Positions 1 through 46,999 of a DNA stretch of 46,999 nt are shown here, piece by piece. How positions within the stretch are numbered: position 1 is the stretch's first letter; each line of letters begins with the position of its first letter. Source of the DNA: a virus; UHGV virus genome UHGV-1362027, one strand, 5' to 3'. The notes beneath the pieces were generated by a model that saw only the letters and a program-made list of their open reading frames with translations, made no database searches and was not told where the DNA came from. The translations under genes were made by a program, and so were the position numbers.

Positions 1-490
1 ACCCAGTTTGTCGCTGGGTGTACTTGCCTGACTCTGTTTGTCTTATTTCGCCATAATTGGAAGATGATTTTCCACCAGAAACACCTGTACTGGATTGAAT
101 ATTGCAATTAACCACCCCTTGCGGGTTGTATGTTGGTTGCTTTTGATAAAATACACAAATATCCTCATGATTTCTTAGTGGTTGTTTTTTTGCATTTAGC
201 ACGCCTGTTACTTTTGATTTATTCCAGACCCATTGATATTTAAAATTATCCATGTTGCTGACAACGAGAATTGACGTAAAAGGTTGTGAAGCTGTCAATA
301 CGACTGCCCCTCTGCAAACTCTATTATATTCATTCCATATTTTATCTAGCGGGATAATACTATCCCACTTGTTTTGTGTCGTTCCATAAGGCAAATCACA
401 CAAAATCAAATCAACGCTGCCTGCTGGAATAGACTTCATAACTTCCAGGCAATCACCATGAATTAACTGAACACCTTCATTTTTAATCAT
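1..490 (-). CDS. DNA N6-adenine methyltransferase (beta-class, Dam-like), N-terminal 163 codons; ORF runs off window start
   Basis: Minus-strand translation from ATG 490-488 reads MIKNEGVQLIHGDCLEVMKSIPAGSVDLILCDLPYGTTQNKWD... (DPPY-type motif IV, DLPYGT). It stays open to nt 1. The ATG overlaps the TGA of the upstream ParB-like gene (ATGA). Confidence 0.8.
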   Translation of the reverse strand, partial: MIKNEGVQLIHGDCLEVMKSIPAGSVDLILCDLPYGTTQNKWDSIIPLDKIWNEYNRVCRGAVVLTASQPFTSILVVSNMDNFKYQWVWNKSKVTGVLNAKKQPLRNHEDICVFYQKQPTYNPQGVVNCNIQSSTGVSGGKSSSNYGEIRQTESGKYTQRQTG

Positions 491-1299
491 CACATCTTCT
501 CCAGAATTGCCATAACCTCATGAATGTCAGCAACAGGAATCTGGATAAACTCCTCATCCTCTGCCACCACATGACCAGCAGGTAGAATCACGTGGTCTGC
601 TTGCTTCAATAACTCAATCAGATGGTCTACTGGCTTAATCTTTTTCGACTTGAGCACCTTCGCTGTAACTTTGCCCTTACCTTGCGCCTTCGCTTCTTCT
701 ACCGCCTCGTCGATAACTTTAACCGCATCATCGCCATGCTCACGCGTTACTGCTACGGCGTTTGCATAGCTGATTTGCCCAGCACTAATGCGTGCTTTTA
801 CTTCCGCTGGAACATCACCCAAAGACAGGTGCATCTGCACATCAGATACTGAACGACCTACCTTCTTGGCGATTTCTTCATTCGTCCAGCCAAAGCCTTT
901 CAGTCTCGTATAAGCCTTTGCGCGTTCAAACGGGTCGAGCTGCTTACCCTGACTTGATGACACCATGAAGGCGATTTTATCAGCCTCATCGCCAGTGAAG
1001 TCCTTACACTCAATGCGAACGATTGGCGCGCCACGCTCAATGGCACGCAGTGCGCCGAGATAGCGATGCTGACCATCAAGAATGCGAATTCCCTTCTCAT
1101 CAGGAATAACTGTTAATGCTGGCAGTGGCTGACCTGATTCCCAGCACTGCGCGAAATATTCCACATGCTGTTCATCTGCTTCGCGGATGTTATATCCCGG
1201 CTCCAGATAGATTTGCTCCACTGGCACGAGATATGTTTTGTTTACCGCGATGCCGTTGCGCGTCTCTTTGTCTGAATAGATTTTGCTTAGCGTTTTCAT
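490..1299 (-). CDS. ParB-like nuclease domain protein
   Basis: 269-aa ORF with a ParB/Srx-type motif ILDGQHRYLGAL in the N-terminal domain. Translationally coupled to the downstream MTase. Confidence 0.65.
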   Translation of the reverse strand: MKTLSKIYSDKETRNGIAVNKTYLVPVEQIYLEPGYNIREADEQHVEYFAQCWESGQPLPALTVIPDEKGIRILDGQHRYLGALRAIERGAPIVRIECKDFTGDEADKIAFMVSSSQGKQLDPFERAKAYTRLKGFGWTNEEIAKKVGRSVSDVQMHLSLGDVPAEVKARISAGQISYANAVAVTREHGDDAVKVIDEAVEEAKAQGKGKVTAKVLKSKKIKPVDHLIELLKQADHVILPAGHVVAEDEEFIQIPVADIHEVMAILEKM

Positions 1300-1302
1300 T
1301 GC

Positions 1303-1944
1303 TTATTCCTCATCACCTGAATTAGCAATATCGTAAAACTGACCGTAGGTTATCTGCTTAAAGTTATCAGGTATCGCTACCTGTCCATGACCTTCATCTT
1401 TTGTATTTGGCACTGCGAAAATCAGGCAATCATCCTTTTGCGGGTGTTTACCGCCATAAGTAGACAGCATTGCAAAACCAAATCCGCGACCTGATTGCTC
1501 GCCAATGCCTGTGCGCGCAATACCATAATGATTAACTATGTAGTCTTTCCATTCTGGCAATAACTTTAATTTCTCGTTTGCCTCGCGCATCACTGCATCC
1601 AGCTTTTTGTTGTATTCCCGCCCATCCTTTGTGTTTCCTTTTCCGCGAGCGATAACGACTCGTTGACCATCCCAATAATCTTCACGTTTTATTGTCACAG
1701 GGCATGGAAATTCAAACTGCTTACTCCACACAAAGCTCTCAAGTAAGCCACCGCAGACCGCGCCCCAGCTACGTGTTGTAGTGAAAGCGATAGCACCAAC
1801 CTTTTTCATGGCATCGCCGAGAATTTCATTGCGACGCTTTTGAATGTCATCATATGCGCTAATGACTTTCTTAACATCATCACCTTCAACCATGTAGTAA
1901 TCATAATGTTTTGCGTTACTGCTCATTTCCATCACCTCTAACAT
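1303..1944 (-). CDS. hypothetical protein (213 aa ORF; likely true start at Met 1926 behind GAGGTG)
   Basis: Long ORF, first gene of the minus-strand operon, just downstream of a TTGACG-17-TATAGT promoter. No recognisable motif. Confidence 0.45.
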   Translation of the reverse strand: MLEVMEMSSNAKHYDYYMVEGDDVKKVISAYDDIQKRRNEILGDAMKKVGAIAFTTTRSWGAVCGGLLESFVWSKQFEFPCPVTIKREDYWDGQRVVIARGKGNTKDGREYNKKLDAVMREANEKLKLLPEWKDYIVNHYGIARTGIGEQSGRGFGFAMLSTYGGKHPQKDDCLIFAVPNTKDEGHGQVAIPDNFKQITYGQFYDIANSGDEE

Positions 1945-1956
1945 TTATTGTTGTTT

Positions 1957-1995
1957 CTACGTCATCACTATAAACACACCATCAATCTACGTCAA
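1957..1995 (-). promoter_or_regulatory. sigma70-type promoter (minus strand) TTGACGTAGAT-N17-TATAGT, member of GTAGAT promoter family
   Basis: Minus-strand read gTTGACGtagattgatggtgtgttTATAGTgatgacgtagaaac. Inferred -35 at 1995-1990 and -10 at 1972-1967, 17-nt spacer. Lies just upstream of gene start 1944. Confidence 0.55.
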
Positions 1996-2040
1996 CAGGA
2001 ATATGCTAAAATCATGCTAATCAAACAACAGGAGATTTAA

Positions 2041-2160
2041 TCATGGGTTCAACAAACGGTCCGTCTCGTTCACGCGCAACTGGTAACACCAAAACTGGCG
2101 GCAAAACCGGCGCAGTGAAGCCGAACGGTTCCACCCGCTCACCATCGCGCGGTAAAAAAT
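2041..2160 (+). CDS. small basic Gly/Ser/Thr-rich protein (39 aa)
   Basis: RBS cAGGAGatttaatcATG. Product MGSTNGPSRSRATGNTKTGGKTGAVKPNGSTRSPSRGKK. Confidence 0.35.
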
Positions 2161-2161
2161 A

Positions 2162-2602
2162 ATGTTCGGCGCAGACATTGCCATCATGATCATGTATGTG
2201 CTGGGTTTCTCCTGCACGGGCATGGTTGCGTTTCTGGTGTTCATTCCGGCAATGGTGATGTCTGTGTATCTTGGATGGGTGCTTGTTGATTCATTTCCCG
2301 CCGAATATCTGTATTACCTTGCGCAGTCTATGGTCTGGTTGCTTCCGGCTATTGCGTTGCACAAAAGTACAAAGATGGCGCTCTGCGTGCTTACGATGAG
2401 CCTTTACGAATGGCTGGTGGCGATAGAGTCATTCGTATGGGAATTTATCACGCCTGTAGAAACGCCGCTTCATGCGCAGTACGCATTTATTATTATCGGC
2501 ATCCATCTGTTCATCCTTTCCATCACTTTTAAATGGGGCGGCGAAATTGGACATTATTCTTGGCGTGGTCGCCATTGTTTTTTCGCTGATTCAAATCTAT
2601 AA
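2162..2602 (+). CDS. membrane protein (multi-TM), hypothetical
   Basis: 146-aa ORF with several hydrophobic segments. Confidence 0.35.
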   Translation: MFGADIAIMIMYVLGFSCTGMVAFLVFIPAMVMSVYLGWVLVDSFPAEYLYYLAQSMVWLLPAIALHKSTKMALCVLTMSLYEWLVAIESFVWEFITPVETPLHAQYAFIIIGIHLFILSITFKWGGEIGHYSWRGRHCFFADSNL

Positions 2603-2634
2603 GTGCTGGAAACATATCATCAGCGAGACACGCA

Positions 2635-2919
2635 ATGAACGGGACACTAAGGCAAGTCGCAGAGCAGATTATAAGCGGAACGACAGGACAGGTGATTGAT
2701 AAGGCTGGATATGCTTCTATTGGCACAGGTATCGGTCTGAAGGTTGCAGAGCAAACACCTGTCACGCAATCTTATTTTGAGGCTATGATTCCACACAGCC
2801 TGACAGAGTGGGCGGCAGTGGCGTCAATCCTCGGCGCTCTGTCTCTGGTAATAAAGAATCTGTTTGAGATGTGGTGGAAAGTCCGGGAGTCAAAGAAAAA
2901 TGACAGCACCAACACCTGA
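2635..2919 (+). CDS. hypothetical protein with C-terminal TM segment
   Basis: 94-aa ORF co-oriented with the structural genes. Confidence 0.3.
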   Translation: MNGTLRQVAEQIISGTTGQVIDKAGYASIGTGIGLKVAEQTPVTQSYFEAMIPHSLTEWAAVASILGALSLVIKNLFEMWWKVRESKKNDSTNT

Positions 2920-3298
2920 AGAACTTGTCAGCCAGATGGCATCGCGCGGGATGACCATCACCACAACGGATGCGTCTGGCATTCTGTGCCTTGTGGCATC
3001 AATCAGCGAATGCCTTGAGCTGAACTATCCTAATGATGAATGCCGACAAAATGCAATCATGCTGTGGGCTGCCATCCTGATTAGCGCAAATACCGCTGGT
3101 CGCTACGTTACCAGTCAGAGCGCACCGTCTGGCGCATCACAATCATTCGCGTATGGCAGTAAGCCGTGGGCGGCACTGTACAATCAGATGAAGCTACTGG
3201 ATACAGCCGGATGCACTGGCGATTTAGTGGAAGACCCTGACGGAAGCGGTAAGCCGTGGTTTGCGGTTGTGCGTGGTTCACGTTGCGGAGGTAGATAA
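2900..3298 (+). CDS. putative head-tail connector/adaptor protein
   Basis: ORF 2864..3298 with an internal start MTAPTPEEL. Lies at the head-tail joining position upstream of the tail genes. Confidence 0.35.
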   Translation: MTAPTPEELVSQMASRGMTITTTDASGILCLVASISECLELNYPNDECRQNAIMLWAAILISANTAGRYVTSQSAPSGASQSFAYGSKPWAALYNQMKLLDTAGCTGDLVEDPDGSGKPWFAVVRGSRCGGR

Positions 3299-3419
3299 TG
3301 ACTACTGGTCAAATCAAAGTAAAAGTTGGCGTGCGTAGATATTGCTTATGGCCTATGGCTGTTCTTGCGCTACTGCGCATTCCTGTACCGAAGTGGATGT
3401 TTACTATCGAGAAGGCATC

Positions 3420-3761
3420 ATGACTAGTATTGCCCGGTTTTCCTATACGCAGCCATGTACCATCTGGCACAAAAGCGGCACTGACAAGTACGGCAAGCCG
3501 ACTTTTGACGCACCAGTGAGTATCATGTGCGATTATGGCTTTAACGATGATGTATCGACCGATGCGAAAGGCAATGAGATTGTGCAGAAGAATACTTTCT
3601 GGACAGAATATACTGGCGCTAAGGTAGGTGATTACATCATGATTGGCACGGTGACAGAAGTTGACCCACTGGCGGCTGGCGCAAACCAGATTCTGAATGT
3701 GATCAATTATGGCAATACGTTCAATCGAGCTGAGCCACCTGATTTCGCACTGGTGACATAA
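3420..3761 (+). CDS. putative head-tail joining protein
   Basis: ORF 3342..3761. GAAGG RBS before MTSIARF. Small acidic protein typical of head closure/adaptor proteins. Confidence 0.35.
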   Translation: MTSIARFSYTQPCTIWHKSGTDKYGKPTFDAPVSIMCDYGFNDDVSTDAKGNEIVQKNTFWTEYTGAKVGDYIMIGTVTEVDPLAAGANQILNVINYGNTFNRAEPPDFALVT

Positions 3762-4159
3762 TGGTTGCTAAACTTCGAGGCCTTAACGAGGCAAGGCAGA
3801 AGACGCTGGACATAATTGATGACGTTATATCGCTAAAGGCTGTTCGTGCCATTAAATCAGCAAACTACATAATCAGAACTGAGGCCGCCGTTTATACGCC
3901 AATTGATACATCAAATCTCATAAACAGTCAGTTTGATGTGGTTGACATTAATGGCACCAGAATAACTGGTAAAGTCGGTTATACAGCGAGATACGCATAC
4001 TACGTGCACGAGGCATCAGGGAAGTTGATGGGCAAGCCGAGAAGAGGCGGAAAAGGTAACTATTGGGATCCGGAAGGCGAGCCTAAGTTTCTTGAGTTGG
4101 CAGCAAACAGAACAAAGGAACTCGTTTACCGCACAATAAGACGCGAGATGAAACTATGA
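3761..4159 (+). CDS. putative tail component (HK97 gp10-like / neck)
   Basis: 132-aa ORF coupled to the neighbouring genes by ATGA overlaps. Synteny only. Confidence 0.4.
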   Translation: MVAKLRGLNEARQKTLDIIDDVISLKAVRAIKSANYIIRTEAAVYTPIDTSNLINSQFDVVDINGTRITGKVGYTARYAYYVHEASGKLMGKPRRGGKGNYWDPEGEPKFLELAANRTKELVYRTIRREMKL

Positions 4160-4530
4160 ACATGCTTGAACTGGTTGATGCATATCTTCATGATGCTGGA
4201 TTATACGATGGCTGGACTTCGCAGTTGCAGTTCTGGAATGACACCGGAGATGGAAATGAGCAATTTATTGTTCTGCAATCCAATGGGGGCACGCAGGTTA
4301 TGGATGGCCTCGGCGGTGATTTCTATTTCTCGTTGTATATTGTCGGTAAACATGGTCAATACAACGTGGCGGATGTTGCCGCTAAAGCCAATGAGATTAT
4401 CGAATACATCAAGACGCATCCGATTGATTCATGTGTCAACTACATTCAGTTGCAAGCGCCACTCGGAAGACCGATGTTAACGGAAGAGAAACGGCCAGTG
4501 CATGAGTTGCTTTTGCGTGTTGTGAAATAA
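4156..4530 (+). CDS. putative tail terminator/tail completion protein
   Basis: 124-aa ORF immediately before the major tail protein region, followed by a terminator. Synteny only. Confidence 0.4.
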   Translation: MNMLELVDAYLHDAGLYDGWTSQLQFWNDTGDGNEQFIVLQSNGGTQVMDGLGGDFYFSLYIVGKHGQYNVADVAAKANEIIEYIKTHPIDSCVNYIQLQAPLGRPMLTEEKRPVHELLLRVVK

Positions 4531-4532
4531 AT

Positions 4533-4558
4533 AAAGCCGCATGAAGCGGCTTTTAATT
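4533..4558 (+). terminator. rho-independent terminator
   Basis: Hairpin aagccgc-atgaa-gcggctt followed by ttaattt. Confidence 0.5.
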
Positions 4559-4635
4559 TGGTGGGCACGGACGGATTTGAACCTTCAATCAGCCGATTAT
4601 GAGTCGGTTGCTTTAACCAATTAAGCTACGCGTCC
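4559..4635 (-). tRNA. tRNA-Met (anticodon CAT; possibly Ile2/lysidine type)
   Basis: Minus strand: GGACGCG-TA-GCTT-AATTGGTTA-AAGC-A-ACCGA-CTCATAA-TCGGC-TGATT-GAAGG-TTCAAAT-CCGTC-CGTGCCC-A-CCA. Cloverleaf has U33, anticodon CAT, A37, a GG D-loop, a TTCAAAT T-loop and an encoded CCA. It also has 3 mismatched stem pairs (A3-C70, A27-C43, one in the T-stem). Confidence 0.55.
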
Positions 4636-5079
4636 ATAAGTGCTGGTTTAAGCATTGCCAGCGTGCTTTCTTAATATCCAGCCCCGTAACCCATACATAC
4701 CCCTACATATGATTGCGATAATGCTGGATATTAAGTGTTGTGGCGTCTCGCGATTAACTGAAACTGGCATAACAATGGATGCAAACCTATCCAAATAATC
4801 AATATGGCATTACCACAACGGAAAGAGCACTGAAACACACGTCTGTGTCGCCTGCGCAATGGGTTCGAGTTCCGCTGATATGCGCCAATGCTCTTGCCTG
4901 TTGTGTGCCCATTATTAATCACAGCGGGCCACTGCGCCGAATTTGTTTACAAGGAGTCGGAAGACCTTGCTGACTTACAGGCTATTACGCCGCCATCAGA
5001 ACAACATCATCGTTTGCATTTATCTTTGTGGTCAGTTTCTAAAAAGCCAGCAAAGTCGCTCACGAAAACTATCTGAAAT

Positions 5080-5126
5080 ACAATCTACACCACAAAATAA
5101 TCACTGTCAACACCTGTGATATAATC
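5080..5126 (+). promoter_or_regulatory. extended -10 promoter (TGaTATAAT) with upstream CAATCTACACCAC / TGTCAACACC motif
   Basis: caatctacaccacaaaataatcactgtcaacacctgTGaTATAATcacc, 36 nt upstream of the major tail gene. Same architecture as at 7175-7228. Confidence 0.45.
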
Positions 5127-5161
5127 ACCACGTTAGCAGCTAACACAATTCGGAGATCGAA

Positions 5162-5878
5162 ATGGCTATTTGTGCAAATGATAAAGGCGTTCTGGTCGGT
5201 CGCATGACCCGACTGTTTCTTGCTGAAGGATGCGGTGACGCAGTTCCGGAAGCAGGAGACTGGAAGTATTTAGGATCAACAACCAGTAAAGGTGTTGACT
5301 ACTCGCCGCAGACCACTACGTCGGAAGCGGATACCGCTGGCGGTTTTGTTTCCACTCTCGTTACCAGCTCTGATATGACCATCAGTGCAGAGGTTGAAAT
5401 CCGCAAGAATGACCCGAGCGATGAATTTGGCTTCCATCGTCTGGTTGAGATTTACGCCACTGAACTGAAAGCGCGTCGCCAGCCTTCCTTGTGGGTGCGT
5501 GAGGTGACTGGTGCGACTATCGTTACCGCGTACTGCAACATTACCAGCATCAGTTACGAAGGCGGCACTAACGACATCGTTACTGGCAGTCTTGAGTTCA
5601 AGGTTTACGATTCTGACAGCGTTACCGTAGAAAGCCTTGAGCCGCTGAAATTCACCACTGACCTGCAATCAACTGGCAGCACTGGCAGCCCGTTAACAGT
5701 TGCTGTTGAAGGTGGCGTCGCACCATACACCTACGTTTGGCGCAAAGATGGTGTGGTTGTTGGTGGTGAGTCTGGCGCATCACTGGCAAACCCTACAGCT
5801 GGCGTGTATACCGTAACGGTGACTGACTCGTCTACTGATCCTGAAATCATCATCAGCACGGCGTGCACCGTGTCCTGA
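5162..5878 (+). CDS. major tail protein with C-terminal Ig-like (Big_2-type) domain
   Basis: 238 aa with GGAGA RBS. C-terminal region PLTVAVEGGVAPYTYVWRKDGVVVGG...AGVYTVTVTDSS is typical of Ig-like decoration domains of siphovirus major tail proteins. Followed by a strong terminator. Confidence 0.6.
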   Translation: MAICANDKGVLVGRMTRLFLAEGCGDAVPEAGDWKYLGSTTSKGVDYSPQTTTSEADTAGGFVSTLVTSSDMTISAEVEIRKNDPSDEFGFHRLVEIYATELKARRQPSLWVREVTGATIVTAYCNITSISYEGGTNDIVTGSLEFKVYDSDSVTVESLEPLKFTTDLQSTGSTGSPLTVAVEGGVAPYTYVWRKDGVVVGGESGASLANPTAGVYTVTVTDSSTDPEIIISTACTVS

Positions 5879-5885
5879 TAAAGAA

Positions 5886-5910
5886 AAAGCCCCGAAAGGG
5901 GCTTTTTTAT
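5886..5910. terminator. bidirectional rho-independent terminator (aaagccccgaaaggggcttttttat)
   Basis: Perfect GCCCC-GAAA-GGGGC hairpin flanked by A-run and T-run. The identical hairpin recurs at 16102-16124. Confidence 0.7.
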
Positions 5911-6086
5911 TCTTTCGGTGGTTCAGGAAGGGGCATCCAGTGGGTTACCCTGCTACGACTGAACCCGTACTTGTCATATATTGCAACAGCATAATCAGTC
6001 GCTGAATGTACAGGCGCGTCCATGTAAACCAGAACTGTAGCACCTAATTCAGGCATCCTATCACCGCACTTAATCCACTCGCTCAT
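5897..6086 (-). CDS. DUF551-family protein (59 aa)
   Basis: Product MSEWIKCGDRMPELGATVLVYMDAPVHSATDYAVAIYDKYGFSRSRVTHWMPLPEPPKE. The WMPLPEPP C-terminus is typical of DUF551. Confidence 0.45.
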
Positions 6087-6487
6087 AACTTATCCTCATT
6101 CATTTTAAGGAAGACAATCATGGCGGCGCGGAGTGGGTTTTCATGCTGGCAAATAAACACATCATCACCACGAAACATCATGACAGCACTGTTTGTTGCC
6201 AACGGGCAATCTTGTCCATTGTTTTGAATGACGTCAATTTCATGCTTAACGATAATTGGCCACGCTTGTTCCACATTATTGCAAGGATTGAATAGGTTGC
6301 CATTTGATGCTCTAAACCCTTTAATCCAAATCCTGCTTGTTTGCCAAACTGGACCCATACCTGACTCATCAGTATCGCTACCAAAGTCGTCAACGCCAGA
6401 GGGGAAGAACAGGTGTTCACTCAAACCTAACATATGCGCCACTTGGCAGTTAATTTCAAAATCACTCATCTCTTCATAATTTTTCAT
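6083..6487 (-). CDS. DUF2591 / NinX-like protein
   Basis: 134 aa. N-terminal region MKNYEEMSDFEINCQVAHMLG resembles lambdoid NinX/DUF2591 proteins. Confidence 0.45.
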   Translation of the reverse strand: MKNYEEMSDFEINCQVAHMLGLSEHLFFPSGVDDFGSDTDESGMGPVWQTSRIWIKGFRASNGNLFNPCNNVEQAWPIIVKHEIDVIQNNGQDCPLATNSAVMMFRGDDVFICQHENPLRAAMIVFLKMNEDKL

Positions 6488-6627
6488 ATCACCTTATCCT
6501 CATCAAAAATCACGCCAATCACACGAAGTAAGTCTTTCGCCATGCGTTCAGCTTCTTCATAGTCGTAACCTGCATCTACATACAAATCAGTGTAGAAAAT
6601 CAGGTCTGCTTTTGTTTGCTCGTTCAT
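6484..6627 (-). CDS. small hypothetical protein (47 aa)
   Basis: Product MNEQTKADLIFYTDLYVDAGYDYEEAERMAKDLLRVIGVIFDEDKVI. Stop overlaps the start of the downstream gene. Confidence 0.3.
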   Translation of the reverse strand: MNEQTKADLIFYTDLYVDAGYDYEEAERMAKDLLRVIGVIFDEDKVI

Positions 6628-6830
6628 TTCTTGTCGCCGCTATTAACTAATGCCCAAACAAGTGCTGCAACCCATCCAATAAAACTCCACCCTACAAGAA
6701 TATTCAGCACACAGATTGCGGTCGTATTTGTGTGCTTTCTTTGCAATGCCACAAATGACGGGAGAAGATAAGCAAATACCACCAATCCAGCGAAAAACAA
6801 CAAAATAACAACATCCATAGCCAACCTCAA
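6624..6830 (-). CDS. superinfection immunity (Imm-type) small membrane protein
   Basis: Region LLPSFVALQRKHTNTTAICVLNILVGWSFIGWVAALVWAL matches the signature of the phage superinfection-immunity family (two TM segments). Confidence 0.5.
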   Translation of the reverse strand: MRLAMDVVILLFFAGLVVFAYLLPSFVALQRKHTNTTAICVLNILVGWSFIGWVAALVWALVNSGDKK

Positions 6831-6850
6831 CTGTTAATAACTTGTTTATA

Positions 6851-7144
6851 TTACATGCCGTTTTTTTCGCACAAAGCAACAGATACATCACGCAATTGCT
6901 CTTTTGTCATATCCTTGCGCGCATAAACCATTTCTACAATTGCAAGGCCGATTACTTCTGCTGATTCGTTGTTTTTTGCTGAGCCTTTCACCACCACCTC
7001 AGCAAGATTCTTGCTGACACCGTTATCTCGAACTTCAGCTGTGTTTAATGCGATGTCGCCAATGTTCTTGCACACCTCTGATGTTGCAACAGCAGAGAAA
7101 GAAGAAGCCAACAGGACAGATGCGATCAACATTTTGATTTTCAT
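6851..7144 (-). CDS. secreted/periplasmic protein with signal peptide, hypothetical
   Basis: N-terminal sequence MKIKMLIASVLLASSFSAVATSE reads as a Sec signal with an AVA cleavage site. No lipobox. Confidence 0.4.
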   Translation of the reverse strand: MKIKMLIASVLLASSFSAVATSEVCKNIGDIALNTAEVRDNGVSKNLAEVVVKGSAKNNESAEVIGLAIVEMVYARKDMTKEQLRDVSVALCEKNGM

Positions 7145-7174
7145 AACTCACCTCATTCATATCTCGTTTCGATG

Positions 7175-7228
7175 ACTTGAATCTACATCACCACCTAGCA
7201 GGTGTCAACACCACTGAGATGATATAAT
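7175..7228 (+). promoter_or_regulatory. extended -10 promoter (TGaTATAAT) with GAATCTACATCACC / TGTCAACACC motif
   Basis: ttgaatctacatcaccacctagcaggtgtcaacaccactgagaTGaTATAATcaac, upstream of the tail assembly chaperone gene. Parallels 5080-5126. Confidence 0.45.
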
Positions 7229-7248
7229 CAACATCAGTCAAATTCAGG

Positions 7249-7965
7249 ATGCAAAACATGAGCAATCGCACGCCACTAACAGAAATCGGAGAGATGCGCA
7301 TATCGCTTTCCGATAGGAGTTTTTTCTTCAAGCCATCATTCCGCGCAATGAATGAAATTGGCACACCAAAAGAAATCGTCGAGGTATACGCTAAGCTCAA
7401 TGGCATTGATTATGTTGCGCCATTGCAGCACGTCGAATACCTGCCATTTGGCGCGCAGATGCAGGTTATGAAAACCATCAGCAAACCAGTGTTTGGTCGC
7501 CATGTGCTGAGCGCGGCCTATATCGTCATGCAATCATGCTGCGAAGATGATATCTCGGTGCTGATTGGTGGTTGGAAGCCAACACCGCGCGGCGTGCGAT
7601 ACGTGCCGGGCATCATGCCAGTGAGCGACATTATTATTATTGCGCGCAACCTGATGCAGCACGGCATTATCGGCAAATCACCACTCAAAGTACCTGAGCG
7701 GCTGGAAGAGCAGGGTAAGAAAACCACAAACGAATTTCATGCTTCACAATACATCATCTCAGCACGCACGCATTTCGACATGACGCGCGATGAGGCTGAA
7801 AACCTGTCCATGACAGAGTTTCAGATGATGATTAAGAATAAATATCCAGAGCCGAAAGGGTTAACGAAAGAAGAACGTGCGGCTGAGTACGATCAGGCTA
7901 AAGCAGACCGTGAGCGCATGAAGGCACTGGCTGAACGCAAAGCGAAAAAAGCGAGGAATACATAA
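7249..7965 (+). CDS. tail assembly chaperone (gpG/GT-like position)
   Basis: 238-aa ORF directly abutting the tape measure gene (TAATG overlap), with a basic/charged C-terminus. No slippery heptamer identified. Confidence 0.45.
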   Translation: MQNMSNRTPLTEIGEMRISLSDRSFFFKPSFRAMNEIGTPKEIVEVYAKLNGIDYVAPLQHVEYLPFGAQMQVMKTISKPVFGRHVLSAAYIVMQSCCEDDISVLIGGWKPTPRGVRYVPGIMPVSDIIIIARNLMQHGIIGKSPLKVPERLEEQGKKTTNEFHASQYIISARTHFDMTRDEAENLSMTEFQMMIKNKYPEPKGLTKEERAAEYDQAKADRERMKALAERKAKKARNT

Positions 7966-10306
7966 TGGCTGAAGAAGTCGGCGGGATTGTCTATGAAGTC
8001 GGGATGGATGTTAAAGGTCTGAAAGCTGGCGCGACAACAGTCAATAAGACTTTAGATGACCTTGAATCATCAACCAATAAAACCACAAGCGCGCTTGGCA
8101 AGCTGGATAAAAACGCCAGAAATGCTGGCAGCGGAATGAAGAATGCTGGCGGTGCAGCTTCAGGGCTTAAAACCAGCATATCGATGTTGGCTGGCGCAAT
8201 ATCCGTGTCACTGATTATCGAATGGGGCAAGCGATTCCTTGAGGTTGCCGATAACATGACTCAGCTTCAGGCAAGGATTGCTCGTCTGTCAACTGATGCG
8301 AAAACCGCGAACGAAACATTCAGCACACTGGCAAATATCGCCTCAACAACTGGCGCAAGCCTCAGTGACACCACGAAGCTGTGGGAAACATTGACGTCAT
8401 CACTGAAAGAGGCTGGCGCGACAAATGCGCAGGTTCTTAACCTTACAGATACCCTGCAAAAAATAGGTCGAATCGGCGGGTCATCAACCGAAGAAATGGC
8501 GAACGCATTACGTCAGTTCGGTCAGTCAATCGCATCTGGCACAATCCGCGCCGAAGAATTTAACTCCATCCTTGAACAGATGCCTGAACTTGCGCGCCAG
8601 ATAGCGGCAGGTCTTGGCATTTCAATGGGTGAGCTTCGCGCCAGAATGCTTGACGGAAAACTGACGGCGGAAGATGCGCTTAATGCCATTCAGGACAGAA
8701 CAAGCGTAGTTAATGCTGAGTTTGAAAAACTTCCTCGCACAATGGATCAGGCCGTTGGCTCTCTTGAAGTTTCATTCTCAAAACTTGTGGTTGCCGTCAA
8801 TGATGCGACTGGCGCATCAAAAACAGCAGTAGAGATCATCGACCAGCTGGCAAAATACATTGATTTCCTCGGCGATAAATCAACCAGTACGAGCGACAAG
8901 ATTCTGTCTCTCGCCGCTGTAATTTCCAAGTTAAATCCCGGAGCATGGGCGCAGATGGGAGTTGATGCGCTTTTTGGTGATGACGATATTGAAAAGCAAA
9001 AGCAATATAACGAACAGGTTGAGCGATTCGTTAAGGCATCAGCGGAAGGTTACGAGCAGACAAAGAAACAGGCTGAAGCAACAAAACACCTGAAGATTGC
9101 ACAAGCACCAACCAAAGACAAAAAGGGAAAAGGAAAGGGCAAGAGAGCCGAAGAACGACAAGCTGAATCAGTAGCTGAAAAGCTGGAGAAATTACGCCAG
9201 CAAACCATGCTCAATGCCACATCTACCAGCGAACTATCCCGCGAGCAAGCCATCCTCAATGCGCAACAATCGCTTGGCAAAGCCGCCACACAGGAGCAAA
9301 TTAAACTTGCTGGCGAGTACGCTGCGAAGATTTGGGACCAGAAGAATGCGCTGAAGGAACAGGCGGCAGCGGAGAAGGAAAGAATAGATGCAGTAAAAGG
9401 CTACAGCGCATTAAAATCGCAAACCTCACCAATGTTTGCTGTTGAAACGTCATATCAGAAGGATATGGCTGATTTGGATGCGTATGCCAAAGCGTATCCG
9501 CAAAAGATGGCAGAGATACAGCAAACCAGAGCTACCATTGAGGAACAGTACAGACAACAAAGAATTGAAGCAATGTGGCAGGAATGGAGTCAGCAGAACG
9601 CAGCCACACAAGCAGCCGCAGCAGCTTTTGATGCTTTCGGGCAGACTGCTGGAAACGCGTTAACTGGCATCCTCACTGGCTCAATGTCTGTATCAGATGC
9701 GCTGCGATCAATTGGTTCAAATATTCTGTCAAGTGTTATCAATGCGTTTGTGCAAATGGGTATCCAGTGGGCGCAGTCGGTGATAATGGGTCAAGCTGGC
9801 ATGGCGGCGGCTTCTGCTGCAACAATTGCTCAAGCTGCGGCAATATCTGCAGCAATGGCTCCCGCCGCAGCAATGACATCTCTCGCAACTGCTGGCACAA
9901 ACTCAGCGCCCGCTATGGCTGGCATGTCTGCAACTGTTGGTCTTGCAAAAACGTTATCCATTGCTGGCGCTCTGAAAAACGGTGGACCGGCACAGGCCGG
10001 TTCAATGTACCGCGTCGGCGAGAACAACCTTCCCGAGATATTCCAGGCATCAAACGGCCATCAGTACATGATACCGGGTGATAGTGGTCGCGTTATCAGC
10101 AACAAAGACATTACCGGAGGTGGTAGTGGCGTTGTGGTTTATAATAACGTGATAAATAACAGTTCAGCACAGGTTAGCAGCAGCGCCAGAGATAACGGTG
10201 ACGGCAGCGTGACAATTGAGACGATTGTGAGTGATATCGAAAATAACGGCGCGATAGGGCAGGCTATTTCAAGAAATTACTCAACAAACCGGAGAGCAAC
10301 CGAATA

Positions 10307-10307
<1 letters not shown>
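7965..10307 (+). CDS. tail tape measure protein
   Basis: 780 aa, Ala/Gln-rich and coiled-coil-like with a Gly/Ala/Met-rich hydrophobic segment. Canonical position after the chaperone. Confidence 0.85.
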
Positions 10308-14108
<3,801 letters not shown>

Positions 14109-14147
14109 TACAATATACATCAAATTCACAAAGGAGCATTTATTATA

Positions 14148-16097
14148 ATGGCTACCACACCAACTAATAAACCAATCCCGTCAGAAGACCCGCGCGACCT
14201 GAAATTTAATGCCGGGAAGATTGACGAGGTTGTAACTGGTAACAACCACTACTATACCGATCGCTTTGGCGTGCGCCGCTGGACAATTGCTGGTTTCCAA
14301 TACACCGCAGAAGAAGCCATTCGCAAGTATGGCTACATTACGATGGACAGCTTCGAGGATGGTGCGACACTGACGCTTCCCAATCAGACACTGCGTTATG
14401 AAGCAAATGGAGAATATTATCGCTGGGATGGGGAGTTTCCAAAAATAGTTCCGGCTGGTTCAACTCCAGATAGCACAGGTGAGGTTAAATTAGGGGCATG
14501 GGTTAGTGTTGGTGATGCTTCGCTAAGAGCAAATCTTATTGATGTTAATGATCATCTAGGTGATGCACTGATAGCTATCAAACAACCGTACAACGGTTCT
14601 TTGGCGAGAACACAGCACTCTAAGAACTTGGATACTATTAGCGTTAAGGACTTTGGTGCTGCTGGTGACGGCACAACTGACGACACCGCTGCCATTCAAT
14701 ACGCGTTTGATGCCGCTCACTCTGCTGGGCGGAAATTATATTTTCCAACCGGGGTGTACCAAGTAAGTTCCACGCTTACTGCAAAATTAGGAACCCACTA
14801 TGCAGAGTATGGTTTGAGCATAGAGGGTGAAGGGCGTGGTGCATCGGTTATTCAATTTACATTCACTGATACGAATTCCCCAGTTGCGGGGATCAACCTA
14901 GTACCAGAGTCCGGCTCTACTGGTTATAACTTTGATATTAAAGGTATGACATTGAAGGGAACAACTGCTGCTGCGGTGAGTTCTCTTATCTACTGCACAA
15001 CAGATACATCAGGAATTATTCTAAATAACTTATACTTGCGAGATGCAATAACTGCATTTCACACGCCACACGATTGCTGGATTAGCGAATTTCATAACAT
15101 AAATATGTCATGTCGTGATTACGGGATTCGTATGGATGCTTCTGGTACAACAAACCGTTATGACGGTTGTTTTGTATTCGGCGCAGCGGTTAGTGCCTAT
15201 AAGCTGCGTGGTGATTACAGTACCATTGGCGCTCTTGCAGCCGATAATTGTACAGGCACTATCTACGATTTACGATTCTTCGCGGGTTCCGCTCAAAGCC
15301 TGGGGTCAGAGCAACCCAATACCGGAGTAGTCCCTGATTACATCGTTAACTGCGATGGTGGTATAGTTAATATAGACTACTTGTTAGGATTTAGATCAGC
15401 ACCAGTAGACGGCACTACTTGGTATGCGGTTAACGTTGGGGCGGGAACTGTTGATGTTAAAAACTTGATTGTAAGTTCAAATACTGGGTCAGACACTTCC
15501 GTGGCAGTTACTGGTGGTTTAATCCGTGGGTTGACAGGCCCAGTGACAGTTCAGAATATTGTGGCGGTACACAACCTCGCGTCAACAGCACCTGTTCCTC
15601 TTACATTTTCTACCCCACTTATCAGAAACTCTCCGTGGAAGATTAAATCAAAAACATCCACAGAAATTGCCGTATTTCAGGAAAGTAAGCCATATATTGG
15701 ATTTGGAGTTGCGGCGGCTGAACGGCCTAGAGACTTGGATGGCGTGCTAAGTAAGCGCAATCTTCAAGCAATATACATGGACTCTTCAGGAGCACCAAGA
15801 AACTCAGGTGTTGGGGTAAACCTGCAAACAGACCGAGATAAATATAAAGCAGCCCCCGCGCAAGGTTCATGGTTCATGGAAAATGACCCTTTATCTACAG
15901 GAAGGTCTGGTTATACTTGCTCAGCAGTCGGAATAGATATCAGTAGCAGCAGTTTTTTAGGTATTCCTGTTATAACTACTACTAAGCCAACATCTAATTT
16001 AATAGTAGGTCAGAGTTTCTTTAGCGTCGGGCATAACAAGCCGTTGTGGTGGAACGGGTCAAATTGGGTTGATGCTACCGGGGCAACCGTTGCCTAA
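14148..16097 (+). CDS. tailspike / receptor-binding depolymerase with right-handed beta-helix (pectate-lyase-like)
   Basis: 649 aa. SVKDFGAAGDGTTDDTAAIQYAF is the classic beta-helix glycosidase (Pectate_lyase_3) motif. Conserved N-terminal anchor region. Terminator follows. Confidence 0.7.
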   Translation: MATTPTNKPIPSEDPRDLKFNAGKIDEVVTGNNHYYTDRFGVRRWTIAGFQYTAEEAIRKYGYITMDSFEDGATLTLPNQTLRYEANGEYYRWDGEFPKIVPAGSTPDSTGEVKLGAWVSVGDASLRANLIDVNDHLGDALIAIKQPYNGSLARTQHSKNLDTISVKDFGAAGDGTTDDTAAIQYAFDAAHSAGRKLYFPTGVYQVSSTLTAKLGTHYAEYGLSIEGEGRGASVIQFTFTDTNSPVAGINLVPESGSTGYNFDIKGMTLKGTTAAAVSSLIYCTTDTSGIILNNLYLRDAITAFHTPHDCWISEFHNINMSCRDYGIRMDASGTTNRYDGCFVFGAAVSAYKLRGDYSTIGALAADNCTGTIYDLRFFAGSAQSLGSEQPNTGVVPDYIVNCDGGIVNIDYLLGFRSAPVDGTTWYAVNVGAGTVDVKNLIVSSNTGSDTSVAVTGGLIRGLTGPVTVQNIVAVHNLASTAPVPLTFSTPLIRNSPWKIKSKTSTEIAVFQESKPYIGFGVAAAERPRDLDGVLSKRNLQAIYMDSSGAPRNSGVGVNLQTDRDKYKAAPAQGSWFMENDPLSTGRSGYTCSAVGIDISSSSFLGIPVITTTKPTSNLIVGQSFFSVGHNKPLWWNGSNWVDATGATVA

Positions 16098-16101
16098 AAC
16101 A

Positions 16102-16124
16102 AAGCCCCGAAAGGGGCTTTTCAT
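16102..16124. terminator. bidirectional rho-independent terminator, identical hairpin to 5886-5910
   Basis: aaagccccgaaaggggctttt. Serves the plus tailspike gene and sits directly downstream of the minus-strand SSB-tail coding segment. Confidence 0.7.
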
Positions 16125-16131
16125 TTATTAA

Positions 16132-16251
16132 TTAAAACGGAATGTCGTCATCGAAGTCCATCGGAGGCTCATTGCCTCCTTGTGGGCTTTGTCGTTTTGG
16201 TGGTTGCTGTTGTTGTCGTTGCGGTTGCTATCCTGATTGCTGGCGTTGTTG
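16132..16251 (-). other. in-frame, stop-interrupted extension of the VRR-NUC ORF encoding a Q/P-rich linker and an E. coli SSB-type C-terminal tip (..NEPPMDFDDDIPF*)
   Basis: Same frame as 16252..16719: ...DGF-TAG-QQRQQSG-TAG-QPQRQQQQPPKRQSPQGGNEPPMDFDDDIPF-TAA. No start codon or RBS of its own. Both TAGs are followed by CAA. Confidence 0.5.
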
Positions 16252-16719
16252 CTAAAAACCATCAAATATCAATGGCTCTGATGGTTTTTTATAGTTTGGG
16301 TAATTTATTGCTCTCCAGTCGTTAAATGCCATCATTGCAGCTTCCCAACCAAGGCATGCACACGCGAAGGAACCTAATTCTTTTGCCGCCTTTAGGTATG
16401 CCATTTGACCGGGCTGCCATTTTGATAAAGTATGATCCATTCTTTTCATCTCCATAACGAATGATTGCTTTCCTGTGATGATGATGTCTGACGCCCCGAA
16501 GTTTAGCGCGCCTTTTTTCTTCAGGTTTTCAACTTCATACCCTTTACGCTTTCCTTCATTTGGTACGTGAATCATAACTCTTGCAAAGTCAGGATATAGC
16601 TTCCTTATCTGATTAACAAAAGTCTCCAGCTCAGCATCTTCTGACGGGCACTTTTTGTTTCTGTAATCTAAATTTCCATATACCTTAACGCCTTCTGGAA
16701 AAATCATAATATCCCCCAA
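16252..16719 (-). CDS. VRR-NUC domain nuclease (PD-(D/E)XK)
   Basis: Region IHVPNEGKRKG...GASDIIITGKQSFVMEMKRMDHTLSKWQPGQMAYL matches the VRR-NUC signature (D..E.K, Q..W). Confidence 0.65.
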   Translation of the reverse strand: MGDIMIFPEGVKVYGNLDYRNKKCPSEDAELETFVNQIRKLYPDFARVMIHVPNEGKRKGYEVENLKKKGALNFGASDIIITGKQSFVMEMKRMDHTLSKWQPGQMAYLKAAKELGSFACACLGWEAAMMAFNDWRAINYPNYKKPSEPLIFDGF

Positions 16720-18569
16720 TACATGCCTTTAACGTTGAAATATTTACTACCCTTATCTCTTCTGAACATAATCACTGATGGCGCGACAGCCTCATCTCTT
16801 TTAGATATTGCATCATCAATTGACATGTTATGTTCACCAAAGCACTTCTCACAAAATTCTTCCCACTCCTTCTTCATCCATTCCTTCTCAGAGTTTGGAT
16901 TGTAGAACTTGCTAACAAAAAATGGTTTCTGTTCAATAGCAAATTTTACGTGCACCAAATCTTCACCGCTTGAAACGTAATGCTTCATGATGTTCATCAT
17001 GGTTACACTTGATTGCTTGGTTGCATAAGGAGAAGAATCAAGCCTGTCAGCTTCTTCCTTTAGCTTTTGGTTGGGGTCAATAATTTCAGCGCCGCATGAT
17101 GTGCAGTTTCTTGCCGCTATATCATTTTCAAATCCACAATCAGGACACTCTTTCACCGACCACTTATAAGTACACCTGTGCATTTCCCTTAATGGCCCGT
17201 GCATAACGTAGTTTTTACACCTCCTCCCAAAATGAGCAGGCATAGGCTTGCTTCCAATTTTTTCACCTGACTTATCAAAAATATCAATCATTACTCTGTC
17301 ACCCGCCAAATCCATCCAGTAACCTTCCTTGTCAACTTCAAGATTTTCAGGATTTGGGCGCACACCAAATTCATTAATAAAGCCACAAAGAGGGCATTTG
17401 ACATCCATTGGCACGGATGGTTTTTTCCTTGTTGCTTTTATTTCTGGAGTGAACAAGTCCCCAGTCTCAGAAAAGTGGCGCTGAATGTTGCCTGCGTAAT
17501 CGCTGACAAGAAAGTCTTCCTTGCCTTCATAAAGACGCGTCCCCCTGCCAATTATTTGCTGGTAGAGTCTTGGTGATTCTGTGGCTCTCATTACTGCTAT
17601 GTGATCACAATGAGGAACATCCACCCCTACAGTAAGGATATTCTGGTTAACGATGTATTTTACTTTTTGTTCCTTGAAGTATGATATTGCCTTGTTGCGA
17701 TCTGCTGTTGGCATATCACCAAAAACATAACTATAAGAACCGGGAGGAAGTGACTCCATTATCTCCATAGCGTGTTTCTTGGTGCTGGCAAAAATCATCG
17801 TTCCGCGCCGATTAACAGAGCGACGGATAATATCTTCAACAATACGTGATGTTTTTCTTCCTTTGCCAACCATAGCCTTTTCAACTGAAGCTGTTGTGTA
17901 CCGACCCAACTTATCCTTTTCAAGACAAGACGTATCATACTCATCAACAACAGGCTCTGTTACTGGAGGAGTAAGGTATCCATTTTCAATTAGGAATTTA
18001 GCCTCAAGCTCATAAACAACCTTATCATAATATGGGTCAATGGCGGTTTCTTCATCTGTTGGCCCATCAATGTAGTGCTCTTTGTAGATGTATCCAGTTC
18101 CAAGGCGATAAGGCGTAGCAGTCATTCCAATAACACGCAGTTTTGGATTGCGACGCTTCATTTCATTAATAATAAATTTAATGGTTGGTGTTATTCCATC
18201 GCACTCATCAATAATGACAGCACCATACTTATCACCAAACATCTCTATTGAGTTCTTGATTGTAACTGGTGAACCAAACACCACCGGATGACGCAGGTTT
18301 TTGGGGCCAGCCTTTGCACTGAACATGCTGGCTGGTTCTCCTGTAAGAAGATATTTAGCGCGATTTTGTGTGACGAGTTCCGCTGTGGGAGCAATGCACA
18401 AAACTCGCTTTTTGCTCATACCATAAATACGAGATGCAAGTTCTGCTACAACCATAGATTTTCCTGCACCTGTCGGGAGGATGATAACGCATGATGAGAT
18501 GGTGCTGCGAATGTGTGCCATAGCTGAATCCACAGCTTCCTGTTGGTATGGCCTTAATGTGTATTTCAT
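16704..18569 (-). CDS. SF2 DNA helicase (DEAD/DEAH-like) with C-terminal zinc-ribbon region
   Basis: Walker A ILPTGAGKSMV, motif II VIIDECD, helicase C-terminal motifs, and several CxxC pairs in the C-terminal third. Confidence 0.75.
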   Translation of the reverse strand: MKYTLRPYQQEAVDSAMAHIRSTISSCVIILPTGAGKSMVVAELASRIYGMSKKRVLCIAPTAELVTQNRAKYLLTGEPASMFSAKAGPKNLRHPVVFGSPVTIKNSIEMFGDKYGAVIIDECDGITPTIKFIINEMKRRNPKLRVIGMTATPYRLGTGYIYKEHYIDGPTDEETAIDPYYDKVVYELEAKFLIENGYLTPPVTEPVVDEYDTSCLEKDKLGRYTTASVEKAMVGKGRKTSRIVEDIIRRSVNRRGTMIFASTKKHAMEIMESLPPGSYSYVFGDMPTADRNKAISYFKEQKVKYIVNQNILTVGVDVPHCDHIAVMRATESPRLYQQIIGRGTRLYEGKEDFLVSDYAGNIQRHFSETGDLFTPEIKATRKKPSVPMDVKCPLCGFINEFGVRPNPENLEVDKEGYWMDLAGDRVMIDIFDKSGEKIGSKPMPAHFGRRCKNYVMHGPLREMHRCTYKWSVKECPDCGFENDIAARNCTSCGAEIIDPNQKLKEEADRLDSSPYATKQSSVTMMNIMKHYVSSGEDLVHVKFAIEQKPFFVSKFYNPNSEKEWMKKEWEEFCEKCFGEHNMSIDDAISKRDEAVAPSVIMFRRDKGSKYFNVKGMYWGIL

Positions 18570-18943
18570 CAGTCAAACTCCTTGCACCACTCGACAACAT
18601 GCTCGCACTGCTTAACATCAAACATTCCTATGTGACACTTCTCTTTTCTTATTCCCATCGAACTAGCTAATGCAGAATAAGCAGCGCCTCGCGACATTTT
18701 TCCTGATTTCCATAAGGGATCAAATGCAGCATGGGCTTTGCTTTTTGCCTTCCTTAATTCTTCATTTGCTACCCTTCCAAGAGGTCTTTTACCATCACCA
18801 TTTTTGTGGCAACCAACATAAGCACCACAAGAATCACATAGATAAAAATTAAGAGACGAAAGGTCTGGTCTGTGTGGGTAAATTTCACTCCCTTTAGCTA
18901 GTCTTGTCGCAATATTGCAGTAATCACAGATAACTTCGTACAT
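18569..18943 (-). CDS. zinc-ribbon protein, hypothetical
   Basis: CDYCN...CDSCGAYVGCH Cys cluster. GGGGG RBS before ATG 18943 (ORF listed from TTG 18955). Confidence 0.4.
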   Translation of the reverse strand: MYEVICDYCNIATRLAKGSEIYPHRPDLSSLNFYLCDSCGAYVGCHKNGDGKRPLGRVANEELRKAKSKAHAAFDPLWKSGKMSRGAAYSALASSMGIRKEKCHIGMFDVKQCEHVVEWCKEFD

Positions 18944-18958
18944 ACAAACCCCCAATTA

Positions 18959-18982
18959 AAAGCCCCGTTAAGGGGCTTTATT
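18959..18982 (-). terminator. rho-independent terminator (minus strand) after SSB-tail protein gene
   Basis: aaataaagccccttaacggggctttt on the minus strand, directly after the stop of 19001..19524. Confidence 0.55.
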
Positions 18983-19000
18983 TAAATAAACATCAAGTCA

Positions 19001-19524
19001 TTAAAACGGCACGTCAGAGTCAAAGTCCATCGGCGGCTCGTTAGACTGTGCAGATTGCTTAGGAGCAGATGCTGCTTTTGTCTGTTGACGACTGAAAACA
19101 CCAGCCACATAGTTACCAGTTTTTTGCTTATCCTCAGACTCCCAAACTCGCAGAAGAAGAATCATTGGGCGATTTGCAAGCGCACTGGCAATGGCAAAAT
19201 CAGTCGGCTCTTTCCCTGATGCCATCAGCTTACCACCAGCGTTTGCGTCAATTGCTGCAAGCATAGTGATAGCATTGTCGCGCTGCTTTTCTTTTGAGCT
19301 AAATACTTTCAACTTCTGGAAGATGATGCGATTTTTATACTCACCCTCAAGAATTCGCCACTTAAGATTGAAGAATCGCTCACCTTCCCACTGGTCGTCT
19401 TTACATTCTTCAACGGCAGCAAGAACACGGCTACCATCAGGAATTACTTCGAAACCACCACCAAGTTCAAATTCAGATTTAGATTCAACAGCTTTACCGT
19501 CAGAAAGATTCCAGAAACCCATTT
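19001..19524 (-). CDS. putative ssDNA-binding/recombination-associated protein with SSB-type C-terminal acidic tip (non-canonical, no obvious OB-fold SSB N-terminus)
   Basis: Ends ...SNEPPMDFDSDVPF*, the SSB C-terminal interaction motif. GAGAGG RBS before MGFWNL. Located in a Sak4/Gp157 module where an SSB is usual. Confidence 0.5.
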
Positions 19525-19539
19525 TTGTGTCCTCTCGAT

Positions 19540-20034
19540 TTATTTGATGATCAGTTTTGGTTTGCCGTCGGTGATGGCACAACCCTTAATTTCAATCCCG
19601 GCTTTTATCGCATTTTTAATTGCTGCATTATCTGCCGACACTTTCACAACTCGGTACTGCTCAGGAAGCTGCTCAACAGGAACAAACACATCAAGAACTG
19701 GTGACGGCTTGCCAAGAGTGATACTGAACAACTTACCTTTGATATTTGTCTTTCCTGACGCCATCATGTTTTGACGAAGATAATCTTTAAGGTTATCAAT
19801 CTTCGCAACTAAAACACGCTTACGTTCAGAAAGACGTTCAATCTCGCATTTAAGTCCAGCTTCATCAGCTTCAAGCTCACGAATGTAAGCAGCAACCATT
19901 TCAGCCTTTCCTTCAAACTCCTCTTCAATAAGATTGATGGTATCTTCAATCTGCTCCCGTGGAATATCCTCCATCGCCAGCAGTTCATTAAGCTGTTTGG
20001 TTATCTCGTAGAGATGCATAATATTTAATCTCAC
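19540..20034 (-). CDS. Gp157-like protein (Sak4-associated)
   Basis: 164-aa acidic coiled-coil-like protein between Sak4 and the SSB-like gene, matching the siphovirus Gp157 family by context and composition. Confidence 0.4.
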   Translation of the reverse strand: MRLNIMHLYEITKQLNELLAMEDIPREQIEDTINLIEEEFEGKAEMVAAYIRELEADEAGLKCEIERLSERKRVLVAKIDNLKDYLRQNMMASGKTNIKGKLFSITLGKPSPVLDVFVPVEQLPEQYRVVKVSADNAAIKNAIKAGIEIKGCAITDGKPKLIIK

Positions 20035-20830
20035 TCAAAAGTGGGTTCTCACCCTTTTCAAAAGGAATTTCAGGCTCAAGGTTGTATCTGTTTTTTGCAT
20101 TAACATATCCAACTCTACCGTCGCCAGAGGTAATAAGAACTCGCTGACCAGTCTGAACAACCTTACCAAACTTGGTGACTTGCCCTTTCTTATCAGTCTC
20201 AGTTCCTTTCACGAACTCCTCATTCCTGATGTAAATAACAGCATCACTCAGATTCACATAACCAGAAACTGAAGCGTCATGCATGTCAAGTGTGTAAACG
20301 GTGTATTCATCAGCATCAGGGCGATTCTTCATCTTTTTAACACCTGCGTGTGCAAGATAAATAATGCTCATCCCTTTTTCTTTGCGAAGATACTTACATG
20401 CATTTATTATTTCAGCGTGCATTTCAGAAACAACAACATATCCTTTGTTGTAACCACCAGCAGCAGAACCAACGTTGTCAACACCGTAGTTTTCACAAAC
20501 CTCATGCTCAAACATTGAATGCAGGCTTGTGATTGAGTCAATTACAAGCGTTTTGTAATTATGTTCCTCAGTAATTAATGCTCGTAGCTGTGATAGCAAG
20601 TCATCCTTTGTGCTTGTTTTTCGTTTAGCGTCAGCGCGCTTAAGCACAGGAAATGAGTCAGGTTTCTTTTCATCATCCCAATCATCAAAAACACCAGTGA
20701 TCTCTTCAGCCTGAATAAACACTGGGTTTGGGAATAGCGCCGCAAGAGTTGTCTTGCCTACACCTGGAGTACCAACCAATGTTATGATTGGCGCTGCTGG
20801 TTTTGGTTTTTGAATCATTGATAAGCTCAT
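19988..20830 (-). CDS. Sak4-like recombination ATPase (RecA-fold, AAA_24 family)
   Basis: Walker A LVGTPGVGKTTLAA. Size (280 aa) and context with Gp157/SSB. Confidence 0.6.
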   Translation of the reverse strand: MSLSMIQKPKPAAPIITLVGTPGVGKTTLAALFPNPVFIQAEEITGVFDDWDDEKKPDSFPVLKRADAKRKTSTKDDLLSQLRALITEEHNYKTLVIDSITSLHSMFEHEVCENYGVDNVGSAAGGYNKGYVVVSEMHAEIINACKYLRKEKGMSIIYLAHAGVKKMKNRPDADEYTVYTLDMHDASVSGYVNLSDAVIYIRNEEFVKGTETDKKGQVTKFGKVVQTGQRVLITSGDGRVGYVNAKNRYNLEPEIPFEKGENPLLSEIKYYASLRDNQTA

Positions 20831-20964
20831 AGTGTCCTCTCGATTTAACTCAGCATATCGCTGGTGTGACTTAAAGATACGTCAACGTGTTGGTAAACGC
20901 AATACCTTGACGAAAATTTTTTTTGAGTTCATTATTGCTGCATACAGATGGCAGAGGTAAACAC

Positions 20965-21207
20965 ATGAAAAGCATCGCAGAACAGATAAGAGAAATGGAA
21001 CAGACGAAGCTGTCAGAGCTGATTGATTATGTTGGAGGGCAATCACAACTGGCAAGGTTTCTTGGTGTGTCAAAACAGGCTGTCAATCAGTGGGTGTCAA
21101 GAGGAAGAATTAGCGCTACAGCAGCAATTGATGCCGAGAAACTTACTGGTGGAGTTTTCAGAAAGGAAGATTTAAGGCCAGCTGTTACAAAATGGATTAT
21201 TAAATAA
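20965..21207 (+). CDS. Cro/CI-type HTH DNA-binding protein
   Basis: Region SQLARFLGVSKQAVNQWVSRGRIS is a classic HTH_XRE motif. AGAGGT RBS. Divergent from the Sak4 operon, with TTGACG-17-CATTAT upstream. Confidence 0.5.
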   Translation: MKSIAEQIREMEQTKLSELIDYVGGQSQLARFLGVSKQAVNQWVSRGRISATAAIDAEKLTGGVFRKEDLRPAVTKWIIK

Positions 21208-21236
21208 AAAAGCCCGCGTTTGCGGGCTTTTTGTTA
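21207..21236. terminator. bidirectional rho-independent terminator
   Basis: aaaaaagcccgcgtttgcgggctttttg between convergent genes. Confidence 0.65.
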
Positions 21237-21683
21237 TTCCTTGAACTCTGGCACTTCGGTCCAGAAGGCTACATTTCTCAGCGACTTACCCGTATGATTG
21301 CACCAGTATATTCCTGAGTCATCATACTTGGCAGTAACCTTGACGCGATCAGCATCAATAATAATAACCTCCTGTCCATCTTTAGGGTCGAAAAGACGCG
21401 CATCTTTCCAGTTAATAATCTCATTAAGACTAAGAAGTACATAGCCGGGAAGATAAGCGCCAACATCAGCTATGTGAACTATGGTTCGCTCCGTTCTTTC
21501 ACCTGTGTAGTCTCCATTCCACTCCCAAAGAATAATCGTGTCTCCAGCCTTAAAATCACGGTCATTCTTTCTTAACTCTGCTTTCTTGTGCCCGGTGACG
21601 ACAGGCCAGAAGTGCTCAGGTAAGATTTTTAGTTCGTGTGTTTTGCTCATTTCAATCCTCCAATATCCAAACCGAATTACCAA
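21234..21683 (-). CDS. ASCH/PUA-like (DUF3850-like) protein
   Basis: Resembles ASCH-type small beta-barrel proteins (KILPEHFWPVVTGHKKAELRKNDRDFKAGDTIILWEW). Weak call. Confidence 0.35.
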   Translation of the reverse strand: MVIRFGYWRIEMSKTHELKILPEHFWPVVTGHKKAELRKNDRDFKAGDTIILWEWNGDYTGERTERTIVHIADVGAYLPGYVLLSLNEIINWKDARLFDPKDGQEVIIIDADRVKVTAKYDDSGIYWCNHTGKSLRNVAFWTEVPEFKE

Positions 21684-21906
21684 TTCGACTATTATTTAAA
21701 TCCTTTGACACAAGGCCATCATTACAAAGAGAAATCAGAACCTTCCGTAACTTTGCCGTTGTCCATTCATCATCAGGAAATTCATTCACCATCGATAGAC
21801 GGAGATTCCACGTAGCCACGTGGAACTTGCGACAAATCCCAAGTGTCTCCTCCTCAATGGATTTTCTCTTTCTCATCACGGATAAAACCTTATCTTTCAC
21901 ATCCAT
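21652..21906 (-). CDS. hypothetical protein (possible winged helix)
   Basis: 84-aa ORF overlapping neighbouring genes by short ATGA-type overlaps. Confidence 0.3.
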   Translation of the reverse strand: MDVKDKVLSVMRKRKSIEEETLGICRKFHVATWNLRLSMVNEFPDDEWTTAKLRKVLISLCNDGLVSKDLNNSRIGNSVWILED

Positions 21907-22112
21907 TTCCTTGCCCTCACTTAATCATCAATTTTGAAATATCAACATAACCAACACAAAATCTATGCCAGTAATCATCAAGCACGTGGTAATTAGAGCG
22001 AATCCATACTTTGTTAATCCCGCTCCAGAAAAACCATGTCGAATAACCATGCGGCCTGAAATGCCATGAACCTTCTGAGCGACAAAGTTCGCCTGATATT
22101 GTTCTCATTGTG

Positions 22113-22535
22113 TTACACATGGTTTTTATCCTTGTAGTTAGTCACACCTTTTGAGCTTAAGCTATCTTTATCACGCCTTCCGCTATACTCTTTGCTTACA
22201 TCCTCATACAAAACACCAAACGCCTTGCAGAAATTAAATAGTGCGTCACCCGCAAATACTTCGCTTGGATGCCAGTTTCCTGATTTCCTTGCAACATCCC
22301 TGTACGATGCTGTCACTATGCCAACATTGTTTTCATATTGTATTCGACAAAACAGTACGTCATCATCAATGCAGATACCCATATTGCATCGGAATACAGG
22401 CATTTTCCAGTAGTAAACTTCCATCAGGTGCTTTCCTGTCATCATGGATATTGCGTTATCGTGTGCGCGCTCAGGATTTTCTGACTCAAAATAGTCATAC
22501 AAACCTCTCATCACCAGATACTTGTAATTAATCAT
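22113..22535 (-). CDS. hypothetical protein
   Basis: 140-aa ORF directly downstream of the primase gene. The short ORF 21917..22120 follows. Confidence 0.35.
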   Translation of the reverse strand: MINYKYLVMRGLYDYFESENPERAHDNAISMMTGKHLMEVYYWKMPVFRCNMGICIDDDVLFCRIQYENNVGIVTASYRDVARKSGNWHPSEVFAGDALFNFCKAFGVLYEDVSKEYSGRRDKDSLSSKGVTNYKDKNHV

Positions 22536-24865
22536 ATCTCAACCTCATCATTTGTTAATTTGTAAATTATTACATTGTGAGATGTTCTTTTTGCATTTTC
22601 ATCAATGCAAATAATACCATCTGATAACAACTTCTCTACGCACCTCTCGACATCAGCACGTTTATACCCACCTTCTTTTGCTACCCCTCTAACCATTGCT
22701 GTTTTGGTCATTCCGCGCTTCACATATTCTTTAACCATGGAGAAAATACCTTCAATTCGTTCTTCCATAGCTTTAGACTTCGCTCCGGCGATACTGTCAG
22801 CACGCATCATCAGATCGCTTGTTGATTTAATTGTTAATGCTACCGCATATCTCAAGTGCTCCATGGTTATGACGCCAGTATCGCACGCGAGAATGCCAGC
22901 AATCTTTGCCACCTTTACAGCGCATCTGTTTATCAGTGGGTGATAACCAGTACCATTTTCTACATGCTTTCTTGCAACGGTTTTAATCCATGAGAAGAAC
23001 TCCTTAGCGAGCTGAGAAACTTCAGGCGTAGCTTTTATAATCCGTCTTTCTTTTTGACTGATTATTGAGTCTGTCCAGTTTTTGTGCCCAGCCGTTCCGC
23101 CATTTATTATCGTTTTTATGGTCAGTTGCATATCCATAGGGATATCACAGTAGTTGACGTTTTCGTTTTCGTCAGCAATCTCCTGTAACTCCTGCATAAT
23201 CATTGCGCGACCCATAAGGCCTGACTTAATGTTTTCTTCAGTGATAAGTCGCTTAAACTGATCATCAGTAGACACACCAAAGATTGAAAAAAATGGATTC
23301 CTTATAGCTCCATCAATTCTGTTTATCACATCATCAAACTGACACTTAATGTCAACGGGGTCTGCCTGTATCTCATTTTCCTCAATAGCCATTAACAGCA
23401 TAGCCTTTCTTTTTTCGAAAGACTTAATGAAATCCTCAGTAACCCGCTGGTCACAATAAAGAACTTCTGACGTGTAAGCCTCCATGATCGCACCAGCGGT
23501 TGCCATGTTGTACTCGCTTACTTTCTGACCAACAACACTCCCAAGTTTTATCCCAATCTCATCCATGATGATATTAAACATCTGGTTAGCGCAAAGACCT
23601 TCATATATCGCACGCTCTGAACGTATCTTACCGGCGACAGTCTTACTCAATCCTGAGCAATCAATTATCTTTTGTAGCGCAGCAAGAACATCACCCTTAC
23701 CAGAACCTGAACCAGCTATACCAACAGCAAACAGGTTTGGTAAGGCTTTCCTGTTTGTAAGGTAAATATCAGATGACGCTCCGCAAATCATGGATGCGGC
23801 ATGCAATGCGGCAAGTGCTGCAATGTTCTCTCGCTTCTCTGCACAGTTCTTATTAATCCACGCCGTAAGGCGACCAACAAATCCAGGCGGATAACGGACA
23901 TCAACACTTTTGTACTCTACAGGGCATTCACCAACACCCATTGCCATCTCTCGTTCGAAAGACTCAAGTTTCTCAATTTCCTCTGGCGTAGCCTCAAAAG
24001 TTACTTGCCTTACCCACCCTCCCTCTTGCGCGAGATAAACCAGCGTTGCTTCTGTTATCTTTTCGCTAACACCGTCCTTTCCAAAGGAATGCCATTTTGC
24101 GTCCATCTCTTCAGCTCTGTATTTGCTGAACTGCGATGACCATCTATCCCAAAGCTCAAAACCATTGCCTTCTGTAGCTTCGTGGATAGCCATACCTACA
24201 TGAAGCCATGGGTCATACTCATCACCATCTTTGATGTATTTGAGCATATCCTCCATTTCGGCAATGCTGTAATTTTTACTATCAAGCGTGAAAACCTCGT
24301 CTTCCGTTCTCTCAGGGCGCAACAAAAGCTCAATAAGTTCAGATGGACATTCAGTTATCTCTGAAGGGGATCCATGCTCGGCCTCATAAAAGTTTCCAGT
24401 TTTATGAAAAGAACCACATCCAACAACAAAACCAGATGATTTAAAGTCAATACCCTTAAACCTTCTGTCATGAGAGCGCAGCTTTATTCCTTCAGGAAGT
24501 TTGTAATAGATGTGCCGACCACCACCACCAGTCTTAACCGTAAAACCAGCTTCGTCAGCAAGCTCTACGTCTAAGGCATCACAAAGAGATTCATATCCAT
24601 CATTACCTCCGTTGCGTGGGTCAATATCAACGACAAGATAACCATTCACAAGGACACCGAATGACTGCAATTGACCATATTCAGCCATGTTTTCAATCTG
24701 GTCATCAGCCCATATAACTCCAAGCTGCCAGTTACTCATAACCGGATGCTTACCGGCAGCATTGCACTCTGGATCACCGCATGTGCAATTGCGGTCGATA
24801 TCCATTGCATGGATTCCAATAATAGGGAAGCCACATTTGCGGTAATCTTCATAACCAATCATCAT
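22532..24865 (-). CDS. DNA primase / primase-polymerase (prim-pol N-terminal domain) with C-terminal P-loop NTPase domain
   Basis: 777 aa. N-terminal bifunctional primase-polymerase-like region (..VVDIDPRNGG.., ..GGGRHIYY..) and a central P-loop-like AGSGSGKG. GGAG RBS. Confidence 0.65.
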   Translation of the reverse strand: MMIGYEDYRKCGFPIIGIHAMDIDRNCTCGDPECNAAGKHPVMSNWQLGVIWADDQIENMAEYGQLQSFGVLVNGYLVVDIDPRNGGNDGYESLCDALDVELADEAGFTVKTGGGGRHIYYKLPEGIKLRSHDRRFKGIDFKSSGFVVGCGSFHKTGNFYEAEHGSPSEITECPSELIELLLRPERTEDEVFTLDSKNYSIAEMEDMLKYIKDGDEYDPWLHVGMAIHEATEGNGFELWDRWSSQFSKYRAEEMDAKWHSFGKDGVSEKITEATLVYLAQEGGWVRQVTFEATPEEIEKLESFEREMAMGVGECPVEYKSVDVRYPPGFVGRLTAWINKNCAEKRENIAALAALHAASMICGASSDIYLTNRKALPNLFAVGIAGSGSGKGDVLAALQKIIDCSGLSKTVAGKIRSERAIYEGLCANQMFNIIMDEIGIKLGSVVGQKVSEYNMATAGAIMEAYTSEVLYCDQRVTEDFIKSFEKRKAMLLMAIEENEIQADPVDIKCQFDDVINRIDGAIRNPFFSIFGVSTDDQFKRLITEENIKSGLMGRAMIMQELQEIADENENVNYCDIPMDMQLTIKTIINGGTAGHKNWTDSIISQKERRIIKATPEVSQLAKEFFSWIKTVARKHVENGTGYHPLINRCAVKVAKIAGILACDTGVITMEHLRYAVALTIKSTSDLMMRADSIAGAKSKAMEERIEGIFSMVKEYVKRGMTKTAMVRGVAKEGGYKRADVERCVEKLLSDGIICIDENAKRTSHNVIIYKLTNDEVEI

Positions 24866-25193
24866 TTAATTCTCCGAACAGACACTTCGCCTTCTTCCAT
24901 CTTTCTGGTTACAAAAAGCCACGAATTATCTTTCGCAACACAGCACAGGCTCGCCCTGAATTTTTCAATACTGTTATTGGCACGGAAATCATCTACCACA
25001 AAAAATCTCACCTCTCCAATCGACATCCCGCTAACAAACTCATACACCTCAGCCATTGCGCTACCAAACCTGTACATGACAACCTCCAGACAATCAATCA
25101 ACAGTAAACTCAATTTAATATATCAACTTTTCTATAATTCAGCAAGCAAGAGAAGCAACACTTAATAGCAACCTACATACTTTTCTTCCTGAG

Positions 25194-25222
25194 TTGACAC
25201 GCTTCCCGAAAAAGCGTATTAA
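25194..25222 (+). promoter_or_regulatory. near-consensus sigma70 promoter TTGACA-17-TATTAAT whose spacer is the palindromic iteron CGCTTCCCGAAAAAGCG
   Basis: gaGTTGACAcgcttcccgaaaaagcgTATTAATAttt. Confidence 0.45.
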
Positions 25223-25448
25223 TATTTCAGAGCTTAATTTTTCCTTTATCTTTCAATGGTATATAGGTAAATGAGAAAAATTCTCGGGAAGCCAATATTA
25301 AGCAAAATCAATAGTTTAGGTGTTCGCTTCCCGAGCAAAAAAAATTGATAAACAAAAAGCTCATCATAAAAAAAAGGGGTGGGTATTTTCGGGAAGCCGG
25401 GAAGCGAACGGAAAATACTGAAAACAAAAGGAATTTCGCTTCCCGATA
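25196..25448. repeat. iteron-like repeats GCTTCCCGA (at least 6 copies, both orientations) in non-coding region; candidate replication origin/regulatory region
   Basis: Direct copies at about 25201, 25326 and 25438 (TTCGCTTCCCGA). Inverted copies at about 25284 and a tandem pair at 25388-25408 (TCGGGAAGCCGGGAAGCGAA). Followed by very AT-rich DNA at 25500-25660. Confidence 0.5.
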
Positions 25449-25486
25449 ACTTGGGATTCAAAATTAACTAAATTCATTAACAAATC

Positions 25487-25509
25487 AACCAGCTTAATTG
25501 CTGGTTTTC
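25487..25509 (+). terminator. terminator-like hairpin accagc-ttaatt-gctggtttt inside the intergenic region
   Basis: Perfect 6-bp stem plus T-run, about 270 nt downstream of the 25194 promoter. Confidence 0.35.
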
Positions 25510-25672
25510 GTGTTTCTGTAGCGTAAGGTATTAATATCTATAATAAATATAAAGAAGATCTTAATATACTTTATATAGGTAATAAACAAAGGTTACTATT
25601 AGTAATTTATGCAACTATATATGTAAGCTAACGTTCACTAACATTTAGTCGTGCTTTTTCTTTCTCTGTGTG

Positions 25673-25701
25673 TTGACGTAGAATCACAACTGATGTAGAT
25701 T
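25673..25701 (+). promoter_or_regulatory. sigma70-type promoter TTGACGTAGAa-N17-TAGATT (GTAGAT family) for plus-strand early genes
   Basis: gTTGACGtagaatcacaactgatgTAGATTgaaatc, about 30 nt upstream of ATG 25732. Confidence 0.55.
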
Positions 25702-25731
25702 GAAATCATCGAAACAAACGATGGTTAAGAA

Positions 25732-25878
25732 ATGAAAATAAAAGACCGTGAAGAATTTGAAGATGCACAGGCTATGGCACGCATTGCAGTTGAGCACACA
25801 AACAACAGCATTCCTGCAGAAGCATTCTGGAACGCTGCAATGCAGGCGTTAATCTCTGCGTATGGTTTAAGCAAATGA
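25732..25878 (+). CDS. small hypothetical early protein (48 aa)
   Basis: First ORF after the early promoter: MKIKDREEFEDAQAMARIAVEH... Confidence 0.35.
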   Translation: MKIKDREEFEDAQAMARIAVEHTNNSIPAEAFWNAAMQALISAYGLSK

Positions 25879-25906
25879 CTGAAGATGAATATAAGGCTTC
25901 GAAGAA

Positions 25907-26101
25907 ATGATAAGAGTGAAAGCCATCGAGGTAGATGAGTCATGTCGTTATGTGACGGTTGGTAAAGTATATGATTGCCACGATTACCTGCCTGAGCAAG
26001 GGATTGTATTTTTAATCGGAGATAGAGGGCATGAGGTTATTGGTAAGATTTCTAACGAAAAAGACGCACATGGCGTTAAATGGGAGTTGGTGAAGAAATG
26101 A
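25907..26101 (+). CDS. hypothetical early protein (64 aa)
   Basis: Compact ORF, tandem with neighbours. Confidence 0.35.
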   Translation: MIRVKAIEVDESCRYVTVGKVYDCHDYLPEQGIVFLIGDRGHEVIGKISNEKDAHGVKWELVKK

Positions 26102-26281
26102 CAGGCGCAACATTCGAACTTATCGCCAGTCTGGTTATCGCGGCATTCATCATTATTGCAGTAGCAGTTTCCAATTCAGGGTATAAGGAGTAACAGAATG
26201 AGTAGCTGGCATAACGAACACATCATGCAGTGGTATCGCCGTCGCATTAAGGCAATAATTAACTCTTATGAGGTTTAACGA

Positions 26282-26464
26282 ATGGCAAAAACTATCTATC
26301 GCCGCGAGAAACTGGAACCAGAACTCGGTCACGTTGGCGCGCAAAACTTTATGAGTAAGCAGGCACGTAATGCAATGGAATCTATCCGCGTAAATCGCGT
26401 TGTGCGTGTGTTTAATGGTGAAGGCAAGCGTAGAGTAATGGATGAGCTTATTATCGTGTTCTGA
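26282..26464 (+). CDS. hypothetical early protein (60 aa)
   Basis: Compact ORF. Two tiny ORFs (31-aa membrane peptide 26098-26193 and 26 aa 26198-26278) lie upstream. Confidence 0.3.
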   Translation: MAKTIYRREKLEPELGHVGAQNFMSKQARNAMESIRVNRVVRVFNGEGKRRVMDELIIVF

Positions 26465-26500
26465 ACTCGATTAAGCAGGCTTATTTCGAATGGTGATGAC

Positions 26501-26734
26501 ATGGCAAAAGTGAAAACATACGAGTTCTGGTTTGTTCGGAACGCAATGTATGCGTGCAAGACAATCAAGAGAGCGCGCTGGTGGAATAAGTGGCTAATCC
26601 TGCAAGGATGCATCGTGCTGGCAAAGTGCAAATTCAAAGCGATTGACATCACCGATGAGGATGCACTCAAAATCGCAAAGATTGAGTTTGAAGAAGATGG
26701 ATATTATGAAGAAATTATGGGGGTTAGGGTATGA
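26501..26734 (+). CDS. hypothetical early protein (77 aa)
   Basis: Compact ORF overlapping the next gene by ATGA. Confidence 0.35.
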   Translation: MAKVKTYEFWFVRNAMYACKTIKRARWWNKWLILQGCIVLAKCKFKAIDITDEDALKIAKIEFEEDGYYEEIMGVRV

Positions 26735-27006
26735 GTGAAGTTAAGCGATATGACATTTCTGCATTTGGTGGCATGTCTATGGATGAGTGTAGCGATGGTG
26801 CTTATGTTAATTACGAGGACTACGCAGCACTTGAATCAAAATGCTCTGCTCTACTTGACAAAATCAAAAACATGCAAGACCAAGCAATTGATGATGGATG
26901 TCGAATTGCAGAACTTGAAGAGGCGTTGCGAGATAAACAGGCGTTAATTCCTGATGAGTTCGACACAACCAAACAGCAATTCGAAAGCCTGGCTAAAAGT
27001 GAATAG
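26731..27006 (+). CDS. hypothetical acidic coiled-coil protein (91 aa)
   Basis: Compact ORF followed by a weak hairpin at about 27030-27055. Confidence 0.4.
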   Translation: MSEVKRYDISAFGGMSMDECSDGAYVNYEDYAALESKCSALLDKIKNMQDQAIDDGCRIAELEEALRDKQALIPDEFDTTKQQFESLAKSE

Positions 27007-27494
27007 CTGCCCGTTCATATTAATTATCAGTGCGCTCTATGTGGCGCACGCTTTAGTGGAGGTATATCTATGACCAGACACCAACAACTCCGATACACCG
27101 CTGGCGCTAAAATTTTCCTTGCTGTTTATATGCTGGCACTGGCAGCAGCTATCGCAGGAGTTGTGTATTATGTTTGACGATATCAATGAGGCGATTCTTC
27201 ATGCCATAAAGAAACACGCCATGGGTGGTAAGCGATACCATTTCGCACTCATCCAGAGATTGAACAAAATTGAAGTGAGCACACATCCAGAAGATGACAG
27301 ACGACAGGTAATGTGGTCAACGAGGTCAATGAGGTATGCAAACAACTAAGCAAAAAGTCTGGCAGCTCGCAAAGCGGAATGAACTGGACGATTTCATCGC
27401 GAAGGTTGCAAAGACATTCCATGATGCGCTTGAAATCGTTCATGTGCAGACGCGAAATGAAAATGCATGGTGCTATACAAAAAATAATACAAAT

Positions 27495-27930
27495 GGTGGA
27501 TGAAATGAAGTTAACAAAAAAACAACGCGAAGAACTGCGCATGAAGTTCGGTGGTCGCTGTGCTTATTGTGGGTGTGAGCTTCCTGAGAAAGGTTGGCAT
27601 GCCGACCATGTTGAACCCGTGCTACGTAAATCTGAGGTGTGCATGAAGGCTGCAGAGAAAGGCATTTTTAGACTTAAGGCGACTGGTGAGCTTTACAATC
27701 CCGATGCTGAGACACAGGAAAACCTATTTCCGGCATGTGCACCATGTAACTTACTAAAAACGTGCTACCCCTTGGAAACTTTCAGAGAACAGGTGTCTCT
27801 TCAAGTAGAGCGCGCTCGCAATAGTAGCGTGAATTTTCGAACAGCAGAGCGTTTCGGCCTTATCGCCGTGGTGGAGAGACCAGTTGTGTTCTGGTTTGAA
27901 AAATACCAGGAAGAGAAAGGCAAAAAATAA
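27495..27930 (+). CDS. HNH endonuclease
   Basis: Motif CAYCGCEL...WHADHVEPV...CNLLK (HNH with Zn-binding cysteines). The ORF is listed from 27313; the likely start is MVDEMKLT. A 55-aa ORF (27336-27503, GAGG RBS) overlaps upstream. Confidence 0.55.
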
Positions 27931-28023
27931 ATGTGTTTATGATGCTCTGTTGGCAAGCTCGATAATGATGGTGTACAATAAACGCATAACCACCATTGCT
28001 TCACTCATATCATCACCCAACCT

Positions 28024-28052
28024 TAACCCGCCTTGTGCGGGTTCTTTTTTAT
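28024..28052 (+). terminator. rho-independent terminator
   Basis: aacccgccttgtgcgggttctttttta. Confidence 0.6.
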
Positions 28053-28097
28053 CTGTGTTAAACTAACTATATCGAAATACGAAAAGACGAAAACAGA

Positions 28098-28544
28098 ATG
28101 GCTAATCCAAACCCTGTAATGAAATTTTCCTCTGAATACCAGCCTGCCGGTAGAGGATTAAGCTACAGAAACAGGCTTATTGAAGCATTAAATCGATGCG
28201 GGCTTGGCGAGGAGGAATTCCTTGACGCATTCATCAGAACCTCAATCAAGATGACTGAGGAAAACCCGACTCAGGGTGTGCAAATGCTGAAGGAAATATT
28301 CCTGCGCATCAGCCCAGTGCAAAAAAGCATGGCACCTCCGGTTAATTTTAAATACCGCAAAGATGCCACGCCAGTAGAGCAGATAGAGGACGTCATTCAA
28401 TCTGTCTCCAGTGGCGAGCTTCCAATCGATGTGGCGTCTCAGGTTGTGTCTATGATTAAGGTTGGGCTTGATGTGAAAGAGTTAACCGAACTCGCCGCGC
28501 GACTTGAGCGACTGGAGAAATTACTGGAGCAGCAGAATGCGTGA
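28098..28544 (+). CDS. putative terminase small subunit
   Basis: 148-aa ORF with a predicted coiled-coil C-terminus, upstream of the large terminase gene. Position-based call. Confidence 0.4.
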   Translation: MANPNPVMKFSSEYQPAGRGLSYRNRLIEALNRCGLGEEEFLDAFIRTSIKMTEENPTQGVQMLKEIFLRISPVQKSMAPPVNFKYRKDATPVEQIEDVIQSVSSGELPIDVASQVVSMIKVGLDVKELTELAARLERLEKLLEQQNA

Positions 28545-28564
28545 TTTCATTTACTATTGGCGGC

Positions 28565-28672
28565 ATGATGGCAATGGCTGGATTCTTTGCCGCAGACAAC
28601 ATCATCTCACATGTCATTTGTTGGCTGTTTATTCTGTCAATGGCTGTTTATTCTCAATTTAAGCCGAGGTGA
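28565..28672 (+). CDS. small membrane peptide (about 35 aa)
   Basis: Product MMAMAGFFAADNIISHVICWLFILSMAVYSQFKPR. Coordinates approximate. Confidence 0.25.
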   Translation: MMAMAGFFAADNIISHVICWLFILSMAVYSQFKPR

Positions 28673-28674
28673 TA

Positions 28675-28830
28675 ATGCTTAAACTAGCACTCTCAAATAT
28701 GGCGCTCGCAATGTTTATGTTTATCGCTGGCGGTACGTCAGGAGCTTCCGCTTTCGCGATATGGGGATGCATGTTTATGCTGGCGGCAACGATAATTACT
28801 GTTGTTGGGACTTCGCGCTATGGCTCGTAA
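28675..28830 (+). CDS. small membrane protein (about 51 aa)
   Basis: Product MLKLALSNMALAMFMFIAGGTSGASAFAIWGCMFMLAATIITVVGTSRYGS. Overlaps the start of the large terminase gene. Coordinates approximate. Confidence 0.25.
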   Translation: MLKLALSNMALAMFMFIAGGTSGASAFAIWGCMFMLAATIITVVGTSRYGS

Positions 28831-30244
28831 ACGCCTCTCCGCGCTGGCAATCGAAAAACTGGAAGCGCAGATTGATGATGCAATGACCGATGTTGCAGAG
28901 TCCGCCATCTTTGGCATCTGTGACATGCAGAAGAACGTCATTAAGCGGTTAAGGATGACAGCCACTGGTGTTGATGATGTGACTAATGCAACCACTCGTG
29001 CTGACCACCTGATTCCGGCAAAGCTGGAGCGCCTGCTTTATCCGAAGCGTTTTAAGTTTGTCTACGGTGGTCGTGGGTCAGGGAAGACGAGAACGATTAC
29101 CACTATCCTTACTGAGCGTGCAAGGTTTCGACCTGACCGTTTCGCCTGCTTTCGTGAGATTCAGCAATCCATTGAGGACTCAAGCTATCAGGAGCTTGTT
29201 GACGAAATAGCCCGCAAGGGTGAATCGGCAGAGTTTCGCGTTATCAACAACGAGATAACGCACAAGAAGACCAAAGCGAAGTTTCGCTTCAAGGGGCTGT
29301 ATCGCAACCAGACTACGGTTAAGGGTTTTGCTGGCATTACCGTTGGTTGGGTAGAGGAAGCAGAGAACGTCAGCCAGACAAGCTGGGATATTCTGGTGCC
29401 CACTATCCGCGCCGCCAATTCCGAGCTGTGGTGCTCATTCAACCCCAATAAGGACACTGACCCGACATGGAAAAACTGGATTGCGCCTTATCACTCGCAG
29501 ATGGTTGATGGCATATTCGAAAACGATGAAATTCTGATTATCGAATGTAACTATTCAGACAATCCGTGGTTCTTGGATACACCGCTGCCGTCTGCTATGG
29601 AGCAAATGAAGCGTGTCGATTTCGACCGCTACATGTGGATATGGGAAGGCAAATTTAACAAACGCAGCGATGAGCAGGTCTTTGGCGGCAAATGGCGTAT
29701 TGATAACTTCGAGGTCAAACCTGAATGGCATGGCCCATATTTCGGCATGGACTTCGGGTTTTCCACGGATCCTACCGCAATGGTTGAGGTTTACATCGAA
29801 GAACTTCCCGGCGGGCGTCGCAACATTTATATTAATCGCGAGTACGGCAAGGTGGGGCTTGAAATTACTGACACGCCAGCCGCTATGGAGCAATCATTCC
29901 CTATGGCTAAACGCGCACGATGGTATGCCGACTGCGCTCGACCAGAAACAATCAGTCACATCAAGCGTTCTGGCTTCGATATTCACCCGTGCACGAAATG
30001 GCCGGGTAGCGTTGAAGATGGCGTTACGTGGCTGCGTGGCTGCGACAGCATCATTATCCACGAGCGATGCAAAGAAATGCAGAATGAAGCCGCAATGTAC
30101 AGCTATAAGGTTGATAAGCTGACAGGGAATGTGCTGACAGATATTGTTGATGCATTCAACCACTATTGGGATGCGGTTCGCTATGCACTCAATGACCACA
30201 TCGTTCAGCGCGGTAGCGGGATGCTAATCCGGCGCAGACGATAA
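28820..30244 (+). CDS. terminase large subunit
   Basis: Walker A VYGGRGSGKT and nuclease-domain acidic residues. About 475 aa from MARKRL (ORF listed from 28802). Confidence 0.8.
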   Translation: MARKRLSALAIEKLEAQIDDAMTDVAESAIFGICDMQKNVIKRLRMTATGVDDVTNATTRADHLIPAKLERLLYPKRFKFVYGGRGSGKTRTITTILTERARFRPDRFACFREIQQSIEDSSYQELVDEIARKGESAEFRVINNEITHKKTKAKFRFKGLYRNQTTVKGFAGITVGWVEEAENVSQTSWDILVPTIRAANSELWCSFNPNKDTDPTWKNWIAPYHSQMVDGIFENDEILIIECNYSDNPWFLDTPLPSAMEQMKRVDFDRYMWIWEGKFNKRSDEQVFGGKWRIDNFEVKPEWHGPYFGMDFGFSTDPTAMVEVYIEELPGGRRNIYINREYGKVGLEITDTPAAMEQSFPMAKRARWYADCARPETISHIKRSGFDIHPCTKWPGSVEDGVTWLRGCDSIIIHERCKEMQNEAAMYSYKVDKLTGNVLTDIVDAFNHYWDAVRYALNDHIVQRGSGMLIRRRR

Positions 30245-30247
30245 AAA

Positions 30248-30270
30248 TAAAGCCCTCAGATGAGGGCTTT
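30248..30270. terminator. bidirectional rho-independent terminator
   Basis: aaagccctcagatgagggcttt between convergent genes. Confidence 0.6.
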
Positions 30271-30272
30271 GC

Positions 30273-30455
30273 TTATTCCGTTATTCCATAATCTGCGAGG
30301 TTAACCCTTCCCTTGTAGTGTTTTGCGGTTTCTTTCATCTTTCCCACATCTATGCCAACAATTACCTCGTGTGAGTGATTCCCATGCTGGCTTTTAAATC
30401 GCTCTATTGCCTCCTCTCTTACTTTTTTGTTAACTCTTGGTCTTGTATGACTCAT
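30273..30455 (-). CDS. hypothetical basic protein (60 aa)
   Basis: Compact ORF. Confidence 0.3.
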   Translation of the reverse strand: MSHTRPRVNKKVREEAIERFKSQHGNHSHEVIVGIDVGKMKETAKHYKGRVNLADYGITE

Positions 30456-30655
30456 GCTGGATACTCCACTTTTCCCATGACTCCATTCCGGACATACATA
30501 TCTATTTCGTCTTTTGTCATTCCCGTGTCCTCGGCATTGTCTTTGTCACGACAAACAAAAACCAGCCCATTTGCTGGCGCAAACAGATAAGTGCTGCCAG
30601 TTATTTTTGACTTGTATGCCTCAAACATCTCATCACCTCGCGTAAGTATTTCCAA
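30452..30655 (-). CDS. hypothetical protein (likely start at Met 30628 behind GAGGTG)
   Basis: Preceded by a GTAGAT-family promoter (-35 at 30692-30687, -10 TAGATT at 30669-30664). Confidence 0.35.
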   Translation of the reverse strand: MEILTRGDEMFEAYKSKITGSTYLFAPANGLVFVCRDKDNAEDTGMTKDEIDMYVRNGVMGKVEYPA

Positions 30656-30663
30656 CTGGGTTC

Positions 30664-30692
30664 AATCTACATCACAACAATATCTACGTCAA
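30664..30692 (-). promoter_or_regulatory. sigma70-type promoter (minus) TTGACGTAGAT-N17-TAGATT
   Basis: Minus-strand read gTTGACGtagatattgttgtgatgTAGATTgaa. Confidence 0.5.
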
Positions 30693-30730
30693 CATTCATT
30701 ATTGTTGTTGATAAATCAGCATCACCACAC

Positions 30731-30997
30731 TTGACCAATCTACACCGAGCGCATAGTATAATCTACATCAGGCTTACCGGAGATATCGCTATGCGCAGCT
30801 ATGCAGGATTCACACAGGAGGAAAAAGAGCAGGTTTATTCACTGGCGCGCGCTGGTGTGCCTGATGGGGTGATTTGTCGTCGGTATGATATTGACGAGGA
30901 TTTCCTGCTGCGCGTTATTGATGATGTTTTCGTTAACCTGCAGGAGAAACGCGGATATAAGGGTATCTGCTGCAAGAATGATTTTTTGAGAGGGTGA
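30731..30997 (+). CDS. small HTH-like protein
   Basis: EKEQVYSLARAGVPDGVICRRYDI resembles a transposase/terminase-type HTH. TTGACC-17-TAGTAT promoter at 30731-30759. Confidence 0.3.
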   Translation: MTNLHRAHSIIYIRLTGDIAMRSYAGFTQEEKEQVYSLARAGVPDGVICRRYDIDEDFLLRVIDDVFVNLQEKRGYKGICCKNDFLRG

Positions 30998-30998
30998 C

Positions 30999-31280
30999 AT
31001 GATGAGTGGTGAACTATTTAAAAAAGGTCAGATTATACCGAAGCGCATTGGTGGATTACATGTTCATCGTAAAGCCCGTCACAGATTGGTATTTGGCTGT
31101 GATGTGCTAATTGATGGCAGTAATTGGATTGCCGTGCCAAAGACAGGTGAATCAATGGTTATTGCTAAGAAGTTGGGTATTCGCAGAAATAACGGCACTT
31201 ATCAAAGTGTAGAGGCTGCATTTAAAGACATCCACTTTAATGCCAACAAGATTGACTATGTTGTCAAGATTTGCCGGTGA
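30999..31280 (+). CDS. hypothetical protein (93 aa)
   Basis: Compact ORF. Confidence 0.3.
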   Translation: MMSGELFKKGQIIPKRIGGLHVHRKARHRLVFGCDVLIDGSNWIAVPKTGESMVIAKKLGIRRNNGTYQSVEAAFKDIHFNANKIDYVVKICR

Positions 31281-31317
31281 TGAAATTAATTGGCTGGATT
31301 AATGGTGAGGAGATTGA

Positions 31318-31506
31318 GTGATGAGCGTTTATTTTATTCATGCTGAAGTGCTTGATGGCGGTGATGTTGTTACCAAGGTTTGCGCGACAGCTACGACATC
31401 AAACGCCAATGAAGCGTTTGATTGGTTTTTAGGTTGCGAATTGGTTGCAAAATACGAAATAAAGGGATACGACGTTATTATTGATAAACTGGAAAAGGTG
31501 GAGTGA
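31318..31506 (+). CDS. hypothetical protein (62 aa)
   Basis: Compact ORF overlapping the next by GTGATG. Confidence 0.3.
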   Translation: MMSVYFIHAEVLDGGDVVTKVCATATTSNANEAFDWFLGCELVAKYEIKGYDVIIDKLEKVE

Positions 31507-31697
31507 TGACAAGAAAAGAGGTTCACGAATATTCTATTGCAGCCAGGAAGCGAGTTGAAGATGTATGGACGAATCATGGGTTGCGCAGTAATAGAGCTAA
31601 ATTGGTTGCAAGATGCCATCAAGTCGTAAGTGGTGACAGGATTGAGTGTTACGCGTTTAATCAGTGGATGAAGTCTGGTGTTGTGAATAAGGAATAA
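31503..31697 (+). CDS. hypothetical protein (64 aa)
   Basis: Compact ORF. Confidence 0.3.
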   Translation: MMTRKEVHEYSIAARKRVEDVWTNHGLRSNRAKLVARCHQVVSGDRIECYAFNQWMKSGVVNKE

Positions 31698-31818
31698 TGG
31701 TGAAGAATTGAAGTAAATCGGCTAAAATAAATATTGCGGATAGGAAGGCCATCCGACAAGTGCGTTAGTCAGCGCATTTCCGCAATCCCACACTGACTCC
31801 TGATGACGAGGGTAAATC

Positions 31819-32295
31819 ATGAATTGGAATGAATATTTCTCAATAAAAGAAGATGGATTACACTGGATAAGAGTCAAAACAAACAAACAAAAGACAACCA
31901 AGGCTGGCTATATAAGCAACAAAGATGGATACATAAGGGTTATGCTTGATAGTAAATGCTATCTTGCTCACCGTATCATCTGGGAAATGCATAACGGGCC
32001 TATACCTGAAGGTATGCAGATCGACCATATAAACCACATCCGCCACGACAACAGAATTGAAAATCTTAGATTGGTAAGCAATCAGGATAACCAGAAGAAC
32101 ACAAAGAGAAGCAGAAATAATAAATCTGGTGTAACTGGGGTATGCTGGTACCCAGCATACGAGAAGTGGAGGGCGTACATCTGCATAGATGGAAAGCAAA
32201 TAACTCTTGGGTATTTTTCAAGTATCAAGTCAGCAGCAAAAGCAAGAAAGGAAGCTGAGCTAAGGCATGACTTTCACAAGAACCACGGCGCTTGA
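31819..32295 (+). CDS. HNH homing endonuclease with AP2-type DNA-binding domain
   Basis: HNH motif HINHIRHDNRIENLRLVSNQDNQKN. C-terminal region SGVTGVCWYPAYEKWRAYI..GKQITLGYFSSIKSAAKARKEAE matches the AP2 domain. Inserted between the large terminase and portal genes. Confidence 0.65.
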   Translation: MNWNEYFSIKEDGLHWIRVKTNKQKTTKAGYISNKDGYIRVMLDSKCYLAHRIIWEMHNGPIPEGMQIDHINHIRHDNRIENLRLVSNQDNQKNTKRSRNNKSGVTGVCWYPAYEKWRAYICIDGKQITLGYFSSIKSAAKARKEAELRHDFHKNHGA

Positions 32296-32323
32296 TGATA
32301 TAATGACCCTTACAGAAATGTGA

Positions 32324-33757
<1,434 letters not shown>

Positions 33758-33851
33758 TATAATCATAAATGCAGCTAGTCCGGCCAGACGAAAAGGTGAA
33801 CGTAGACACCCTGCTGCATCCTCAATCTACGAACCTACTACGGGGTTGATC

Positions 33852-34757
33852 ATGGCAAAAAGACTCACCACGGAAGACTTCATTTCTCGCGCCAAGCAAA
33901 AGCATGGCGATAAGTACATTTATGATAAATCTGTGTTTTCCGGGACGAAAAATCAAATAACAATAACGTGCAGAAAACATGGTGACTTTACTCAAAAAGC
34001 GGAATGCCATCTGGTTGGTTACGGATGCGAGCTTTGCGCTAGAGATGTTAGGGCAAGAAAATTGATGGCATCAAATGATGAATTTATCTCCAAAGCTAAA
34101 ATGATTCATGGTGATAAATATTCATATGACAAGTGCATATACTCCGGAAATCACAGGAAGGTATTGATAACATGTCAAAAGCATGGTGACTTTTCACAGC
34201 AGCCAGCCAACCATCTATCAGGAAATGGTTGCCCATCATGCAAACTTGAGCACCTATCAGACAAATTTAGCGACAATAAAGCCTCTTTCATAACAAAAGC
34301 AAAAGCGATTCACGGGAGAAGATACTCATACGAGAAAGTTAATTACGTGAAAAGCTCAAGAAAAGTGTGCATTACATGCCATCTGCATGGTGATTTCTAC
34401 CAGACGCCGAACTCACACTTGAGTGGATCTGGTTGCAATAAATGCACAGCTTATGGGTATAAACCTGCAAGTGTATATGTGGCTGAAATGGACGGGGTGT
34501 GCAAGATCGGAATAAGCAACAACACCAAAAGAAGAATGAAGAGCATATCAAAATCAGCAGGAAAAACTGTTACCGTGGTTGCTGAGTACTTATTCCCATC
34601 ATGGGCTGACGCGAGAAGGGCCGAATCAATGATACATAAAGAAATAAAACATAAAAATGCAGGATTAACCGGATTCGATGGCGCGAGCGAGTTTTTCAAT
34701 ATATCAACCCATGAGGCGGCCGATTTGGTTTTAAAGCATGGAGGTAAAGGCAAATGA
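33852..34757 (+). CDS. T5orf172/GIY-YIG-superfamily endonuclease-like protein with three N-terminal Zn-ribbon-like repeats (putative homing endonuclease)
   Basis: Three repeats of about 45 aa, (K/R)xHGDKY.YDK...SG......ITC.KHGDF.Q....HL.G.GC..C. C-terminal region VYVAEMDGVCKIGISNNTKRRMKSI...AEYLFPSWADARRAESMIHKE matches the T5orf172 family. ORF listed from 33693; the start is taken at MAKRLTT. Confidence 0.55.
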   Translation: MAKRLTTEDFISRAKQKHGDKYIYDKSVFSGTKNQITITCRKHGDFTQKAECHLVGYGCELCARDVRARKLMASNDEFISKAKMIHGDKYSYDKCIYSGNHRKVLITCQKHGDFSQQPANHLSGNGCPSCKLEHLSDKFSDNKASFITKAKAIHGRRYSYEKVNYVKSSRKVCITCHLHGDFYQTPNSHLSGSGCNKCTAYGYKPASVYVAEMDGVCKIGISNNTKRRMKSISKSAGKTVTVVAEYLFPSWADARRAESMIHKEIKHKNAGLTGFDGASEFFNISTHEAADLVLKHGGKGK

Positions 34758-35704
34758 AGATACTCCGGTTTAACGCCAGACTTCCACAGCCGCGCATATC
34801 GCAGAGCCTGACCGACCCGTTAGGCGCTGCAACCAGACTGTCAAAGATGGACAAGGTGATAACGCGCAAATACAAACAACTCAGGAGTCGTGCTCTTGAG
34901 TTGTTTCGCGCTATTCCGAGCAGCCAGGCCAACGCAGAATCAAGCAGCCTATATTTCTACGATTTCAGCAGCGCACGAGCAGCTACGTTCATGGATGAAT
35001 TGCAGGCGCTGATTGACGAGATTCTGCTGGAAGGTGATGATTTCGGTCAAGGCAGGATGTGGGCTAACGTGTTCATCGGTGATGCGTATCAGGCTGGAAC
35101 ACAGAAGGCCAACTCCGAACTATCAAGCCTGTCTCCGGTTTATGCCGAGCAGAGGCCGATTGCCGCGATACTCTACAGTGAGCCTTACCTGAATCGCCTA
35201 CAACTGGCTTATGCGGCTGGGTACAGCGACTGGCGCGGACTGAGTGATTATTCTCGTCAGCAACTGGCATCAGTCATCATGGAAGGCATTGCCCGTGGAG
35301 CTAATCCTCGCGATGTTGAAGCTGATATCGTTAAGCGAGTGGATGTATCTCACAGTTACGCAAAACAGATAGCCCAGACAGAAATCACCGGAACACTGCG
35401 GCAGGCTAACAGGCGGGAAGTCATTGAGGCGCGCGAAGAATTAGGCATTGAGACGGTGATGCTGTGGCAATCGGCATTGATGCGCACGACACGCCAGACA
35501 CACGCGGCACGACACGGGCGGTTTTACACGCCAGAAGAGATTGATGATTTCTACTCTCGTGATGGCAATAAATATAATTGTCACTGCGCCCAAGTACCAA
35601 CACTGCTAATGGATGGCAAGCCAGTTATTCTTGAGTCGTCGCAGGAGAGACTTGATAAGCAGCGCGAAGCATGGCAATCAGCCAATAAAAAGCCCTCTAA
35701 GTGA
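34754..35704 (+). CDS. head morphogenesis protein (SPP1 gp7 / Mu F-like)
   Basis: 316 aa, position after portal. Followed by a terminator at 35687-35711. Confidence 0.6.
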   Translation: MKILRFNARLPQPRISQSLTDPLGAATRLSKMDKVITRKYKQLRSRALELFRAIPSSQANAESSSLYFYDFSSARAATFMDELQALIDEILLEGDDFGQGRMWANVFIGDAYQAGTQKANSELSSLSPVYAEQRPIAAILYSEPYLNRLQLAYAAGYSDWRGLSDYSRQQLASVIMEGIARGANPRDVEADIVKRVDVSHSYAKQIAQTEITGTLRQANRREVIEAREELGIETVMLWQSALMRTTRQTHAARHGRFYTPEEIDDFYSRDGNKYNCHCAQVPTLLMDGKPVILESSQERLDKQREAWQSANKKPSK

Positions 35705-35711
35705 GGGCTTT
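35687..35711 (+). terminator. rho-independent terminator
   Basis: aaaagccctctaagtgagggctttgattt. Confidence 0.55.
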
Positions 35712-35787
35712 GATTTGTCTTATCAGCATACACAGAACAAATATTATTATCGCATAGCACAATATCTCTACGACGCTGAATATTGTT

Positions 35788-36354
35788 TTAATCATCCAGT
35801 CTCACGCCGGGAATTTTACCTGCTGCGATTGCGTCGTAAATTGACAGGCAATTTCTTAATCCAGCATTGAATTTGCGATGTTCATCACTGTTGGCGTGAC
35901 GAGCCATTTCTTTTGCTGCAGCATTACGCTTCCTTTCTGCTTCAGTGCGTAGTGGTCGAATGTTCATATGCCTGTGGTAGCCGCTACCTTCTTGCTGTGA
36001 TGACTTTTGCTTCCAGACAATAAGTGAATCACCAACAAAAAGAACCTCACACTGCCCTAGTGATTTGCCGGAGAATGATATCTCACACTCACACCCAACC
36101 GGTGGCAGGCCTCCTCCGTTCCATGCAGGCTTTTGCAATGCTGCTAGTGCGGATTCGTATTGGTCCTTGCTAATTTCAATGTCATTATCTTCCACTTCAG
36201 AATCCATCTCAATGCGCCATTCTGACGGACAATCACCATTGGCATCAACGAAGTACAGCGTGGTTTTGCTGCATAAAAAACCAGCCTCCACCGCACCATC
36301 AGGCCACCCACCGCGCTTAGGTAATTCTTGAACTAACAGGTCGATAAGTTTCAT
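35788..36354 (-). CDS. hypothetical protein (188 aa)
   Basis: Long ORF, first of a minus-strand block of four coupled genes. Confidence 0.4.
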   Translation of the reverse strand: MKLIDLLVQELPKRGGWPDGAVEAGFLCSKTTLYFVDANGDCPSEWRIEMDSEVEDNDIEISKDQYESALAALQKPAWNGGGLPPVGCECEISFSGKSLGQCEVLFVGDSLIVWKQKSSQQEGSGYHRHMNIRPLRTEAERKRNAAAKEMARHANSDEHRKFNAGLRNCLSIYDAIAAGKIPGVRLDD

Positions 36355-36575
36355 TTTGTTTCCCCATCGAAAATAATTTCTTTGTATTCATCACTAACTT
36401 CATATGCTTTGTTTAGTTCGAATACCTCATATGAGTTTTGACCACCTCCGCGCCATGAATATTTGTCATTTAGCTTTGCTGCAACAGCGTCAGCTTCATG
36501 CTTGTGCGGATAAACAGCAACAACATTTGATGAAACGCCGCATTCGATACAACCAATATTAAATACCAGCCACAT
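36351..36575 (-). CDS. hypothetical protein (74 aa)
   Basis: ATGA-coupled. Confidence 0.35.
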   Translation of the reverse strand: MWLVFNIGCIECGVSSNVVAVYPHKHEADAVAAKLNDKYSWRGGGQNSYEVFELNKAYEVSDEYKEIIFDGETK

Positions 36576-36577
36576 AA

Positions 36578-36883
36578 TTATTCTCCCAGTGCCTTATTAA
36601 CCGCCGCCCGCGCATTATCCAGAGCGCGACGCTTGCTTGATGTTGTCCAGACTTTTCCAGAGTGGTCGTCGTAGATTTCCAGAAGCCGCTGGAGTGCTGC
36701 GAGCAGGTCAGGAGATGCCGCTATTAGCTTTGCGTTTGCATGTTGAGCGTTTGCATCTGTGTTGTAGCGAGTAACTCTCGCTACCGCTATATTGTCATTG
36801 CTATCCGTGACCCATTCTGGCTCGTCATCACGGTAATTCCACGGTCCACGCGTGCCTTTAAATTCTTTCATCACCAACCTCAC
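36578..36883 (-). CDS. hypothetical protein (about 97-101 aa)
   Basis: Compact ORF. A further 53-aa ORF lies at about 36880-37041 (minus). Confidence 0.35.
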   Translation of the reverse strand: MRLVMKEFKGTRGPWNYRDDEPEWVTDSNDNIAVARVTRYNTDANAQHANAKLIAASPDLLAALQRLLEIYDDHSGKVWTTSSKRRALDNARAAVNKALGE

Positions 36884-37067
36884 TTAATATATTCAATAAT
36901 CTCACACTCACGCATCTGTACCAGACCAAATGGTGCGACCACCTTGCCGCATGGACGGATTTTGATTTGCTCAAGGTCGAACACTCCGCAGTGTCCGTTT
37001 TCTTTGAATTTGACCATTACCATGATTTCTTCCTCACTCATCATTTGATGTAGATACTATGCCCCAC

Positions 37068-37102
37068 CACTCAATCTACGTCAATACCTGTTGTGATAGA
37101 AT
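37068..37102 (+). promoter_or_regulatory. lysis-cassette promoter: extended -10 TGaTAGAAT preceded by CAATCTACGTCAATACC motif; inverted GATGTAGAT copy at 37049-37057
   Basis: tgatgtagatactatgccccaccactcaatctacgtcaatacctgttgTGaTAGAATtaatca, followed by AGGAGG RBS and ATG 37129. Confidence 0.45.
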
Positions 37103-37128
37103 TAATCATTATTTGAACAGGAGGCAGA

Positions 37129-37407
37129 ATGAAACTATCGCAACGCGGCGCGGAGATGCTTGGAATCACTGATGCCACGGATATCTCGCCTTACATCACC
37201 ACTGAGACAACGCAGAATCAGTTCGACGCGTTGACAAGCCTCGCCACCGACATTGGTATTGACACTTTCCGCAAATCAACGCTTCTGAAGAAGCACAATC
37301 TCCGCTGCTTCTCATGTGCTGTTGCGCATTTCATTGTGTGGGGCGAGAAGACCGACAACAAAGCAAAACGCAAGGCTGAAAAAGAGGTTTACTGGTATGG
37401 CTATTAG
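37129..37407 (+). pseudogene. internally deleted GH24 (T4/P22-type) lysozyme remnant, catalytic region missing
   Basis: 92 aa. TQNQFDALTSLATDIGIDTFRKSTLLKKHNLRCFSCAVAHFIVWGEKTDNK matches the C-terminal lobe of P22 gp19/T4 e-type lysozymes (..NQNQYDALCSLIFNIG..LR..N...AADAFLLW.KAG..). The N-terminal catalytic E/D/T segment is absent. Confidence 0.45.
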
Positions 37408-37861
37408 CAAAAACATGAAGGCATTTCTGGATATGCTGGCGTACAGCGAGGGTACGGATAACGGACGGCAGAAAACCAGTAATCATGGTTATGATGTGAT
37501 TGTCGGTGGCTCGCTATTTACCGACTATTCAGACCACCCACGCAAGCTGATTAGCCTGCCAAAGCTAGGCATCAAATCCACTGCCGCCGGACGCTATCAG
37601 GTGCTGACTAAGTTTTATGATGCGTACAAAAAGCAATTGCACCTTCCTGACTTCTCCCCAGCATCGCAGGACGCCATTGCAATGCAGCTAATCCGTGAAT
37701 GCAAAGCCACTGCCGATATTGAGGCTGGTCGCATTGCTGATGCCATCCATAAATGTCGTTCCCGTTGGGCTTCATTGCCGGGCGCTGGCTATGGTCAGCA
37801 TGAGCAGAAGCTGGATAAGCTGATTCAGGTATACAAGGATGCTGGCGGAGTTGCAGCATGA
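37406..37861 (+). CDS. R: endolysin, lambda R-type lytic transglycosylase
   Basis: MAISKNMKAFLDMLAYSEGTDNGRQKTSNHGYDVIVGGSLFTDYSDHPRKL...WASLPGAGYGQHEQKLDKLIQVYKDAGG is near-identical in motifs to lambda R (recalled from memory). AAAGAGG RBS. Confidence 0.85.
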   Translation, partial: SKNMKAFLDMLAYSEGTDNGRQKTSNHGYDVIVGGSLFTDYSDHPRKLISLPKLGIKSTAAGRYQVLTKFYDAYKKQLHLPDFSPASQDAIAMQLIRECKATADIEAGRIADAIHKCRSRWASLPGAGYGQHEQKLDKLIQVYKDAGGVAA

Positions 37862-38097
37862 AAAAGCTAAGCAACTGGCTGCTCGGTGCGTGGATTTCGT
37901 TCTGCTCACTGTTGCAACTATGGCCTGATGCAATGATGCATGTATGGGTAATGATGCCGGATGACCTGAAAGCAGCGCTGCCGCCAATTGTGGTCAAAGG
38001 TGTGAGTTATTCAATCATGCTGGTTGGCATTCTCGGTAAGATGCACGGCATGAGGAAGGAAAACCGGAGGCTGCGCAATGATGTCGATTCTCGCTAA
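37858..38097 (+). CDS. putative holin (class II, two TM segments, charged C-terminus)
   Basis: 79 aa with TM1 WLLGAWISFCSLLQLW and TM2 IVVKGVSYSIMLVGILG, then KMHGMRKENRRLRNDVDSR. ATGA-coupled to the endolysin gene. Confidence 0.45.
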   Translation: MKKLSNWLLGAWISFCSLLQLWPDAMMHVWVMMPDDLKAALPPIVVKGVSYSIMLVGILGKMHGMRKENRRLRNDVDSR

Positions 38098-38566
38098 ATA
38101 CTGGCGGCCGATGGCTATCATTATAATTGTTGCCACTGGTGCGCTGTGGGCAGCCAATAAAGTGTCCAGCTACGGCGAGCGGCAATATGCCGATGGATAT
38201 GCAAAAGCAGCTGCCGAACAGAAGGCTGCAGACGAACAAGAGGAGCAACGACGCAATGCGGAACTACAAAAGATTCAGGTCGATGCACAGCAAAGGATTG
38301 ATGCTGCACGCAATGATGCTGTTAATGCCGCTGCTAAGTCTGGCAGGTTGCAGCAACAACTCACAAACATCCGCAAGCAGCTTGTCGGATATTCCACCGC
38401 TGAGTCCATTGGCAACCCAGCCGCAGAAACCGGAGTTTTGCTTGCCGACGTGCTCGCAAAGTCTGTCGAGAGAAATCGACAGCTGGCAGATTATGCTGAC
38501 AAGGCAAGAGAAGCAGGATTGACCTGCCAGAAGCAATACGAATCACTGACAAGGAGACAAAAATAA
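38078..38566 (+). CDS. Rz: i-spanin (Rz-like): N-terminal TM anchor plus periplasmic coiled coil
   Basis: MMSILAKYWRPMAIIIIVATGALWAANK then a Q/A/E-rich helical region. Position after endolysin and holin. Confidence 0.6.
   Translation: MMSILAKYWRPMAIIIIVATGALWAANKVSSYGERQYADGYAKAAAEQKAADEQEEQRRNAELQKIQVDAQQRIDAARNDAVNAAAKSGRLQQQLTNIRKQLVGYSTAESIGNPAAETGVLLADVLAKSVERNRQLADYADKAREAGLTCQKQYESLTRRQK
38283..38522 (+). CDS. Rz1: o-spanin (Rz1-like lipoprotein) embedded in +1 frame of Rz
   Basis: Embedded ORF with lipobox LSLAGC followed by the Pro-rich mature part SNNSQTSASSLSDIPPLSPLATQPQKPEFCLPTCSQ... Start among Met 38283/38301/38313 is uncertain. Confidence 0.5.
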   Translation: MHSKGLMLHAMMLLMPLLSLAGCSNNSQTSASSLSDIPPLSPLATQPQKPEFCLPTCSQSLSREIDSWQIMLTRQEKQD

Positions 38567-38908
38567 ATGTTCAAATCCGAACTTATCGTCAAGCTGAACA
38601 AAAACTCAACGTGGACGCTGATTGAGCCGCTAATCTATGAGTTTCGGCATCAGGAAATAAAAGTGCCAGCAGGATTTCGCACTGATTTTGCCAGTGTCCC
38701 GAGGCTTCCAATTTTGTTTGCTTTTATTGGCGATGTGGGTCAGAAAGCTGCAGCTATTCACGATTATTTGTATGCCACCCATTCAGACAGGCATTTCGCT
38801 GATGATTGCTTCAGGCAGGCACTGAAGGATAGCGGAGTATCATCGTTGAGGGCTGGCGTTATGTGGCTTGGCGTCAGAATGTTCGGCTGGATAAAGTTTA
38901 AGGGATGA
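38567..38908 (+). CDS. DUF1353-family protein
   Basis: 113 aa with a GFRTDFASVPR motif typical of DUF1353 proteins that accompany phage lysis genes. Confidence 0.45.
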   Translation: MFKSELIVKLNKNSTWTLIEPLIYEFRHQEIKVPAGFRTDFASVPRLPILFAFIGDVGQKAAAIHDYLYATHSDRHFADDCFRQALKDSGVSSLRAGVMWLGVRMFGWIKFKG

Positions 38909-38912
38909 AAAA

Positions 38913-38932
38913 AAGCCCCGCAATGGGGCTTG
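38913..38932 (+). terminator. rho-independent terminator
   Basis: aaaaagccccgcaatggggcttgtgtttaattt. Confidence 0.55.
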
Positions 38933-39062
38933 TGTTTAATTTGTTTGCTCTGAGTTTTCCCTCTGCTTCCACATCTGCTTCAGCTGAAAATAAGCATACG
39001 CCTCATCACCATCTTTCGCATTGCGTTCCATTTGCTCACACCATGCAGATGGTTTTGGTGGG

Positions 39063-39371
39063 TCACTCTGCTAGCAATGTTGTTGGCTCATCAACGGATT
39101 CCTCAACCGTAGCTTCAACGATGCGCACCAAAGAACACTCAAGGTTCGGCGCATTATAATTGCCAGCCAGAAACAGCACGCTACCAGTGCTAATTAGCAC
39201 CTGCTTTGCGTTTGCCTGTGACAGATTCTGCACGATGAATTGCGCTGTCTCAGTGCCGATTTTCAGCACTGCACTACCGTCGCTATTCAGTGATACCAGT
39301 TGTGCTGATACGTCAGTAATGTTGGTGTAGTTCGCGTTTCGTTGCGCGATTGTGATGTCGCAAAATGACAT
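39063..39371 (-). CDS. hypothetical protein (102 aa)
   Basis: Compact ORF with ATGA coupling. Confidence 0.35.
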   Translation of the reverse strand: MSFCDITIAQRNANYTNITDVSAQLVSLNSDGSAVLKIGTETAQFIVQNLSQANAKQVLISTGSVLFLAGNYNAPNLECSLVRIVEATVEESVDEPTTLLAE

Positions 39372-39865
39372 TATTTAATCTCTCCGTTCAGTTCATTAAC
39401 AATTAACGTCGCATAGCCAGCAATATCTTTCCAGCTATCATCATAGGTGGGGTCGCCATTCAGAATTCGCCCAATCTTGTGCTGAATCATGTCTAGCGCC
39501 TCGCGTTGGCTTGGCGTCAGGTTGTGCCAGCCATCCACTTCGCGCATCACATCTTTCAGCTCCTGCATGATTTCAGCACCGTCTTTGAATTTACCGTATC
39601 GACTGCCGCGCTCTGTGATGAGTTGCTCTGTTGCATCCGCTTCCGGCGCGCCAATGCAATCATTGAGATCTTGTTCGCTGGCGATTGGTTCGCGGTGAGC
39701 CATCAGAGTAAACAGGTCTTTATTAATGGTCTTTGGATTATTGGTGAACGTCACCCAACCATTTTTATTATGAACAAAGGCATGAGTATCCTCATGATGC
39801 GCGCCATCAAAATCATCAACTCCACCCATAAGCAGTTTATACCTCAATGTCATTTCTCTCTCCAC
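39371..39865 (-). CDS. hypothetical protein, possible nucleotide-metabolism/modification-associated domain (DSWKDIAGYA motif)
   Basis: 164 aa. C-terminal half ERGSRYGKF...LTPSQREALDMI.HKIGRIL.GD..YDDSWKDIAGYATL resembles small NTP-pyrophosphohydrolase-associated domains seen in phages. Weak. Confidence 0.35.
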   Translation of the reverse strand: MEREMTLRYKLLMGGVDDFDGAHHEDTHAFVHNKNGWVTFTNNPKTINKDLFTLMAHREPIASEQDLNDCIGAPEADATEQLITERGSRYGKFKDGAEIMQELKDVMREVDGWHNLTPSQREALDMIQHKIGRILNGDPTYDDSWKDIAGYATLIVNELNGEIK

Positions 39866-40074
39866 TTAATCATCTCGCGTCGCGGCATAGTGACGCGGTT
39901 ATACTCATCAACTTCAAAATTCTCCCTAATCAAATCATACATCTCATCCTTTGGCATATCAGCCAGCGCCACATAGCAACGGGCAAAGTAGCGAACATCA
40001 CGGAGTGTCAGCGGCTGCCGCTTCTCCACAATGCTGGTGATAATGTCCATCGGCTCTCGTCGTGGTCTTGGCAT
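39850..40074 (-). CDS. hypothetical protein (74 aa)
   Basis: First gene of the minus-strand block, divergent from the plus block across a GTAGAT-motif promoter region at 40100-40150. Confidence 0.35.
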   Translation of the reverse strand: MPRPRREPMDIITSIVEKRQPLTLRDVRYFARCYVALADMPKDEMYDLIRENFEVDEYNRVTMPRREMIKWREK

Positions 40075-40101
40075 ATTTACTACTCCTTCTCGAAAAACAT
40101 C

Positions 40102-40146
40102 TTGACGTTTCTACATCACTTAGTCAATACTTATTGACGTAGATTG
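40102..40146. promoter_or_regulatory. divergent promoter region with two TTGACG elements and inverted GTAGA motifs
   Basis: cTTGACGtttctacatcacttagtcaatacttaTTGACGTAGATTGtacc. Confidence 0.4.
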
Positions 40147-40172
40147 TACCACAACGGAAAAGGTGATGTGGA

Positions 40173-40376
40173 ATGAGTGCAGAAAAAGTAATAACAGAAA
40201 GATGTGAGTATTTACGCTCCATGCTTGAAGCTCGCGGATTAAGCGCTGAAGACATTGACCTGTGTCTTACGCATCTCACAAACGCGGTCCTTGAAGGGTA
40301 TCATCAGGGGCAGGTCGATTACTCGACCGGGGTGCTCCCTGAACTACTGAGAATGGCAACGGTTGGTAAATTTTGA
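40173..40376 (+). CDS. hypothetical protein (67 aa)
   Basis: Compact ORF. Confidence 0.3.
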   Translation: MSAEKVITERCEYLRSMLEARGLSAEDIDLCLTHLTNAVLEGYHQGQVDYSTGVLPELLRMATVGKF

Positions 40377-40581
40377 GGAGCACACAATGACAACTGATGA
40401 ACTGTACGAAAAATCGTTAATTCAGCGATTGAATGAAGTTGAACGCACCCGTGAATGGCTGGAGTGTGAGCTGAGAGAAGTGCGCAACCGCCTGCAGCGC
40501 AAGCGCAGTCAGCAGAAAGATGTTATCGACTGGTCAGGTGATACACCTAAATTTAACAACTTAGGAGAATGGATAAAATGA
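40363..40581 (+). CDS. hypothetical coiled-coil protein (72 aa)
   Basis: Compact ORF. Confidence 0.3.
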   Translation: MVNFEEHTMTTDELYEKSLIQRLNEVERTREWLECELREVRNRLQRKRSQQKDVIDWSGDTPKFNNLGEWIK

Positions 40582-40826
40582 GCGCACCACATATGCCGAT
40601 GATGAATGAACAGGGATTCTTGAGCTGCCCATTCTGTGGCGGGAATGAAGTTTACTTGAATATTGATTTAGTGCTTGTGTCTGTCGAATGCGGAGATTGC
40701 TGTGCAAGTTCAGGTGAATGGGGTTCACCGGAAACTGCTGTCAGGCACTGGAATACCCGCAACGGACACCTCTACACCGCCGAAGACTTCAATCAGGCAG
40801 CAGAGGAGCGCGATTATGGATTATAA
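40569..40826 (+). CDS. Lar-family restriction-alleviation-like zinc-ribbon protein
   Basis: CPFCGG...CGDCC...AVRHWNTRN pattern resembles Lar-family proteins (CPFCG..., WN.R). Confidence 0.4.
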   Translation: MDKMSAPHMPMMNEQGFLSCPFCGGNEVYLNIDLVLVSVECGDCCASSGEWGSPETAVRHWNTRNGHLYTAEDFNQAAEERDYGL

Positions 40827-41304
40827 ATCACAAATCATGCGCGTGATTATGATGCATCCGGGAGCAACGCGTGCATACATTGAGAAGCACTGCGGAGGAA
40901 AGCATTCAAGCACCACAACACATCGCCTGCATGAGATGCTGGCGCTTGGCTTTATTCGCCGCGAGAAGTCAGTGATTCGCGGCGGCAAGTGGCAGTACAA
41001 ATACTTCATCTCTGATGATGCGGCAGGTATTGATGATGCAATTAAGTGCCACTTACTTGAAAACGCTGGCGCAGAGGTGAAAGAAATCAGTTTAGCCACT
41101 GGCGTTGATTATCGCATCGTGAAAAGCCGCATCCGCATTATGTTTCATAACGGCGATGTAACGCGAAGCTATGACCACCACAAGAAGCTGTGGCGTTACT
41201 CATGGCATGAACAGGAAGTAAGTGTGAGCAGCCTGTTTAATTCACTTCTTCGCAATGTAAGAGGTCATCATGGGGAAGTACAAACGCAAGAAGCAAGAGT
41301 ATGA
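40816..41304 (+). CDS. hypothetical DNA-binding-like protein (about 162 aa)
   Basis: AGGAG RBS before MDYKSQIMR. ORF listed from 40675. Confidence 0.35.
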   Translation: MDYKSQIMRVIMMHPGATRAYIEKHCGGKHSSTTTHRLHEMLALGFIRREKSVIRGGKWQYKYFISDDAAGIDDAIKCHLLENAGAEVKEISLATGVDYRIVKSRIRIMFHNGDVTRSYDHHKKLWRYSWHEQEVSVSSLFNSLLRNVRGHHGEVQTQEARV

Positions 41305-41446
41305 GCCATTACCGCCATGCGAAATGTCAGGAATGCCGCAGCAGGAAGATGTGATTCTCACGGATGCTGAGTGGCGCAAGGTGGCAAAGGTGCAAATCAT
41401 GTTCCGCAAACTTGCTGAGGACATACTAAATGAGATGGGCTATTAA
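41270..41446 (+). CDS. hypothetical protein (58 aa)
   Basis: AGAGG RBS. Product MGKYKRKKQEYEPLPPCEMSGMPQQEDVILTDAEWRKVAKVQIMFRKLAEDILNEMGY. Confidence 0.3.
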   Translation: MGKYKRKKQEYEPLPPCEMSGMPQQEDVILTDAEWRKVAKVQIMFRKLAEDILNEMGY

Positions 41447-41777
41447 GCATAAATCCGGCAGAACTCTGTTTGTAACATCAGATGAGTTTATTGCCAATAA
41501 CCGTAGAAAGATGGGCTGGATAGTGGAGGAAGTGAAGATGACGAGTAGAGAACAGTTTGAGCAGAAAATTAATCACGCATACGGGGAAGATTATCTGGTG
41601 GTTAATGATGACGGTGATTACGTTAACTGGATAACAGCTGACTTATGGGAGTTTTGGGTTGCATCTCGCTCAGAAATTGAGATTCAAGCGTGTCCATGCC
41701 CAAACGATCATGGCCCGAATGTTGATGACCATTATCGCGAGCAAATTAATAACGCAGGCTTAAAGGTGAAAAAATGA
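41430..41777 (+). CDS. hypothetical protein (115 aa)
   Basis: Compact ORF. Confidence 0.35.
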   Translation: MRWAIKHKSGRTLFVTSDEFIANNRRKMGWIVEEVKMTSREQFEQKINHAYGEDYLVVNDDGDYVNWITADLWEFWVASRSEIEIQACPCPNDHGPNVDDHYREQINNAGLKVKK

Positions 41778-42103
41778 TTATCCAGTTAAACGACATCATG
41801 AAAGCAGACATCATTCAGCTTGAAGACTATGACATGCAACTGGCATTTGAAATCGAAACTGTTGAGCGTCAACTGCAATATGCAGATAAGAAGAATGACC
41901 GAGTCTGGCATGAGAAAGCACTCAAGGCGCGCGACCACATGAAGCGCACACGAGCACTTATTAAAACTCGTCTGGATAAGCTGTATTTTGGCGAAGAAAG
42001 GATGATTCACGGGGCTATATTGGCGCAAATACGCAAGGAAATGCCTATTGGCAAGTTTATGTCATACGTGCACCGCGCAAAACAGGAGGCTGGGTTGGTA
42101 TGA
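41774..42103 (+). CDS. hypothetical protein (109 aa)
   Basis: Compact ORF. Confidence 0.35.
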   Translation: MIIQLNDIMKADIIQLEDYDMQLAFEIETVERQLQYADKKNDRVWHEKALKARDHMKRTRALIKTRLDKLYFGEERMIHGAILAQIRKEMPIGKFMSYVHRAKQEAGLV

Positions 42104-42285
42104 TGCGCATGTATCAGTGCTACAGGTGTGGTGAGTCAAAGGATTGGTATAGATTTAACCCTGGTCAAAAATATTGGACTAGAAATTGTATTCGTTGCGA
42201 GAAATCGCCAGTGGGGTCAATGCCAGTTAGAGAGGATTCATCTCACGTGTTTCATAGTCGCAAGATAATGAGGGTATGTAAATGA
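42100..42285 (+). CDS. Cys-rich small protein (61 aa)
   Basis: CYRCG...CIRC pairs. Two further small hydrophobic ORFs follow (about 42283-42429 and 42484-42606). Confidence 0.3.
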   Translation: MMRMYQCYRCGESKDWYRFNPGQKYWTRNCIRCEKSPVGSMPVREDSSHVFHSRKIMRVCK

Positions 42286-42622
42286 TTCCATTACTGTGGA
42301 TATTGTCAGCTTACGCATTCGCAAGGGTATTTGAGGCTGATACTCTGTACCAGATGATTTGCTATGGCGCCCTGTTCTGTCTTTCGGGTGCTGCGCTAGC
42401 ATTCATGGATGATGTGATTTCAGACTAACACCGTATATCTTTTGTTCATCATGGGCTGCTATCATTTAATCAGGAGGTAGCTCATGAACATAATCCCTAT
42501 CACTTACTTTCTCACGCTCTACGCGCTCACTGATTCGCCATTATTCGCACTGGCTACCGCCTCATGGTGCTACATCTCCCTGTGTTATAATTCGACCACA
42601 AACTAACCGTGGAGAGTTAACC

Positions 42623-44501
<1,879 letters not shown>

Positions 44502-44502
<1 letters not shown>

Positions 44503-45575
44503 TGATGGAAAAGATTATTTTTACCAAAGATTTGGTAGCCAACTCCGCAGTGGTGGCTGACCAGTGGAAACATCTCACTATCGACCGCAAGGTATTCTGC
44601 AACGCGGAAGCTGAACTGGCGAAAACTTACGGTGTTAACGCCACCGCACTGGTAACGAAAGATTACTGGCGCGACGTGGACAACGTCACCACCCGCGTTT
44701 TCCGCAACGAAGCTGGTCAGGACATGATGGCTGACCTGATGGGTATCGCGGCAAACATCAACATCGGTAAGACTGTGGCAATCAGCCGCATTGCTTCCGA
44801 TGCTGGTAAGGTCGTCCGCACCCTGTCTGGTCAGGAGCCGGAAGATTTGGATAAAACTCGCTACGATTACACTGGCGATGTGATTCCAATCTTCAAGACT
44901 GGCTACAGCCGCGAATGGCGCGAACTGCTGGGTATGCAGTCTGAAGGTTTCGACCCGCTGCTGGACGATCAGGCTAACGTCACCTTTAACCTGCGTTCCG
45001 ACATGGCGCAGTATCTGCTGACTGGCGACCAGACTCTGAACGTGAACGGCGTTTACACTGGTTACGGTATCACCAACCACCCGAACACTGTTCAGGTTAA
45101 CCTGAATGCCTCCGGCGGACTGAATATCGACCTGCAAACCGCAACGCCAGACCAAATCGTAACCTTCTTCAATCAGGATTTCCAGGGTATTCTGGATGCG
45201 CAGAACGTATTTGAGCAGGTGACTCTGTGGGTTTCCCCGGCAGTGCGTCGCAGCTTCATGCGTCCGTATTCTGATGCGGCGGGATTCAAAGGCGGCACAG
45301 TTGAGCAGTACATCACGCAGTTCGGTAACGGTCGTATCGGCAAGATTGGCACCAACTTCCTGCTGACTGGTAACCATTTCGTTGGCTACGTTCGCAACGA
45401 CATGTACATCCGTCCGCGTGTTGCTCAGCCTGTTTCCACCTATGCGGCAGCTCGCGTCAACCCGCACGATAACTTCAACTTCCTCGTGTGGTCTGCTATG
45501 GGCCTGCAAATCCGTAAGGATTTCACTGGTAAGTCCAAGGTGTTCAACGGCTACGGTACGCAAACTCCGCAGTAA
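44502..45575 (+). CDS. major capsid protein
   Basis: 357 aa, position, followed by a strong terminator. Highly expressed-type codon usage (inference). Confidence 0.6.
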
Positions 45576-45577
45576 TA

Positions 45578-45597
45578 AAAAGGGGCGAAAGCCCCTT
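45578..45597 (+). terminator. rho-independent terminator
   Basis: aaaaaggggcgaaagcccctttgtgaatttg. Confidence 0.6.
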
Positions 45598-45616
45598 TGT
45601 GAATTTGAGGTGAATA

Positions 45617-45814
45617 ATGGCCAAATACGAAGTCATCGCACGCGGAATCTTTGTTAAAGAGAAAGGCAAGATTCGTGAATTGCAGCTTGGCGAGGTGATT
45701 ACCGAACCAGACGAGCATCTGCTACCAAAGCTGCGCATTATGCCAGAACTCGAAAAGTCTTTCGAAGTCGCAACACCACAACAAAAGACGACAAAGAAAA
45801 AGAAAGCAGAGTAA
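45617..45814 (+). CDS. hypothetical protein (65 aa, Lys-rich C-terminus)
   Basis: Compact ORF with RBS. Confidence 0.35.
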   Translation: MAKYEVIARGIFVKEKGKIRELQLGEVITEPDEHLLPKLRIMPELEKSFEVATPQQKTTKKKKAE

Positions 45815-45815
45815 A

Positions 45816-45841
45816 CAAAACCCGCATAATGCGGGTTTTTT
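45816..45841. terminator. bidirectional rho-independent terminator
   Basis: aaaacccgcataatgcgggttttttatt. Ends the plus capsid block and the minus accessory operon. Confidence 0.65.
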
Positions 45842-45845
45842 ATTG

Positions 45846-46382
45846 CTACAGACGCATCGGCATAACAACAATCTTCGCAGTCTCGCCAGATGGCGCACTA
45901 AGACAGCAAACTGCGGCATTTGTGTTTCCATTCAGTTCAAATTTGACACCACAGAATTTAGGATTAAATAGCTTTGCTGCTTTCTCAACATCAACAAGGT
46001 AGCCAGCATTAAAGCCAATTTCCTCTGCTGCTTTAGTTTCTTTTGGTATCACGCGGTCAATATCAGGGAATCTACCATCAATCTCTTCGCAGATACCAGC
46101 ACCAACCATCTCGCCAGCCTCATCATGATACGTCGCAATTTTCGACTTGGTATCAATGATGGCGTACTCATAACGTTTTGTTGGTGACTTTCCAATCTTG
46201 ATAATCACATTTTCTGTCAGCTTGTTGTCATGACTGCCACCAATGAATGCGCGATGACCGTCAGTTGACGCAATGCGACCATCAAGCATAAAGCAGATGC
46301 CGTTCAGGTAGTAGCGCACATCATTGCGCGCCTGAAAGATTAATGCTGACTCAAGTAATAATTTACTGATTTTTAGTTTCAT
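45846..46382 (-). CDS. truncated beta sliding clamp homolog (DnaN domain II-III only, 178 aa)
   Basis: [26 protein letters not shown] aligns with E. coli DnaN [43 protein letters not shown] aligns with DGRFPDYRRVLPKN. The C-terminus VVMPMRL is identical to the DnaN C-terminus (from memory of the E. coli sequence). Confidence 0.65.
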   Translation of the reverse strand: [178 protein letters not shown]

Positions 46383-46594
46383 TCAACCACCTCGCATTCA
46401 TTTATGGAAATAAGAATAGTGTCGCCATTTCTATGGTCAAGGCATTCATATCCGATACCATAATCACAAATCACATCAAGAACATCACCTATATTAAAGC
46501 CAAACTGAGCCATGCATCCTTCATGTTCTTCATCAGAGTAATCCAGATTTGTGATTCTTACTTTCTTTGATGCCTTCATATATTCTGCCATCAC
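46379..46594 (-). CDS. hypothetical protein (71 aa)
   Basis: Compact ORF coupled to its neighbours. Confidence 0.3.
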   Translation of the reverse strand: MMAEYMKASKKVRITNLDYSDEEHEGCMAQFGFNIGDVLDVICDYGIGYECLDHRNGDTILISINECEVVE

Positions 46595-46764
46595 TTCACC
46601 TTAATCATGTGCTGTTTTGCAACTTTCAGGCATTCTTCAAAAATGCCACCCTTCTTTGCGCTCTGATTGCGCTTGTAATACTGGATTGCCGCTTCAATTG
46701 CCATCTGGTCTATGTCAGGTAGCTTGGCTCGCAGCTGTTTTTCGATGAATTGTTCGGCGTTCAT
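46595..46764 (-). CDS. hypothetical protein (about 58 aa)
   Basis: Product [60 protein letters not shown] overlaps the MTase stop. Confidence 0.3.
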
Positions 46765-46999
46765 CCTAAAATCCTTTTTTTGGCTATTTCAAAATATTTA
46801 TCATCTTTTTCGATTCCGATAAACCTGCGCCCTGTATTCACGCAGGCAACGCCGGTGGTTCCGCTGCCCATGCAGTTATCCATGACTGTGTCGCCTTCAT
46901 TGGTGTACGTCTTGATCAGGTATTCCATCAGCGCGACTGGTTTTTGTGTTGGATGTACAGTCTTACCCTCTGATGCAATTGACAAAACAGACCTTGGAT
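46761..46999 (-). CDS. DNA N6-adenine methyltransferase (beta-class), C-terminal part; ORF runs off window end
   Basis: ...[47 protein letters not shown].. (TQKP motif and FxGxG-type AdoMet motif I). Reading frame stays open to nt 46999. Confidence 0.8.

Follow-up and report, generated by a model that had tools for sequence, protein, structure and literature searches.

The intergenic DNA at positions 1951–1997 of the window, the 46,999-bp stretch analysed here, carries a short sequence that recurs elsewhere in the same genome. A sequence-only reading had assigned it to a repeated promoter family built on a GTAGAT core and had suggested that a phage-specific factor recognizes this core in addition to host sigma-70. 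We asked what the recurring unit is, where it lies relative to promoters and genes, and what kind of protein might act on it.

The window is essentially the whole genome of a siphophage. Shigella phage Sf11 (Cedarrivervirus) and E. coli phage Sa179lw share ~90% nucleotide identity with it, the Salmonella phages Skate, Akira and Vi II-E1 are also relatives, and a Klebsiella subgroup (e.g. ZCKP8, with 80% major-capsid identity) forms the next clade outward. The hosts of all motif-bearing phages are Enterobacteriaceae. The group appears virulent, and neither an integrase nor CI was found in it. Genes are arranged in strand-alternating blocks, with structural genes, lysis genes and some small-gene runs on the plus strand, and, on the minus strand, the replication genes plus several short operons whose small genes are mostly unknown. 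By the gene map made for this analysis, 9.9% of the window is non-coding, and an Rfam scan of the window returned nothing beyond the tRNA. The literature searched contained no promoter descriptions for Sf11, Skatevirus, Cedarrivervirus, 9NA or the Vi phages, and the only full-text matches to the motif were unrelated primer sequences.

An 11-bp intergenic motif and the promoters that carry it

The recurring unit is an 11-mer, TG[A/G][C/T]GTAGATT (core form TGAYGTAGATT), present in 13 strong and ~5 weak copies. Searching the window for AATCTACRTCA with at most one mismatch gave 15 matches against 1.88 expected, a number reached in none of 100 shuffles. A weight matrix built on 13 sites and applied at a threshold of at least 11 bits gave 18 matches, all 18 inside the non-coding tenth of the window. 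Recurrence in intergenic DNA and in both orientations is borne out. The bare GTAGAT core is weakly enriched (25 vs. 15), and it is the full 11-mer that carries the signal. An unbiased count of 7–9-mers found just three word families enriched in non-coding DNA: terminator stems, the 11-mer, and a GCTTCCCGA box. With a repeat finder, motif-bearing modules emerged as the top direct-repeat family of the window.

The 13 strong copies are distributed over eight junctions, nine on the minus strand and four on the plus strand. The motif is asymmetric and not self-complementary, and start-to-start spacings between copies (17, 23, 27, 30 and 33 nt) show no helical phasing. A partial copy proposed at about 20876–20885 (TGACGTATCTT) differs from the motif at two positions and falls short of 9 bits; we treat it as a mere -35-like TTGACG and not as a member. 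Replication-origin iterons are clustered tandem repeats at one locus beside replication genes, whereas the 11-mer copies are spread over eight junctions; the GCTTCCCGA box at 25201–25446 is a better fit to that definition. The asymmetric 11-mer also differs from parS and OB sites, which are palindromes of 13–16 bp.

The motif copies, the promoters predicted around them (lettered by junction) and the extended -10 elements are as follows.

1984..1994, minus strand: motif TGACGTAGATT, which together with T1995 forms the -35 TTGACG of promoter A(-)
1995-1967, minus strand: promoter A(-), TTGACG, 17 nt, TATAGT (1972-1967); predicted to drive 1303..1944 and the ParB-like gene 490..1299
1954..1964, minus strand: motif TGACGTAGAAA, 2 nt past the A(-) -10, in the predicted +1 region
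2004..2012, plus strand: extended -10 TGcTAAAAT without a -35; predicted late promoter for the head-tail genes from 2043, back-to-back with promoter A(-)
5082..5092, minus strand: motif TGGTGTAGATT, whose TAGATT (5087-5082) is the -10 of promoter B(-)
5110-5082, minus strand: promoter B(-), TTGACA 5110-5105, 17 nt, TAGATT 5087-5082; reads toward tRNA-Met 4635-4559
7180..7190, minus strand: motif TGATGTAGATT, the -10 of promoter C(-) (TAGATT 7185-7180)
7208-7180, minus strand: promoter C(-), TTGACA 7208-7203, 17 nt, TAGATT 7185-7180; predicted to drive 6851..7144, the Imm-like gene 6624..6818 and the genes that follow
25674..25701, plus strand: tandem motif pair at a 17-nt offset, TGACGTAGAAT at the -35 and TGATGTAGATT at the -10
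25673-25701, plus strand: promoter E(+), TTGACG 25673-25678, 17 nt, TAGATT 25696-25701; small genes from 25732
30664..30691, minus strand: tandem motif pair at a 17-nt offset, TGACGTAGATA at the -35 and TGATGTAGATT at the -10
30692-30664, minus strand: promoter F(-), TTGACG 30692-30687, 17 nt, TAGATT 30669-30664; predicted to drive 30452..30628
30714-30724: weak motif copy
30737-30747, minus strand: motif CGGTGTAGATT, inverted relative to promoter F(+) and in its spacer
30760-30770, minus strand: motif TGATGTAGATT, inverted relative to promoter F(+) and just past its -10
30731-30759, plus strand: promoter F(+), TTGACC 30731-30736, 17 nt, TAGTAT 30754-30759; predicted to drive a 68-aa gene, 30791..30997
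37073..37083, minus strand: motif TGACGTAGATT, at the -35 of promoter G(-) (TTGACG 37084-37079)
37084-37056, minus strand: promoter G(-), TTGACG 37084-37079, 17 nt, CATAGT 37061-37056; predicted to drive 36880..37023 and the genes downstream
37046..37056, plus strand: motif TGATGTAGATA, in the opposite sense to promoter G(-), across its -10 and +1
40108..40118, minus strand: motif TGATGTAGAAA, in the spacer of promoter H(-) and, in inverted sense, also in that of promoter H(+)
40127-40099, minus strand: promoter H(-), TTGACT 40127-40122, 17 nt, CAAGAT 40104-40099
40102-40131, plus strand: promoter H(+), TTGACG 40102-40107, 18 nt, AATACT 40126-40131
40135..40145, plus strand: motif TGACGTAGATT, 3 nt past the H(+) -10, in the predicted +1 region
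5117-5125, 7220-7228, 11527-11535, 32296-32304, 37094-37102 and 42583-42591, plus strand: the other members of the extended -10 class

The densest cluster comprises five copies between 30664 and 30770; the divergent region 40102–40146 has three copies, and the two copies at junction G start 27 nt apart.

Four copies, at 1984(-), 25674(+), 30681(-) and 37073(-), contribute a -35 (tTGACG), with the -10 hexamers TATAGT, TAGATT, TAGATT and CATAGT, respectively, exactly 17 nt further on. Four others, at 5082(-), 7180(-), 25691(+) and 30664(-), contribute a -10 (TAGATT), with TTGAC[A/G] exactly 17 nt upstream. As read from these positions, the left half of the 11-mer is -35-like (tTGAC) and the right half -10-like (TAGATT), so that one copy can apparently supply either hexamer, and two copies offset by 17 nt would constitute a complete promoter with a putative binding site on both hexamers. 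This tandem-pair pattern occurs in 35 stretches of IMG/VR viral contigs, all of 44–49 kb except two (21 and 38 kb), and in 0 of the 185,579 representative bacterial genomes scanned.

The promoters have the features of sigma-70 recognition. A TTGACA-like -35 (TTGACG, TTGACA, TTGACC or TTGACT) is present at A, B, C, E, F(-), F(+), G, H(+) and H(-), and a TAnnnT -10 (TAGATT, TATAGT or TAGTAT) follows it after 17 nt at A, B, C, E, F(-) and F(+); the -10 hexamers at G (CATAGT), H(+) (AATACT, 18 nt) and H(-) (CAAGAT) are weaker. Every site falls in a strand-switch or non-coding gap, either 40–90 nt before the start codon of a gene in the same orientation or ahead of the tRNA unit. The motif's own -10 is not of the extended type, which carries TG at -15/-14: in TGATGTAGATT the nearest TG abuts TAGATT at -14/-13. 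A generic promoter scan of the window gave 27 hits vs. 32 expected, no overall enrichment, so the scan by itself cannot validate the predicted promoters.

Other copies occupy positions at which sigma-70 reads nothing: at +1 (1954, 40135), in the spacer (40108, 30737), or inverted over the -10 (37046, 30760). Across 178–181 unique contexts (55–71 nt; window plus 39 related loci), -35-like hexamers peak only at -18 and -1 relative to the motif, and -10-like hexamers only at +5 and +22, an apparent invariance inflated by the selection of the set with the weight matrix and by the fetching of most loci with the tandem pattern. Good promoters without the motif also exist (e.g. at 20907 and 27950), and the replication operons and the Cro-like gene of the window are served by such promoters. 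The motif therefore characterizes only some of the promoters.

The sequence-only reading was correct in its coordinates at 1995–1967(-), 30692–30664(-), 25673–25701(+) and 40102–40146, and its geometry of a -35, 17 nt and a -10 (TAGATT or TATAGT) holds. It had also described a second class of promoters reading into late genes at 5080–5126, 7175–7228 and 37068–37102. The sequences there are as it described them, but the strand was misassigned: the copies at 5082 and 7180 serve as -10 elements for promoters on the minus strand (TTGACA, 17 nt, TAGATT), and the 'TGTCAACACC' taken as part of that class is the reverse complement of the minus-strand -35 of promoters B and C. What remains supported is a set of sigma-70-type promoters with a shared additional motif.

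Several kinds of genes lie behind these promoters. One unit is an operon with a variable first gene followed by the ParB-like gene and RusA; another, behind promoter B, is otherwise ORF-poor and ends with tRNA-Met (4635-4559) and a terminator; a third contains the Imm-like superinfection protein. Small-gene runs start at 25732, 30791 and 40173 and include Lar-like and MarR-like proteins, and short minus-strand operons start at 30628, 37023 and 40074. No counterpart in any of four relatives exists for several genes that come first behind motif promoters (1303..1944, 30452..30628, 30273..30455 and 36351..36575), indicating that conserved promoters drive variable cargo; these variable slots likely hold host-takeover or anti-defence genes.

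Late promoters and conservation across the clade

The extended -10 elements had been taken for a variant of the motif family. The elements are real, and we find that they are an independent plus-strand late class, separate from that family, whose seven members can all be recognized without reference to the motif. TGNTADAAT occurs 11 times in the window, 10 times on the plus strand, and seven non-coding elements (TGnTAnAAT) lie directly before head-tail, major tail, tail, portal, lysis and capsid-module genes. For three of the seven (11527, 32296 and 42583) no motif is nearby, and where a motif is present its distance to the late -10 varies (23, 24, 38 and 43 nt). This variation in spacing led us to reject the idea that the motif belongs to the late promoters as an element at a set distance upstream.

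At junctions A, B, C and G, a minus-strand motif promoter stands back-to-back with a plus-strand extended -10 promoter. Going by their coordinates, the start sites of the two would lie 57–62 bp apart, a separation at which two polymerase footprints must overlap. The extended -10 elements of these four junctions are also found in ZCKP8.

The motif is present in the homologous intergenic regions of Sf11, Sa179lw, Skate and ZCKP8; its absence there had been named by the sequence-only reading as grounds for abandoning the proposal. Sites scoring at least 12 bits number 15, 13, 15 and 11 in these four genomes, respectively, at equivalent junctions, and by the record annotation the relatives' sites are all non-coding except for one weak ZCKP8 match. 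In five-genome alignments the 11-mer forms an invariant island amid variable spacers. Over nine orthologous sites compared between the window and ZCKP8, the motif is identical at 91 of 99 positions (92%), versus 248 of 450 (55%) in the 25-nt flanks. Among individual sites, the 1984..1994 copy is invariant in the four relatives, the 1954..1964 copy is kept in Sf11, Sa179lw and ZCKP8 with a single change in Skate, and the arrangement at 40108..40118 is kept in ZCKP8.

Changes between relatives stay within the consensus irrespective of promoter position. The AC, AT and GT variants at motif positions 3–4 swap freely among -35, -10 and +1 copies, and ZCKP8 has TGACG at a -10 copy. The ZCKP8 counterpart of the H(+) +1 copy (window 40135) is TGGTGTAGATT, in which TGGTG is found: the motif is kept and the -35-like TTGAC is lost.

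A putative shut-off regulon, its alternatives and its candidate regulators

The site is asymmetric, overlaps the promoter core (-35, spacer, -10 or +1) in either orientation and usually in two copies, and is conserved as a unit, all of which is expected of an operator for a sequence-specific protein. The varied positions and orientations suit a protein operator better than a sigma-70 element, and favour an additional sequence-specific factor as proposed in the sequence-only reading. Since the copies are positioned as for repression by occlusion, we favour a shut-off regulator, and we put at about even chances the model that the 11-mer is the asymmetric operator of a trans-acting, phage-encoded protein that shuts off early and accessory promoters together. 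In this model, for which we infer start sites, protein binding, the sign and timing of regulation and the identity of the factor from the DNA sequence, the putative operator lies within the core of some ten strong sigma-70 promoters serving small-gene and accessory operons and the tRNA unit. Unmodified host RNA polymerase would fire these promoters early; an early product would then build up and occupy the operators at the -35, spacer, -10 or +1, and its occupancy would turn the whole promoter set off jointly. At the four back-to-back junctions, shut-off would also free the extended -10 late promoter, which lacks a -35, from competition.

The opposite sign is conceivable. The motif could be bound by a phage activator or sigma-appropriation factor, resembling T4 MotA or phi29 p4, that marks middle promoters and/or activates the adjacent -35-less late promoters. 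Where it forms a -35, the 11-mer spans about -36 to -25, with its centre near -30. At two junctions, A and G, the motif lies inverted exactly at the would-be -35 of the late promoter: from its start to that of the late -10 hexamer downstream, the offset is 23 and 24 nt in the window and, by alignment reading, 22 and 23 nt in ZCKP8. The -35-less late promoters themselves resemble phi29 A3 (PMC2731898). However, motif promoters already possess a consensus -35 and 17-nt spacers, hence no activator is needed; the copies at +1, in spacers and over the -10 sit at repressor-type positions; the distance to the late -10 varies; and three of the seven late promoters have no motif. We consider positive control quite unlikely.

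We give equally little credence to the view that no extra factor is involved, and that duplication or recombination has spread the copies, as paralogous promoter cassettes, along with mobile accessory modules, their shared bases reflecting descent or optimisation of promoter strength. Some copies do share more than the 11-mer: a 44-nt module (D1) is common to 5082, 7180 and 30664, positions 7166–7190 and 25691–25715 match over 25 nt at 92% (I4), and promoters C and E have a common TCATCGAAAC downstream. D1 and I4, the modules that make up the top repeat family, indicate that part of the resemblance between copies is due to common descent of promoter cassettes, and the high variability of the downstream genes among relatives would also fit mobile modules. 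Yet the 11-mer has been kept across the clade while its flanks and spacers diverged, it is found at differing promoter positions and in both orientations, and in ZCKP8 H(+) it persists where its hexamer role is lost. Moreover, GTAGA beside the -35 and TGRYG before the -10 have no known sigma-70 role, the TG being displaced by one base from its place in an extended -10.

A host transcription factor site common to Escherichia, Salmonella, Shigella and Klebsiella would suit the enterobacterial host range but is most improbable, given that the tandem pair is absent from the bacterial genomes scanned and that, to our knowledge and by inspection, the motif fits none of the consensus sites of DnaA (TTWTNCACA), IHF, NarL, OmpR, CRP, FNR, LexA or Fur.

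For its phage-specific factor, the sequence-only reading had offered two helix-turn-helix candidates. The Cro/YdaS-like protein 20965..21207 (Pfam E = 6e-18) was rejected as unlikely, being absent from Skate and ZCKP8, both of which retain the motif. The other, given as 30731..30997, did turn out to be three-helical, but ATG 30791 is a likelier start than TTG 30731 and agrees with the homologues. This 68-aa protein (30791..30997) adjoins the densest motif cluster, and two motif copies overlie its own promoter. Its AlphaFold2 model is a confident three-helix bundle (pLDDT 81), for which all Foldseek matches to helix-turn-helix domains were non-significant (E above 0.2). A profile search of 1.8 billion proteins found only 16 representatives of the family, restricted to this phage clade, and linked it to no known family. 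In all homologues the third helix is acidic and hydrophobic, unlike a recognition helix, which makes the protein a doubtful DNA binder and very unlikely to be the motif factor.

The ParB-like protein 490..1299 is a chromosomal-type ParB of the Spo0J/Noc/KorB type. Proteins of this type bind palindromes; with palindrome binding expected and the GCTTCCCGA boxes a better target, it is disfavoured and hardly probable as the factor.

The best-annotated candidate is a MarR-like winged-helix protein encoded at 40816..41304 on the plus strand (162 aa, pI 9.5; PHROG 'transcription regulation'), for which nothing ties the protein to the motif. Only its N-terminal domain models with confidence, and matches are to MarR-like folds. 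It is encoded in the motif-controlled operon H(+). Its first recognition helix has diverged between the window and ZCKP8, though the motif has not; the second putative helix is better kept. We hold it to be a possible factor, although we would sooner expect another protein to fill this role. Other small basic clade-core proteins, e.g. 26282..26464 or 39850..40074, are less probable still. All remaining candidates are clade-core genes, so phyletic co-occurrence cannot tell them apart. No C1-repressor annotation was present among the 10 window proteins scanned against Pfam or the further ones scanned against PHROGs only.

The kind of element, a promoter-embedded operator regulon, is conventional and is previously undescribed for this phage group. 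A far-reaching version of the model, which we advance as speculative and somewhat unlikely, would extend to the group of Sf11, Skate, Vi II-E1 and ZCKP8, virulent enterobacterial siphophages of which >200 have been sequenced. In these phages, one 11-bp element would serve both as either sigma-70 hexamer and as the operator of a possibly monomeric regulator without a recognisable family, with tandem copies acting as self-contained switchable promoters; interlocked at a fixed 57–62 bp with -35-less extended -10 late promoters, they would form a minimal early-to-late switch that works by promoter competition and needs no activator.

Phages of Salmonella, E. coli, Shigella and Klebsiella in this large group are under biocontrol development, and the literature searched contained no account of their gene regulation. 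For them, the motif offers a regulon that can be tested, and a means of separating early/accessory from late promoters by sequence alone. Once its factor is found, it would also provide a short, portable promoter-plus-operator module for phage engineering.

Comparison with known systems

Judged by sequence, the motif system does not appear to be a member of either the P1 C1 or the phi29 family, and the likenesses below concern arrangement. The lambdoid Cro/CI operators at PR, PRM and PL extend into the -35 and -10 hexamers of strong early promoters, occur as adjacent multiple copies and involve overlapping divergent promoters. The window motif shares all three features. The lambdoid sites, however, occur at two loci and are near-palindromes of 17 bp to which dimers bind, whereas the window sites are asymmetric and lie at eight junctions, and the Cro-like protein of the window is not co-conserved with the motif.

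T4 middle promoters combine a MotA box around -30 with a host-type -10, and the window likewise has a phage-specific box around -30 with a host-type -10. The MotA box replaces the -35, whereas every -35-class copy in the window contains a consensus -35; unlike the MotA box, the window motif is also found at the -10, at +1 and inverted.

In phi29, the early promoter A2b and the late promoter A3 are divergent and closely spaced, A3 lacks a typical -35 and depends on p4, and the regulator sites lie in the shared region (PMC2731898). The window resembles this arrangement in its close divergent early/late pairs, in its late promoters without a -35, and in having the sites of a putative phage regulator within the region that the pair shares. 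It differs in that its late promoters carry an extended -10 and some stand alone, in that its motif overlaps the early core promoter instead of lying upstream, and in having a Gram-negative host and no known p4 homologue.

The operator copies of P1 C1 lie at promoters, in either orientation, and overlap promoter hexamers. There are 22 of these asymmetric operators, scattered across the P1 genome, and their 17-bp consensus is ATTGCTCTAATAAATTT (PMC8546580). By analogy, this system would be the nearest working likeness of the putative 11-mer operators: in both, a non-palindromic site is present in many dispersed copies at promoters in both orientations. The 11-mer differs in its length of 11 bp and its unrelated sequence, and the window phage group, in contrast to P1, appears virulent, so that the purpose proposed here would be temporal shut-off rather than lysogenic immunity.

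Probable late promoters, and terminators

Extended -10 elements lacking a -35 directly precede the blocks of structural and lysis genes and probably constitute the late promoter class; the four copies at divergent junctions are found in Klebsiella phage ZCKP8 as well. Convergent operon junctions coincide with near-identical terminator hairpins.

2004, 5117, 7220, 11527, 32296, 37094 and 42583, plus strand: extended -10 TGnTAnAAT, without a -35
5881-5906, 16096-16121, 18954-18979 and 38907-38932: bidirectional terminator hairpins (AAAGCCCCGAAAGGGGCTTT)

The minus-strand ORF 46761-46985 matches DNA methyltransferases over an internal or C-terminal part only and lies no more than 15 nt from the window end, and this methyltransferase-like gene is therefore probably truncated by the window boundary.

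Sequences associated with the motif

Three further elements adjoin or resemble the 11-mer motif TG[A/G][C/T]GTAGATT, the putative operator within the core of sigma-70-type promoters.

7166-7179, minus strand (promoter C), and 25702-25715, plus strand (promoter E): xAAxTCATCGAAAC
5075-5020, minus strand: leader of about 55 nt (CAGATAGTTTTCGTGAGCGACTTTGC...TTTTTAGAAACTGACCACAAAGATAAAT) downstream of promoter B
14112-14122, minus strand: weaker motif-like site TGATGTATATT (15.6 bits)

Promoters C (-10 at 7185-7180) and E (-10 at 25696-25701) have in common a predicted initial transcribed stretch, xAAxTCATCGAAAC, immediately 3' of the motif. The two loci are 92% identical over 25 nt, and the stretch is also conserved in relatives; it represents either a longer putative operator at C and E or a common 5' leader element.

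The leader behind promoter B (-10 at 5087-5082) is nearly identical in ZCKP8, while neighbouring DNA has diverged; Skate carries a different sequence in its place. The predicted transcript, of about 440 nt, is ORF-poor, with the leader at its 5' end and tRNA-Met at its end, and may be a non-coding RNA. Apart from the tRNA, nothing here matched Rfam.

The TGATGTATATT site occupies the 39-nt gap separating two plus-strand tail genes and has no obvious promoter partner; Sf11, Sa179lw and Skate carry the site at the equivalent position.

An iteron-like cluster

The box GCTTCCCGA occurs six times, five of them exact and one nearly so, in both orientations, at 25190-25450, within the 654-nt non-coding gap 25078-25731. 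This arrangement is iteron-like. The surrounding DNA is AT-rich, and the primase/polymerase operon adjoins it; the cluster may mark a replication origin or be the target of the ParB/Noc-like protein (490..1299). One copy lies inside the spacer of a good predicted promoter (TTGACA at 25195-25200, 17 nt, TATTAA).

Variable genes behind conserved promoters

For several genes of the motif-driven minus-strand operons, none of the relatives Sf11, Sa179lw, Skate and ZCKP8 carries a counterpart.

1303..1944, minus strand: gene without counterpart
30273..30628, minus strand: likewise, two genes (30273..30455 and 30452..30628)
36351..36575, minus strand: likewise
46379..46591, minus strand: likewise

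These slots hold variable cargo behind conserved promoters. Among such genes, 1303..1944 and 30452..30628 are first in their operons; in Sa179lw, the first slot is occupied by an anti-restriction gene.

Follow-up and report, generated by a model that had tools for sequence, protein, structure and literature searches.

The SSB-like tail behind a phage nuclease gene is very probably a relic of an ssb gene at a mosaic junction

Introduction

Does a phage nuclease carry, beyond its own stop codon, a hidden tail for the binding partners of the host SSB? This question is raised by the window analysed here, the whole 46,999-nucleotide stretch of the virus genome UHGV-1362027, in which a nuclease gene on the minus strand ends at a TAG codon and the same frame continues, across a further TAG, into a sequence resembling the C-terminal end of E. 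coli SSB. The first-pass annotation of this DNA offered two readings of the arrangement: a programmed amber read-through that equips a fraction of the nuclease with an SSB-partner-binding tail, or a fossil of an ancestral ssb gene, the OB-fold portion of which was replaced by the nuclease gene while the remainder stayed open in the same frame. A device for recoding or for SSB mimicry at this place would have been remarkable; the evidence, however, speaks against it. Based on a comparison of sequences, we propose that the 120 nt from the nuclease stop to the terminator are very probably an untranslated relic of the 3′ end of an ssb gene, lying at a mosaic recombination junction, and not a recoding device.

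Results

The reading frame behind the nuclease gene

Translation of the minus strand over positions 16132-16719 gives the frame that had been claimed. The nuclease ends in ...PSEPLIFDGF at the first TAG (16254-16252), and QQRQQSG, the second TAG (16230-16228), QPQRQQQQPPKRQSPQGGNEPPMDFDDDIPF and a TAA (16134-16132) follow (Table 1). The final 13 residues of this tail, NEPPMDFDDDIPF, are identical at 13 of 13 positions to the E. coli SSB C-terminal tip (PDB 1eqq/4mz9), as the first-pass annotation had it. Its statement that the segment has no start codon of its own is likewise borne out, since the window sequence contains no in-frame ATG, GTG or TTG upstream of the Met of PMDF. We also confirmed that the closing TAA abuts a terminator hairpin, which we place at 16101-16120; the hairpin has the sequence AAAGCCCC-TTTC-GGGGCTTT, with T-runs on both strands.

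The nuclease likely starts at the ATG at 16707 and not at the TTG at 16719, the corresponding coding sequences of relatives measuring 456 nt. The label VRR-NUC, under which the gene had been introduced, holds in part. A profile of the nuclease family (22 sequences) matches PDB 4qbl 'VRR-NUC' (E=1.1e-5), the catalytic D...E-x-K motif is present in the family with D74, E86 and K88 invariant (GASDIII...VMEMK), and the 141-aa homologue of phage BS5, 34% identical to the window nuclease, narrowly passes PF08774 with 24.1 bits (cut-off 23.8). The window nuclease, on the other hand, has no Pfam match of its own, even at E<=10. It matches phrog_824 (E=1.7e-37), and an exact-protein look-up returned no record. 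The name 'VRR-NUC-like' therefore seems reasonable.

Table 1. Features in and around the nuclease-tail junction and the second SSB-tipped protein (positions in the window)
Feature	Position	Strand	Remarks
Convergent tailspike / tail-fibre gene	14148..16097	+	ORF; distal part is the exchangeable cassette bearing the putative ssb remnant
Bidirectional intrinsic-terminator hairpin	16101..16120	.	stem of 8 pairs, loop of 4; serves the early operon and the convergent tailspike gene
Putative ssb 3′ remnant, predicted to be untranslated	16132..16251	-	Q/P-rich linker, SSB-Ct tip and stop; last ~39 codons of a PF00436 ssb
Private nonsense codon TAG within the remnant	16228..16230	-	CAA, CAG or AAA at this place in relatives and in every intact ssb allele
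VRR-NUC-like (PD-(D/E)xK) nuclease	16252..16707	-	151 codons and the native TAG; final gene of the replication module
Native stop TAG of the nuclease, left edge of the mosaic junction	16252..16254	-	ssb homology starts at 16253
DUF669-family SSB	19001..19522	-	PF05037 with 26.5 bits (cut-off 21; E=7.8e-6); phrog_9002, E=3.2e-70

Phage identity and gene order

The first-pass annotation took the phage to be T1-like, which fails in the comparison with GenBank phages. The window is a Buchananvirus-like phage, matching Escherichia phage Sa179lw at 95.7%. In a megablast search of GenBank phages, the nuclease gene together with the tail was 92-96% identical to Sa179lw, Cedarrivervirus Sf11, Klebsiella phage YX3973 and ECO111 5-P.

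The relatives that bear on the question carry one of two early modules. In the type A order, seen in BS5, Vi II-E1, ZCKP8 and VLCpiS13d, a helicase is followed by a VRR-NUC (of 141 aa in the Salmonella phages), a hypothetical gene, exonuclease VIII, a recombinase/annealase (Erf/RecT), SSB, the terminator and the opposed tail fibre. In these sister siphoviruses ssb is thus the last early gene and abuts the terminator that the module has in common with the convergent tail-fibre gene. The type B module of the window lineage consists of a RecA-like NTPase (so named in the annotation of relatives, and probably Sak4-like), Gp157, a DUF669 SSB, DUF3268, the helicase and the VRR-NUC. The window and the phages close to it then continue from helicase and nuclease to the ssb end, the terminator and the opposed tailspike. 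The genes syntenic with this tailspike are annotated as tail spike or tail fibre in the relatives, and they are wholly different between phages that are otherwise 92-98% identical. Indeed, the homology of the window to every GenBank phage ends at about position 16124, and no near match to the 3′ end of the window tailspike was found in GenBank phages.

Homology of the tail to intact ssb genes

Is the tail the end of a real ssb gene? At the DNA level, the 120-nt tail shows 89-90% identity to the 3′ terminus of annotated ssb genes in 73+ Salmonella phages, including Skatevirus BS5; in the megablast search, this match, confined to the tail, spans approximately 16253-16124 of the window. The intact BS5 ssb is a PF00436 member (E=3.3e-38), to which the remnant corresponds from codon ~122 onwards. 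The homology starts at the nuclease stop, where BS5 reads GGT-AAG-CAA-CAA-CGC and the window TTT-TAG-CAA-CAA-CGC. Judged by these alignments, the resemblance to an SSB tail is true homology and not chance. No part coding for an OB-fold was found upstream of the tail, where the nuclease ORF stands instead.

The fossil reading thus stands as far as descent is concerned, given the DNA homology to the intact ssb of sister phages, but not in its assumption that the OB-fold part was swapped for the nuclease within one lineage. We also rejected a conversion of type A to type B by deletion of exonuclease, annealase and the OB-fold part of ssb, as the two nucleases share only ~33% identity and the modules differ in their other parts too.

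Junction types among relatives

Four junction states were found on the nuclease tree. Clade 1, to which the window belongs, has a Q-rich tail of ~39 codons in frame with the nuclease. Clade 2, a Klebsiella/Salmonella clade with a nuclease ~65% identical, has a TGA directly before ATG-AAA-CCA-TCA... and an in-frame MKPSNTxKPPANEPPMD(FD)DDIPF of 21-23 codons; this tail is 97% identical to the intact ssb end of the Klebsiella phages ZCKP8, BUCT610 and VLCpiS13d, which show the type A order. In Klebsiella phage VLCpiS13b, the junction reads TGA-C-CAA-CAA-CCA-TCC-AAC-TCT-CCG-CCG-ATG-GAA-GAT-GAT-ATT-CCG-TTT-TGA, and the tail lies in the +1 frame relative to the nuclease. In the fourth state, found in gmqsjt-1, ECO95 1-6-1 and L112/L113, there is no tail and the terminator follows 4-21 nt after the nuclease stop.

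A single ancestral junction for clades 1 and 2 was considered and rejected: the sequences next to the junction show no relation between the clades, and right up to the join they match two different types of ssb. Of the three independent junction types, two keep the frame (chance P about 0.26) and all three fall 0-4 nt from the nuclease stop, figures that are compatible with chance and a tiny space before the terminator and are no proof of neutrality. Since the tail-less state leaves only about 4 nt between the nuclease stop and the hairpin, there would be few viable join sites besides the stop itself.

Exchange of the tail with the tail-fibre cassette

Does the tail belong to the nuclease or to the DNA downstream of it? 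Over the 400 nt downstream, which comprise the terminator and the 3′ end of the tail-fibre gene, remnant-bearing type B phages are 96-100% identical to type A phages with an intact ssb (L010 to L056, L004/L011 to L099, L015/L016/L021 to L107, L017 to L065, L020 to L057-59, and phage 6991 (L027) to ZCKP8). The tail tips co-vary with this cassette: L020 and L057/L063 have ATC-CCA-TTC, and L017 and L065 have GAC and ACA. The tail of YX3973 (L011) is chimeric, with a proximal part of the clade-1 type (95% to ECO111 5-P) and a distal part of 39 nt identical to a Klebsiella ssb allele that is joined to the same cassette; a crossover therefore took place inside the stretch coding for the SSB tip. Several variants are common to remnants and intact ssb alleles, namely DDSIPF, a 6-nt deletion of FD (PMD-DDIPF), QQSQQGG, LPK and an extra CAA codon.

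Identity levels follow the same boundary. Members of clade 1 are 92-98.5% identical in the nuclease gene but only 75-95% in the tail, and their DNA downstream is unrelated; for the window and its relative L009, the values are 98.5% for the nuclease and 80% and 78% for the two halves of the tail. In clade 2, one identical nuclease protein stands beside at least two tail alleles, at least three downstream terminators and different tail fibres. These patterns show the remnant, as read from the alignments, to belong to the exchangeable side of the junction, with alleles that come from the pool of functional ssb genes and change with the downstream cassette.

Fragments of this kind are also found in other settings. 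In the T7-like Kayfunavirus IMEP24, the final 33 nt of a clade-1 nuclease gene are followed by a TAG and by the tail, which has a 33-nt in-frame deletion. This fragment lies immediately 3′ of the tail-fibre gene and antisense to all genes of IMEP24, and it could not serve as a nuclease tail. A search for the donor of the IMEP24 tail-fibre cassette gave no near match in GenBank phages. In Vi II-E1, which has an intact ssb, fragments of a type B DUF3268 gene and of a nuclease 3′ end likewise lie between ssb and the tail gene. The boundary between the replication and tail-fibre modules is evidently a recombination hot spot with many gene fragments.

Stop codons of the nuclease and decay of the tail

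All nuclease homologues finish with ...x-F-stop at one aligned position, whatever comes next. For this stop, clade 1 uses TAG or TAA, clade 2 uses TGA or TAA, and the lineages with a shifted tail or none have TAA, TAG or TGA; the base after it is C in clade 1 (TAG-C, TAA-C) and A in clade 2 (TGA-A, TAA-A). The relatives, to which the first-pass annotation had looked for a decision on the frame and on the two TAGs, give a divided answer: the first stop is kept as TAG, TAA or TGA, the second TAG is private to the window, and the tail is shifted or absent in some. The claim that the tail was kept open and in frame is accordingly not general, with a TAG in the window's own copy, a +1 shift in VLCpiS13b and two or three lineages that are tail-less.

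We searched 5.8 billion proteins with a read-through query from which the stops had been removed. The search returned 50 nuclease homologues of 119-152 aa, with a query coverage of at most 79%, and 0 of the 50 were nuclease::SSB-tail fusions; every match to the tail part of the query was a PF00436 SSB. The window encodes a tRNA-Met(CAT) as its sole tRNA and hence no suppressor tRNA. It uses the standard code, with 41 open frames of at least 150 codons and the stops TAA (21), TGA (17) and TAG (3). The single tRNA-Met(CAT), the normal stop usage and the long ORFs rule out a code reassignment or a suppressor tRNA. Both TAGs of the window are very probably real stops, and the nuclease would end in ...FDGF.

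In a codon alignment of the remnant with 21 distinct intact ssb alleles, the private changes of the window are CAG>TAG and CAA>CGA. The resulting second TAG occurs in no other remnant-bearing relative examined and, among about 25 distinct remnants, is the only stop or frameshift within the tail itself. Private changes amount to 10 nonsynonymous or nonsense against 3 synonymous in clade-1 remnants, close to the neutral expectation, and to 27:17 in intact ssb linkers (Fisher P=0.35, with little power), but this test cannot separate remnants from functional linkers since even genuine SSBs have a linker under weak constraint. The dN/dS of the remnants is confounded as well, because recombination with intact ssb genes brings in alleles that were already under selection. 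In the same way, the apparently synonymous-only variation of the tip resembles purifying selection because the alleles were shaped in functional ssb genes and then imported.

The second SSB-tipped protein

A second protein of the window, at 19001-19522, has the acidic tail ...NEPPMDFDSDVPF and ends in PMDFDSDVPF. The first-pass annotation concluded from it that the phage displays SSB tips on non-SSB proteins. This conclusion fails, as the protein belongs to DUF669 and phrog_9002, a phage SSB family; the annotation of phrog_9002 is 'single strand DNA binding protein'. The neighbours of its homologues in Sa179lw and Sf11 are, by annotation, a recA-like NTPase and Gp157. Members of DUF669 have been described as phage SSBs with a divergent OB-fold and an acidic C-terminal tail, the genes of which stand beside Sak4 (PMC4889955, PMC5928155). 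The HK620 member has been found experimentally to be an SSB, the tail of which is needed to stimulate Sak4 (PMC5928155, PMC4889955). The SSB-Ct tip on the 19001-19522 protein is thus to be expected, because this protein would be the genuine SSB of the phage. From its family membership, we predict that the SSB function of the phage comes from this protein. It is unrelated to the remnant at 16132-16251.

Discussion

Could the tail nevertheless be translated? By a programmed or tolerated read-through, a small fraction of the nuclease would gain the linker and the SSB-Ct tip and would be brought to host SSB-partner proteins. Several observations fit this explanation: clades 1 and 2 have the tail in the nuclease frame, most relatives have a single stop between the two, the IPF end is kept in all tail copies, and the clade-1 stop is followed by C. 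However, the identity of the stop varies between TAG, TAA and TGA, and TAA is the stop with the least read-through in E. coli. The window would need two serial read-throughs, and neither a suppressor tRNA in the window nor a natural fusion among the 50 nuclease homologues came to light. The tail evolves or is exchanged 5-10 times faster than the nuclease gene; it is out of frame in VLCpiS13b, missing from gmqsjt-1, ECO95 1-6-1 and L112, and the same fragment runs antisense in IMEP24. Moreover, the SSB-Ct tip binds the partners of SSB and not ssDNA or SSB, so that a gain for a junction-resolving nuclease would be hard to see. The amber read-through of the first-pass annotation is thus not supported, and we consider read-through in general quite improbable. 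A related proposal restricts a function to the relatives with a single stop (TAG-C, TGA-ATG), in which the ssb end would have been co-opted, the window copy having been inactivated recently. If this were true, rare read-through or re-initiation would lead to an SSB-Ct-tipped nuclease or to a free decoy of ~23 aa, engaging ExoI, RecQ, PriA and chi. We regard such a co-option as very improbable, and low-level read-through or a micro-peptide in these relatives as unlikely even when both are taken together.

A micro-peptide made from the remnant might act as an SSB-Ct decoy and compete with the host SSB for ExoI, RecQ, PriA or chi. In the Klebsiella clade it would have 23 aa and arise by TGA-ATG termination-reinitiation, and in the window it would be the 9-aa MDFDDDIPF, started at an internal ATG behind AAGGAGG. 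An ATG right after the stop (TGA-ATG-AAA...) is indeed present in all of the ~18 distinct clade-2 loci examined except one (ATT), but the sequences of this clade are too alike for the conservation to carry meaning, the ATG is without a Shine-Dalgarno sequence, and in clade 1, to which the window belongs, the tail does not open with a start codon. In the window, AAGGAGG lies 13 nt upstream of the ATG of MDFDDDIPF, a spacing poor for initiation; this motif simply represents the codons Q-G-G, intact ssb genes have it just as well, and clade 2 lacks it. A translated micro-peptide appears extremely unlikely on these grounds. The frame match by itself would also favour a sequencing or assembly error, with the stops as artefacts and a nuclease::SSB-tail fusion as the true gene. 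A stop at the end of the nuclease, however, recurs as three different codons in over 25 independent genomes and metagenome contigs that different laboratories produced, and no fused protein exists in the 5.8-billion-protein database, which makes the chance of such an error practically negligible.

How, then, would a relic of ssb have come to lie behind the nuclease? We suggest that an illegitimate join brought a tail-fibre cassette of type A origin into the few nucleotides that separate the nuclease stop from the terminator and dragged the ssb end along. The type B replication module would thereby have been connected, at the native stop of the nuclease, to a cassette of ssb end, terminator and tail fibre, and the frame match between nuclease and tail would be a one-in-three accident. 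The mosaic patterns further suggest that the conserved SSB-Ct coding stretch has served as the left homology arm for later swaps of the tail fibre. The relic would then look conserved, with synonymous changes, because this stretch acts as a homology arm, and facilitating tail-fibre exchange is probably the present role of the remnant.

If this is correct, the locus is a clean example of phage mosaicism, in which the most conserved stretch of a near-universal gene persists as a non-coding scar. The scar borders a host-range cassette, it is common to phages with two unrelated replication modules and to a T7-like podovirus, and crossovers take place within it. Annotators should accordingly avoid the labels gene and fusion both for this segment and for the ORF that overlaps it and is annotated as Sf11 gp12. 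In the engineering of phages and the prediction of host range, the segment would be of use as a natural crossover point for tail-fibre exchange.

The comparison with known systems leads to the same reading. The Q-beta A1 protein is made by UGA read-through. As in this phage example of programmed read-through, the window has an in-frame extension past a stop; here, however, the type and context of the stop vary, some relatives lack the extension or have it in another frame, and a second stop follows. With canonical SSBs (PF00436; BS5 ssb and E. coli SSB), the remnant has the disordered linker and the acidic D-D-D-I-P-F end in common, but it lacks the OB-fold, a start codon and a ribosome-binding site and bears an internal TAG, and it is not a gene. 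The protein at 19001-19522 has an acidic SSB-Ct-like tip like the HK620 SSB (NDYPPF end; DUF669, kin of the N4-type SSB), although its PMDFDSDVPF is much nearer to the E. coli motif.

The closest likeness is to the remnants at mosaic junctions of tailed phages. Gene remnants and boundary or 'linker' sequences at module borders are known from the lambdoid phages and their modular evolution. Here, too, a fragment of a gene of which relatives have the complete copy lies at an identity break, its presence in close relatives is patchy, and its flank is a horizontally exchanged host-range cassette. In contrast to those remnants, this one is the most conserved stretch of a near-universal gene and is accordingly homologous to sequences in many unrelated phages; its frame happens to match that of the gene upstream, and the scar has also been carried into a T7-like podovirus.

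Signals and gene calls over the ssb-tail remnant

In Sf11, the untranslated ssb end that follows the nuclease stop has been annotated as gp12, which lies over the remnant in a different frame, overlaps the nuclease end and extends into the terminator. Such an annotation is almost certainly spurious. Within the window remnant, we also found a perfect Shine-Dalgarno-like AAGGAGG (codons Q-G-G), located 13 nt 5' of an ATG that would start the 9-mer MDFDDDIPF. Intact BS5-type ssb genes carry the motif as well and those of the Klebsiella type lack it, so it is probably a by-product of coding.

Of the window's open frames that span 150 codons or more, three terminate in TAG, the nuclease among them, and each is followed by C (TAGC), a number too small to interpret. 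The only tRNA gene within the window is a tRNA-Met(CAT).

Coordinates of features in the window and in compared loci (asterisk, stop)
Feature	Position	Source	Remark
Sf11 gp12, 'hypothetical protein'	L003:3487-3669	ATE85659.1	window equivalent 16128-16265, minus strand
AAGGAGG and downstream ATG	window 16151-16179		minus strand
tRNA-Met (anticodon CAT) gene	window 4559-4635		minus strand
Locus with the 21-nt stop-to-terminator gap	L112/L113:1957-1997	Logan contigs	nuclease 68%-identical
ssb tail remnant QQPSNSPPMEDDIPF*	L025, 3001 onward	Klebsiella phage VLCpiS13b, ON602744	
DUF3268 and nuclease fragments	L022:4195-4480	Salmonella phage Vi II-E1, AM491472	between intact ssb and tail gene
Junction fragment	L023:2501-2645	Escherichia phage vB_EcoP_IMEP24, MZ648215	antisense, unannotated

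Variation at the nuclease 3' end

The nuclease of ECO95 1-6-1 (L006; OR845258, an unverified record) carries an early TAG 13 codons short of the usual end (...NYPKQN*PSSPITISHF*), reflecting either a functional truncated variant or a sequencing error. In the two Logan contigs, the distance from stop to terminator is just 21 nt and includes CCACCAAAAC. The stretch is too short for certainty, but CCACCAAAAC is possibly the final trace of the Q-rich tail of clade 1, the nuclease relatives that include the window, after a deletion between AAAAC repeats.

Scars of the junction in other phages

In VLCpiS13b, a short ssb tail remnant directly follows the nuclease stop but is shifted to +1 against the nuclease frame, and one additional small annotated gene separates it from the tail gene. 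The reciprocal kind of scar is found in Vi II-E1, where an intact ssb is followed by fragments of two genes: a zinc-finger gene of the DUF3268 family (cf. window 18569-18955) and, from its 3' end (...GWEEAMMAFNDWRSKNYPKQNEP*), the nuclease that closes the window-like, type B replication module.

Part of the remnant (39-52 nt of the query) also gave short 89-95% matches (H170-H173) in unrelated large phages, namely Escherichia phage ukendt (150.9 kb) and Salmonella phage GE_vB_MG / GEC_vB_MG. All fall within unannotated or 'hypothetical' regions and may represent more orphan ssb-end remnants.

A junction fragment is present even in the T7-like Kayfunavirus IMEP24, directly 3' of the tail-fibre gene and antisense to it: the last 33 nt of a Buchanan-type nuclease lead through the TAG into an ssb tail with an in-frame deletion of 33 nt. 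A search among GenBank phages for the donor of this tail-fibre cassette did not find one. The fragment implies that the cassette moved from a siphovirus to a podovirus.

Follow-up and report, generated by a model that had tools for sequence, protein, structure and literature searches.

The peptide-binding pocket of the bacterial beta sliding clamp, DnaN, is a hub for polymerases, repair enzymes, replication regulators, transposases, some toxins and reportedly RecBCD, and it is an antibiotic target. The clamp of Escherichia coli (P0A988; PDB 2POL and 1MMI) has 366 residues in three domains; the 18 distinct residues that form subsites I and II of its pocket have been listed in a 2024 review, as have those of the dimer interface, in which I78 and F106 of domain I meet I272, L273, E298 and E304 of domain III (PMC11139829). 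Shorter phage homologues of the polymerase III beta subunit have been described, said to cover the "second and third domains" and assigned no function (Kazlauskas and Venclovas, 2011, NAR 39:8291, PMC3201878). In the literature that we searched, we found no functional study of such a short phage clamp. E. coli itself is said to make a shortened clamp, beta*, reported by Skaliter, Paz-Elizur and Livneh in 1996 as a UV-inducible 26-kDa internal-start product of dnaN; it reportedly keeps the whole of domain III, assembles into a trimeric ring and supports Pol III. Further afield, the herpesvirus non-ring factors UL42, UL44, BMRF1 and PF-8 consist of two complete domains with a pronounced basic DNA-binding face and are not related to DnaN in sequence, and phage Twort gp168 (PDB 7EVP), the Caulobacter toxin SocB and the pneumococcal Rosmer-family toxin RipA bind the host clamp and attack its pocket.

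The window analysed here, a stretch of 46,999 nucleotides, comprises the whole genome, circularly permuted, of a siphophage of the Jersey-like (Guernseyvirinae-type) group; in the region compared, it shares about 92% identity with Escherichia phage C1. It carries a gene for a short clamp-like protein, which lies as follows:

45817..45839, both strands: bidirectional intrinsic terminator with a 10-bp stem and T-runs on both strands
45846..46382, minus strand: clamp-like gene, 178 aa, an ATG-to-TAG ORF with its stop TAG at 45846-45848 (ORF listing and coordinate check)
46387..46393, minus strand: Shine-Dalgarno sequence GAGGTGG, 4 nt upstream of the ATG of the clamp-like gene
46379..46594, minus strand: upstream 71-aa ORF (phrog_5684, function unknown), translationally coupled to the clamp-like gene
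46591..46764, minus strand: 57-aa ORF (phrog_4439, function unknown), in the same operon
46761..46999, minus strand: 3' part of an N6/N4 DNA methyltransferase gene, whose ORF runs over the window junction into 1..490
490..1299, minus strand: ParB-like DNA-binding protein, 269 aa (PF17762 HTH_ParB, E 2.5e-11; phrog_1033, E 1e-90)

The minus-strand operon to which the gene belongs begins with a 213-aa protein (phrog_2260), followed by the ParB-like protein, the methyltransferase (242 aa when its translation is joined over the junction; PF01555, E 6.6e-29), the 57-aa and 71-aa ORFs and the clamp-like gene. The last four genes are joined by 4-nt ATGA overlaps, the ATG of the clamp-like gene thus overlapping the stop of the 71-aa ORF. 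The clamp-like gene closes this operon, which lies between head and tail genes, and the terminator directly 3' of it closes both the operon and the plus-strand head-gene block; the annotation of phage Skate carries the same bidirectional terminator. An earlier note on this DNA had placed the gene last in a minus-strand ParB-methyltransferase accessory operon, outside the replication module, and in this phage that placement holds. The 57-aa ORF is present in 48 related loci. Phage Skate lacks the 71-aa ORF, which is context and no partner of the clamp-like gene.

The 178-aa protein is related to DnaN, well beyond chance. When it was compared with all PDB chains, phmmer returned enterobacterial beta clamps at E values of 1.3e-13 to 4.4e-13; identity to E. 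coli DnaN is about 35% over the aligned residues. An AlphaFold2 model built on a 139-sequence alignment reaches a mean pLDDT of 96.5 and a pTM of 0.90, and all of the top 50 Foldseek matches in the PDB are beta clamps. The protein also matches phrog_3007 from end to end (E 1.8e-63), residues 1-178 lying on profile positions 1-186 of 190. Several sequence blocks typical of the clamp can be recognized by eye: DVRYYLNG (aa 21-28), TDGHR (aa 40-44), a 12-residue block of the DGRFPD type (aa 102-113) and the C-terminus VVMPMRL, which is identical to that of E. coli DnaN. The earlier note had aligned the protein to the C-terminal part of DnaN through these very blocks, and had proposed structure prediction as a check; phmmer, the clamp fold of the model and Foldseek all concur with it.

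What the protein retains of DnaN can be read segment by segment:

46080..46382, minus strand: equivalent of domain II, aa 1-101, about DnaN 127-237 (AlphaFold2 secondary structure; alignments to DnaN 136-240)
46299..46322, minus strand: DVRYYLNG, aa 21-28, with pocket residues R23 (DnaN R152) and L26 (L155)
46251..46265, minus strand: TDGHR, aa 40-44, with pocket residues T40, G42, H43 and R44 (DnaN T172, G174, H175 and R176)
46167..46193, minus strand: loop GKSPTKRYE, aa 64-72, which replaces the second helix of domain II (DnaN about 197-208); the AlphaFold2 model has no helix here
46023..46079, minus strand: interdomain connector, aa 102-120, with pocket residues P106, R110 and V111 (DnaN P242, R246 and V247)
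45849..46022, minus strand: C-terminal half of domain III, aa 121-178, a single beta-alpha-beta-beta-beta unit equivalent to DnaN 316-366 and ending in VVMPMRL

Within aa 1-101, the first beta-alpha-beta-beta-beta unit is complete and the second lacks its helix. The assignment of aa 121-178 draws on the match to PF02768 (profile positions 68-121 of 121), on the phmmer stretch that aligns residues 118-178 to DnaN 313-366, on a MAFFT alignment and on the AlphaFold2 model; this segment contributes the pocket residues N125, Y128, V172, M174, P175, M176 and R177. Domain I and the N-terminal half of domain III (about DnaN 254-312) are absent. The protein is therefore made of one and a half clamp domains, that is, three beta-alpha-beta-beta-beta units of which one has no helix. 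The description "domains II-III only" given in the earlier note is thus right about the missing domain I and needs amending for the other two: domain II, which it took to be partly missing, is essentially complete apart from its second helix, and of domain III only the C-terminal half is there.

This architecture is not peculiar to the phage of the window. We measured it on 139 diverged members of the family and found it to be the same throughout. At most 40 residues precede the position of D21 in the family, against 149 in DnaN, and the spacing between P106 and N125 is 17-25 residues, against 77. The segment that stands in for the second helix is 9 residues long in 103 of the 139 members and contains a proline in 82%.

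The retained segments coincide with the pocket: all 18 pocket residues of the published list (PMC11139829) fall within them, and 16 are identical to E. coli in this protein, the exceptions being L177, replaced by A, and V344, replaced by T. Across the 139-member family, nine pocket residues (R152, L155, T172, G174, H175, P242, Y323, M362 and P363) are at least 90% invariant; in the numbering of the phage protein, R23 reaches 97%, L26 94%, T40 91%, G42 99%, H43 94% and P106 99%. N320 and R365 are invariant at 75% and 86%, and R246, V247 and V360 are conservatively replaced. R176, L177, M364 and V344 vary, V344 doing so among true clamps too (PMC11139829). The mean frequency of the most common residue is 0.73 at pocket positions and 0.37 at the other 160, a difference that none of 100,000 permutations reached. 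The pocket is the most conserved part of the protein, so that the clamp-binding-motif pocket which the earlier note had located is not only present but intact. The dimer interface, in contrast, is gone: the six residues named above all lie in segments that are deleted in 139 of 139 members. The retained arc is the minimal contiguous piece of the clamp that forms the peptide-binding pocket, and the elements that close the head-to-tail ring are lost. We infer a soluble protein, unable to form the canonical ring and predicted to bind clamp-binding motifs; that it would be a monomer is assumed here, solely from the loss of the canonical interface.

The family is large and of uniform size. A search of 1.84 billion representative proteins returned 191 clusters (50% identity) at E <= 1e-10, nearly all of 170-215 aa, and 133 of the best 150 representative matches measure 160-220 aa. 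A tblastn search located the gene in 289 phage records, 283 of which contain it in full; among the hosts are Salmonella, Escherichia, Klebsiella, Vibrio, Burkholderia, Proteus and Acinetobacter. The BASEL phages Bas77-81 are carriers as well. Of 89 related loci, collected in a search built on a 39-sequence subset of the alignment that returned mostly close relatives, 87 have an intact ORF; in-frame stops occur in PEi21 and in one other locus (L031). The family is under purifying selection, with a median dN/dS of 0.114 over 868 pairs of the Jersey-like clade and of 0.124 over 147 pairs of a lambdoid clade.

In the genome of the window we found no family A, B or C DNA polymerase and no clamp loader gene. 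Its replication genes are a primase-helicase of the Prim-Pol/PriCT/D5 type, a SNF2-type helicase, an AAA_24 (Sak4-like) ATPase and a DUF669 protein, and this polymerase-less phage must use the host Pol III. A split clamp, with the missing domain I or half-domain encoded elsewhere, was rejected, since a phmmer search of all stop-to-stop frames of the genome with E. coli DnaN and the family HMM gave no second clamp piece below E = 0.5. The 71-aa ORF was considered as such a piece and discarded as well; its match to DnaN 307-328 is weak (E = 1) and hhalign gives it a probability of 0.2% against the clamp family. A motif scan of this phage's proteome revealed no credible clamp-binding motif: the sole match, QMHLSL in the ParB-like protein, falls within the HTH domain, is no more frequent than chance would explain and was set aside as a ligand motif. 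A PADLOC search for defence systems gave no match.

The surroundings of the gene differ widely from phage to phage. In four genera, Naesvirus (Bcep43 gp15), Dhillonvirus (SO-1 gp7), Kagunavirus and Gorganvirus, it stands alone and on the opposite strand within structural modules. Its immediate neighbours in IME_EC2 and IME279 are methyltransferases and a primase; in Vibrio phage XM1, Dam and SSB are close by, and in a T4-like phage it sits among small early-type genes. In one locus (L058) it follows exo, RecT and an MT-A70 methylase, beside an integrase; in another (L085) it comes after a DnaT-domain protein and RusA. Across the 28 loci of two lambdoid clades it stands between cII and genes for an O-like protein and DnaB, where it opens the replication block, and in PEi21 it directly follows a DNA polymerase gene, in a stop-disrupted copy. 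The earlier note had offered a loader for the phage primase/helicase as one possible role, and some other phages, such as these lambdoid ones, do carry the gene in a replication module. The gene thus occurs in a polymerase-less phage (the window), in a polymerase-encoding phage (PEi21) and in a T4-like phage. The methyltransferases found beside it belong to different families, and clustering of all neighbours in 89 loci revealed no neighbour family common to more than 4 of 14 clades, which rules out an obligate partner gene.

We favour, at a rough probability of 45%, a protein that acts as a soluble, ring-incompetent sponge or decoy for clamp-binding motifs. The phage carries a pruned beta clamp, in which domain II and the C-terminal half of domain III make up the peptide-binding pocket. 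Discarded are domain I, one channel-lining helix and, together with the dimer interface, the N-terminal half of domain III. The free pocket would bind peptides of the QLxLF or QxxLxF type and so compete with the DNA-loaded beta clamp of the host for ligands that carry a single motif. Candidate ligands in the host are RecB, MutS/MutL, Hda and Pol II/IV/V, and so are SocB and the Rosmer-family RipA, toxins from defence or toxin-antitoxin systems that target the clamp pocket. Canonical motifs of this kind are QADMF in Pol III alpha (920-924), QTSMAF in epsilon, QLSLPL in Hda, QLVLGL in Pol IV and QVEMEF in RecB. The Pol III replicase, which is anchored multivalently and which a polymerase-less phage needs, would largely be spared. 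We prefer this reading because pruning has spared the pocket alone, at the cost of ring and channel elements, and because the gene, which often neighbours methyltransferases, has the habits of a mobile accessory gene. There is no conserved phage partner, and the gene is present with or without a phage polymerase as well as in a T4-like phage, so that parsimony favours a ligand that is universal or belongs to the host over a phage polymerase. Conservation of the pocket likewise makes the sequestering of clamp-binding proteins the part of the earlier note's functional proposal that stands best. There are precedents for ligands of the pocket that bear on phages: RecB binds the clamp pocket and needs to do so for full DNA degradation (preprint 10.1101/2025.08.20.671105), SocB and Rosmer-family RipA act on the same pocket, to which suppressors map (PMC12795458), and an excess of the motif-bearing protein MuC, with which over-initiation has been seen, disturbs Hda-clamp function (PMC12867686).

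Several observations nevertheless speak against a decoy. The neutral-to-basic character of the family and the Lys/Arg residues on its helices hint at direct DNA binding, which a pure decoy would not need, and the position in the lambdoid replication block, together with the adjacency to a primase in IME_EC2 and IME279, favours a positive role in replication. Affinities between motif and pocket are typically micromolar, so a sponge needs high expression. Pol III itself or its delta subunit, which the phage needs, could also be titrated.

A narrower form of the decoy reading is tentative: the sponge may serve as a counter-measure of a new type, which soaks up SocB- or RipA-like toxins, draws antiviral clients (RecB, for example) away from the host clamp, or does both. 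If so, it would protect phage DNA and replication. This would explain why the pocket is conserved while the rest of the protein drifts, why the gene is an accessory gene beside methyltransferases, and why it is present whether or not the phage has its own replisome.

The same conserved pocket would also suit a loader-independent, non-ring tether or adaptor, a possible if doubtful account in which the basic helices would rest on DNA and the pocket would hold a motif-bearing polymerase at phage forks, as UL42 and UL44 do; the polymerase would be the host Pol III core, or the phage polymerase where one is encoded. The charge of the family may point this way. The median pI is 8.25 (interquartile range 6.8-8.8; 7.6 for the protein of the window) against 5.25 for DnaN, and Lys/Arg residues are kept on the two remaining helices (K134 in 82% of the family, K137 in 65%), a pattern that would accord with a published criterion for non-ring processivity factors that work without a clamp loader (Kazlauskas and Venclovas, PMC3201878). 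A tether would also fit the gene's place between cII and the O-like and DnaB genes in lambdoid phages, after the polymerase in PEi21 and beside the primase in IME_EC2 and IME279, as well as the dependence of the window phage on host Pol III. However, one of the three channel-lining helices is lost throughout the family, the opposite of what selection for a DNA tether should produce, and 37% of the members have a pI below 7.5. T4-like phages normally encode their own replisome, and yet one of them carries the gene; the copy beside the polymerase in PEi21 is stop-disrupted, and many virulent phages carry the gene away from the replication module.

Rather improbable is a role as receptor for motif-bearing regulators of the phage itself, for example the Q-x-x-M-x-F C-terminal tail of CII-like activators, which it would stabilise or localise. 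In the lambdoid loci, 11 of the 28 CII-like proteins encoded immediately upstream do end in Q-phi-x-[M/I]-x-F, and MuC shows that phage transcription factors can use clamp-binding motifs (PMC12867686). Against this, the other 17 lack the motif, virulent carriers including the phage of the window have neither a CII nor a credible motif-bearing protein, and the neighbour families are not conserved across clades.

A homo-oligomeric sliding clamp, in which the orphan half-domains would pair about a pseudo-twofold axis and four copies close a ring, is distinctly improbable. Four copies of three units would give 12, as in beta2 or PCNA3, and, judging from the AlphaFold2 model and the alignment, the half-domain would otherwise expose an intradomain face; the E. 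coli beta* trimer is an analogue of a homo-oligomeric ring. One unit in three, however, lacks its inner helix, the pockets would come to lie on both faces, which matches no known clamp loader, and the genome has no loader gene. We know of no precedent for a four-copy clamp ring of such units.

The earlier note had also suggested a heterodimer of the fragment and host beta, formed through the domain-III interface, which would poison or re-target the host clamp, and general homology to DnaN is what speaks for it; this is very improbable and contradicted at the sequence level, because I272, L273, E298 and E304 are deleted in 139 of 139 members and domain I, the other half of the interface, is absent too. 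That the gene is a recently captured, decaying host fragment without function, a case that the earlier note had weighed against itself in the form of stop-disrupted relatives, has a negligible probability and is excluded despite the two stops in 89 loci, since 87 copies are intact, dN/dS is 0.11-0.12, 191 clusters of nearly uniform length share one architecture and identity to E. coli DnaN is only about 35%.

Should the pocket-decoy reading hold, a widespread phage protein that is little more than a pocket would be a natural, evolution-optimised competitor for all clamp ligands, and the identity of its ligand would reveal a new strategy of host takeover or anti-defence. Hundreds of phages that infect Salmonella, E. 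coli, Klebsiella, Vibrio and Burkholderia carry a member of the family, and some belong to groups often put forward for therapy. A minimal, stable scaffold of the pocket would moreover serve inhibitor screening and act as a probe of clamp interactions in the cell.

Annotation has given these proteins several names. Bcep43 gp15 and SO-1 gp7 are direct tblastn matches; the former is annotated as 'DNA Pol III b subunit fragment' and the latter as 'possible moron'. PHROGs, RefSeq and Pharokka-style annotations call phrog_3007 'RusA-like Holliday junction resolvase'. A RusA-like resolvase was rejected here, with no match to RusA (PF05866) at E <= 1 and a fold that is that of a clamp; a true RusA (PF05866, E 3.6e-15) is encoded by the neighbouring gene in L085. 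The names 'RusA-like resolvase' and 'DNA polymerase III beta subunit' are spreading through phage genomes, and knowledge of the ligand would correct them.

A number of differences set the protein apart from DnaN: (i), it has 178 residues in one and a half domains, against 366 residues in three; (ii), DnaN possesses the dimer interface and all of its inner helices, whereas the phage protein has none of the interface residues and has lost one inner helix; (iii), its scores remain below the curated cut-offs, with 36.4 bits for TIGR00663 (cut-off 137.65) and 17.5 and 17.4 bits for PF02767 and PF02768 (cut-off 27 for both), and PF00712 (domain I) finds no match in it. Of the features that mark a DnaN, the three domains, the interface and the curated thresholds are thus wanting and the two-subsite pocket is present. 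Compared with beta*, which starts at about DnaN M135 and lacks domain I, the phage protein has a similar start, its K7 aligning to K136; beta*, however, has the complete domain III needed for a PCNA-like trimer, and the phage protein only half of it, without the interface. Like factors of the UL42/UL44 type it has a clamp fold without ring-forming interfaces, and the herpesvirus non-ring factors are of another size and another ancestry. Twort gp168, SocB and RipA bind the host clamp, whereas the phage protein mimics the clamp pocket and would act on the ligands. Its nearest relatives in the literature are the "shorter" phage homologues of 2011, almost certainly the same family, into whose size class of 170-215 aa it falls. 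The short form has therefore already been noticed, by annotators and in that survey; the refinement made here is an architecture of one and a half domains that amounts to the minimal pocket.

All three names in use for the clamp-like family are inaccurate. PHROGs lists phrog_3007 as a 'RusA-like Holliday junction resolvase', which is why this label has been carried into many RefSeq or Pharokka-annotated phage genomes (records H2, H6, H8 and others), while other records name the family 'DNA polymerase' or 'DNA polymerase III beta subunit'. A real RusA gene is a mere neighbour of the clamp-like gene in one lineage (related locus L085, 5558-5920). The window itself covers an entire phage genome, circularly permuted: its 46999/1 junction splits the 242-aa methyltransferase ORF, which becomes whole only once window end and window start are joined.

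In four independent lineages, DNA methyltransferases of differing families (PF01555, MT-A70, Dam-type and Dcm) are found at most two genes from the clamp-like gene, as follows (L-numbers here and below denote related loci carrying the clamp-like gene, with positions within each locus):
46761..46999 + 1..490, methyltransferase in the window
3316-3957 and 4782-5522, methyltransferases in IME_EC2 (L004)
2259-2960, methyltransferase in IME279 (L092)
4880-5545, methyltransferase in XM1 (L005)
4883-5545, methyltransferase in L058
The distance grows to 3-4 kb in Bcep43 and Morganella vB_Mm5. This pairing hints at a common module for DNA protection or accessory functions. The ParB-like protein of the window (490..1299 (-)) carries QMHLSL at residues 155-160, a fit to the hexameric clamp-binding consensus that 49 of 50 relatives share. 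Since this motif falls within the HTH domain (residues 120-202 by Pfam), and since all of these relatives are close ones, it probably has a structural role and does not serve for docking.

Phages of four unrelated genera carry the clamp-like gene as a lone insertion, on the opposite strand, amid the genes of a late head or tail block:
3998-4579, opposite strand, clamp-like gene of Bcep43 (L002)
3992-4510, opposite strand, clamp-like gene of SO-1 (L003)
3462-3983, opposite strand, clamp-like gene of Escherichia phage 26 (L008)
2998-3495, opposite strand, clamp-like gene of Proteus phage Isfahan (L090)
Such an insertion implies that the gene has its own promoter there; its expression probably differs in timing from that of the surrounding genes. 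In the T4-like Morganella phage vB_Mm5 (L089, 3928-5328), a nicotinamide phosphoribosyltransferase gene lies two genes downstream of the clamp-like gene; this NAD-salvage gene is of a kind linked to countering NAD-depleting defences, and the surroundings are consistent with a neighbourhood of accessory or counter-defence genes. Among the head and packaging genes of the window, two homing-endonuclease-type ORFs flank the portal gene:
33693..34757 (+), T5orf172/MUG113-domain protein
31819..32295 (+), HNH_3/AP2 protein

Two copies carry a single in-frame stop, which could reflect sequencing errors, pseudogenes or read-through sites:
3501-4031, copy of Edwardsiella phage PEi21 (L006), stop at codon 69
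6001-6537, copy in L031, stop at codon 80
In PEi21, the interrupted copy is immediately preceded by a DNA polymerase gene of the phage's own.

CII-family activators are encoded directly upstream of the clamp-like gene in other loci, and 11 of 28 have Q-phi-x-[M/I]-x-F as their extreme C-terminus (L059, L060, L069, L073, L074 and L080-L084, with the clamp-like gene at about 6001). The motif-bearing ORFs end 3-46 nt ahead of the clamp-like gene or overlap it, and their tails (QVTMNF, QIDMHF, QISMEF, QVTMDF, QITINF, QFTINF) match, or nearly match, the hexameric clamp-binding-motif consensus. Judging by these tail sequences, regulators of the CII type may have a hitherto unrecognised connection with the clamp pocket. 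Lambda CII itself ends in ...QIQMEF, a tail that serves as a signal for FtsH degradation.
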